From NCBI GenBank assembly GCA_039545335.1, contig BCIN01000004.1, positions 1,540,925 to 1,604,924 of the forward strand: DNA of 64,000 nucleotides, in the 5' to 3' direction. The stretch is from Kondoa subrosea. Taxonomy: Eukaryota. The position numbers and the translations under genes were made by a program. The notes under the pieces were generated by a model. That model searched no databases. It saw only the letters and a list, made by a program, of their open reading frames with translations, and was not told the origin of the DNA. This document shows, piece after piece, positions 1 to 64,000 of this stretch (positions are counted from its first letter, which is position 1; the number at the start of each line of letters is the position of its first letter).

Positions 1-2121
1 GATCGAGGATTCGACCGCGGAAAGCATTGAGTTCTCTGATCGTCCGCCGTGTTTCGATATCTACGATTCGGACGACCATGTCTTCGCAAGTGACAGCTAA
101 TAGGTTGTTATCTCTGTTGAGTAGCATAGAAGTGATGCCCGCCGGCAGTGAGTGAGGTTTCTGAATGAGTTTGGTTGTATGAAAGTCGAAGAACTGTCAT
201 GAGACTTCAATTTCCGAACCTTACTGATAGTTGATTCAGGCGCTCACAAATAGATTCCCAGCTAAAGTAGAAACAACAAGACTTTTGTTGAGCGCATCGA
301 GCACTATACCGGTTATATGCGAATCTCTCGAAAGATTTTGGACGTCCGGTAAAGTGAATGTCCGCCTTCTGATACCGGATTGCATGTTCCAGAGACCAAT
401 TTCAGGCGAGTTAGCGAATCCAGCGAGGCCAAAATTCCCACAAGCAGAAATGCAGATCGCCTGTTCGTCCAACAAAAACATCAATCGAGTGACAATCTCA
501 CTTATGATGTGATGAAACGAACAGTAGCGTTCCCAGCTTCACCACTCTTATCTAATGCATTCTTCCCACTCCCGCTCTTCTTGGACTTTGTATCCATATT
601 GGAGAAATTGTAATCGCCTTTCCTCTTGTTTGCAGTGGACCAACTTCTAGCCGTTCCTTCGCCTTGATGAGTAGTAAGCATATCATCCCAGTCCCTACTT
701 CTAGCTTCCGAAAACGATAAAGAAGTAATAGGTGGAAACCGATGTGCAAAAGAAGAAGATTTAACTTTTTTCTTTGTACTTGCTAATTCGAAAGATCTGG
801 AATCTCTAACGATTGAAGTAGATCTTAAAGCTTGATCACCTTCTCCACCAGCGGTTAAAAGAGTTTTCCCATCTTTACCAAAATATCTAACAAGACAAGG
901 TGGTGCTTGATGACCTGATCTTTCTCTTAACAATCTGGCTGGAGTAGTAGGTGAATCAAAAATCCATTGACGTAAAGCGTTGTCTGAACCGGAAGTGACC
1001 ATGATTGGTTGACCAGGTAAGAATTGAACGCTACCAACTGGTGATGCATGAGCTTTCATTGTATGTAGCAATCGACCTGGAATCAGATCATCTTCTGGAC
1101 CTGTATCCAAATCCCAAAGAGCTATTGATCCATCGGAAGAAGCTGTTGCTAGAGTATGTGCGAGGTTATCGGTACGGAAGGAAATGGAAGTGATACCGTC
1201 TGGAGTAACTGTATTCTGGGATGCAGAAGGAGTGAAGTCCATCTTGAGGTGAAGAAGAGTTTCGCCCAAGCGAATGTCTTTGACAATGATATCGCCTGTT
1301 GTATATCCTACTGCTACTACATCTACAGCTGGTGATTGGGCAAGAGAAGTGATTGACGCTTTGTCCAGTTCAGCTTCGTATGTATGTATAAGAGAACTAG
1401 TCGAAGCGAGTCAGCCTATGTTCTGCTGTATTTGATCGGAACATACCAAGTTTGAATGTTCCACAAAGCAAGAGCGCCTTCTCTAGAGCTAACTAGAACT
1501 TTGTTGAGATAGGTAGCGGGATGTATGACTCCATTTGCGGTGAAACCAGAAGGGAAAGTAATTGTCGTATGTAACTCTTTGAGCATCCCAAGCGTGAGAA
1601 AAGTAGATAAGAACTCGGCTAAAGATGGACTCACCACCACTCTCTATATCCCAAATCCACATTTCTTCCCCTGAAGCATCCATAGCGAGCATTTTATCTC
1701 CCAAAACCAAAAGTTTGCTGATCTTCTTGTTCTTCGAAGAACCAGCAGGGATAGTCAACTTGGCTATCCTTTTCCCCCTCAAATACTGATACACGCTATC
1801 ACCACTTGCAGCCCAAACATAATCCCCATTAAGCTCAACAGACGAAATGTCCTCATCACCATCTACAGCTGGACTTCCAACAAAACGCAACAGAATAGAT
1901 TGACCAGACCAGAGTGCCCAACTTTGTCCGGTGCATGTTAAGTAAGAGAATTCAGCTTTGTGTTGTCCGCGAGCTGTACGAAGTTGATAGGCAAAGGGTA
2001 CATGAGTTGAAATTAAGCCTAGAGCACGGAAAGGTGCAAAGAGCTGAGTGGAATGTTTACTGCTAGATGGAGTATCATCCAAGCGTGCTCTCTTGCGAGC
2101 TCGAGTGGTATCAGCAGTCAT
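1..2121 (-). CDS. UTP21: U3 snoRNP / SSU processome WD40 protein Utp21 (WDR36), multi-exon, runs off the window edge (3' part missing)
   Basis: Spliced translation has LFAPFRALGLIS, HPATYLNKVLV, SPAVDVVAVG, GQPIMVTSGSDNALRQWIFDS and RERSGHQAPP, all typical of Utp21. ATG at 2121 (MTADTTRARKR). Confidence 0.93.
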
Positions 2122-2579
2122 CGTTGCGCTATGAGCAGCAAGACCTTCGCAAAAAAATTGAAAATGCTTCTTCTTCTTGACCATCATCTTTCTGGTTCTC
2201 TCGCCTGTTTGAGGCCTGGGAAGCAGTCACTCTTCTCTATCACCACGTAAGTACACGCTCTCTTTCTGTACTTCAGCATGTCCCAAACTGTAAAGATTCG
2301 AGAATCTTATCCCTGTCAGACAGAGCAGACAAGTAAAATTGTGCTGCTCAAACTGTTGAGGAACCTAGAAGTAACTAAAATATTCATATGAACAGCCTTC
2401 CAATTCCCATGATTGACAAAGTCACGCATGTCGGCAGAAGTACTGATTAGCTTTTCGTGCTTTTCACAGGATTGCTCATTCTGGAACTGCAAGTGTAAGA
2501 ATGAGGGTAGATCATGTAATGCATATCTCTCGTATGATAAATGGAATAATGCTTGTTCACAAAATCAAATCAGGTCAAA

Positions 2580-3268
2580 TTATGAGACATCCAGCTGAGC
2601 AGCTTTGAAAGCTTTCTCATCTTATTCCCAGTATCAGCATACCACTCACTGAATATACATTGAAACAGCTGACCTTCCCTGAACTCCAGATAAGCCAAAC
2701 CGAGAGCCAGAAAAAAGGTCTTATCCAAGTCGAAAAGCTTCGTCTTGCTTTCATTGAGGTAGAAATTACCAGAAGTATGAAGCGAGAGTGGACTGACATT
2801 ACTGGAGTTAAGCTACTTTTAAGGAAAAAAGAATAGAAGTCTGACCTACCCTGATGTCTCTTCAAACCGAAGCAGTTCACTTTCTGGGCCTTCATCGATC
2901 CATATCAGAGAGACTGGTATCAAGTCATTAGAAAGAGTATGTCAGCAAATCGACGGAAGCTTACAAGTGTTTTGTCGATTACTACGCAATAAGATCAAGA
3001 CCACGATCCGAGATATAAAATGAAAGGAAATTTACCTGAACAGTGATGTGACATGCGACAAAGACCTACCTAAATGATCAACAAATTCATGGACGCGGCT
3101 CGAATGATTCACTGACAATCGATTTGAGCTAGCCCTCTTTGCATGACTCGGCAAATGAGGTTGAAGAAGAAGTCGTTGCTTTTTAGCAGTCCCTTTTAGA
3201 CCAGCTACTTGACATTCTACCAATGCTTGAAGATGTACTGTCAATCTAGCTAGGTAAGGAGAAGACAT
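2580..3268 (-). CDS. Hypothetical multi-exon protein; frame and 5' end uncertain
   Basis: Run of well-formed GT-AG introns between 2620 and 3035. The last exons can read TFFLALGLAYLEFREDEKAFKAAQLDVS*. No family recognised. Confidence 0.4.
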
Positions 3269-4115
3269 GAAAGAAGAGGAAGGTGAGGAACGAACGAGGA
3301 GATTCGCTAGATGGTTTCAATTGAACTGCTACAGTACCAGACCGTATCTGCAAGTACCCTGATCATTGATAGAATAATGTTACTAAGCGACAAACTTGAG
3401 CTGTAAAGCGACAAACTTACATCCCTTGAGCGGTTTATGTATACTCCATAAGAACAATTGCCTGTCGAAAGCCTTTGTCTACTTGAGCTTCGAATGTAGA
3501 ATTCAGCTGAATGGCAAAGCACCTGAATCGTTTCGACAACTTCTTCCTCTTCTAAATGTCTCGTCTGTGCATGTACTATTAGCATGTCTGCAAGCTCAGC
3601 GATGGCGTAGCATACCTTCACATAAGTAGGCTTATCATCCAAAGAGATTGTGACAGTCTTTGAAGAAAGGTCACTGGAGCTAATGAACAGACATGCCTCA
3701 GCTATGCGCCGCTGTGACGAGGAAGGAAGAACCTTGAAGCGTGGTACTTTATGTAGCCTTCTAACATGAAGGCAACAGCTGTCTGATAGCCTTGAAGGGC
3801 AAGTTGGATATAATCGAGCACAACAAACAAGAGGAGACGCGCTTGCTGGTTAAGCTGCTGAGCTACTTCTACAGAAGCCGTCCGAGCACAGCAGGCCGTA
3901 GACCGTAGACAGGTCTATGTATGTAGAGGAAGAGCGGAGTCGCTGTAAGAGCATGACGAGATGAACGTAAATTTCTAAAGGCCGCGGTTGCACGAACAAG
4001 TTGGCACGAGTTTTCTACGAGCGGAAGCGTCTGCATTGTGCTAGCTCATCCGGAGATCAGTGTACATTGTGAATCTTCCAAGACCACCTTCATTCATCTT
4101 ACTTTCCCTGCCCAA

Positions 4116-6533
4116 TCACCAGTCAGTGCCAGCACCTTGCAAGAAATCAGCTAGCTTGTGTTTTGTTGCGCCATCGTAGATAGCAAGATCGGCTCTAGCT
4201 TCTTCCGCTTGAGCGACAATGAGGTCTGCAATCGCTTGCGATCGTGGGATGAAACGGGCCTCAAAGGGTTGCGGTCTAGCATGTAATCAGTACCAGGTCT
4301 GATCAGTATAAGGAAGAGATCTACCTCATGTTCTCAGAATCCCTAGATCAACGCAATCAGTTATGTACGGACGCAAAGAGAACAATTGAGTACGTACGTG
4401 TATGCAAAAATGTCAAGTTTCTGCTCTTGGCCCTGTAAAGCAAGTAAGGTGAGTGTCTGATGTCCTTATGGGCTGAAAGGCTTACTTCCGAATTAAGTTG
4501 TGGTCGGATATTGTAGGCCCATAAAATGCGAGCAAAAGTCAAGAAAAGACCTTGCATTGCCAGCGGTTGCTACGATAAACAATTAGTTGAGCTGGCTTGT
4601 GCGTCAGAGAGCAGACCTACTCCGCTGCAACTACCAAAGCAAATTTCGTAAGCGTAGATTCGGCCAAGAAGATCAAAAAATAGCTTACATTCGTTTCCCA
4701 AAGCCAAAAGAAGAAATACCGTTGGCATTAGGATATCGCCGATACAATGGAGAATCTGGAGAGAATCGTTCTGGATGAATTTCGTCCGGCAAAGGGAATT
4801 GCTCTGGATCTCGATGCTATAATAACCGATATCTGAGCTGGATCATACTTTGTTCATCGAACAACTTACTATTCCCCACAGATTTCCGGTTATGGTCGTG
4901 CCTTTGGGAATCTTTGGCAGTCAAGCAGCGTAAACATGAGCGAACAGAAATTGCTACTGAGGAAACTCTTGACTTACCAGATAACCACGATAGACGTCAT
5001 CTCGAGTCGGAGCATGGGGAATACCAGATAGAATTGCAACAGCTGATATGAAAGTCATCTTAGCAATAGGAACACGAAAAAAAGCGGCGCTTACATCTCC
5101 ACCTCAGCACTTCCTTTACTAAAGCCGAGACGTATGGCAACTGGTCTTCGTGATCAGGCATTCTTTCGTGCCCAACAACTTCATCTATCTCGGCCTGCGC
5201 CTTTGCTTGAACATCTTGCGACACTGCCATTCCGAGAATGAAAGAAATCATCGTTGCGCTTGTTGTGTCGACGCCTGATAGTTCACCTGAGTCTCGCATA
5301 TCTGAAAAAGGGAAGTAAGACCAAACCTCCTCCAATGATATTCAATGTGAAAGTTGCTGCAAGCAAATCAGCCAAGGTTTCCAATGCTTCAATCAGGAGA
5401 ACTCACAGATCTCATCATTCTTCAATGACTCGCTCTTTTGCGCTTTCAGCAATCGCTTGGCAAAGTTGTCCTCTTGAGCTTCAGCGCCTTCTTTTGACAG
5501 CGAGTAAAAGAAACGAAAGATAGCTTGTCCGACGCTGTTGAGATCTGTTGGAAGGGCATAGATCCAGCGCGGAAGTTTTGCTAGTTCAGGAATAGTTTCC
5601 GCCATATCTGTTCAAGACAATAAGAGCGGCACTATATTCTTTGCGGAGGGACTTGCATTGACCCGGCACTACAATGATACGAATCAGAGGACTGGAATTG
5701 AATCTGGTTTCCAAAAAAACTCACATATCTGATCTACCGATTCCATGAATTTAGCAGCTGTTTGAGCAATCTCATCTCCAGTATTTGCAATGCGTCTTCC
5801 CCAGGAGATGATAGACACGATCGATACTGAATATCTTTCGATGGATTGAACATAGTCTTTCGGTTTCTTCAATAGGTCTAACAGCATGAGCTTAGATTCG
5901 TTGCTTTGGGCGTCTCGATGTCCTTTGACTGCTTGAATACCAACAGCTGTATGCATTAGTCTTCGGTGTTGTCTCCAATGATCATTATAAGGCAGAACGA
6001 CCTGTAGAGGTGCATTAACGCGAGACAATACGCTGACGGAGAGCCGAAGCTACCTGATCAACACCCGTTGAACCTCTCAAATCTCCCATGACTACCATCA
6101 ATGGTCTGTCGCTGTATATATCGGCCCGTTTCTCCATCAGATCACAAGCTGTAGTCGCATCGTTTGTGTAGATGAATGGTCTGCGCCCGACCCAGACTGT
6201 CAACAGAGGGTTGTTGTAGTATTTTGACCAATCAGCGAAAGCGATCCCTGTTCAGAAATCCCTATCAGCTTATTGCTGAATGACATTCTGCTTCACTGAC
6301 ATGGCTTCGACTTTGGGATAGAGAAGTGATTGCCAACTTTGAATATAACGTAAGCTTGCACCTCAAGTGCTCAAGTAGGTGTACGAACATAAAGGCCAAG
6401 GGAATGGTCCAGGCGGCAGTTGAGCTCGCAGTCTAAGAACCTTGACATATCCTTGCAGCACCCAAGCGAAGAATAAAACGAAGGGAATCGAGATAGCAAC
6501 ATATATCTGCAGCTTGAGATTGTCTTCAGCCAT
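4116..6533 (-). CDS. Cytochrome P450 monooxygenase (many exons)
   Basis: N-terminal TM helix then LPPGPFPWP, I-helix GGVDTT, K-helix EVLRWR, HPERF and spliced heme motif FGFGKRICSGQPLA. Stop after ...GAGTDW at 4116. Confidence 0.95.
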
Positions 6534-7005
6534 TCTGCGGCTCTTGGGGTCGTCTCAGTGCAACGATTGGCATTGTATCGGCCATTTCAACTATCTGCGG
6601 AGAGGAAGATGAATTTTGCCATTGCCGCTTCCCGCTCCAGAGAAAACTGCTGAGAGCATCGAGGGAAGGGTATCTCATATGACGGAACCCAGGAGTTGTG
6701 TACAGAAGAGCTTTAGATGAAAGACAAGCGGGATCCTTCAACCATATTTTTCCCGATAGCAGTCTGTTCGTTCGCAAAGGCAAAGCGCACGAGTAACAGA
6801 TTTGACAGAGATACGGGTATGCGGCATGAACAGAGGTCGAATCTGTTTGAAAGGTCGTTGTCAAAGAACAAAAAATACATTATGTAATCCCACGCCAGAA
6901 ACCACTGAATACACCCTGTAATTGGCTGCTGGCAAAGCCCAACCGAGTATCCCATTCATCACACTATACAGCCACTTAACAGTCCTGCACGCTCCCTCCA
7001 CAGGC

Positions 7006-10000
7006 TTACTTAGTTACTTCATCGGTTCTGATGGAAGCTGGTCGAGATGTATTGTGGGTTCTGTCAGCTTCCTTGTCCTCAACCGGACTATTCTTCAAAT
7101 GGATAGCGGTGTGATTTGTAAGGAGATGCGATACATCTGCAAGAATAGATGAGCGAACAGATTTGCAGCAGATGAGCACTCTTGACTTACCGACAAGGAA
7201 GAAAGCAGCGATTAGGGCTAAGACATTGAATGCAATTGTGCTGTAGAAGACTTTCTGAAAGATCAAGAACGGTCAAATATCAGCGAACAGGACTGATCGA
7301 ATAGGGTCTTTCGACATACGGAGAAAGCATAGCTGTAGGCGGATTTGAGAGCTTGCGATACAGCTTCTTCGACAGCTGGAGTAATTCCAGGCACTGATGC
7401 AAAGACACCTGGTACTCCCACTGCATTCTCGATTGTAGCTGGGATCAATGCTATGAAAAAGCAGATGAGCATCCCAAAACGACACTGAGAATTGTAGCTT
7501 ACCTGCCAGTTTTTCCTTTGTTGGCTCAAATCCTGCTCCTATAGCGGCGTCAATGATGCTCGGTGCGAGCTTCTGATCGACCACGCCGGATAAGATAGTT
7601 CCGAAAATTGCGTTCTATCGCAACAAGGATCAGCTGCACTCTGGCAAAGAAGGAGACAGTCTTACCCCGACAGAGCCTCCGGCAGACCTGAAGACTCCAA
7701 TCAAGCCGGAAGCCACACCTTCAAGGCAATATCATGAGCCAAGTCCAAGTGAGATAGAAGTCGCTCACCTAGATTCGCTTGTGGAACATTCAATCCAGCA
7801 CTATGGGATAGCGCGTAAGAGACGATTTGGGACAACAGAATTAGACTTACACAACATAGCAGAGCAAGGTGATGGCCGCAAAGCAACCCTTTTACGATCA
7901 AGTTTGGTCAGCTCAGACTTAGTTAGATAGATTTTTTTCATACTGACCTGTCCAAACATTTGGAAGATCATCCACGCGTACTTATGTCGACCTTCGACAG
8001 CATAACTATAAGCAATCGCACAGTGCTGATCAGCGCCGACGTGAAACTTTCAGAGAGTCTGGCTTACACATATAGACCGCAGAAGATGGTTTGGACCGCC
8101 AGAAGAACAATGAATTGGCCGCGCTGGAAAAAACAGATTAAGGCAAAACACTTATGATGAAAGACATTTTTCGCACAATTCGGCGTATTTTGTGTAACAG
8201 GGAAGGAATGATGAAACCACCAATAAGTTGTCCAAAGCCGTTCGGTAAACTGATGATACCGATCTCGGTCGGTTTCGAGGTGAAGATCCACTGATTATAG
8301 GTTTACATGAGCACCTGACCTGAAGAAGATATTTCAGGCTTACCAGTGTCGCTTGAGGCTGTCCAATCACCATTAGTTGGCTGAGAGTCATTCAAAGTAC
8401 AGACGTACAAGTAAGGCTGCCATAGAATAGCTGATTGCAAGAAATGTTAGTGGGACATCTGATAGAAGAAAGTTCAGACGAACAAGATCATTCCACTAAA
8501 GCTGATATATCAGCTTTGACAATACCAAAGGAACTTGTACATACGCTACGAAGACTATCGCCAGCAGTAAAGTGAAACCACGAATGTTTCTGAACAGTTC
8601 GAGAGGTAAAAAGGCATTCTTTGGCTTCTTGACAAAGTCCCAGACAAAGCACATCGCAAAGATAAACAATCCAGCCACGATAGGAGCAATGACAGATGCC
8701 TTTATCGTGTAACTTAAGTAAGAAGATCATGTGAGCAGTAACAGTGGTGCACATACCGATTTCCAAGCGTGGTTACTTTGCAAAGCATGAGAGGGCATTC
8801 GCGCAATCAATGCAATACTTACGGTTGACCGGCCCAACTTAAGCCAATGAGGAATACAGTCAATCCAGTACTGTATAGGAAGATTCCGACGAAATCGAGT
8901 TCGCTGACTTCTTGCCATCGCGTCTTGTTCTCGTCATGCTGAGGTCTTTCGGGCGGGAAGTACACGAAGAAGATACCAATGAAAGCCAGGGCGCTGTAGA
9001 TAATGGCCTTCAAAGCACCTGATGTGAGAACAGATGTTTGGTAAGTATGGGCTCGCTTACGCCATAATAAGCCCCTGGTGTAAGTTGATTAGCTCCTTCA
9101 AGGTGAACTCGGCGCCTGCTGTACTTACATCGCCAAGTAGCTGTCTCCAAGAATTTGCTGGAAGGCAAATTACATCAAGTTTGAATAAGAAGGGAATCTT
9201 GATGCTTACTATGCGATTAAGACCGCGAGGATACCCCACGGTGCGACAATCGCCAGCTCAGTGCAAGCCAGACCGACCCCGCGATATTTGACTGAATTCT
9301 TTTCAGCAGCTGACTTCATAAGCATAGCGGGACATACAAGGAAGCAGCTCAGGAATTCCGGCATATCTATACCGGCATGATGAGAGGGCGCAGAACACAG
9401 CAAATACTCGCAAGCTCACGCAACGAAGACACAGCCGCATCCAAAACCGATAATAGTACTTCCTGCAGCAACCTGTTTTCAACAGTCAGCCATTCGCTCA
9501 GAGACAGAAGTGTAGGAGAAAGAGAACGGACAGTGGTGGTTGATTTAGCAGTACAGGCAACAATAGCTCCAACAGTGACAAATGCTTGACCAGCAAGAAC
9601 AATATAACGTCTTCCGAAAATATCTGAAGTAATGCGAAGAAAATGAGCCAGATATACAGCGACCGTGAAAATAAGCAGAACCTGATAGATTGCCTGCAAT
9701 ACCGAAAGAAATAGAACTTGCAACAGACCAACCACTGGCGATCCAGCCAACATTGACAGTATCGCCAAGATCCGTTCCGATTTGAACAATGATTGCAGTA
9801 GGAAGCAAGAAGCCCACTGTAGAGCTGTTAGAAAGATGTAGCGGCTGAGACGAGGAGATCATACTAGATATAGGTGCAACAAAGCCAAGGGAAAGGAACT
9901 ACAAGTTGGGAAGTCAGCATAATGCATGACTGAAATGATCAACTTACGAGGATAGACAGAACAACTCGTAGAGTTAGCTTCTCTGGAGCATCGGGATTGT

Positions 10001-10115
10001 CTCGAAGAGCAACGACATGGGGAGATTCGAAATCAGCGTGTATCGCTTCATGATATTGTTCCCGGTCTTTCTCCAGATGCTGAACTTCGGCCTTCATTGA
10101 TTGCTGGCTCGCCAT
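7006..10115 (-). CDS. MFS transporter, fungal TRI12/ARN-like efflux family (many exons)
   Basis: Spliced segments WIASGWSVASSISF, SDIFGRR, YAGIPELLP.KYRG, YFPP.RPQ...LDFVG, VPQANLG...GLSGLIGVFRSAGGSVG and AYSYAF.KVFYSTIAF match 14-TM TRI12-like pumps. Confidence 0.88.
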
Positions 10116-11033
10116 GGTAGTTATCGGTCAACAGCTGTGCCCAATATGGAGCGCGATCGAGAATGGACAATAGGGTCAACTGAACAAGCTTACCTCGACC
10201 GTGGGGCTTCATTCGGGAAACAATTAATCCCCGGATTCCCCGTTGCTAAAAGTAAACCATTAGTCAGCATCTTGTCGGGAAGTCCATATCCGCAGGCCAT
10301 GACCGAATGAAGATAGTCTAAGTCCAGTGAGAGATACAGGAATCGGAAAGCATGAGAGAAGCAGGACACAGAAGCAGTGCAGAGATGTAGATCTTCGCTC
10401 GCTCAGGAAGCAGCAAATAACATACAAACTCAGAAGTGATCCGCACATAGCATCTGACGACAGGCCAGAGAACGCAATCCGGATGTAGGCATAAGGGAAA
10501 ATGCTCTTTTCTCTACAGGCGAAATATAGCTGCAAAGGTGCAACGGCAGAGCTTGTACAATACATTTGACCGTGATCATCGTGCGCGTAATCTGCTCAGC
10601 TCTTGTCAAGAAATTTGCAGTTTCACGAAAGTCGATAAGTAAAATGCTGGTCCGGTTTGCTGTCTTCTTTCTTCTGGGCTGTCCAGCACAAGAATACTGT
10701 CTCTTTGATTGACACAGCAGTCTTCTATTGGGTACTGAGACGCTATGACTCGTATCTTGATGCGAGAAGCGTGATATCATTCTTGTTAATGCACATCTGT
10801 CTTGTCCAGCCACTTCAAGAAATAGTAATATTGCGATTTATCGAAGGGTCCAAGATATTGGCCAAATCAGCCACGCAGGAGAAGAGAAAGAGAAAGAGAG
10901 CGGAGCCATGCTGAAATTCACGAGAAAGAAAGGTGGTGTGTCTGATGAAGAGGCTATTTGAGCTTAGCAAGATCGGGAGGGTTTGGATGATCTTGAGCTC
11001 GATGTTGGGTTGCAGCACAGAAACTGGATCAGG

Positions 11034-12212
11034 TCAGGACTTTGTGAAGCTCAAGTCGATTCCCCGTTCGATGCAAAGCTCCTGCTCAGAACCCTTCTCA
11101 GGAGTGCTAACGTAAGACAGAATATTAGAACGGACCTTGATGTCTGCCCTTTCAGAGACACTATACTCATCATTCACAATTTGCAACTTCTTCACCATAT
11201 CTCTCTTGCTAGCCCATCGCTCCAAAGCCAACAAAAGATAGCCAGCGGGCAACTCTTTAGGCCTTCGTAGTTCGATCACCTTGATGCCTGATCCAACATG
11301 CAACAGACTCTTCGCAGTGTACATCGGCGGGCATAAACAGATGGCCATGAGCTTAGGAAATTGAAGCAAGTATTCCGGGTCTAGAGCAGAATCTGGCGAT
11401 TTTGTGAAACATCCCATGGTAAGAATCCTGGTCAGGGAATTAGCAAACTTGAACAGAGATCTGATGATACCGGATGCTGTCAGATTAGTTGGATTACCAA
11501 GTCGGATAGTTGTCAGATGCGGAGAGTCGAGAGACTTTAAGAAGATGTCAAATCCGTTGTCGCCAACACCATTACACTTCCACAGTTGCAGATAGCTCAG
11601 CTTGGGCAATATTGAAGATGCTACGAAGATGTTCTCCGATGGACTGCCTTCGATGTCTCCAAGGCGCAGCGGTGACAGATTTGTCATCTCAGACAGAGCT
11701 TTATACATTTCGTCAAAGCTAAGCATTGCTGTTCCCTGGCCGAGCACTTCGATCCCGGAGCCGAATTTCAAGTCCCTGAGCTTCTCCAGCTGCACCAGGT
11801 TTTGTAGACAGACATTCTCGGCAAATGTGGGGATTGGCAAGCAAGAGACCTTCCGAAGGTCTTTGAGCAGGCATGTGAGTTGAATTGCGCATGATACGGC
11901 AAAGTCGTCTATCCTAGATTCGTAGCACTTGCTATATGTATTATCATTCAGTTGTGTATGAGCCAGCCTTTCTGCATCTGAGACTCACACAGCGAACTCT
12001 ACGCTTCTCACGCGTCCAATGTGTTCCACATTCCGCATCATGTGCATAGTAAAGCGAACGATTTGCTGCGGCGTCTGCAATTTGACATTCCTGTAAAGCA
12101 GCTTTGTCGAAATCGAGGCATTGAATGCTTTGCAGACCAGGGAACAATGAGCTAATTCATGCGTTTCCAGATGCTGGAATACGATGTAGCATAATTCAGC
12201 AGGCAGGTGCAT
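11034..12212 (-). CDS. F-box protein with LRR/RNI-like C-terminus
   Basis: N-terminal MHLPAELCYIVFQHL...LAHCSLVCKAF...LLYRNV is an F-box. Downstream ORF 11034-11840 has LxxLxL repeats (LPKLSYLQL, PHLTTIRL). The start may lie slightly further upstream. Confidence 0.75.
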
Positions 12213-12644
12213 CACTTCGGGCTTGCGTGGTGGTACAGAAGAACCCAAATTCGTTGCAGGAAACTCGACGTAGACAATGCATGCCTTCAAACTTCAAACT
12301 TCGACGTCAGATTCAGCTGTCTCTGGTTGTGTCAAAAACCTTCATGCAAGCTAAGCAGCACTCAGTTGCCTGATCAAGCGAAAAGATACATGAGAAGCAA
12401 ATGATCCTCAGAAATAGTATCAAATGGCCCATGCCACAAATGTCATCTGATCACCTGCTTCGTAGTTTGCTGCAGGAGCTGAGTTCTGTGGTTTCTTGCA
12501 GTCGGCAAAATAAGTTACGTAAGCAAGTCGAACCAATTATTTATTGGGAACAAGATCCAGAGCTATATCTTCCTTTCCCAGCGTCCACACTACTCTCAGC
12601 TCTCACTCTTCCAGCATTCCTCTACTTCAATTTCTAAAACCGCA

Positions 12645-13755
12645 TCACTTGTAGTTGATCATCTGCATTGGCCTTAAGCTAGCACATTCTCTAGTCAGAG
12701 ATATTACTCACAGGCCAATAAGCATGTTCAGGTCTATCGGGCTATCCAAGCCATCGTCAGCGTCCCAATTCTCTTATCATACAAGAATCAGACGAACCTG
12801 TTCTCCTAAAGACCACTTATGTTTCCTCAATGCAGGCGGTACAGGTCTACATTCACATAAACATTCTGATTTGATGATGTAGAGGAAGGAAAAAGGGAAG
12901 ACATACGGTAATTTGGTTGAAGAATAAAATGGAGTGCTTGGTTCACTCGAATACAATTCCGCCACTCCAGTAGTCGATCCCTGGGTTGTAAGTGCTGCTG
13001 AATCGGTAGTCGAATTACCAGAGGTGGGCGATGGTAGTCTGTAAATTAAAAACAACTATGACTGAGCTTTGTCGTAAAGCAAGATCAAGTGTTTTGATTT
13101 ACCCCATTTTAGCTGCTCCTTCTGGTGAGGCTACCAATAGCTGTGCCAGACCTTGTTGCGTAGTAACAGTCAATTGAGGGTACATTCTATTCCCGATCTT
13201 ACTATCAGCCCTTTTCATTTGCCTTGACCGAGGAAAACTCACCTTCGCGCATCTCGACCAAAATATGGGTTCTGAGCAACATCAGAAGCTGTCAGACGAA
13301 TCGAAATTCAGAAACTGCACAAGCAGCGGGATTTGAAAATCAAAGATTGTCTGACCTTTTGATGCTGGTTTAGCATATTTTGAATCTGTTCTTCCACCTG
13401 GAGGAATCGCTCTAACTAATTTCGGATCAGGTAGACCCTGTACATGACAACACAGAGAGTGCATCAGCCCAAGTTTGATGTGTCCAATTGTACAACGCAC
13501 GGAATTGATCGAACTGCATTCATGTCAAAGGCATCAGACCAGCCTTAATGCATGAGACAATAAAGAGCGCACGGGTTAACAGAGACTGCTTTCCTGAATT
13601 TCTCCCAGAAAGGTGATTTGACTCCAGCATGATATCTGTTAACAATTGTACCAAGTGTCAACAACGAGCTGGCAGCTGTACTCTAGAAGGAAGAATGACC
13701 TGAAGGGGTCATTTGAGAGTTTCTCTGCTAGCCTGCTACATTGTTTGAAAGCCAT
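12645..13755 (-). CDS. Mitochondrial complex I 21.3 kDa accessory subunit (NUZM/NDUFA7-like); first exon uncertain
   Basis: Spliced exons give SPFWEKFRKAVSVNPSINSGLPDPKLVRAIPPG...ASDVAQNPYFGRDARR.YPQLTVTTQ...HAYWPMINYK*, matching the fungal 21.3 kDa subunit pattern. Confidence 0.8.
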
Positions 13756-13881
13756 AATCGGGGTATAAGTGGTAGCAGGTCAAGAGGGGAATTGAGTGAT
13801 TATGAAGCGGGTCGACTAGATCACGAGTCACCAGATGTACAGTGGATACTATGCAATGCAAAGATGGAAACAGGGATTCTA

Positions 13882-15010
13882 CTACTGCATAGGGAAACAT
13901 TTCGCGTCCGAAGCATGAGTGCTGTTCAAACATTAGCTTGTGCTTTCGGTGCAAAGCTGGGACTCACTTGAGAATAAGCGCTACAGTAGCCGATTAGCAT
14001 ACAGATAAGCAGGATTAGGAATGTTACTTACCGACAATCAGCCCATACAGACCGATGAGTGCACTTCCAAAACAAGTGTCAGCTTTGACTATCTCCATCT
14101 GAAAAGATTACTTATCTTCAGCGAAAACTATAGCACACAGTCATTAGCGTTTTCCTTGATCGCAGAAACGAAGGACTAACTCAGCATCAAAACCATTGCC
14201 ACAAATACTCTATTCTGAAACAAGAACGCTCTGACAGACTGTACGCAAACCTTAATGCACACTTCAAACAGAAGAGCGATATAGGAGAAACGTACTGAAT
14301 CGCCAATCATACCGATTGCGTGACCAGCAGCTAATCCAGTCATTCCACACGATAATCCAGCAGCTAGATGAATGTAACCGCTGTACCAACAATCTGAGCG
14401 CCGAGTACATTTGTACTGAGATGCTAACAAAGAACGTACTTGTAGACTGAATAAGGTTTATCGGGACTCACTATCTCATACCAATAAGCAATTATTCCAT
14501 TCGCAGAGAAAGGAAACGTACGGCCTCCCACGATTAATACTGATACCACTAATCCATATACAGCAATAATACCACTCATAACCACAGGAATCAATGACTG
14601 TGCAATCCCGAAACTGCTCAATGTCTGATTGACATGCGCGATGAATACGAAAACGCACCTTCATGATCAATTCAGGTTTCATGATACCCATTCCAGTAAT
14701 CCCAATCCCAGCTTTGGAAGTTCCATAAGCTGCTCCCATTGCTAATCAAACCAAAAAGGCCGCTAATAAGCTTTGATCTCGTTTATGCTTTGTAGTATTG
14801 AGTGAACGAACTGGAAAAGATCATAGCGCTCGCTACGCCTGCGAAACCACTGTAACATCCACCATGCAGCTAGTCAGCTAATGCGACTATAGCTTGAGCA
14901 CGAAAGGGTCTTACAAGAAATGTGCATCTTGGATTTCACCATGAAATCAGCGATGTGGGCTAATAAGACCAGAGCAGGAGCATACAGGGAGGACAGTAAG
15001 GGGTAGCCAT
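13882..15010 (-). CDS. VMA11: V-type ATPase proteolipid subunit c' (Vma11)
   Basis: Spliced: [40 protein letters not shown]...[29 protein letters not shown]...HLAAGL...[34 protein letters not shown] favours c' over c. Needs an AT-AC intron (see findings). Confidence 0.9.
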
Positions 15011-15958
15011 CTTACAGCTGGCTGGATAATACAGGAGTCAAGTATGGTTCAAGACAAGCGATTCGCGAAATCTGGACCGATGAGTCGCGGATAGTCAGCA
15101 ACGGGGAACTGCGTAGCAAATATACAGTAGGGTTATGCGTCATCTTTATTCCTTAATTACAATGTTGCTCAGTTCGGTTACAATGGATTCTCAGTCATGC
15201 AATCGAATAGCAACTCGCGGACATATGATTGCCTTCATTGGTACTCTTGCTTCCAGCTTTGCTGGTGTCCTGCGCATACCATGTCAGTATTCGCCAAAGT
15301 CAATCTCAAAACAACAGCAGAGGCAAGGAGTTGAAACAACGCCTGAGAGAGGGATAAACCAGAACAACGGAAGTACTGTCAATCAAGTACTACTTATTTG
15401 TCAAGTACTACTTAGTTGCACAAATGCAGAAAGGAGCTAGCATGCAACAGAGAACGAAAATGGGACAGCATGTTGAAAGGACAGCCGACGAGACGAGCGA
15501 ATCTGGAGATTACGGTTGGACATGAGAGAATCGAGACTTCGCTGCATACTCCATCTGTGGCAGCGATGATCGCAGATTGCATGAGCAGTGCAGCGAGGGA
15601 ATGGATACTTGCTCTTTCAAAAATGATCAGAATTGGAGCCTGTTTGCGCCAAAGGATGGATGTTGTGCATCGATGTACCGAAGAGACAAGACGAAAGGTA
15701 GAGATACGTGGAAGAAGCGATGCAGAAAAGGCAACAATGAAAAGCTTGACCGAACGAGAGTAAGCTGAATGGAAGCTCTTTTTGCTGTTGCGAAATGCTG
15801 AGATATTCAGTCCAGCCAATGCTACACCACATCTTGCGACTACAACCTGATCTGTTATCCTTTCTTTACGCATGCATATCTCGTTTCAAACACCAGCTCT
15901 TGATGTTGCAATAAATAGCTCGCCAAAAACGAAAGGGAAGTAAACAGAGTTGAGTTCT

Positions 15959-16408
15959 CTAGAGGTTGAGCTTTGTTCGGCGCCAATGTCTCCTCTTGGC
16001 TGTTCAGTCCGCTCTGTCTCAGATTTTGCTCGGTCTGAATATTCAGCACGCACTGTTGTAGCCGACTTTCACGGTCTATTGGGGCCTTGTCAGCAATAAC
16101 TACGGCATAGTGTATATGGAAACATACACCCTTAATTCTTTGCCATTGAGGAATAGATCGGTTTGACTTTCCTGCCTTTGCCTGTATTCCGCATTCGCAT
16201 CAGACTCTGGCGCCCCTCCGTTCCTTCAATGATTTGCTCACAAGCTTCACTTTCGTGCGGAAGGCTAGCATAGCAGACATGAGCCTTTGAATCAAATCAA
16301 CAAGATTGCATGAAAATTTTACATTTTTGGGAAGGCTGTTGACACAAAGGGGGTATGATTAAATCAGCATGCAGTCTCGCTTCCTGTGAGTGGTATGTAG
16401 CTTGCCAT
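15959..16408 (-). CDS. RPL39: 60S ribosomal protein L39 (eL39), 6 exons
   Basis: Exons 16408-16406, 16335-16323, 16264-16242, 16181-16128, 16075-16054 and 15999-15959 splice to [51 protein letters not shown]. Not in the ORF track. Confidence 0.93.
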
Positions 16409-17056
16409 CCTGCTTTAGTGGGAAGAATCCGTCAACGAGAGGGGAAAGGGAGAGTTGACGAAAATCAAGTCAAGCGGAAGCTTCCGAACAGCCGACCACT
16501 TCAAACCCCCTCGAACACATTCATAAGAGATCTGAGCTCGTCACCTTATGTCTAGTAGCAGAGCATTCATCGCCCTTGACGCGAGAGCTTTTCTTTACTT
16601 TTCTTCAATGTCGAGTCCGACGACTCTTCACTTTCATCCTCATTGTATCGCTCACCCTTCTCTCTGCCTGCTACCGTAGCTTCAACATCGTCATATGAGT
16701 TCTCTTCGTCGACCCTCATCGATAAATTTGCCGTGTGTAAGGGCTACTTTGTATAATTATAGACTAGCTGCCTTCGTCCTCTTTGCCCTTCCGCGTGTAT
16801 ACGTTAGTTCTTCAACCTGTATTCGACAAGTATAGGCACACCTTCGTTAATCTAGAGACACTCAGTTTGAGCACCGTTTGGTCGGTAGCTGTCCAGCTCC
16901 CGATCTCTCCTGCGAAGTTCATAAGGTCCACAGTCTAGGTATGAGAAGACTAGCAGTAGAAGCAGGGTTTGAGTGGTGTCAATATTACATTATATACACA
17001 CTACTGGCACTTCTCCTGCAAGTCAACCCAGATTAACACCAACAGCCTATCAGCAT

Positions 17057-18617
17057 TTACTCTTGCTCCTCCAACTTCCATTTCCTCTGAGGTCTCCAAT
17101 AATTTCTCGGTTCATGAGTCCAAGTAGCCGAACACCACTGACTGTTCTTGACTTCAAACTTGATCACATCACTTGAATTACCAGTGTACGAATGCAACAC
17201 CACTTCCAATTCCTCACTGAGAGAAGTTATTTCCCTAAGCCTATCTTTAGCTACAGCTTGTACCAACAGTTTTGGATCCAATCTTGTCAGTGCTGGACCG
17301 GCTCGTAAAATGATTTTGACCTTTCGTAAATTAGGTCTATGACCTAGAGAGAACAATGTACGAGTGGGTGCAGTAGTAGCGAAATTGTAAGGGCTCATGA
17401 TTGTTCCCGGCGTTGAACTGTGCAGAACGAAAGATTCCAAAGCTGGGAAAGAAAGAAGAGAAAGGGTGGCTAGTGTCAGCATTTGCTGTCATGATATTGT
17501 TGGAGAGATCAGAGGTTGAATTACTAGTACTTTGACTTCTTTGAGGTGCTGGAAAGCTTCGATCCAGAGCCAGTTGTTCAAAGCTTGATGTTCGCCATCG
17601 ATTCTCCAAGTAAAACTGAGGTGCTTCAGACTCGTTGGAGTCTCTTTGATAAGTTGCAAGACTTCTTGCCACGCCAACTCGGATCCATCCATTTCTAAGC
17701 TTTGCAATTGATGCAGATGTCGGATATCAGGCATGCGTATATGAGAACGATAATTCCTTATGGATAGCCTGTTGACTGCATCTTCATAAGCTACGTTTGG
17801 TCGAAAGTTTACACTTTTTGAATTGTGCATTCCGAAAGAGATCAGGGCAGAATTAAGAAGTTTCGAGCCCATTCCAAATGACAAAGCATATGGTACAGAG
17901 AACCTCGTAAGAGCCTGAAGGGAAGCCACAAACTCCCACAAGCCTTTATCGTTCGCCATAGTCGGAATCGTTTGGGTAGTCAAGTCGTCCATAATCAGAA
18001 CCTTTAGATTGCGCATGCATTGTAATTGGCTGATCGTGGCCCAATTTACTGTCTTGCATTCATTCTCGCGGTATGCAGCAACGTTAGAGCAAGCGCTACA
18101 AATCATGCGCAATTCCACCAGGTTTGGACAGGCCTCGAAGCCGGAACAGGCGGATTGCAGCTGTCTTGTGAAGCGTGTAGATAAGGAGCGGCTGTTAAGG
18201 ACTCCTCTTCTTGATGTTTCAACGCCGGCAGATTCCAGATCATCAAAGGTAAGATGCCAGCTTATACCCAAGATTAGCGTAAGTAGGGCATCGTCGTGGA
18301 ATTTATGACATACTCGATAGATCTGACATAGACACCTAAGTCCGGCCTTTCTTTCAGAGTCGCAATAACTCCCAACTGTCGTCCCGTAAGGGCAGCGCAA
18401 AGACCTTTGCCAAAAACCACGTTCTTGTACAAGAGAGGATTGAAGATGTCATCTACTTCCGAATGAGCAAAATTCGCGTACGAAGACGAGAGTACTGACA
18501 GAACAAACGCGAGACGCGACATAGCCGGACCAAATCTCGCTGCTCTACATCTTTCGATATAAGGTAGAGCACATCGAACGAAAGTTGCACAGAGTTGTTG
18601 TTCTTGGATGGGTACAT
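17057..18617 (-). CDS. F-box-like protein with LRR-like C-terminus
   Basis: MYPSKNNNSVQLSFDVLYLISKDVEQRDLVRLCRVSRLF|..FNPLLYKNV...RPDLGVYVRSI is typical of fungal F-box proteins. ORFs 17489-18400 and 17057-17482 join through a GT-AG intron. Confidence 0.7.
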
Positions 18618-19125
18618 TGTGGTGCTAGATCAAAGGTAAGCGGAGCAGAGCGATCAGTCTTTTGACAGATAGGTTCGAGCGATGCGGTTCGGGCGAACAA
18701 AAGGGGCAAAGGGCATCCTTGCGTCAGGACACGAAGAATAAGCAGTGAGTGCCAATGGCGAGCAATATGTAATTGCTCGAGAGGAACGTAAGACAAAGAC
18801 TGATAGCCAGCAACTTCTTGAAAGAGGAACTCTTCGCCGAGTTGCGATGCGACTTTCCGCCCTCTTGCTGAGCTTGAGAGGAGACACTGATTACTGAAGC
18901 ATCAAGCTAGTTAGCTATCTCGACACTAAGCTGGCAGCAGCGAAACAAGGGTTGGCCAAGTGAGGTCCGCGTAGTTGCTGATGTAAGTATTTTCGCGGAG
19001 GCAAAGGCAGAGGACAACAGAAACTTTGTGTAACATGTAACAGTCAATGCTTCCATACAATCCTATCTATCTAAACGTGTACGTAACAACAGTATTTCAT
19101 TAAAACCCTAATACTTTCTACAGCA

Positions 19126-21470
19126 TCAATTGAAGGCAGGAGGTTGAGCGAGCTTGTTGCCGTTGCCGTGGTTCTTCTCGCCATCAATCACTTTGTCGTC
19201 GGATTCCATGTAATCTTTAGGGTCTTTTTCAGCGTCCGCCAAAGCTAGAGGTGATTTAGCAAAGGGCCAAATTTCGAAAGCATCGCAACTTACTCGGCAC
19301 ATCATCAGCAAGCAGCTCTTTCGGGTTGAAGGCAATTGAACCGCGAGGAATGAAAGTTGAAGCTATAACCACCACCGATAGCACCGTGAACTGAACACCA
19401 CCAACATCTGGAAAGAACGATATAAGCAAAAAGACTTAAGAAAGCAAATACTTTGACTAACATTTCAGAGCGTCACGAGCAGTGTTACCTGACTTGATGT
19501 ATTTGTCAACCCAGTTGCCGAGTACGGAGGAAAGAACAGCGTAAAGAACAATATAGGTGACGTAGAGGAAAGCCATCACCTGAAAACCCATTCAGTAAGT
19601 GGTTCTACAGATAAGGAACACTACTGACTGCACCAAGAGCGGAGACCTTTTTGTCCTTGTGTTCCATTCGGGCCAGAGTAGATTGAATGTAAGCGGCCAA
19701 AGAAACATCTCCTGCTGCCCAACCGAAAGATACGGGAATCTACACACAGCTTGAGAGCATGAACAACAGAGCTATGTTTGACTTACGAAGATGCCGGCAA
19801 TCTTCCATGCTGAGCTGACATCGCCTCTGGTTAAGCTGATGAATGGCAAAACCCAAACCAAGTTGAGTGCCAAAGCATCGAGACGCAACCAAGGCATAGG
19901 AGTTGTGATCTTGTTGGTGAGGAGAAGGACAGATAGAGCTCCAAGCAATTCCCCGAAGTTAGAACCTCCAACAATGATTTGACTCCAAGCTGAAACTCCA
20001 AGAAGCTGACGAGCGACAATTGGAGCGAGACCGTTCTCTAGATATCTGTGGCCATACAGCTATGGCAGTCAAGAAGCATTGACATGAGCGAATGGAGTTG
20101 CTACTGAAACGGCTCTTGACATACAGCGAACGAATAGCCTGATACTAGCCAAGCGAATTTGCGGTTGGAGAAAATCCTATGCGACTATGAGCGAGAGAAG
20201 ATTTTCACACGAAGACCCAACTTACAAGAAGGCACCATACCAAGTAGCTTTTCCGAAAGCAGCAAAACCCGAACCAATAGCTGCAAGGTAGTTGCCAGAT
20301 GATCCAGAGCTTTCAAACTCTTCTAAATCATCTTTCTTCTCCTCCTGCATAGCATCAATTTGCCTCCAAATGACAGCGGCCATGGTGAAGAGAACAGGAG
20401 TGAGGAAGAAGGAGTAGTTGTAACCTTTTAAAAAGCATAAGAGCCATTCTCAAAGTTGAAACATGACTAACCGAATTTGCCAATCAAAGTAGTAGAAGTG
20501 AAAGCACCGGTTGTGCCAGCGACTTCGTACAAAACGTGAATGACGGCATCCATGCGTCTCAGATTGTGTGCATCGCCTCCAACAATATCACGAGGAATAA
20601 CTCTTCGGATCAATTCCACTGTTCCATACGAGATACCAGAGATTGTGAAGATAGGGAAGAGACCGTTCGGTGCCCAGTCACCATAGTGGGTCTTATTATC
20701 CGCGCTGATATAAATGATCAGAGTTAGGTTAAAGAAGCGATGGAAACGAAAGCTCACGTCTTATAGCGAATTGTTCCGCCCGTCGCGGCATCAACAACAA
20801 GTAGAATAGCAGCTATCGAGAAGAGATCGATGAGGACCGCATGTACTCAGATACAGCAGGAATCCCTTACAGATCAAGGCAAAGATGAAGATAGCGCCTG
20901 ATAAAACTGTTCGTGTAGGGAATTTCTTGATAAGTGGAGCGACCAAGATAGAACCAACGCATTGCATAGCAGAATTGAGACCAGTAAGAATACCTTGACG
21001 AGAGATTGAATTTCAGCCAGAGGGAATTCAATTCAAGGGCAAAGCATACCGATTTTCTAGATAGGAGATTTGGAAAATTAGCAATTGCATGAAACGCAAT
21101 GATTTCAACTGACTTTGAAGCGCTGATCACCGAAACGCTCATTTGCCATGCTGTAGAGTGAATTGAGACAATCATCACTGGATCGATGAGGCGGACATAC
21201 GTGATAAAAGCACCATTGAAGTATCTTGACGAAGTATTAGCTACAAGCTGCATATCTTGCATGGCGAAGGCTTACTCAAGACCAAACCTTATCAAGAGCT
21301 CATTGGTGACTTTCCAATTTATTTTAGGGTAGACTCACTTGTAGCACATGATGCCGACCGCATAGATGGCAATATTCCTCCTCTGTGACTCACACTCAGC
21401 GATTGCTCTGCCAACAATGCCTAGCCAAACTTACCTGTCGAGGCGTGAAGTTGCTCCAAACGAAAACCAT
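19126..21470 (-). CDS. Uncharacterised fungal MFS-like multi-pass transporter
   Basis: Spliced MVFVWSNFTPRQRRNIAIYAVGIMCYKFGLE...GSILVAPLIKKFP...ELIRRVIPRDIVGGD..LRRMDA...YGHRYLEN...GGSNFGELLGA...WAAGDVSLAAYIQ, with many hydrophobic helices. Confidence 0.75.
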
Positions 21471-23050
21471 CTTGTACTAGTTATTCCAATAAGAGTGCAA
21501 GAGCAGCTTGGAAAGAAAGGAAAGGCGAAGAAGAAAATGTATTTCAAGTGACCGCGAATCCTTCCATCCGCTCGCCAATTTTTCTTGGCATTTGCAATTG
21601 ACGAAACGTTCGTGAAAAAAAGAGTGATCGGTATGTGGAAGCAAGCTATAAGGCCCCGGAGGAAAAACAGTATCATCCACATGCAACAGTAGAACGTTTT
21701 TGCATAGTCTTGGCTGCATGAAATGGGCAAGTAGCAGACGTTTGAAGCATATATGATTTCGCAATAATGCAACGTGCTCGTGAGTTGCCGGCATCATCAA
21801 GCCAGGTGACATGGGAAGGGATGTGAAAACAGAGCAAATTATAGATTGTCGCTGAAAGCGGTATCAACTCGAGCAGTTATTTGCGACCGGTTTTCATCAG
21901 CATGACTTTCATTGGAATTGAATCGTTGTCCTACCATGACACCGCCAGAGAGTATTACGAGTGGGTAGAGGTAGATAATAAGATGGAGTCCTTCGCCAGA
22001 GTGTTCGGATTGCGTTGTTCCGCTTCTATGCTTCGCAGCGCAAGAAGTGCGCAAGATCGTCATTTATCTTCCGACTGTTGGTCTTCAGGTATCTTTTGAA
22101 CAGGTATCATCCTCGGAGAGGTATATTCCATAGTATGATGAAGAAAAAAATGCCAAAGGTGTAAAAAACCGAACAATGCAAAGGCCAAGCATTGGCTTCC
22201 GGGTGAAGCCAAATCTTCTCTCTCTCCTGGCAGATTGATTCGCCAGATCAATGAATATGTAAGCTATGCAGAGGAAAGGTGTAGCAGGTGAAGCATCCAA
22301 GAGAACTGATCTTATCAAATAGCGATTTCAAGTACGAGCGGAAGATCAGAGTATCGATGTATAGCTGTAGAAGTTCTTGTAGATATACAGGCATGGTAAT
22401 CATATAGCTTCTTGCTGAAATTCCGCCATGCGATAAGTTCTGAATCGTTGGAGACCGATTTGCGACCATAATTATAGAATTGTAGCAGTCCCAGATGCTT
22501 GACTACCAGCAGACCGACTCGTATAGCTCTGATACTCCATTGAGGTCGGACGGACAGCGATACTATGAGCCCACGTTCCAGCTTCAAGGCGCCTTTTACC
22601 GCTTAGGCTCATCTTGGTATATGCCAGTCTTGAATGCTGCGCACAAGGCGAGACCTTGACAAGCTGAAAGATTCAGATGGTAGGCAAGAGGAAGAAGTAT
22701 AGTAGGCTTTCGCAGGCGAGTGTGCCAGGAAAGCCGAAGCTGCTATTTATACCGCAAGAAGGTGTGACACTCCAGTAGTCTGCATCTGTGGAAGAGATAT
22801 TGTACAGTAGCAGAAGCACAAAGAGCGTGACAGAAGAAGGGGAAATGATCGCCAATCCTTGAAGTGCAGTGCGAGCAGAAGTCAAAGATCTCAAGACTAG
22901 TCATAAACACTGGCAGTACATAGAGCGTAGCAGTACAGAGCAGAAGACAAGGACTGAGGGCAGAAGACCAGACGAAACCACATGATTGACGCAGATCAAG
23001 AGAATAGCAATAAATCCAAAAGCTTGTCCTCGAACCAAAGTAGTGTCAAG

Positions 23051-24949
23051 ATGCAGAATGCTTTGCCTCCTGGTCTGGCCCAGTTCGCGCAGCAGCCACA
23101 CCAACAGCAGCCAAACGGGAGTCCTCAGCCTGCAGCTTTACCGCAACAAGGAGGTTGGACTGTCGAACAATTGCAGCATCTCATGACCAATTCGCCTGCA
23201 ACGATTCCAAATATGCTCAAGGCTTTTCAAGAAGGTCGCTTGAGTGACAGCCAGGCAGCCACAATCAGACAGATTATCCCCTTGTTGCAAGCAGCTCGAG
23301 GTACAAATGCCAATGGACCGGGCACACCTCAGCCTTTGCAGGCTCAGATACCTCAGAATAATCAGTTGCAACAGCCGCAAAGTGATTACATGCCTTGTTT
23401 CGCGGGTGATGCTTGAAGTCTGATTGCTTTGTACAGACATGGGCACACCACCCCCTGCTTTCACTGCGATAGCTGGCACACCACAACCTCTACCAGCTAT
23501 GCCCCAACAGCAGCAGCAGCCTCAGCAACAAGGGCAAAATCAATTCCCTCAACACTTGCTTGCTCAATACCAAACAGAGATGCAGGCCATCAATGCCATC
23601 AAGGCCAGACAGGCTCACCTAAACCAGTTCTTGCAACGAGAGGATTTGCGAGAAGAGGAAAGACAGCAAGCAATGGGCTTGCTGGATAATCAAACTCAGC
23701 TACTTGCTCAAGCTCAATCTCGTTTGCCTCGACTCTTCAACACAAATGGTGCTGCGAATGCGCCTGTAGCTCAAAATCCTCAAGTACCGAATCCTCAGAA
23801 CCAAAATCAGCAACAAGCGATGCAAGCTGCCCAAGCTCAAGCTATGGCTATGCGCAATGCAAACATCCAGCAAGCTCAGATGCAAGCTGCTGCTCGTGCT
23901 ACAACTCAGCATCAGAACAATCAGCAACAGCAGCAACCTGGTCCTCAGCAAAACTTTCAAGCACCTAATCTTCAATTACCCAAACCTCGCAATTCTCCAG
24001 CTGTACAACCAGCAAATCTTCCTCAGCAACAAGCACCACAAAAAGCTGCCAATGCTCCTTCTCCTGCTGGGTCCGCTGGATCTCCACCAGATAGCAGTAC
24101 CTCTTCTACCCGTCCTGTTCGAAAAGCCGCTTTACCGCAAAATCGAGCAGGTCCTTCAAACGCTCCTTCACCTGCTCCATCTACTAATTCATCCAATCGA
24201 GCCAACCCTCTTACACAAGGAACCAATCCTACTCTAGCAGCTTTTCATCCACCTTCTTTAACTGGATCCGATTCGCCCTCTACTTCTACTACTACAGCTA
24301 ATCAACCTGCTTATTCTGGTCCACCAAAACCTGAACAAGGACATCCATCTCGACCTACTTTATCTCAAGGATTAGCTAATTCACCAGTTGTTAATTCACC
24401 TGCTATTTCAAAAGCGGTACCTATGGTTGAAAGCGTGGATGATAAAACTCGAGTAGTGTCAAAAAGGAAAATGCAAGATTTGTTGGATTCTTTAATTAAT
24501 GGGAAAGAGGAAGAAGATGATGGTAGTAAAGGCCAAGGAGGAGGAGGAGGAGAAGGAAAGAGAGTTAGAATGGATCCGGAAGTTGAAGATTTGTTATTGG
24601 AAGTAGCGGATGAGTTTGTGGATTCTGTAACGAGGTTCGCTTGTCGATTGGCCAAACATCGAAAGAGCGATAGGCTGGAAGCTCAGGTACGTTGGTTCTC
24701 CCAAGAATAAGATCGGAAAAGCTGATCAAGAGGGCGAGAATAGGACGTTCAATTGCATTTGGAGAGGAATTGGAATTATAGGATTCCTGATTGGGCTTCT
24801 GATGAAGTGAGACAGTCTCAAGTAGGCCTTTCTTTATCCTTCTTTGTGTGAATAGAGCTGATCTTTGGCAACAGGTGAGGAGACTGAACTTGCCCGCTAC
24901 CCATGTTGCTCGTTTGAACGCTGTGAGGGACGCAACGCGCAAGAGATGA
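23051..24949 (+). CDS. TAF12: TFIID/SAGA subunit Taf12 (Q-rich N-terminus, C-terminal histone fold)
   Basis: [11 protein letters not shown]...[52 protein letters not shown] is the Taf12 histone-fold signature. Confidence 0.93.
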
Positions 24950-25116
24950 TTAGCACTGTAATGAGGGTCAGCACAGCTTGCCAATGTATCAGTCGGTCCT
25001 ACTTCGACTTCACTTTGACTGTTTTCATCAAGCGACGGATTGAATTCGCGCAAATCTTTGGGTTAGATACCATCCTAGACACGCAGCATTAAGAGCTCAT
25101 TAGAGCTGTGTAGCTA

Positions 25117-28100
25117 ATGGCTTCGTCCTTTTCGCCAGCGTGGAAACTGCCTGTCAATCATTTTGGTCGACTGGCGCATGACTTGGTCAAGGAATCGACA
25201 GATTTAACTTATCTGCGCTTGCAATTGGAGAAGTCTACGCCTGTCTTTCAATCTTTTTTGCAATTACCACCTCAGGCTAAGCAGGAAGCTGACAATCTGA
25301 GTAAAGGCGAGTTGGAATATTGTCGCACTGCTGTAGCTTGGTGTTGACATCTGATGTTCCAGGCAATCTCTTGAGACTACCTGAATCAGATGGTCTACGA
25401 ATCTCTGAAGAGTTCAAGCAGGAAGCTTTGGCTTTGTCGAAACACCTTTCGCTCTCTGAATATCTCTCAGCCTGTATCTATGCACAAGCTAGTCTGACAC
25501 ATCAAGGTCATCAGCAGTCAAATGCCGAAATCACAGAAACCGCTGTCTTGCTCTATTATGAACTTCGAGCCAATATTCTGTCTTGCCTTGTTCTGATCTT
25601 GCGCCTGGTTTTGGCAACAGACATCTCATGCCATTTTCAACTACGCGGAATGCTGGATAACTATCTCACAAGCCTTATCAACAAATCTTCATCGCAATCC
25701 TGGCCAGAGAAGTTGCTGGCTGAAATTGATCGATTGGACAAAGAAGTACAAGGTCTAACCAAACAAGCGGCTCCTATTCCTGCAATAGCCCCAGCAGCAT
25801 CAAATCCATTCTCTTTTCAAGCTGCAACGGTTCCTCCCCCTGCTACAGCTTCTACTTCTGATGCGCTAGATTCGAACTTGCAAGCACAAAGAGTTCTTTT
25901 CATTCAGGCTGAACGTCGTCAACTGGGTAAAATACTCTATCTCACCTGTACTGCCGGTTATCTATCCAAACCAGCAACCAAAGCTTTGCTACAATGGATG
26001 TCCGGTCGAACAGACATAAACGATGACGCCAACTTCCATGTCTTGGTAGCAACACTCGCAGCTCTAGATCCAACTCGTCAAGGTCTTTACGCAAACTCAG
26101 AACAGCCGGAAGAATTCTTACCTGAATTTCTTCGCGATATTTTCCAAGATGCACCTTTCATCTCTTCCCTCAACGAAATCATCTCCAAAAACGGCTCAAA
26201 TTGGAAATTACCCATCTTCCGCAATGTCATATTACTTCAATGGACTCTCTTTATGGCTCATGCTTGTCAACGAGTGCAAGGATTGGAAGATGAGACGCAA
26301 ATTTTCGAGGAGAATGTGGAAAGAGATGTTTACACGTCAGTGGAGAAAGGATCATTTGATTTCCTTTTGCACGATTTGCTGGCTTTCAAGCAAACTTCTT
26401 CTTCACGCGGAGGAGGAGAAAAGAGGAAATCTACTGCTATAATCGATCCGAGTTTCAAGGAATATACAGTCAAGCAAATCGATAGTCTTATTACTGGCTT
26501 TATATCTACTATGCATTCTATATTGAAGAAGCTAAAGAATAAAGAAGAGGATGCTAGAACTGTACCGCATCATCATCAGAGATCGATGAGAAGAAGTACT
26601 GGTCCAAGTGATGGAGAGCCAGCTGTACCAAGACAGGATGTAGCTACTTTGTTTGAATTGGTTGCCACGCTGTACAAAGATCGACCGGAAGAAGGAATGA
26701 AGTTCTGGAGAGAAGATGATGATGCTACTTATCGGTTGAACGCGTTTGTGAGATGGGCATCAGACTGCAAAGGTCCTCTAGCAAGACCTTTCTTTGACAT
26801 GCTCACATCTTTGGCAACTGGAGAAGAAGCTGCAACTTGCGCTTTTGAATTCCTTGCAGCTAACAGTGCGCATGAAGAGTTCGGCCCAAATCAACAAAGT
26901 CAAGTAATGTGCAGTTGGAATATGCTCTTTGGTGCCATTCATCATTATGCGAGTCTGCTTGGTACTTCTGGCCAACAGCAAGGCGAATTCCCACCTCAAG
27001 AAGCCGCAGATCTCACTTCTTTCACCAAACTTCTGGCTCAAGTCGTTCGCTACTCCGATATAGCTCGAGCAGCTCTCTATGACAATCAACGATATAAACC
27101 TCTTCAGAACCTCTTCTCCCTTGCTACTCCTGCCATTCCACTGGAACTCAAAGCAGCTTTGTTTGAAGCTATTTCCGCTTTCGCTCGAGGTGGCTCTTCT
27201 TTAGCTACTGACATCGCTTTGAAGACTTGGGATCAACTCGAAACCTCTGGAGTTCTATCAACAGAAACTTACGCAAAGACTGGAAGATTAACAGGCGGTT
27301 TGGTAGTAGAACTGAACGAAGTCGAAGCACCTGCTGAAATCTATCCTTCCACAACCTCTTTCGTCCGTCTTCTGGCATCACTCATACATGTTTCAAATTC
27401 AGCAGATCAACTTGAAGCTACGAAATTACCTTCCACTATCCCTGAGCACTTGGGTACACCTCATCGTAGGCCAGGTCTGGAACCGTACATATGCTTTGTA
27501 ATTGAAGAGGTGCTGGCGAAAGTATCCAGTCGAAGTTTCAAGACTCAAGGCGATAAGTGGGAATTGATCGATGGATGTATCGCTTTCCTGGTCAATTGTC
27601 TGGCAAGTCTAGACCTGGATTCTTTTCTTATGGGCAACCAACCTGGACTGGCTCAACTTCTGCTCTTGCAACCTGGATTTGATGTACTCATTCGCCTGCT
27701 AAGTGGTTCCGGACTTCTCGAAATCGTGCTGGATATAGCTGGTACCAAATTGGAGGAAGTCGATTCGCCTAAAGCTAGTCCATACCTACAATCTGCTGTT
27801 CACAAGTGTCTCAAGATGCTTTCGCTCGCTTTCGATCTCGAGCCAAAATTCCTGGAACTCGTTCTGCCTTTGCTATGGGAGCAAGGTGTATATTACTTAC
27901 CAGCAGACAAGTATGCTATGGTTAGGGCTTCTGAACCACTCGATACTCTGCTCCTCACGCATCATCAAGTCGTTCCTCAGATAGCTGCCTTGGTGAATTG
28001 TACCACATCTTCGGCGATCGCTCTCACTTCCGTCCAGCTCATCACTTCTATCTCTCTTTCCCGCCAATTCTCAGTCAGCGACCCTTACGGTCGATCGCAA

Positions 28101-31100
28101 TTCGTCCGTATGAACCGCTTGGTTGGATTTCTCGGTCAATCTGCAGAAAGTCTGAGGATTCTCGATGGTTTCGCGAGGCAATTGGAATCAGGTTCGCAAG
28201 ACTCAGACCAGAAGAACGCTGCACAGCTACAGATGGCTATTCTCGACCTTCTGCTCAAGAGTACTGAAGCTGGAAGACCAGCGCCCAATATCGCTCACTA
28301 CTTGCTCGGGTTTGATCATCGCACAACAGCAGGATCTATCAAGCTTACCGATGCCCCAACCTTTAGGCATTGCTTCCAATCTGTCATCAACTTGGCCCTG
28401 CAGCGACTTCACAGCGGAGGAGACGATAGTATCGATCCAGCAGTGGCAGAGAAAGCACTTCAGCTTCTTTACCAGCTATACAAGAATGAAGCGACAGGTG
28501 AAGCTACTTCTCGATTCCTCCGAAGTCAGGAAGATTTTGTGCTCTCAACCCTTGCGACTCTCCCACTGCCAATTGTACCATCGACAGAATATGACGGCCA
28601 ATACATTCTGAACGAGAATAGTTACAGTACTACAGCTGCATCCCTAGCCGCTAATTTGCACTCGGAAGCATGGCTCCTCAGAATAGTTGCATTAGAACTG
28701 AACGATATTGCTTCGAGGAACAAAGAGGACGACAGGCTGACGCGATTGGCTTACATTCTGCTCAGCGCCCAAGATCCGCACGAAATGTCAAACGGTTATG
28801 GACAGACTGCGGATGGGCAATCGTCGCCAAAGTTGTTGGAAATCCTTTTCTCCCTCGCCTTCTCCTGGCAAGACGAAGAAGCTTCTTCCGATCTTCAAGT
28901 CTCGCTGTACAGCGATCTCCCCTATGCGCAAAGTCTGACCATCGACAAGACAGGCTGCGAGATCTTCAGCCTCTCCATTGTGGTGTCTTTGTTGCGTGCA
29001 CGCGAACGAGGATTACGGTCGAAGCAAGCACTGGGCACCGCTGCTCAACAAACTTCTTCTGAACAAGAGAAGGAGGCTGTCATTGCATTCATTCGCTTGC
29101 AAAACAGGAAGCGTACCATTGCACACGCTCGCGCTAACCTGGTAGAAGCTTGGAGCGATGTTTTCGATATTGTCATGATGCAAGCTTTCCAAACCGTTTC
29201 GGCGGATCAAAGGCAACTCCTTTTGTTGGACCTGCTGGATGCTGTTTTCCATCTGCTGAACGTCGGAGGCGACAAAGATGGACTTTACGATCAAGTTTTA
29301 TCATCGGCGATTACGATGACCGCATTCTTGAGAGAGGAGATCAGCTTTGAACGCAAGTCCAACGAAGCGACATCGGATGTTGATGCTGTAGCTGAGCGAC
29401 TTTCGCAAGTCTTTCGTTCAGCTTTCGGCACTATCTTCTCCCCTGGTCTATCTGCAACAGCCCGCGGCAATCTATACCTTGTAGTGATCAACTGCTTACG
29501 GTTGACTTCGGATGCATCTTCAACTCGTACTGGTCCTTCCAGCAAACGAAATATTTTGGACTCTGTGATAATTTCAACCCTGCAGAATGATTTGGGTCGT
29601 TTCCTGCCGATTGTTTCGCGAGACGCAATGCTTGGAGAAGAAGCTTGGCAAATGGTTTCTTTCACTCTGCTTGATGCTATTTTACGATTCTCACAAGGAA
29701 ACGGCTTGACAAGGAAGACAGCTGAACTGCTAGCGAAACAAGGGCACCTACAGACCTTTGTTGCCAGTGTGAAGGGTGGCGAGCGGGAAATCCTTGAAGC
29801 CTTGGCCCCAGATCCAGGTCAGCCCTCATTCAAGAGATTACCTTGGTTACTGACGTACGATACAGAGTCCTTGAATGCGCTCTACGTCTATGACGCCAAA
29901 ATTTCGTTCCTCACTCGACTGGCATCGAGTAATGAAGGCGCAGAAAAGTTGATGGACACTCAGATCATTACAAGACTCGCTCAATGTGATTTCCTCTCTG
30001 TACCACCTACCGACGAGCGATTTAACATCGGTAAGTCACAACATGCCCTGTTTGAGATGCAGCTGAGGCCTACCATCAGAAGTCGATGCTTTCCTGCCTC
30101 CGGTAACATCAAGACATCAACAACTTATGTTATCGGCACTTCAGCTACTGCTTTCCGTGCTCATACATTCGAATCAGTCGAAACAACTTGCTTTCCGCCA
30201 ATTATTCTCCTTCGTACTTGCGCAAAGAGATGCCTTCATTCATGCTTTGCAGCAAGTCACTCTGGCACCAACAACTACTTCAATGAAGGTCGTTGAAGCA
30301 ATTCTTCAGCTCATGAAGCAGTCACTTGCAGTAGTTTCCGAAGAAGAGATGGTTTGTTCGCCCAATTGTTGGCGAAATGATACTTATGCATAAGACAGAC
30401 ATCACCGGCTGCTTTTGGTGGCTTACATATGGCTGTCCTAGGCCTCGCTGCGCGAGTCTTCCAAGAGCAGTCATGGGAACAAGGCATAGTACCAATGTCA
30501 GAGAAAGAAAGGGCAGACCAAATGACAGCTGTGCTAGGTATTCCCTACCCAATGGCTTTTTGGAAAGATGCTGATACGCTGTAAAGATCCTGCTGGACAG
30601 ATAAGTGTCTTTGACAGAGATCGTCGGGACAACGTCGATGGTCTCATATTGATATTGGTCTCATATCTGCAAGGCGCTACTTTAACAAAAGGTATGTGAT
30701 ATGTAGTGCGAGTTTTGTACTTAAAAGCTGATCGTCCGGTTCCAAGGCTCAAAGTCTTTCCGTCCGTCTGTGACAGGGTCATTTGACGAGACCAGTGCGA
30801 AATCAAGTAAGTGTTGATATCTAGAGACGTGTTCAAGATGCTCAATATCTTCTCAGGTCGCCTACCATCACTTCATCAGGTCCTAGTATATTGTCGCAAG
30901 CTAGTAATTATTCTCGGTCGGCGGATTGAGGATCATGAAAAGGCGAAGAACCTCAGAGCTCAAGATGGTGAAGACGAAGACTACATGAATACTGGTCGAC
31001 AGGAGCTTACTATCACAGAGGAGCAAGCGCTGGCAAGAAAGACTCGCGAAGGCATCTTAGTCGCTCTACGTATGCCCTGACCACATGCAGCAAGCGACTG

Positions 31101-31448
31101 ACTACTGACTAGTACAACAGAGACGGTACAGGTCGCACTGCTCCTCATTCTACGGCATATTCAATACTACTTTGGGGATGATAGTCACCCAGCATCGAAT
31201 TTCACGTACGGGAGAGCTGGGAGAGCTGACCCTCAGGAAGCCAAGAGCACGGTCAATCAGACGTATAGGACGATCAATTCGCGCTTGCAGACGCTGCGTT
31301 TGGTATGCACGGCTCTCTAGTCATCGATGCGTACTAACTGTCATTTCAGACACGCGAAGCTCTAGGCTGTGATCCACGACCGCACGAGGTCCTGCTAGAA
31401 CAAATTGTCCGGCGGACGCAGGATCTGCTGGAAAGCTCTCAGCAGTAG
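25117..31448 (+). CDS. NUP192: Nuclear pore scaffold nucleoporin Nup192/Nup205
   Basis: Very long alpha-helical ORF with IPLELKAALF, EVEAPAEIYPST.SFV.LL, IPEHLG..HRRPGLEPYI.FV, PNIAHYLLGF and LYVY.AKI.FL.RLA, as in Nup192/205. Confidence 0.88.
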
Positions 31449-31518
31449 TACAGTAAACAATAAATGTATAAGAGTCCGCGACATTGCTCTATTGTGACTA
31501 GCTATCAAAGTTCTCTTC

Positions 31519-33005
31519 TCAGGTTCGCTTCAATTTATACGTCGCGACGAATTCTTCGTGGAAGGCCTCTCCCGCTCCTGAAAGAAGTCAGAAGATGGTA
31601 TGCTATTGACTAGCCCTGGACGAACCAAAACGCACTACCATAGCACGAAAGATTGTGTCCAAATCGACGTCAGAACCTCTACCCTCGAGAGCCATACTCT
31701 TGAATGTCTAGACAGATAGATGTCAGTGAAAAGATCGACTCGTGGTCAATAGAAAAGCTTACGGCAGCACATGATGGCGACGTGCTGAGGTAAAAAGCAA
31801 TACTTTCAGTGTCCCAATTGTCAGCTCCTCTGATATCATAAAGCATATCTTGAAGCTGAGCAAACACTTTTGCTGAACTACTGTCGTCAGATGGCATATT
31901 TTCATCGATAGAAACCATCGTATTTGCGGGCAGAGTAGCCAAAGACGAGCAAACATTCATCGATGCCATCTTGAAGATCTTGGGATCTTTTGCTTGTGGT
32001 TGCCTGGAAGGATTGTTTGAGTACCTGTAATTATCATGATAGAATTGTCCAGCGCCTGGCAAAAGGGCCAGTATGTGAGATCATGCAATATATTCGGCAG
32101 TACGCTCACCATATCGCTGTGCCAGAGCATCTAGAAGATCATTCAAATCAAGTCTGCCTTGATGAATAGCCTGCATCGCTTCCTCTTGGACCGGCTGAGG
32201 GATAGAGGTCAATACTTATATTGGCAGCTACAGCTTAGTTCGCAAAGCTCACTCTCAAAGCACCTGCATTCATATCCTCTACCATTGCTTCTATATCCCA
32301 CTCTTCGGCGCTTGTCATGGATTTGAGGGTGTGTATAAGTTTTTGCGTAGAAATTTGAGAGTCTTCGTCTTCCGTTGCTGCAGTACATCGACAAGATGGA
32401 ACAGAAGGAAGTGAGGAGTATGCCATTTGCTCATTCAGCACACAGAAACTGGGCAGGCGTCTACCAGTTGCAATTAAGAGGGTCGAAGAGATTTGGGCTG
32501 AATTCATCAGACTAGTGACGACTGAAGGATTGGAAAGAAGTGAATGTTGATGAAATGCCGAAATTGAATTAACAGACCAAGAAGCGTTGTCAGGATACAT
32601 GGAGGGCGATGTGAATGATAATGAACGAGAAGAAACGAGTGCAGAAGATGTTGAAGCTGAAGGCATATTGAGCTTCGCCGACGACGATGCACAGCGCTTG
32701 AGTTGTTCGTTCTCCTTCTGAAGTTGAGCAGCCGTTTCAAGGAGCTGAGCATGTTCTTCTTTCAGCTTGAGAACTTGACTCTCCAGATCCCTTTCCTTTT
32801 GTTCTCTTTTCGCTCTAGCTACTCTCTGACAGTCTCGATTCTGCTTCCTGCGCCTCTCGGCTGCGGTCATCTCTACATACAAAGTAAGAATGCGCCTATA
32901 AACGAAGTGAATGAGCAGACCTTGAACTGGCAAATCAATGTCCATTTGGGAGGCGTTTGCAGCTGAAGAAGCTTGCGTCTTGTTGAGGTTGTACTGGATG
33001 GCCAT
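31519..33005 (-). CDS. bZIP transcription factor, tandem paralogue A
   Basis: Basic region ERRRKQNRDCQRVARAKR followed by leucine heptads. Six exons splice in frame to ...FHEEFVATYKLKRT*. Start codon uncertain. Confidence 0.8.
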
Positions 33006-33636
33006 ATACCATTGAGGAATGGTAATAGGCAGGTGATAGGCAGACAAATTAACAGGCGCAGCTATGCAGAGCACGGCCTATGCGACCAAGATACGAGCCT
33101 AGAGTGAAAAGTAACGATTCGAGGCAAGACAAGACAGGGAAAAGCAAGATCAGTCAGCGACAGGCGGTGCTCGTGGTTTTGCGGAATTGCATGGAAATTT
33201 GGAATGATCAAAGCGCAAGACTAGTGTTGTCATTTGTGCCGCTCATTCCGGCAAACTGTGACTGCAATAGCTGGTCTGGTAATGAGCAAACGAGGCGAGC
33301 CTCGAGGATAGGCCTGAGTCTTTGGTAATAATGGGTGTAGAAGGTCAAGTCTTCAAGTTGTTATCACGCGACGGATCGACAGTATTCAATAGTATTCAAT
33401 TCTCACTACTTCCGATGCAGGATCTATTCGGCATAGACCACAACAAGACGTCGGGCGCATTCAAATTGAAGCAAGCTCCAAGTCACCTAAAGCCAAAAGA
33501 AGATCGTTTCCAGATCCTTCTCTTCTCACAGGATCGAGCGAGGTGTTTTTCACATAAACCTCATATTAAGTGAGATAGAAGCAGTAGAGCTTATCCGATT
33601 TTGCAAATCGGTCGAATTTTTGTATTGTCGTTCGTT

Positions 33637-35151
33637 TCACTTCAATTTGTATGTTGTAACGAATTCCTCATAAAAGGCCTGTCCCACTCCTGCATTGCGA
33701 ATTCAGTATACACTGTATAACAGTGAAAGAGAAAGACTGACCATATCTCACAGTCATGTCATAGAACAGAGTGTCCAGATCCATGGCAGAACCTTGAATT
33801 TGCAAAGAGGTCTCTTCAAATACCTGTGGCAATCATCAGCTGACATATCACTGCCTAGACTGCAATCAAACTTACCTTGAAGCACTCATGATGATTATGC
33901 AAGTATGCACAAATGCTTGTAATATCCCACTTCTCAGCTCCGTTGATTCGACTTAAGTAACTTCGAAGTCGATCCACTCTTTCTATTGAAACGATTTTGT
34001 TCTCAGTGGCAGCCTCAGGAATGGAAACAATTGAATGTGAAGCCAAGCCAGAAAGACAGCTAGCAAGTGATTCCATCTTGAAAATCTTGAGATCCTTTGT
34101 TGGCGGTGGTCTTGATAAATCGTTTGGATACTTGTAATTGTCATGATAGAATTGACCAACGCCTGGCAAAAAGCCAATGTGTCAGGTTGTGCAATGCATT
34201 GAGCAGTAGACTCACCGTAACGTCGTGACAATGTGTCCAGCAGATCAGTTAGATTATGTCTGCCTTGATAGATAGCCTGGATCGCTTCTTCTTCTACTGA
34301 CTGACTAACGGCTGTGAGTACTTCTCTCTAGATCTATAGCTTGGCTGTATGGGCTTACTTTCAAGCAAGAGGTATCCATCTCATCTACCAAGGCTTGTAT
34401 ATTCCAGTCTTCTGCCCTCCTCATGGATTTGAGGGTGTAAATTAGCTTTTCGGTATAAATTTGGGAATTTTGGTCTTCCGTTATCGCAGAGCGTCGACAA
34501 GATAAACCATGAGGAGACGAGGAGTACGCCATTTGCTGATTGAGCACAAAGGTGTCTAGAAGACGTCTATCTGTCGGATTCCAGAGCAAGGGAGAGACTT
34601 GTCCTGTGTTCCTGAGATTTGAAAAGGTTGGAGTATTACATACGAGCGATAGATCGGATATAGAAGGAAGATCGTTAGCTTCGGAAAGCGGAACACCTCT
34701 ATTAATCGATAGAGCAGGTATTACTGAGCGAGAAGGCGCACTTGAATTGGACGATGTCGAGGCTATAGGCATATCGAATTTCTCCGATGATGACGATGAG
34801 CGCTTGAGTTGTTCGTGCTCTTTTTGAAGTTGAGCAGCAACAGTAGCCAGCTGCCTGCGTTCTTCTTTCAATTCCGCTACCCGATTTTCCAAATCTCTTT
34901 CGTTCTGAACTCTTTTCGCTCGAGCTGCTCTCTGACAATCTCGATTCTGCTTCTTGCGCCTCTCAGCTGGGGTCATTTCTGCCATAAAGAATGAGAATGG
35001 GTCTGTGACCCAGGAAATAGCTTAGCACACCCTGGACAGGCAAATCGGTATCCACCAAAGCATTGATTGTAGTTAGTGAAGATTGCCTGATGAGCTGAGC
35101 AGGTAGTACAGGAAGACCATACGCGGCTGATCCTTGGTAATATGTAGACAT
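33637..35151 (-). CDS. bZIP transcription factor, tandem paralogue B
   Basis: ERRKKQNRDCQRAARAKR plus zipper, same exon structure as A and C, ends ...FYEEFVTTYKLK*. Confidence 0.82.
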
Positions 35152-35812
35152 GGGGTTGAGCGCGAAAAATCAATAACACAGGATGCAAGCTCGAGGAAAC
35201 CAGCAAGGGCGAAATGAATCAGAAAGGGCAGCAGATGTATAGTTCAAGACAAAAGCAGCACTAGTGCTCACTAGCATCTGAATTAGTAATCGACACGGCC
35301 GGTGCTTGCGTCTGAGAAAATCGAAAGAGGCTGTCAGAGCTCATGTTCCAAGTTCGCTCGCTCCTGTCATATTGCGGAAAGCACAGATATGTAGACAATG
35401 ATTGACAGATTGAGTTCCAAGCGTTTCAACACGGTCGCATAGTGAGTCAACCAAAGGCAACCTAATCTTTGGTCGGCTCTCCATCATGTGACAGGTGATA
35501 TGCATGCGGACTGGTACGAAGCTAAGGCCCATGACGGATCGACGGTATTCAATCCTTCAAGATATCTATTTCCGATGCAGGACTTATTCGTCATGCGACC
35601 ACAAGCAGACGTCAAGATGTCTGGCGAATTCGTTTCGAGCAAGCTCAGAGTCATCCAAAGCCAGAAGATGATCGTTTCCAGTTCTCCCTCTTCTCGCAAG
35701 ATCGAATGAGGGTTTTCTCACACAAATCTCGTATGAATGCTATAAGTGAGATAGAAGCAGTAGAGCTTATCCAGTTTTGCAAATCGGTCGGATGTTTGTA
35801 TTGTCGTTCGTT

Positions 35813-37334
35813 TCACTTCAATTTGTATGTCGCGACAAACTCCTCATGAAAAGCCTGTCCCACTCCTGAAAGCAAATCAGCATGTGATGTACTGCAGTAA
35901 GAGAGAAAGACTGACCGAATCTGACAGTCATATCATAAAAGATTGTGCCCAGATCCATCTCAGTCCCTTGAAATTGCAAAGAGGACTCTTCAAATGCCTG
36001 TAAAAATGATGAGCTTTGGTTCAAGGCATTTGATAGACTACAATAAGACTTACGTTGAAGCACTCATGATGAAAGCTCAAGTATGCCAAAATGCTTGTAA
36101 TATCCCATTTCTCAGCTCCGTTGATTCGACCGAAGAGAAATCCAAGTCGATCTACCCTTTCTCTCGGAATGATTTTGCTCTCGATTACAGCATCGGGAAT
36201 AGAAACAACTGTATTTGAGGCGAGGGCAGAAAGAGAACTAGCAAGTGATTCCATCTTGAAGATCTTCAGATCTTTGAAGATCTTGAGGTCTTTCGCTGAT
36301 GGTTGCCTGGAGGGATTGTTCGAGTACTTGTAATTGTCGTGATAGAAACGGCCAACGCCTGCCAACGAAGCCAGCCTTTGAGGCTATGCAAATGTATTGT
36401 ATTGTAAGCATACCATAACGCTGCGCCATTGTATCCAAAAGATCATTCAGATCAAGCCTGCCTTGGTAGATAGCCCGCATTGCTTCTTCTTCCACTGACT
36501 GATTAAAAGATGTTAGTACTTTTCTCAGATTTACAGCTTGGCTACGTATGCTTACTTTCAAGCAGGTGATATCCATCTCATCTATCATCGCTTCGATATC
36601 CCACTCTTCTGCGTTCCTCATGAATTTGAGGGTGTATATAAGCTTCTCATTGTAAATCTGAGAATCTTCATCTTCCCTTGCTGAAAAGCACCGACAAGAT
36701 GAAACCAAAGGGAGCGAAGAGTAAGCCAGTTGTTCATTAAGAACAAAGATATCAGGCAAGCGTTTGCCAGTTGCATTCCAAAGGGTCGAGGAGACTTGCT
36801 CTGGACTGATAAAGACTGAGGGATTGGATGGAAGTGAACGCTGATAAGAGGAAGTATTCGAGTTGACAGAAGAAGCAGTGTTGGAATACGGGGAAGACGA
36901 TGTGAATGATAATGAACGAGATGGAACGAGTGCCGAGGATGTTGAAGCCAAAGGCATACTGACCTTGGCCGATGATGACGATGAGCGCTTGAGTTGCTCG
37001 TTTTCCTTTTGAAGTTGTGCAGCAACAGTAGCGAGCTGCCTACGTTCCTCTCTCAATTCAGCTACTCGATTTTCCAGATCCCTTTCGTTCTGATCTCTTC
37101 TCGCTCTTGCTGCTCTCTGGCAGTCTCGATTCTGCTTCCTGCGCCTCTCAGCTGCAGTCATCCCTAGTTTAAGAGGATGAGAATGGGTTTGGGACAGAAA
37201 TAGCTCAACATACCCTCGACTGGCAAATCAAGATCCATTGAAGCAGTGTTCGCATTGGAGGAAGACTGTCTCATGACTTGCTGATTTTGCGCAGGAACAC
37301 AATAGGTGGCTGAGGCCTGGAAATAGCCAGACAT
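35813..37334 (-). CDS. bZIP transcription factor, tandem paralogue C
   Basis: ERRRKQNRDCQRAARARR plus zipper, same exon structure, ends ...FHEEFVATYKLK*. Has a 6-residue duplication KDLKIFKDLKIFK. Confidence 0.82.
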
Positions 37335-37991
37335 GAGATGAAAGTTCGAAACAACTCAAGAACACAGGATGCAGGCTCGAGGCGAGCAACAGGATGAAAT
37401 GAAAGAAGGCGAACGTACAGTTCAAAACAAATGCAGCACTAGTGGCTAGCACAGACATCAGTAATCGACGGCCGGCGCTTGCGTGGGAATTCGAAAATGA
37501 AAGAAGCTGTCAGAGCGCATGTTCCACAGTCCGCTCGCTCCTGTTCAGTTGCGAGGGGAAATATGTAGACGATGATAAGTTGGGTCTCGAGCGTTTCGTA
37601 ATCATAGCTTGAATGGAAAGCGGGGTCAACCAAAGCGATTAACGTTCAAATTTTATCTCCAAAACATGCATGCATGTGCGTGCGGACTGCTCATGAAGCG
37701 AAGGCTCGCGATTACTTTCACCGACTCATCACTTCCATCGAGCAGAACCTTCCCCAGTGAAAGTTTACATATTGACCTCGATGCAAAGCTGAAGTTAGTT
37801 GTTGACTGGATTCTGACGGCAGCCAGCTCTTATCGACTATCTAGCTTCATGCTGATCCGGGCGTTATTTCTGCTATTACCAGATGAGCTTGATCATCTCA
37901 TCGAAAGGAGCAATTTAGACATACATGAGTTGAAGCTGGCTGAGCGCTACTATCGAGAGCAAACGAATGGCAGCCGATGTGACCATCTTCT

Positions 37992-38856
37992 TCAATAGAT
38001 CTATATAGAGCAGATTACTAAAAGTTCATATGTAAAAGAAGTGTCATACCTCATCGAATGGCCTCGTGTCTGACCAGCAACTCTTCCAAACAGCATTCAC
38101 AGCTTTCTCTGCCTCTGCTTCGTTCGCACATAGCGGATGTAGAGAAACGCTCAATATCGCTCTCCGTTTCACGCAAGCCTGGCGCCGGATGATGAGCTAG
38201 ACCTTAAACGATCTATTAAGAGACCCACTTGATGCTGCTTTGCGAAACCAGAATATTGACCTCTTATTAGTTGTCGCCTTATTGAGCAATCGCCGCTCAG
38301 ATTAGCAGCTCTGACCTGAATACAGTTTAGTCAGTATTTCCACCTTCGTCAGCTTGAGCTTCATGGACCCACTTCTGAGCAAGCAACATGACGCAAGTTG
38401 CCCCAATCGACTTGAAAGCGTCGATTATCAAACTCGTGAATCATTTCATGCGTGAGTGTGTCTTGCATGTGTTTCTTGTTGAAGAGATGATTGGTACAAA
38501 TGAGGATTCCTTGTTCCGGATGAAAACCACCAGATCGATTCTCATCGCATGGAGCGCAGATGATTGGTACAGGTTGAGAATTTGGTGAAAGCAGAGCGAG
38601 ATGATTTTGCATGAAACGAACAACAGGACCTGGCATAGTTCGAAGACTTAGACGATTCTCGCCAACGTATTGCAGAGGTCTATTCACTCGTTTCCTGCAG
38701 CTCTTGCTTCCATTTCTCGCATTTCGCGCAGTCTCGAGCTAATTTCTCTTCCTCGCTCAAATTCAGTCCCAGCATCGTCGTGAACTTCGTAGACCATTTA
38801 TCTAGCAGTGGCAGAGCTGATGTTGAAGCGATAGGCTCAGCAGAGCTGGACGACAT
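37992..38856 (-). CDS. ATP23: Mitochondrial inner membrane metalloprotease Atp23
   Basis: SPVVRFM...CAPCD..RSGGFHP..GILIC.N...TLTHEMIHEFD..RF.VDW.NLRHVACSEVRAANLSGDC...CVKRRAILSV...DTRPFDEIY* (peptidase M76, HEXXH). Confidence 0.93.
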
Positions 38857-39353
38857 GGCTGTCCTCAGCTGACGAGCCCGTTGTTACTGCCGCTACTGTC
38901 TTGAATTCTCTGTCTTCTGAATGTCTGCTCTGCGGTCTGATTACGAGCAGCTAGAGTATTATTGATCTGGTCGTTCGTAATGTCCTTTTTCGTTCTGCTT
39001 GCTCTCCTTTGTCTTACTTGTCTCGTCTTCGCTGCTCTCGCGAAAGGCTATTTCGGATGCGAGCGGATGTTCTCTCGTCGACATAATGCTGCTGCTGTCT
39101 CCATCCTCCTTGCGCTGGCCTCACTATTGTATCATCACGCCGATGTCATGCTTTGCACGTCCGATGTCATGTTCACAAATCCGCCCTTTCTAGCAAAGCG
39201 TGTGATCCCTAGACCGAGACAAATCCGTTATTCCTGGTTCGCCTCATTGACATCAAGATTCGTAATATCTCGCTCTCTTCTTCTTCTCTAGCCAGAACAT
39301 ATCTAGTCCAAGCATCGACCCAAACAGGCCTTCATTCCAACGAAAATACCAAA

Positions 39354-41049
39354 ATGGCTAGCATTCCTTATCCTCGCATTTTTTTCAACCCAAATGTCAA
39401 AAACGATAGAGGGCATCCTTTTCTGCTGCGAATGACTGAAGGGTCAGGAGGGGTCCCGTTGGTAAGTACTATTCCAGCCTTCGTGCCACTTGCGAGATAG
39501 TTAGTCTAACTAGAACTTCCCATCAAGAAAGTAGCAGATGCCATCAAAGGCCATCAGGAGGTGAGGATGATTGTCTTTTTGTCCCAAACCCAAATATCAT
39601 GCTGAATTGATGTCAATAGCGCGGTTACGGAGCTGAGGAGAGAGTCTTCAATGAGCTTGCTCGGCTTTATGCCATTGCCATTGAATCGACAGCAGAGGGT
39701 TCAGCCAATACCTTATCTTCGTCGCAACCACAAGCACGTCAACAACAGATTGCTACTGCTGATCCTTGTATGTGCTCATATTTTGCTTTCCGATCAGATG
39801 TCTAATACGGATAAGCAGACAGACAAGGAGGTCCTGCTCCCAATCCATACAATGTAGCTGCCTCGCAGGCTCAAGCCCGTCAACAAGTGCCGCAACAAGG
39901 TTATCCTGCTAATACATGTATGTGCTCACGGGAAGGTCTGCTTTCCAGTAAGCTATCTGACACTGAGAAGCAGACCAACAAGGAGGTCCGGCTCCTAACC
40001 CTTACAATGCATTTGCTTCGCAGCCTCAGGTCCATCATCAAGCACCTCAGGGTTATTCTGCTATCGCTCGTATGTGTTACCAATTCCTTTCCGATAAGCT
40101 TTCTAACACAGACAAGCAGACCAACAAGACGCTTTTGTGTCCGCTACCCCTGCATCTGTGCAGCTGCAAGTGCCTCAACAACCATCGCAAGAGCACCGAA
40201 TTCCTAAATGTATGTGTTCGCGTTTTCTAAAAGCGGTCAGCTGAACGCAGTCTTCACAAGACATGGATTACGCGACACCTGTCGAAGCCAAGCGTATAAA
40301 CGAATTACAATACTCCGGTGAGCAAAGTCATTGCGATGTTCGCTTACTTCCTAAAGCTTGAACAGGTGTGCAGAAAGAGATTGCCTCCAAAGAAGGGAAC
40401 AATCCACACAATGAATCTGCTATGCAACCTCAAGTCCATTCTCAAGCACCACAAGGGTATCCTAATACATGCATGTGCTCTCAATTTCCTATTCGGTGAG
40501 CTGTCTGACACAGATAAAGCAGACCAACAAGGAAGTTCTGCTTCCAATCCATACAATGTGTCTGCTGTGCAGCCTCAAGTACCTCAACAAGCATTACATC
40601 AAGCTAAACCTATTTCCAAAAGTATGTGGTCGCGTTACCTTCGAGCTCAACCAATGGTAATCCCCACAAGATATTCAATACGCAGTAGGTAACGAAGAGC
40701 AACAACTGAAGGAGAATCGGTACACCGGTGAGCAAGCTCTGGCGGCATTGGCTACTTCCTGAAACTTGAACAGCCGACGGAAAGGTGAAGCTGGACAATA
40801 AGCGGATTTATCATAACATGGTCAGAGCTCGTAGCGCCATTGCTGTGTGCGGGACTGACCAAGATCAGAGCCAACGGAAGCGCCGCGCGGAGGCCAAGGA
40901 CAAGGCGAATGTAAGTCTACTATCTACTATGGCGGACAACTTGAAAGCAGCTCCCTTCTCGCGACACAGGCACCCTAAGGCGAAGCACGCGAACGCGCAG
41001 CTGCCTCCGGCCCCAGACAAGGCTTGATGGGATGGGCACGCATATATAG
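39354..41049 (+). CDS. Hypothetical Q/P/N/Y-rich protein encoded by tandemly repeated exons; 5' exon phase unresolved
   Basis: Exons 39819-39917, 39974-40069, 40120-40209, 40261-40317, 40366-40470, 40523-40621 and 40671-40727 are all multiples of 3 and bounded by phase-1 introns. They give an open frame of QQGGPAPNPYN..SQPQ..QQ.PQGY repeats. Confidence 0.7.
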
Positions 41050-41563
41050 GAAATTTTCCTTGTATCCATTATTCGTTCATGCATCCATGCATCGCCATTC
41101 TTCCTGTACTGTACACACAGAAAGTCACGCTGAACGCGGTATGTATATGGCTCTTGCGCTCATGTTTACAGTGCGCGATTGCGCTTGAACGGAGACAGTG
41201 GACCATAACACGTTTGGCCAGCTCGATGAAACGGAAGAGGAAGTCATGATCTGGAGGTCGAGTAACAGAAGCATATTGAACATGATGCGCTTACAGCGAT
41301 GATCAACAGCGAATGGATGGTCACGAACAGAGCAGCGAATCCGGATTCCGTTCGTTAGCTCAAGAAATCTACTCGGATGAAAGAAGAAAGAGTGGAAGAA
41401 GAGTAGTGTACACTATGAAAAGTGCCAAACAACAGTAACGAATGTCTCGTAAAGGGTTTCAATGCTGTTTGACGAACATTCAAAGTCAGAAACTTGCTTC
41501 TCAGATTCAGTTGTAGCTTACCTTCTCATCCTTATATATACAGTCTACTAATGCTCTTTCTTA

Positions 41564-42747
41564 CTACGACGATGGCGCCGCGCTTTCCAAAGCTGCCTTC
41601 TCCGCTTCAATCCTTGTTTCATAACCCATCTTCTTTTCGTAATGTAATTCATTGAAATCGAAATTGCCCTTAAACTCCCAACCGTTCTCCTTGACGTGGA
41701 ATAGATTGACAGTGTTTCCTGAGAAAGCATCACGATGACCAGCAGCGTAAATTGATCTGACAGCCAAATCAAGTGCTTCATCATCTTCCAGATCATCTGA
41801 ATGCCTCCTGCTCATTAGCGCTGTTGCTCTGTACAATTGAAGGAAGGAAGACGCACATTTATACCCTTGATCTAATACACCATAAGCGAAAGTTGAACCA
41901 GATCCAACGGAGAAGACGTCGCCTGCTAATCTTGTACCATCTGAATCGACATAGAATAAAGCAGGTCCAGTTTTGTCCCAACCACAAATCATCGTTCCTG
42001 TCCATAATACTTCCATTTACCCTCGAAGGGGAAATCAGAAAGTAAAAACGAACCCATCGATAGACCCATGCCTTTGTAAGAATAAACCAAGTTTGCTAAA
42101 TACTTGGAAGCGGCAGCAACAGAGATTCTTTCCTTTTCTCGAAGTTCATGAAGACGACATTGAATGCCTAGGTACGTTTCCCAATATTGACAATCGGCTG
42201 CTCCTCCTGTCCTCGTCAAGCTCACGCATTAAGAACGGCTTGACATTCTATACGTGTTGACATGACTGACCTGCCATACTGTACGTTGATCCGAGCGACT
42301 CAGCTTTTAGCTAGCAAACAGTGATTGAAGACTACGCACGTTCCCAGAAGATAAGGATTGATCTCTATAACTTTCTTGACTGTGCCAGAAGCGATATAAC
42401 TCCCTGCTGTGGCTCTAGAATCTACAGCAACTGCTATCCCTCCTTTGAACCTGAATGCTAATGTTGTAGTACCGTGCGCTAGCTTGATTCGAGCTGCACG
42501 GTTAGAAGAATCGATGTCTGTTACTTGATTCAAATAGGCTGCTGGCTACGAAGGCGTGAACAGTGCATCGATCAGCCGGGGTGAAGGAATGGCAAGAGAA
42601 GAGAGGCAGACTCACATCCTGTACTGAAGGGAGAGCGAAGGAAGTTGGGCTTGGATTGAGTAAAGTGTTCAAATGTAAATCAGCTTGCGAATCCAGTTGT
42701 TTCAAAGTTGAAGGTCCAAAGCGTTGTACGAAGCTGTTGATGCTCAT
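41564..42747 (-). CDS. PRE2: 20S proteasome subunit beta5 (chymotrypsin-like)
   Basis: Propeptide then [79 protein letters not shown] and HRDAFSG. Confidence 0.96.
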
Positions 42748-43012
42748 CTTGCTCAGTCTTGACTCGCAAGGGTATTGAGTAGACTCAAAGGGAATGGTTC
42801 AAGGTCAAGGGGGGTGAGAGTCCGCGTCACTCTGTCGAAAGTCGTGTTGTCTTCAAGCTGAGTAGTGAGCAGTTCTGTAATCTGTTTACAGTAGTACGCT
42901 GTTGAGGCAATGCTGTTACAGAGACTAGGCTATAGGCTTTCGTATTATTATGCATTTCCATTCGTTTGTCTGAATTCGTGTTACATCTTTACCTTTTCTT
43001 ACGTTGTACCAC

Positions 43013-46000
43013 CTAGAACCACGGTCTCTTGACTGTGAAACAATACATTAGCTTCTGCATTAGATCTCAGCAAGAAAAAACACTTACTGAAGTTCAGCAA
43101 TTGAACCAAAGATGCCCTCAACCCTCCTATCCTGTTCATTGGCTTGTGCACTTGCTTGCCTACTATCGTCACACTATATAAGGTATCATAAACACATTGT
43201 AAAACAAGAAAAAGAGAAATGAACTCACTTAAATCGATGCTGTCCATCTACTGTTAATTCCACGTGCACGGTAGGTCTGTTAGCTATTCTCGTATCCACC
43301 TCAAATCTGTAGGTTTCCAACACCCACTCAGCAAGATATTGCATATACACCGAGCGCAGAGTCCTACGTTGTGTATTTCGAGTTCCCATTAGGTTCATCT
43401 ATTATCGGCTCTAGCTTGAGTTTGACGTCCGCGAAAATGAGATGAGAGAGACCTACATTGTATCGCTACATCTTCTCCTGTCTTGCCCAATCCTTGATTC
43501 TGGTTGAAAGTATGGCTAATGAAAGCCGTAAGTTTTGTTTACCAGACCTAAGACAAATCCCTCACATTGGAAGATAGAACTGTCCGGATGGGTCTTGTGC
43601 ATGAGACTTAATTTCATACACAAAAATCTCGTCCGCACCTGGTTCAACGGCGATGTAGAAACTTCAATGACGGTTTTCCTTATAGCGGCCATAGCCCATT
43701 CATGTCTATCGCCAGACAATACAATGATGCTGCATTCAAAAGGTTCATATCAGCTTTGAGAACCAGCTCCTACGTTGACCAACTGACTTTGGCACATATT
43801 CCATCACGTCCATTAATTCCGTTCGCTCGTGCACGAAACCGGCCCAAGTATCTTCAGCAGAGAAAGATCCAGTATCCCAGAGAGTCATGCTGTTCCATCA
43901 CAATCTTTCTCGATCACTGAAAGTACAATGAGAAAGACAGGGACGAACAATGGTACTGAAGAAACAACGAATTTGAAAGTCACAGTATTGTTGACCTGTT
44001 TTAACCTGCTTCAGCTGCAATCTTATACAGAGAGTTGACTGATCTCACCTGCTCCAACCAATCTTTGAACACAATCTTCTGATCTTCACCCAACATAGTT
44101 TTCTCTTTCCCATCCTTCATTGAATTCTCGCTCCTGTATTTCCTGGTGTCCCATACGAAGAAAGCAGCATCACCTTGTCTGAACCAATAGTAATTTGGTT
44201 GCAAAGCAGGCGCAACATCATGGTTGCCTGCTCCGTTGTATAACTGCCAAGCGGATTGCGCTTCTTGGAAAATAGCTGTCGAGGAATTGGAGGAGTAGTC
44301 ATTATAGATCTGTAGGTTACAACGGCAATAGCATCAGGCAAAGCTGACTTCTAATGCCATAGATCCTACCTCATGATCATCGTCTAAGATTATCTTTGAG
44401 TAGAATGTCTAGCCAGATCGAAGTCGCACTCACATATATGTAAGGTAGCTAAGTACGATATCAGCACTCCTTGTTTGCAGTGTAGAATAGACTCACGGAT
44501 CTGCTTGTATACGGACTGCCATGACCTAGATCCGTAGACTTGTCTGTACCTGTTTGAAGGAGATTTGATGAGACCATTTGCGAAAGAACAGTAGCCGAGA
44601 ATAACACACTTTCTTCGATATGTTTCTGGCGAGACACCAGCGTAGTGCGGTACATCGGCGTATATGAAGTCACTGTGAGTATAGGCTCTGGTCAGCGCGC
44701 TTTACAGAACTTTGACTAACGTCGACTGACCCGCTGTGCCCGAATCAACTTCCAAATCAGCTACGACGCCGATTCAGAAGTCTCTTAACGCACACAAACA
44801 TCAACCACTCTATTCCTTTCTCCTTGATTGCCTCGCTCAAGTACTCTACACCCCTCATCCTCAACTTCCCATCGTCCGAAAATCGTTCCAGAGGATTATA
44901 AGGCCAACCAGGAATGATACAACTAGCTGCAGCGAATTTGAAATGACTTCCTTCGCTTGCGTCTTCCAGACTTAATCTTGGATCAGGGAAAGTCACAAAT
45001 CGTTGTGATTCAGTAAACAAAGGATGAATGTTGAGCTGCCGAGTTGGGAGAGCTAGTCTGAAGTCATAAGAAGTTGAAGGATAGAGGTCGAGGAGTTTGA
45101 AAGAGGTCATATAATCGGTAGTGTTGCTGGTTAGGACAGATGGACCAAGAATCCAAGAAGAAGATGGTAGATCGGAAGGTTTGTAAATGATCCGAGCACC
45201 GCCTTCGTATTCTGTTGGCATTGTCGGTCGAGGAGTGAAAAGAATGTCCAAGAGTGTGTCATTAGCTATTGATGGCATTGGTTCTTCCTCCAATATATCG
45301 GAAGAGAATGCATATGGTGGAATTCGAGCAACAATCTTGGCCGAGGTATCGGTGATTGCTCCCACTCGCATGAAAGCCAGGTCGTTAAGTTCCATAGTAT
45401 AAAGAGGTGTGAAGGCGAAATCCAAGCACATGCCCAGGATCACACAATTGATAAATAGAGTAAGGCGATTGAAGACTCTCGAAGCTGAAGGGCTACCAGC
45501 GAAAAGGTGCAACACGCTAGGCCTTGATGGTATAGGCGCAAGCAGCTTTTCTTCGTGTCCGACAGGTGGATCCTTGGTAATCAATCTATCCTCTTCCTTC
45601 GGTACTTTAATACTATCTTTGTATTCTTGCCATGTCGGCGTACTAGAAAGCTTAGCAGGTTTCGATTTCTTGGGAGTGATAACTTTGCTTTCGTTTTCTG
45701 CGTTTTTGCTTTCAAGGTCTTTGACTATTTGAGCATATGAAGGAGCGTTAGGTTCTGTGGGAACATGGTGCACAGGCTTAGAGTCGAGACTTTTGCCTTT
45801 GTCTAGCTGTTTCTGAGCCTTGTCAGACTGCTTATTCATCGTTCTTTGAGGACTTTGTTCAATATAGTCGAGTTTTGTATCGGTGAAGAAGTAGGTGATT
45901 AGGAAGATGCCAAAGAGACCATAGACGATCGTAGCATGATGTCCTGCTGTCATGTGAGCTGCTGACTTTCTTAACATTCATGCAAGCTCGCCTGGCATCC

Positions 46001-46178
46001 ATCCTATATTTCAAATCTCAGAGAAGCATTGGCGGAATACCATAGAGTACTTACTGAGGAAGAAATAGGCGCCCATGCGGAAGAGCTAGCTCAATACGAC
46101 TTAGCATAAATTTCAAAACATCTGAAATGATGCTTGACGAACCACAGAGGCAACGGTGTTGATCATCGTCACTGCCAT
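43013..46178 (-). CDS. Membrane-anchored PhoD-family (alkaline phosphatase D-like) phosphatase
   Basis: N-terminal hydrophobic segments, RVGAITDTSAKI, FAAASC, spliced FVGDFIYADVP, IYDDHE, FFVWDTRKYRS, KTMLGEDQ, DSLG, LSGDRHE and EVSTSPL. Confidence 0.88.
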
Positions 46179-46323
46179 TGTCTCACCAAGCGAGGACGCA
46201 GAGAGCCGAGGTATATAGACAGCTGTGTATAATCCAAGACAGGCGAGATTCGGTATTCTCCAAAATCCTTAGGTCGTCCTGGGTCAAGCAAGTCGCGTTG
46301 AAAGTGACTGCACTAAGTCGGGA

Positions 46324-47446
46324 ATGGCCACTGTGCTGTTCGCTGGCTTGAGCTCCAAAGCTTTCCTCAATACATGCACGCGGACTTCACATCAAAACAT
46401 GCCTGTATTGCTCGATTTACTCGAACGCACTTCTGGTCTTTTGACCTATTCAAATGTACACTAGTCATCTCTACTCTGCATTCTTTCCTTATTTGCTTTG
46501 TTTCCAGCATATCTCTTCACTGGATGATCCATTGTGGTGTGGTGTGCTTCCGTTCAGTACTTTGTGTCGAGGTAGTCGATTTCGCTGGACTCTGGGAGCG
46601 AGAGATATCATGTTCACGAACCCGTCTGTCTAGTCTTCTTCTTCTCGCTGCTTTGGTCTGACTAGCAATTGTAGACTGTTTTCACATTTCTTTGCTAATG
46701 GACAAGTTCTAGAAACGGAACGAAGAGGAGGTGGGATCTATCAGCCTTCTATGGACAGAGCTATAGAAATACTGCGGAGCGGAGGCTGGGTAAGGATGAT
46801 TGTCAATGCAATTCTAAGAAAATAGCTGATGCTTCAGACGATAAAGGTACATATCTTTCCAGAGGTCTGTTCTCTCTTCATTAGAACACTACACAGCTCA
46901 ATTCCTAGCAGGGTTTCGTCAATCAACCCTCTTTGCAGCTCGAGAAGACCGCGGATGAACGACGACATCGACTACTTCGGTAAGCGATCATCTATGCGAG
47001 TTTCTATTTTCTTTCATCTCGTTCGCAAAGATTTCGGTGGGGCATATCTCGTTTGCTTATCGATGCACCCAGATCAACACAAATCCTGCCGATGTATTTC
47101 CAAGGCATGTCTTTCCTTCCTTATATTATTCTGTCGTTGTATTGACTGTATTTTGACAACCATAGGCTTTAACGCTATTATGCCAGAAGGTAGAAAGAAA
47201 CCTTGGCGTTTCTTCCCTAAACCAGGAGCGAACATCAATATAACTTTCGGCTCGCAAGCGCTCGATAGAGAAAGGTTGATAGATCCGCTGCTTTCGGATG
47301 TAGGCAATTGGAACAGAGGAGATACTAAGCCGCAATATTTGGGCGAAGATGTAAGACTGAAACAGGCTAGAATGGATATAGCCAATGTGTTGCGCCAAGA
47401 ACTAATCAGACTAAAAAGCAAAACAACAGAGAGCATAGATAGATGA
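46324..47446 (+). CDS. TAZ1: Tafazzin (cardiolipin transacylase)
   Basis: Spliced LLTYSNHISSLDDPLWCGVV...RWTLGARDIMFT, GGGIYQPSMDRAIE, WVHIFPEGFVNQ and FRWGISRLL: HxxxxD acyltransferase motifs of tafazzin. Confidence 0.9.
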
Positions 47447-47505
47447 TCGTGTATTATAGTGAATTGCTAATAATTTGCTATGCTAATTGATGTATAACGG
47501 TGGTT

Positions 47506-49952
47506 CTACTCCTTCTTCTCCAACTTGGCTTCAAGTGCTGCTACTTGTTGTTGTAATTTCTTGATTTCCCGCAGCACAGCAGTAGTGGGCGAAGCAGACA
47601 GATCACTGTAAGCCGTCGCAAATCCTTGAAGCTTATAAAAAGCTGAAAGAATGATGATCACTTACGGGAAATCTTTGCACAACTTGTCGAAAGGAACTTT
47701 CGAAAGCTGACCGGCTTCTTTATCCTGCTCATCAGCTTCGGGGTTCTCTTCCAAATCCTCTTCTCCATCCAGCAATGCATTCTCTGCCATCTTAACTCTG
47801 AACCGATCAATTTTGCTTTCGAATAAGGCAATTACGCAAAGAGCAGGAGCAAAGATGACGGTCAGGAGGAAAGCGTTGAGTTTGTAGTATCTTTCTTTTG
47901 AGATCACGAATTCCAAAGGCAGGATGCAGATTTCGATGAGATTGAAGGGACTTATTAAGAAATGAGCTAGATCCATTCCATCCAACAGAGACTTACGCGA
48001 CATAGACAAACTATCATCACCAATGTCAGCATATGAGATGCATCACTCGGCGAACACATACCTCATCAGGTGCCTGTTTTGTCGTTCTGAGACGTGGTTC
48101 ATTGGATGAAGAGAATTGAACTCACTCGTACAGCGCTCACGACTTTCTGTCCGAAGAAAGCCAAGAACTCGCTTATGGCATCACCAGTAATTTGATCATA
48201 AGCACTTCCGAACAAGGCGACCAAGACATTGAGCAGAATGACAATAGTCAAAAAGCACCATCCGTAGTAGAGAATTCTGTGCACAGCTCACCAATTCAGC
48301 AAAGTCTTGCGAACTCGGCACTCAACGCACAATCCGAAAGGCCAAACGATCGCTGTGAGTAATTAACAACCCTTTCAGCTGTGATACAGCAGAGTTCGAC
48401 AACGCTCACTAGCTTCTTCTCCTCTAAACATGTCGAAAGCTGGACTGCCAAGGACACCTTCAAACAGAGCGTAAATGACTTGCGAGGTAGTGTCTCTTCC
48501 ATTTCCATCTGAAGCATCCAGACCAGTGAGGGATTGGACAAATCCTGTTTGACAGCACTATTAACGCTTTAACAAGAACATTGCTGAGTATGCGCACCGA
48601 TAGCCATTAGACCAAGCAGTGTGAAGAATATCGCACTCTCCCTACAGCAGTCTGCTGCATTAGCCCTTCTGTCTGATCGAAACACTACACTGACCGCATC
48701 ATTCTCCAGATTACAATTTGTAACGTTCCAAAATACGTAAGCTGATCGAACTGTACTTTATTGAGTTAGGGCAGCCTTCCTGGAGAGAAGTATTTTGCAC
48801 TGACGACCGGAAGAAACTTGGACCAGATCAGTGGAGCTGCCAAAGAGAGGATATGAAAGGATAATGCGCGGTAATGAGCTGCCTTTTTGTCATTTGTAAC
48901 TCCAACATCGGCCATGCGGAAACCGAAAGCGACTAAATTTTAATCATCAAGAAGAGGTCTTTGGTAACAAGGCGAAGATATATACCTATGATGATAGTCC
49001 ATATGATCATATTTATCATTGTCCAAAAAGTAACACCGGCTCTCCAACCAACTTTGTAGATCTTGATAAGATCTTCGAACAGATAGCCAAAGACTTGAAC
49101 ATAGAGAATCCAATCTTCAGGACCCCATTCTCTATCTGGTGTTTGAATAGTCACAGCATATGCGGCAGTGAAGAGCAACCACAGAACGATTCTGAGCCAA
49201 TTCTGATATCTTGGTACGGCCAAGCGAGAGTAGGATAGATGATTCAGGAAGCCTCCCTTGGCCGCGTTCTTGTACAATGTATAGACTAGATGACCTCTTG
49301 TATCTGTCGTTTGAACGAGATGACCATCCCAAAGAGCGAAAACACATCGTTGAGCTGCATTTGAAGACATGAAGAAAGGACAATGTTGATCTACTGCTGA
49401 TTCCAGCGCAGATGTAGGTAGAGATTCGTCACCATCGCTTTCAATCCTTGTATAACGAGTACTGAGGGTTATATGCTGTTTGTGCGACTCGAGACCAACG
49501 ACGACTCTTCGTGCCAAAACCTCACAAGCAACACTTCTCCCGCTGTTTTCTTCGAAATCAGAGGGATCGTTCCGTGCATCTTTCAGAAAACTTCGACGTG
49601 CTTCAAGGAGACAATATGGAACAGCATCTTCGAAATCTCCAGCACAAGTTCGGTAAGCTTCAACAACTTCTTTTGTGATGATGGATGACAAAGGATCTTT
49701 GAGCTCGTCTCTGCGCAATATAAGCAACGCAAAACATAGCAGAATACAGAGGACCTCACAAGTCTACTTCAATAGGCAGCAATTTCATTGTCATAGCTTT
49801 GATGCGCTTGATGATGCCTGTGAGCCATATGTGAGTGAATGTTTCAATTCAGCTCTAGTCGACCAACTCGTCGTAGTCTTTGCTGATATGTTCATGCACT
49901 CTGGAACATCTTGTCCATCAATGTTGGACAGCAAACCAGCTTCATCCTCCAT
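47506..49952 (-). CDS. YVC1: Vacuolar TRP-like cation channel (Yvc1/TRPY1)
   Basis: YCLLEAR..F, ACEVLARR, STRYT, SALESAVDQH..FMSS, RLAVPRYQN, ILLNVLVALFGSAY and VRAPDE.VYVAPFNLIE. Confidence 0.88.
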
Positions 49953-50399
49953 AGTATCTGCGCTAGAAAGCATTCTGTAGGCATAGTGAGACGTCGGTCT
50001 AGCTTGCTGTCTGGCACATACCCAGACATTTTCGCTGTTGTCGGAAAACCGCAATTTGCGAAATTCACGTCACGACTCTAGCTCATCCAGTACTCGCGCA
50101 TTACGCGATATACGTGTCAGAAGAGCAGAACATGCCAATCTTCCTTGGCCGGTCCTTTCATGCGGTCACGATAGCACTCGACAGTCTTGCAAGGAATCAA
50201 GAACTTGATGAGTACGAATCACATAATGCTAACAAAAGTGCTATACAAATACTATATCTACAAGTTGAAAGCACATTATTCAGAGAAATCAAACATTACT
50301 GGATATACTTCTTTCACTTATTCACATCAAATCTGAAATAACGAATCTTGCTCTACGCACTCTGCTCACAGATGCGTTTCTCTGCTTTCTTCTTCTTCT

Positions 50400-52918
50400 T
50401 CAGGATCGACGAGGAACGATGCTGCCAACGCAAATGCCTCTTTGACGATGTCTCATCAATGCATCTCCTCTGGCGAAGCCCTTGCCGCTGTACCATGGGA
50501 ATCAGATATGATGAAGTTTTAGCCAGAGTGAGTACTTACCAAGGGCAAGGGAAAGGTTTCGTTCCACTATGAATTCTCTCATGTCTTCTCAAATCATGTT
50601 GCCTGACGAAAGCCGCGTTACTATACCAAAAGAATCAGATACCATTCTATCTCAAATCAACCAAGGAGAACTCACCAATCATCATGTGGACAAACAAAAG
50701 GTTTATCCTCCAAGTGAGTTTGAATATGACTTTCAATCGCGCTTTTCCTTGGGAAGATTCTTCCACATCCTTCAATAAGACAAACGTATTTCTTTCCAGC
50801 AGTTTGACCCTGAGTAAGAGGTAAAGGTTGATAAAGAGATCGAATGACTGATTTAGGTAATCCACCAGCTGTTGTTGCTGCGCCATTATCTTCTTCACAA
50901 TCGGATCCACATTGAGAATGATCGTGATCTTGATTGACTTGACTTAAAGCTTGAGCAATCAATTGAGAAGGTGGTGGACCAGTAGAGACACTTCTCTGTT
51001 GCTGAAGATTATCCATAGAAGGTTTCGCTTTCGGTTTTGGACCTGGTTTGAGTCTTCTTCCAACAACAGGAGCAGAAACAGTTCTAGCTTTCTTGGTTTG
51101 CGGTTGAGGTGATGGCGCATCTTGTGGAATGTATTCATCTTCTCCGTCATCATCATCTTCAGTTTGTTCAGCATCGAAATCATCTCGAGATCTTTTCCTA
51201 TTCAGAGCTGCTTGTCTTCTTGGCGGTTGAGGTAAAGCGGCATAAGGATCAACTGATAAGAAATCTGGCATTCTCTGCTGCTGTTGTTGCTGAATCATGT
51301 TCTGTTCCCAAGGAAGATGAGAAGAATGATTCGGGAGATCAGGTAATTGATTCATTGAAGGATTTATCAAAGTAGGATCTAAGACAGAGGAGAAGTCTTG
51401 ATTGTTATTATTGTTTGAATTCATGACTGGTGAAAAGAGTGCATCCATGTTGAATTGTTCATGCATTGACTGATTGCTAAATGCTGGACTGAGAGAAGGT
51501 GAAGCGAAACTGTTCAAGTCGAACTGCTGCTGTTGCTGAGGTTGATTTGGGAAATGTTGTTGACTGCCTGAAGAACTTGCTGCTGGACTCATTGAGGGAG
51601 ATGCAGTCCAAGCCGAAGCAGGGCTTGAGAAACAAGATTCACCAACCAAAGCAGGAGTAGGTAAAGATTGCAAGAAAGCGTAATCTTCCATACTAGCTGA
51701 TAGTGAGCCACCAGAAGTAGCTGATAAAGGTGGAGAGAACAGATCGTCTATTGGTAAAGGCAAGTTCGGATCGTAAGTCTTGTTCGTATCGACCATGCTA
51801 CTGAAGTCCAAAGGACCACCTTCGACCAAACCCAAATTGTAGAGATCCGCAAAACTGAAAGGTTCCGATACTGGTTTTGGAGTCTGACCATGTTGAGCTG
51901 GAGTATTGAAAGGTGCAATTGGATCGTGATTGAGGAAGTTCATATTACTTGGATCAAACATGTTGTTGCTTTGAGTGGTAGGTGTCATCGGATAATGATG
52001 AGGAGCCACACTTCTAGACTTCAAATTAGGTGAAGAGACCGCTTTGCGAGGAGTTTTGGTAGCTTTGGGTGAAGTGACAGAAGCTGTTCGAACAGTCAAT
52101 AACTTTTTGTTCTTGGTCTTGGGTGACTTTGGCTGAGAACGTGGAGAACCAGGATCTCGAGCATTCGCTTCGCGAGTCTTTGGTAAATCTAAAGGTCCAA
52201 CATCGCGGACATTTTTCTTGCCTCGACCGAGAGTGAGAGTAGGTAAATGTTCTGGGTAAGGAATGAAGCTGAGAGGTGTTGCAGCTTGAGAAGCAGGTGA
52301 TTTGTTGTGATCGATTGGAACACCATAGATACGCATGTTTGAACTAGCATAATCAGCTAAATCCAGACCAGCCATGCCTAAACCTTGCTGTTGCTGTTGC
52401 TTTGGCATCGACCGAGGAGGAAGAGCGGCAGGTGGTTGCTGAGCAGGAGCAGGAGCAAAGTAGTTCATTTGAGATTGATAAGCTGCAGAAGAGATGGGAT
52501 TGGCATTCTCGTTGTTGTCATACTGGAAATCGTTGACAGCTTGTTGCATATTGACATTGATGTCGAATTGGTTAGCGTAATGATCTGTGCTGAAATCCAC
52601 AATCGTTGGATTGTTCTCCATCCCGCTAGCTGTGCGATTGTGTCCCTTGATGACTGGACTTGTAAGGAATCCGCCATTTGTACCAACACCGAATAATCGA
52701 TTCTTCAAGCGATTGTCAGAGCGAGAATTGTGAGCTGTTCGAATTGCTGCTGGAGTGGCTTGAATGTGACTAGTAAAGGGAGATTCGTGGATAGGATAGG
52801 TCTGCTGAGGGACAGAGGGTAAGTTCTGGTATTGGCTAAAGAGGTCAATATCGCTATTGCTGTTCGTGAAAGTTATTGTGTCGTCTCCTAGATCGTCATA
52901 GAGATAGTTATTGTCCAT
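50400..52918 (-). CDS. C2H2 zinc-finger transcription factor, Ace2/Swi5-like
   Basis: C-terminal fingers CLIEGCGRIFPRKSAIESHIQTHLEDKPFVC..C.AAFVRQHDLRRHERIH...FPCPCGKGFARGDALMRHRQRGIC resemble Ace2/Swi5. Long disordered N-terminus. Confidence 0.85.
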
Positions 52919-53591
52919 ATTGATGAGTGACAGGAGTGTGTTGCTATGGAGTTTAGCTTTGTGAGTGATGAACTGTTCACCGGGTCAGTCACCATTATTA
53001 AGTCCAGCAACACATCTGAGCTTACGGAGAGTGGTAGTTACAGAACAAGTGCAAGCCAACAAGCTACTCAACAGATGAGCGGTAGATGTTTTGCGCAGTC
53101 GAGAATCCAATGACCGCTTATTGCCTTGTACAACTTCGCCGAAAAGAGAGTGTAGAGCCTTATTGTGCCAGACTTGAAGCTTGTGAGTGTGTAGAGGTGC
53201 TTGACTATCCTACACTTGCTTCCACTCTAAAGTTTTGAATAAAGGAAAACAATCCAGTCGCCAGTCAACGGTAAATAATGACACAAAAAGCTTCCAAAGG
53301 GTATTCGCAGCAGAGTAGCAGCTGTGCACCAAGCGAGGTCCCAGTGACTCTTTGACTACTTGAGATGAACGACAAGAAGTGGTCGCGGCAAGAAGAAAAG
53401 AAGGAAAGTCTCGAAACTGTAATAAATATGAGATGTTGAATTGCCGGACTCGGAGATTCAGGATGGCAGAGTGTTAGTAGCGAGGAGTAGCTGTTTGAAG
53501 CTGACTAGGTGCAGAGATCTGACAGACGCAAAACAGTCGCAAAGCAGGTTTCGATGAAGAAAATAGTTATATATACAGGTTGACTGAATCG

Positions 53592-54726
53592 ATGACACCA
53601 AAGCTCTTAGTCATAGGCGGCAACGGCTTCGTTGGTGAGGTGCCCTGCGCTCTGTCACTTCGCAAATCCTGAGAAGAGAGCCAGGATCTGCTGTTTGTCG
53701 AATCGCTGTCGGACGAGGTTGGGAAGTTACATCAATAAGTCGTTCTGGCAAGCCATACGAGTCTGCAAAGGGTCATGTTCCAGCATGGAGTCATCAAGTC
53801 AGTCAATCACCTTGTTCCAAACAGTTCTGTCCACTGAGCATTGGACACAGGTCGATTGGCGAGCAGGCTCTGCATTTGATCCTTCTACGTATCAGAAACA
53901 GCTTAGGTCTTCTACAGCAGTCGTACATACTCTAGGCATACTCTTAGAGAGCGACTACAAGTCGAATGGTCTCTCAGGGCTACTCAAAAGTTTAGCTGGG
54001 TTCTCAAAGGCCAATCCTCTGGCGCCGGAGAACGAGGGATCAGCAGGAAAGTATGAGTTGATGAACAGGGACTCTGGTAAGTGCTTCGTTTGCCCATATC
54101 TCATCTTCTGAAGTTAAAAAACCATCAGCGCTGAGCGTCTTTCAAGCCTATCAAGCTTCTTCCAGCTCTTCACCAGGTCTCTTCTTCTATCTCTCAGCGG
54201 AAGATATCTTTCGTCCGATAGTACCAGCTCGATACATCTCTACCAAACGAGAAGCCGAAGCTGAACTCCGGAAGATGGCTTTACTCGCGTCCGAAGGTAG
54301 ACGAAGTATAACACCTTTCTTCGTACGTCCTAGTAAGGCTCTCTCCCTCTTCCTCTTCTACTAGGTATTGATGCTCTTCAAGGTCTGATTTATCATCCGC
54401 ATATTCGACCAATCTCAACACTTCCAGCAACTTTGATCGATATCTCTTCTTCCATTCAAGCTCATCTCCCGTCTTTCCTTCGAGCTAAAACACAAGCAAG
54501 ACTCCTCACTCCTTCTTCCTACGGCAGTTCAGCATCATTACCGCCAGCTTTCTCTTCGCTGGCGAATCTAGTTTCTATTCCTCCAATACATGTTGATACG
54601 GTAGCAGAAGCCATTGTTCGAGCTATCGATCAACCGGAAGTATTGACAGATGATGTGATCGGTGTCAAGGAAATGAGGGCTCTGACTGGATTCTCAAAAA
54701 GGGAAGTAGAAGAGGTGGTATGGTGA
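53592..54726 (+). CDS. Atypical SDR / NAD(P)-binding protein, Coq11-like
   Basis: MTPKLLVIGGNGFVGSAVCR, VHTLGILLE.DYK, YELMNRDSAL, YLSAED...RYISTKREAE, RPSLIY and PPIHVDTVA. Confidence 0.8.
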
Positions 54727-55134
54727 TCCAAATCGGACATAAATACCGCAAAGGGCGGTTCTCCGAGTAAGTCGGTCTTGACTTTGTTTGTGCATGTGCT
54801 GATCCAGGCAAATAGCTAATGTACTTCAGTGACCTGAAGGCCGCAAGTTTCACCAAAGCAATCATCGCGATGACTCTGTCAAGCTGGTCGATCACTTTGC
54901 GTTGCTGCTACTTCTGATGATGTAAGCCGCAAGATATCTAGGCGCTTTCGGGATATGAAGGGACCAAGATGGATGCGTGACTTCGGATTCTGCTTCGCAT
55001 AATGCGCTCTCAACTTGTAGATAACAAGCCAGTCGAATTTGCACAATTAAGATTGTAACAGCATAGAAGATCTCCGCGAGTTGCTCTTACCCTTAGTTTC
55101 GTGTAAGGTGAAGGTTCCTTTCAAGCCGTCATCA

Positions 55135-56768
55135 ATGCTTAGAAATACTCGACTTCAGTTTCACAACGCTCCAGAGCCAGAACCGGAGCCTGAGGAAGCT
55201 TCAGCTGATGCTGGTCAGTCCTTCAATTGTTTTGATGGTCTCTATGTGCTCAATTTCACCTCAAGAAGGGGAAGACGAGAAATATGAGGTAGTAAACATC
55301 TATGTCGCTCGTGAACAGCTCTCAGAGAAGCAAGCACAGGTCGAGCAGATTGTGGATATGCGTCAGACTCTAGTAGGAGATGTAGAACATACGCTGTGAA
55401 ATCCAAGCCAGAGATTGACATGAATCAAGCAGGGCTCGAGAAAGTTGGAATGCCTCGTGAAGTGGAAAGGCTACCCTCATTCCGCTGATACATGGTAAGT
55501 TCTTGCGTCCATCAGTCAATGCAACTAATCCGTTCGACAGGGAGCCCGGTGAGTAACATTGGTCAAGCGCAGTAATAATCGCTCAAGCATATGAGCAGCT
55601 GCAAATCTGGAAGTATGTCTGATCATATTTGATAGTACCTATACTGACTGTTTTGCAGGAAGATGTTCCTGATATGGTCGCAGCTTTTCTGACTGTTTGG
55701 ACGTGCGAACCTATCAATCAAACAATCCGCCCGCCTAAAAGGCAGAGAATAGAAGAACCAGTCGCTTCGACTTCCCGGCAGTCTCCTGAAGTGTTTCGCT
55801 TTCCTACTCCCGCACCTGCTGCAGTGACCGAAATTGTACCTCGTCCAAGTCGTTCCAGAAGTCTTTCTCCTTCTTTACCTTGCGATTTGGTTCTCTTCAA
55901 ACCAGCTGGTCAGATCGTAGTGATTGAAGGTAAGCTCTTGAGCCCTCTAATTATATGTACACTGAATATTTCAGCAGAAAGTGCCAAAAAGGACAAGCAG
56001 AAACAGACTGTCCATCGACTTGATGCAAGCTCTGCTCAGCCTAGTCCTAATCTTGCGGTGCCGCGACCTGTGGTAATTAACCCAGTAAGCCAGACCAGTG
56101 CTGTCTTGGAATCAAGCTGAAGATGATTTAAGGGCAAGAAGCTACGAATCATGTTCAAGAATTCTTGGTGTCTGGAAATGACTGTTACAGACTCTACTTC
56201 TCTAGGAAACGTCTATTCTTTCATCTCTTCCGTCTTGTCGCCTCTCCATTCTGAAAAAGGCTTCAAGTTGATTGACACTGTGACCCGAAAACCTTTGGAT
56301 CAACCGAACATGAAGCTCAAAACATTGAAAGAACTAGGATTGAGGCCTCCTGCAAAATTGAAATTAGAGTTTGATGATTCCGATTTGAACGGTATGCTCG
56401 CTCGCTCTTACCTGTTTTTTGTCACTGAAACGATATGCAATAGAAATGACTCCTCCACCAATCCTTGATGATCTTCTTTCTTCAGCTCAAGAACTTCCAG
56501 CTGTACATACAGTAGCAGTCATTTCGTCGGCAGAACAGGAAAAAGCAGAAAAGGCAGAAATCGCTTCCCTAGCTCAGAAACCCAAGAAGAAGGAAACGCA
56601 CAAGACTGGTGTGAGATCTAATGTGAAGTCATTGCCCAAAGCTAGTACTTCCAAGAGTGAGTTCTTGTCCTACTCGTTCTCGATTGTGCTCATATTGCAG
56701 CAGAACGAAAAGGCCAAGGAACCGCTTACAATTCGGAAGAGGATAGTGATTTCGAGCTAGAGAAGTAG
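55135..56768 (+). CDS. Chromodomain + UBX-like domain protein (multi-exon)
   Basis: Spliced chromodomain KYEVEQIVDMRQTLGSRKLECLVKWKGYPHSADTWEPAANLEEDVPDMVAAFL, P/S-rich linker, then KLRIMFKNSWCLEMTVTDSTSLGNVYSFISSVL...FKLID...KTLKELGLRPPAKLKLEF (UBX/ubiquitin-like fold pattern). Confidence 0.78.
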
Positions 56769-56895
56769 ACGAAGATACTAAGAAAGATAGAGGGTTGTAC
56801 GTATTTTGATTGTAACAACTATGCTACTGCTTTACATGTCTGGGTATACCTCACATCATGCCTTGTCGGAGATTCAGTCCAGCTGAAATACCCTT

Positions 56896-58952
56896 CTATT
56901 CTAATTCGCAAAGATTGAGATGATGAATGAATTGCTTGAGCCATGCTTCCATGACTGGCGTTCCGTGAAAATGCGCAGCTATGGCGAAGGGCGTAAGTCT
57001 CTGTCAATCGAATGGTGTAAGTGCTTACAATCGAATGTGTACTTACTGTGAATCCAGAAAGTCCATATCAGTTCATTCTGATGCAGAGTCAATCAACTCA
57101 CTAGAACGGCAACGAAGTTTGGTAGCCTTTGATGACACGTGCATGCAGGTCTGATCTATCAAGCATCTTGAGAGTCTGTTCACCCCAAAATTGCATGCGA
57201 GGATTCGTTCGCCAACTGTTGTATATCAGCTTGCCTCGAATTGCCAAAGCACATAGCTCACTCTCGTTTAGAATAGCCGTTCGGTAGTCCTCGTGGAGGT
57301 CGAGATGGCGACGTCTGTATATACGATCAGAGTGCTGAAGAGGCTGCTAAGAAATGACATACCAGATAAAAGACTTTCGTTCCGCGCCTCTTCTGCCATG
57401 ATACCAGATTAATTATCGCTGTCTTCATTGCGCTAAAGAAGGCGTCTGTAAGGAAATGTTCGGCGGCTTGATGCGCGCCCGCGGTAGTCAAGACATAATC
57501 TGCTTCCTGTTGACCGAACTTCAAGAGAAAAGGATCCCATAAGAAAATAAGTTTCAATCGAGAGATGATTTGCACTTTCTTCTTCGCCTTGAGCTAGAGA
57601 AATACTTGAATAATGAAATGACATTCTTTGATCAAGAGACTTACGAAGACTGGTTGTTCGCCTAAGCCAGCTAATCTTGGTACCAAAGCATCCCAAGTCA
57701 TTCGAAGATGACTGTCTCCTTGTACTGAAGGAGCAATCAGCTTCAATCAGCTTTTATGCTCGCAATACCTACAAACTATAGACTTCTTTTTGGACAAGCA
57801 CATTCCTCTTTTGTGGTTGTCTTCCTCGTTCATTTCCTCGATATTGCTCAGCAGTAGATCAACATCTTCTCTCAGCCTACATCCAAGTGGTTGCCAGCTA
57901 TAATAAGTCCAAAGTGCTTCTTCGATCTGATGCAAAGGTGTAGGATCCGGCAACCAAACGCCATCATTTACTTCAGCCGAACAAATGGGTAATTCGTGTG
58001 GAGGAAGAGGAAGAAGTCTTTTTGGTTCGTGATCTATGCGTGTGCGAGTGGAACTGGTACTTGATGGAAAGGAATGTTGTGGACAATGCGATGGACAAGG
58101 AATTGAAGCCGGGAGATCCAGTAATAGTGAAGATATCCCATCGAAGCCTCCTTCGAGCAGTTTTCGATCTAAATTTCTAGGCCAGCGAGGCTGAGAATAG
58201 CATGAGTGTCAATAATCTAGGGCAAATGGGCAGGCATACTATTTGACCATTGACCAGTTCTCCCGAGTAAGGTTTACCCAGGCTGAAGGAGTAGTGCTTG
58301 CCCTTCTCTTGATATGTTTCCGCCGATCCGTCGAATTGCTGGTAGATATGCCAAAGCTGAATGTTCCAGGCTAGAGCTTGGATATCAAAGGCCGTTCTCT
58401 CAGCCTGGGAAAGTACTTACATCCACTATTTGATAACGGAACCTCGTAACGATACTGGCACTCATGATACTCCGTTGGTGTGACAGTAGCCCAAAGTTCT
58501 GTTCCGGTGATAGCGATATGAAAAGTATCTGGTCCCAATCTCTTTCGGATGTGTTCCTCCTCATATGATGATGAGGATACCCGCATTTCTGGATACTCTT
58601 CGCATGTAAGCCTCTTGATGACTATATCGAAAGTATTACATGTTGTGCTGCGTCGTGTGGGCGAACAGATTTGAGCTGAGAAGAGGCTAGAATAGTGTCT
58701 TGAGAGAGGCAGATCAATGCAATCCAACGTAAGTAGAGATACATTGCGAGAGAGAAATGGGTTCAACGCAGGTGTATAAGGAGAGGGACAGCGTTCCGCC
58801 GAGTCTAGAGTGGAGTTGAATTGAAGTTGAGTTTGTACTCGACTGACTAGAGCGTGAAAGCGTTGATCATCTTGACGAAAGAGAACGTAGACAGAGAAGC
58901 CTAGAGTACTGCCTAGGAACAGGAGAATCGGCAATGGCGATACCCAGCGCAT
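56896..58952 (-). CDS. Type II membrane SGNH/PC-esterase-like protein
   Basis: N-terminal signal anchor (MRWVSPLPILLFLG...), Cys-containing stem, VQGDSHLR (GDS motif) and spliced FDSAHF (DxxH) near the C-terminus. Confidence 0.65.
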
Positions 58953-59242
58953 GGCTGCAGCTTGCAGAGGAGGGCATAGGAGCACAAACCAGAATAGCTC
59001 TACTAGTAAGAAAAAGCTTGGCAACAGTCATAGCTTTTGAAGCTTTGATGCCCAAAGAATCGAAACTTCCGTGCATATGTGACAAATCAGGAAAACGAGC
59101 AGGAAACTAGACAGACAGAGGGACAAGCGTAATGCGAGAGCGTCTCAATTCACGAGAGAGATGAGAGTGTTGTCGCGTTATGCAAACACAGATGCTTGTT
59201 GGCGGAAAAGGTGCGAATTTCGAATGTTGACGTGAATCAGTC

Positions 59243-62200
59243 ATGTTCTCCAATCCAAGGCAGGGCACGCCTGTAGCTGCATCAAGGCGTAGACTAGCCA
59301 ACAACACGCTTTCACCGCCAGGATTGCGCTCGAGAACACCAAACAGAGACTTTCGAGCTGGCTCGGTTGCTCCATCTATTGCTTCCACCGCAGCCACTGC
59401 TGGGCCTTCCTCTGCTGCACAAGCGCAAGAAGAGACAAGTCGGATCTATGTTAAAGATGAAAATTACCAAGTCTCACTGTTTGCGGCATTACCAGTCGAA
59501 ATCCAGCAAATCTTAAACAACGCAGATCTCTACAGTCAAGCCTACAAATGTCAGCTTGATACACATACAGGCTATGCTCAAATCATTACAAGAGATTACA
59601 TCTATGTCTGGTCTTTCGCACGAAGATTAGCTGCTCCAACTTGTTTTCGCTTTCCTTGCCCTCCTGCACCAGCTAGCGGCGATTTGGCGACCTCAGTACA
59701 TGCACCCGTGCCGTTGTCTAGCTTTGTTGACTATGGAACGACAACAAGAGAGCCAGGATTATTGGTTGTAGGCACATCTGGTCAAATCAGATTCTGGGAA
59801 TCTATCTCAGCAGCCCTTACTGGTGTTGACAAGTATCATTTGGTCAATTTGCCGTTAGAACGGGGTGAATTATGTCGACATCTTCTTCCTTTATCCGTAT
59901 GTGAGCCCTTTCAAAGGTGATCGCTCTTCTTATGACTGGTTAGCGAGGCATCTTCGTGCTCTCAACCTCTCAATCTCGGCTCTTCCGCTTCTCAGTATCT
60001 TTCACTGGCGGTCGCGGGCCATCTCTGACCGTCACACCCTTTTCAAGACCCAAATCCATGCTTGCGCGACTCGGTTCTTCCCTTCTTTTCGGCGTAGGTT
60101 CTATACCTCTGGATCCTCGAACAGGCATCATTTTATTACTCGCTTCTCACGAAGAAGAAGGTGGGGGCAAGATCGTTTGGGTCATCAAGCACAATGGGGT
60201 AGAAAGCTGGAAAGCGGATTATGAAGGAGCGGATTACCTATTGGGTGAATGGAACGATCTATCAACAAGTTTGGTACCTTTCGTGTTGGAACAAGAATTA
60301 GCGAAAGGATTGTTGACCGAAACGGTCGATGTCCAAATCGTTTCTGCTGCAGTACTTCGTGGATCGACAAATTCTCTGGCTATATTGGTCTCTCATGTTG
60401 CTACTGGGTCGGAAAGCAAGAGTCGAGCGTTTGCAATTGTCACAATGGATTTCATTTCGACTATCCCAGCTGTTCGGATGATATCGCCAGTCAAATTCAC
60501 AGCTGTTGGTTTTCGATGCTTCCACTTGTCATTCATCTAAAGCCTCTGTAATATCTACAGGATCCAGATCCTCGACCCTTATCTCAGCCGGAACTTCATC
60601 TCACATCTTCATCTGCTGCATACATCACTTTCATCAACGCTATTGTCCTACTGGGCGATAATGATCTCGAAGAACCTATTCTACTGAAACCGAGCGGTCG
60701 CAATCGGTTCCTAGGCGCTTCAATAACCCAACAAGGCGAATTGATAGCTTGTACCGCTAAGTCAGGGTTACTGAAAGCTGAACGACTGCAAAGGTGAGAT
60801 GATCAGCTCCTTTCCAAGCTTTTGCTTACAGAGGCTCTATCTATCACAGATCTGACATTGACCAGACTTTGACCGCTTGGGAGCACAAGACGGAGAGACT
60901 CAAGTCAAGGTTAGAAAGAGCTGTATACTTTGGAGATAGAGAAGATGTAGGCACTTTCTCGTTCACAGGAATACAAGCTGATCTATGTAGAACCCTCTTG
61001 CTTTCGATTTGGGCCTAAATGCTGAAGGAGATATTGCCTCTGCCGCTAAACGAGTCTCGGAAGAGATTGTCGCTTCTAGTAAGATCTGTATCGCTTCAAT
61101 AGACGACAGCTGATTCAAAAATAGCTTCCTCGCATTTGCCTTCGATACTCGATATGCGTTCGCATATATCGGAAAGAGCCACTCGTGTCAAAGCCTTAAT
61201 AGTGCTCTTGAACGAACACAATCTACTGCAAAAGGCAAGTCAACTACAATCAGATTCGATGTTATGTACTTAATTGCACATTAGCTACCACAAACAACTC
61301 GTAGAGAGTTATCACTCGATGCGGATCGAATAGCTGCGGCTTCAGCATTGTGGCATCACTATAACTCAAGGCTGCAGTATGTCTAGTCCTCAAACATGCA
61401 TATGAGGCTGACAGATGTCTACATTAGGGAAGACGCCAACAAGCAAGAAGGCAGCCTGATCAGTCGAGCCATTTTGACTTTCATGACCGAGCGAGGCGAA
61501 GGCTTTGCAGATGATCCTATTCGTCTCTTCTTCCGAACCAAGGTATGCTTAGGTTTTAATTTATACAGTACGATTGAACGATTGGGGTTTGCCTAGCTTC
61601 CGCAACTTGGCGCTCTTCTAGAAGAGGTTGATCGAACTCTTCGAAAATCGTTGAAAGGGATACCGATCAGTCAAGAACGGAGCTCGTTACTGCACGAAGC
61701 GTGTCAAATCAATCTGGTCAGTTGATTCGGACCTTGGAGTCTGCCGGTCTCATCCTATTCCTCGAAGCTTGCCTTCAACGCTATCATGCGACAGCGCTCA
61801 GATACGGCTCAGCTTTACGGCTTGGATCTATCTACAATTCCCGCACAACCCTGGACGAGTCGCCCGGCACTGATTGAAGCTCTACAATTCTTGTTTGAGG
61901 CAACCGAAGAAACAATCAAAGAATCGACACGCGAGTCAGGCGCTACTTCAGATGCGCTCAATACCAATCGAAGCATCCAAAACGACCTCAAGGCTTCTTT
62001 ATGCGATCTAGCCGATTTCCTCTTGGCTTTATACGAAGAGAGACTTCAGTACTTGCGTGGTCAGGATCCTTCAGGACCAGAAATTAGAGTGATGCAGGAA
62101 CGATATGCGAGTACTAGACCGCGAGTCATCCAAGCTCTAGGTCAGCTAAAAGACAATCGGGAAATCTTTTGCTAACAATAAGGTACAGTCCCAATCGGAA

Positions 62201-63812
62201 GAAGCAACCATGCATATATCTTGGCGGAAAAACACGAAGATTTCAGAACCTTAGTCGAGCTCTGTCAAAACCCGGTATATGGATCAGCAGCTAAAACTGA
62301 ACATTATATTCAGAAATATCAAAAAGATTTCGCATTCTCGCTGTATCAATGGCTAGTGGAGAAAGGTGAGTAACGCCATTCGGACACTTATACTTGCCTG
62401 AATTTGTGATCAGGCCAACTCAAAACGCTCATCACTCAGGATGAAGCCTATGCTGGACTCTTGTCCCATTTCTTGCAAGCAACAGATAACCCCAGGATAT
62501 CGTGGATACATGAAATCTCACTGGGCGAATTCGATGCAGCTGGCAAAACTTTGCTCACTGAAGTCTCGCGCACTCAATCACTGAGGGAGAAAGAAGTAAG
62601 CTGTCTGCTCTTTCCAAGTCGTTGTAGCTCACTACATTACCAGGTCATGCTGAGTATCAGCAAACTTAGTCATCTCGCTTCTCTGACCGATATCGATCTA
62701 CAACATGACACACAACTATTAGGTATGCTCGCAATTCAATCCGACACGATTCTCTGACGACCTTTGTAGCCACGCAGAAGGCTCGCGATCTTGTAATCTC
62801 GCAAAAAATGCTACTTGATACTTTCGAACGAGGACTTCCTGCTCCGGATCGGAAAGCTCCACTGGAGAAGAAAGCAGAAGCCATCGCAAGGTACTTTGCC
62901 CCTCGTCTTGACCGGACTCCTGCACAGCGTATTGTGAGTTTGCTTTGCTTTGCCGTGCCGTTACAAACAACCCATACTGACTTTATCTGTCCAGCTATTC
63001 GTACGATTGATCAAGCAAATGTTGCAAGGCCTTGCTCTCAGTATAGAAGATCTCGTGGACGTGTACACACTGCAGACTGAAGCTTTCGATCCGCAATTGA
63101 TCTCAACAGATGAAGCAGAGGAATTGGACGAACAACGCGCGCAAAGGCAGTATTGGACTTTTGCTGCAGCTCTTGTGCTACTTCATCGAAGTCCTGTAAA
63201 CTTCTGGCCTAAACCCGTGTCGCTATCGGCTAAATACTCACGCAGGAAATACCACCTGCTCGCTTGCAAATGGCTTTGGCGAATGTTTGGCGTCGGGTCT
63301 ACCTGAGAGATGAGTAAGTCTAGTTGATGCGGCTGATCGGTCAGCACTCATTCGGGTATCATCAGCTGGGAAACCATTCACACCGCTTCTGGCTACTCCG
63401 ATGAACAGCAAGCCGACATCATTCGCACTACAGCATTATTTCAAACATTCATCGGCGCTTGGAATGATGCTCTGCATCTCAGCGAAGATGACTTATGGAC
63501 GCCCGCACGTGCTTTGTTCCGGTCAGGGGAAAGCGACTTGAAAGCTCGATTCCCTGGGTCCTCAAACCAAGAGATTAGTCTGCTTGAAGATGATATGAGA
63601 GGTCAGTCGGTGTCTAGCTCCAATTTTGCATCTGCTTACGCGCGGGAGTAGCCGAATCCGAAGAGCTTGAACGTCTTACCGCAAGTTGTTCGCTGAACGA
63701 TTATCGCAATGAGGCCGTCAGGCTGTACAATCACTTTGTTCAATCTGCTGATCAAGCGCTGAAAGAACAAGAGGAAAACTCGGAGGATGAAGCAATTGAT
63801 GTAGATGATTGA
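59243..63812 (+). CDS. NUP133: Nucleoporin Nup133
   Basis: N-terminal propeller (REPGLLVV..SGQIRFWESI) and helical C-terminus (PWTS, LAEKHEDFRTLVELC, ISWIHEI, LSISKLSHLA, WRRVYLRDDW). About 14 canonical or GC-AG introns splice in frame. Confidence 0.88.
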
Positions 63813-64000
63813 TCGCTTTGTAATCCAAGACATTGAATGTCGATACTCTGATTCTGCCTCTGTCTGTCCGTTCGTAACTACGAAGAGGATGCAATCGTCC
63901 GACAGAAACTGTGCAGCGGCATTTCGACGGGGAGGTCACTCATGGAACGCCTGTCGACCGATAATCGGAAAACTGAAGAAATTCAAGCCAGAAGATGAGA

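Follow-up and report, generated by a model that had tools for sequence, protein, structure and literature searches.

The 57-nt segment at 14115..14059 on the minus strand of the window (the whole 64-kb stretch of DNA analysed here) is probably a real spliceosomal intron of the U2-type AT-AC class ('AT-AC type II'), located in the V-ATPase c' gene of a basidiomycete. The use of this junction, its efficiency and its dependence on the major spliceosome are deduced from the sequence. U2-type AT-AC introns have already been described and are very rare. The present one would add a further case, in which the splice appears to be obligatory beside an essential residue.

The V-ATPase proteolipid gene spans 13882-15010 on the minus strand and is made up of 11 exons and 10 short introns (46-136 nt). 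Exon 1 is uncertain and is drawn at 14970..15010, from the ATG at 15010 to a weak GTCTTA donor at 14969, as judged by eye from comparison with the related metagenome locus L033; this boundary is the sole in-frame canonical solution from that ATG. Exon 2 (14812..14849) is followed by exon 3 (14659..14741), exon 4 (14522..14597), exon 5 (14440..14470), exon 6 (14296..14380) and exon 7 (14181..14238), all on the minus strand. Intron 7 (14128..14180, 53 nt, GTTAGT...TATAG) precedes exon 8, a 12-nt microexon (14116..14127, ..TT TTC GCT GAA G) that holds the codon for the essential Glu. Intron 8 (14059..14115) is the 57-nt AT...AC segment, in phase 1, and leads into exon 9 (14032..14058, TC ATC GGT ..., encoding (V)IGLYGLIV), which is followed by a 13-nt exon 10 (13968..13980) and by exon 11 (13882..13921), with a TAG stop codon at 13882-13884. 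Two microexons, of 12 nt at 14116-14127 and of 13 nt at 13968-13980, thus occur within one proteolipid gene.

Joined by their coordinates, exons 2-11 encode 153 residues. The product of the AT-AC model aligned with a Sporobolomyces johnsonii protein (P0023) at 82.6% identity over 149 residues with no gaps, with proteins of Rhodotorula and Leucosporidium at 78-80% identity, two of which bear the name subunit c', and with Puccinia-type proteins at 81-82% identity. Single-exon read-through pieces, from exons 3 and 6, gave only weak matches to Pfam PF00137 (ATP-synt_C; 16.7 and 18.7 bits, cut-off 24), as unspliced pieces, and P0023, to which the spliced model aligns, carries PF00137. The pattern F[AGS]EV[IL]GLYG with Glu in the last transmembrane helix was found under the AT-AC model only. 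When P0023 was used as a proxy against solved structures, yeast c' was the best match (210.5 bits, with 193.5 for c). Among single exons of the window, the exon 4 piece scored 30.3 bits on c', its best PDB match, versus 22.7 on yeast c, and the exon 6 piece 24.4 bits on c' versus 32.8 on yeast c. The best named relatives are annotated c'. The gene is therefore assigned, with some reserve, as c'-like (VMA11-like), the reserve being due to the inconsistent preference of single exons for c or c'. As c and c' have the same Glu motif, the argument from the last transmembrane helix (TM4) is valid for c too. Judging from these sequence matches, the host is a basidiomycete of Pucciniomycotina type.

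Direct re-reading of the minus strand found the letters and coordinates of the AT...AC segment in the original prediction to be exact. Intron 8 opens with ATAAGT (14115..14110) and closes with GTGCAC; the upstream exon ends in ...GCT GAA G and the downstream exon opens with TC ATC GGT CTG TAT at 14058, the intron falling between bases 1 and 2 of the Val codon directly after that of the essential Glu. A branch-site-like CTGAC lies at 14078..14082 on the minus strand, with 20 nt from its branch A (14079) to the AC end and 15 nt to an alternative AG. As had been predicted, excision of the 57 nt restores the conserved TM4 sequence, giving FAEVIGLYG, which is free of gaps against the homologues and has the spacing of every homologue examined. 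Logan contigs of two DNA runs covered 13800-15100 with 0 differing letters and 0 gaps at word depths of 144 and 54, and keep AT/AC base for base where an assembly error would leave GT/AG in the reads; both runs come from one sample, which may be the window's own source, and represent a re-assembly of reads and not an independent strain. Since the independently reassembled contigs of both runs are identical, a slip in the assembly of the window is unlikely.

Canonical alternatives were enumerated as GT/GC-AG introns of 30-170 nt, from the start of exon 7 to the end of exon 9, taken singly or in pairs. The 153 candidate introns gave 77 open reading-frame solutions, none of which produced FAEV[IL]GLYG. 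IFAE was kept in only one of the 77, via a 48-nt in-frame intron at 14064..14111 on the minus strand, with a GTAATC donor at 14111 and a GGAAG acceptor ending at 14064; its product, FAEDNALIGLYG, retains the Glu and has three additional residues (FAE-DNA-LIGLYG). The claim that this is the sole GT-AG alternative was correct, as the exhaustive enumeration left no other. The conclusion that the segment 14115..14059 must be an intron is supported, with AT-AC being the only ends that would give the conserved TM4.

The donors of the eight other certain introns of the gene are GTTCGT, GTGCGT, GTACGT (three introns), GTTAGT, GTAAGT and GTGAGT, and in all eight introns +5 is G, +6 is T and -3 is a pyrimidine. 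The AT-AC intron (ATAAGT, gCAC) has all three, and its first and last bases are the sole differences from GTAAGT...CAG. Hexamer counts in the window were not discriminating, GTAAGT and GTGAGT being enriched about 2-fold, GTAATC 1.5-fold (34 observed versus 22.6 expected) and ATAAGT 1.36-fold. As GTAATC is not depleted in the window, the case for its being a weak donor is built on eight introns of one gene together with general knowledge of fungal 5' sites. The pattern ATAAGT-N(15-45)-CTRAY-N(8-30)-YAC had one match in the 64-kb window, at intron 8, with 1.60 expected, and at least one match was obtained in 78 of 100 shuffles. The bare motif proves nothing, and the signal is the exact register with both exon ends and with the conserved frame, given that the approximately 1.6 chance matches are spread over approximately 128,000 possible start positions.

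A total of 78 related loci were fetched from metagenomes, and 74 of these were informative for intron position. Of the 78, 66 have a contiguous F[AGS]EV[IL]GLYG and seven more (L011, L022, L032, L033, L035, L072 and L073) regain it by canonical splicing; L029 includes the donor side only, and L059, L061, L077 and L078 do not extend to the motif. An insertion between Glu and GLYG was present in none of the 66 contiguous loci, none of the spliced loci and none of the homologous proteins that span the motif, and complete named homologues from Puccinia and Sporobolomyces show the same E-V-[IL]-G-L-Y-G spacing. Five distinct sequences (L011, L022, L029, L032/L033 and L035, with L032 and L033 being one sequence present twice) have a GT-AG intron inside the Glu codon, arranged as ...TTC GCY G | GTTCGT or GTACGT ... 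YAG | AG GTY ATY GG. Like intron 8, this intron of the relatives is short, in phase 1 and in the same gene, with a ...TTC GCY G microexon and the TC ATC GG flank. Unlike intron 8, it has GTTCGT/GTACGT donors and YAG acceptors, and the microexon before it is of 10 nt (in four of the five relatives) versus 12 nt in the window. It also lies 3 nt (one codon) upstream, splitting Glu as G|AG; as the intron in the window is 3 nt further 3', the microexon contains the complete Glu codon (GAA) and the split falls in the Val codon. The intron before the microexon, intron 7, is displaced as well, being 1 nt 3' of the matching intron of the relatives.

No intron is present in the TM4 stretch of L017-L019 and 53 further genomic loci, and the ten loci L001-L010 are cDNA-like and uninformative on introns. 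In L072/L073 (L073 3170-3290), a 10-nt microexon, A GAG GTC ATC, places the Glu codon between two GT-AG introns. As intron states here differ among the relatives (GT-AG intron, the split arrangement of L072/L073, or none), the TM4 stretch seems to be a hot spot at which introns of this fungal group are gained, lost or moved. An intron at the exact position of intron 8, or with AT-AC ends, was found in none of the 74 informative loci, and the AT-AC state is therefore not conserved. The position proposed for VMA11 was thus matched in relatives as far as a GT-AG counterpart in the same phase one codon upstream, and not as regards the exact site or the AT-AC ends. Intron 8 probably descends from, or replaces, this GT-AG intron. 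A plain 3-nt slide of it without indels was rejected because the 3' flanks (AGG and TGCAC) fail to line up. Read-through ORFs of closer relatives were of no use for the ends of intron 8, with P0011 and P0013 stopping before it and P0001 and P0004 not reliably placed, and an antisense 56-aa ORF across intron 8, used as a probe for the DNA of close relatives, gave no candidate.

The gene was also assessed for constraint. Against five cDNA-like relatives, pN was 0.13-0.22 versus a pS of 0.77-0.88, with synonymous sites saturated, and over the whole divergence the gene is strongly constrained, under purifying selection overall. In the close relative P0011, a read-through ORF, 4 of the 46 residues of exons 6-7 differ, and in P0013, also a read-through ORF, exon 6 is matched in frame and the coding frame is left before exon 7. 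When read through, the intron that separates exons 6 and 7 is unalignable in both, comprising 17 residues in P0011 and 19 in the window.

The 5' end of the gene is irregular. The N-terminal motif C-P-P-Y-A-P-F-F, intact in L033, is split over two reading frames in the window, where between 14850 and 15010 (minus strand) C-P-P shares its frame with the ATG at 15010, L-Y-A-P-A-L is in another, and two extra bases separate the two. Splicing from the strong donor GTATGC (14985) to the 14850 acceptor loses the frame set by that ATG, and only the weak donor GTCTTA (14969) recovers it; by eye, use of the weak donor puts a different six-residue stretch in place of YAPFF, ahead of G-F-A-G-V. This irregularity may be a compensated frameshift, pointing to selection for the downstream frame, or a first sign of decay. 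An AT-AC reading of intron 1 (ATGCTC...GTTAC, 14983..14852), which is in frame, was not adopted because its 5' end matches no known consensus.

That irregularity bears on the reading in which the copy is decaying or inactive, AT and AC being two lesions of a former GT-AG intron and no working c' being made. Two independent irregularities in one 1.1-kb gene, namely the AT-AC ends of intron 8 and the split CPP/YAP motif with the out-of-frame donor of intron 1, speak for it. However, all 10 downstream exons are open, with the identity to the S. johnsonii relative free of gaps, and the eight other certain introns have intact ends. The two terminal changes are exactly the pair that is reported to restore splicing, one of nine possible double changes, and the remainder of both splice sites is still perfect consensus. 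Moreover, the 5' irregularity is frame-compensated (+2 nt, +1 nt), which looks like selection and not drift, and exons 6 and 7 are kept in close relatives, where the intervening intron can no longer be aligned, so that an inactivation, if any, would be very recent. Decay of the gene is accordingly considered unlikely, though it is the strongest of the competing readings.

Use of the GT-AG alternative (14111 to 14064) as the main splice, which would give a c' with DNA inserted after the Glu (FAEDNALIGLYG), is quite improbable. It has canonical dinucleotides, is in frame, would use the same branch site at 15 nt, and has a donor hexamer that is not avoided in the window. Nevertheless, with T, C and A at +5, +6 and -3 (GTAATC; gAAG) it departs from the other introns of the gene at all three positions that they share, the insertion it implies is the one missing from every related locus and protein with the motif, and three polar or small residues in TM4 would shift the helical position of the Glu relative to GLYG. 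Two further pairs of ends, GA...CA giving FAE-L-IGLYG and TA...CT giving FAE-D-IGLYG, both preserve the length of TM4, but neither is a recognised splice class, and it is Val, not Leu or Asp, that follows Glu in 66 of the 66 contiguous-motif loci; these are very improbable. A U12-type intron, removed by the minor spliceosome, is scarcely credible. AT-AC termini are typical of one U12 subclass, and the terminal dinucleotides are the only feature that U12-type AT-AC introns have in common with intron 8. The U12 consensus comprises a 5' box, /RTATCCTT, and a branch box, TCCTTAAC, 10-15 nt from the 3' end. Within its 57 nt, intron 8 has an ATAAGT start in place of an ATATCC motif, no TCCTTAAC-like box, and a branch A that is 20 nt from the 3' end, in agreement with the earlier description of a donor that is not U12-like and a CTGAC branch site. 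In addition, Basidiomycota are reported to be without minor introns and minor snRNAs in the available portions of two surveys (PMC10639083; PMC2846911), the second of which took in a rust, and the remark on the absence of the minor spliceosome in the original prediction is in line with these.

Intron 8 has the sequence features of the U2-type AT-AC class, i.e. AT/AC ends, a /ATAAGT 5' site and a major-type branch site at the usual distance. According to the part of PMC5029451 that was available, /ATAAGT is a 'very strong' consensus of the known U2-type AT-AC introns, and the class, under the same definition, accounts for 24 of 608,562 U2-type introns from five species in the excerpted text of PMC1557818, where fungal xylanase genes are also mentioned as cases proposed earlier. 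In fungal annotations, AT-AC is described in an extract of PMC7072748 as rarer than in animals and plants and as ranking below CT-AC, the latter possibly an antisense artefact, and AT-AC is listed among the splice types in the long-read annotation of a mushroom in a section of PMC12230235. The U2-type AT-AC reading was supported in part, by the ends, the /ATAAGT consensus and the basidiomycete host, and the suggestion that the intron is rate-limiting or regulatory was left without support. A literature search combining AT-AC, proteolipid and V-ATPase found no paper, with supplements outside its scope, and one combining AT-AC with basidiomycete genera gave nothing relevant among the matches listed. 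PMC3091305 was set aside as an AT-AC paper, the string there denoting polyketide-synthase domains only. Rfam gave 0 matches within the 64-kb window, which says little on the snRNAs of the whole genome.

Given removal of intron 8 as a U2-type AT-AC intron, U1 and U6 would pair with AAG|AUAAGU, a normal fungal 5' site save for the A at +1, and this register would overlap and out-compete the GUAAUC register 4 nt downstream. U2 would pair with CUGAC, and the first step would cleave before the initial A of the intron. The second step would then take the first usable AC past the branch (14060-14059), the CAC right after the branch A being skipped as too close for use. At this second catalytic step, the first A and the last C can together take the place of the usual G-G contact of the intron ends, and would do so here, whereas an intron started at GT would take the first AG (14065-14064) instead. 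Joining of GAA G to TC ATC would yield the conserved FAEVIGLYG of TM4 and keep the proton-carrying Glu in the usual register of the helix.

A distinctly unlikely extension of this scheme is that the two overlapping 5' sites, AAG|ATAAGT and GATAA|GTAATC (the latter 4 nt further downstream), with a shared branch site and with an AC or AG end of their own, constitute a splice switch. The AT-AC route could then yield a working c', and the in-frame GT-AG route a subunit in which the Glu is displaced and which could poison or limit the assembly of the proteolipid ring. If this were true, the output of the V-ATPase would be set by the second-step fidelity of the major spliceosome, and both ends would have been changed across a fitness valley from the relatives' GT-AG intron one codon upstream.

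A close experimental parallel to the preferred U2-type AT-AC intron is from yeast. Parker and Siliciano reportedly changed the first base from G to A and the last base from G to C in an otherwise consensus major-type yeast intron. That an engineered AT-AC intron is spliced in yeast in vivo is stated in the accessible text of PMC5029451, citing Parker and Siliciano 1993. The S. cerevisiae intron has the same end changes as that in the window, in a fungus without a minor spliceosome; it is a laboratory mutant, whereas the intron in the window would be natural, presumably constitutive and needed for the register of the Glu. The only AT-AC case known in S. cerevisiae itself is a side product of 1-2%, as given in the available part of PMC5029451. 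This AT-AC intron, nested in the intron of RPL30, is, like intron 8, a natural AT-AC junction in a Dikarya fungus without U12 machinery, but it is used in approximately 1-2% of transcripts, its 5' site is unlike ATAAGT and the main protein is not its product (PMC5029451, same excerpt); in the window, the 5' site matches ATAAGT exactly, and the normal protein appears to require the junction. Human SCN4A and SCN5A introns, and the genome-wide set of Sheth et al. 2006, as excerpted from PMC1557818, resemble intron 8 in having AT/AC ends, /ATAAGT and an ordinary branch site, and are likewise very rare. Introns of the SCN4A/SCN5A type are from animals and are established by experiment or cDNA, whereas that of the window is from a basidiomycete and is deduced solely from protein conservation; unlike them, it is only 57 nt long and adjoins a 12-nt microexon.

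If confirmed by cDNA, intron 8 would be a natural and apparently obligatory major-spliceosome AT-AC intron in a fungal phylum without a minor spliceosome, and would parallel in nature the classic yeast experiment on first-base/last-base suppression. Known splicing mechanisms would be unchanged by it. Gene finders that allow GT/GC-AG ends only would break the gene or else place three additional residues next to the proton-carrying Glu of the V-ATPase subunit. Together with its relatives, the window offers a small, clean case for the movement and co-change of intron ends.

The surroundings of the gene were characterised by scanning 70 of the window's 281 stop-to-stop ORFs (of at least 70 aa) against Pfam, which named the neighbouring genes and yielded too few intron pairs for a splice-site weight matrix. 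The neighbours include Utp21/WDR36, an F-box protein, a TFIID subunit, Nup192, bZIP proteins, peptidase M76, a proteasome subunit, a TRPY1-like channel and Nup133, i.e. an ordinary eukaryotic housekeeping set. The Nup192-type nucleoporin is encoded at 25305-30293 on the plus strand by a single uninterrupted frame of 4,989 nt (Pfam E 4.5e-223). Intron density is very uneven in this genome, with 10 introns in the 0.5-kb proteolipid CDS and an uninterrupted Nup192 ORF. Three successive ORFs on the minus strand, at 32238-33077, 34308-35021 and 36241-37227, have weak matches to bZIP_1 (20.6-25.2 bits, cut-off 27.6) and may be a tandem bZIP gene family. Directly upstream of the proteolipid gene, at 15858-16199 on the minus strand, a short stretch matches ribosomal protein L39 (21.2 bits, cut-off 21.6) and probably represents a single exon of an RPL39 gene split by introns.
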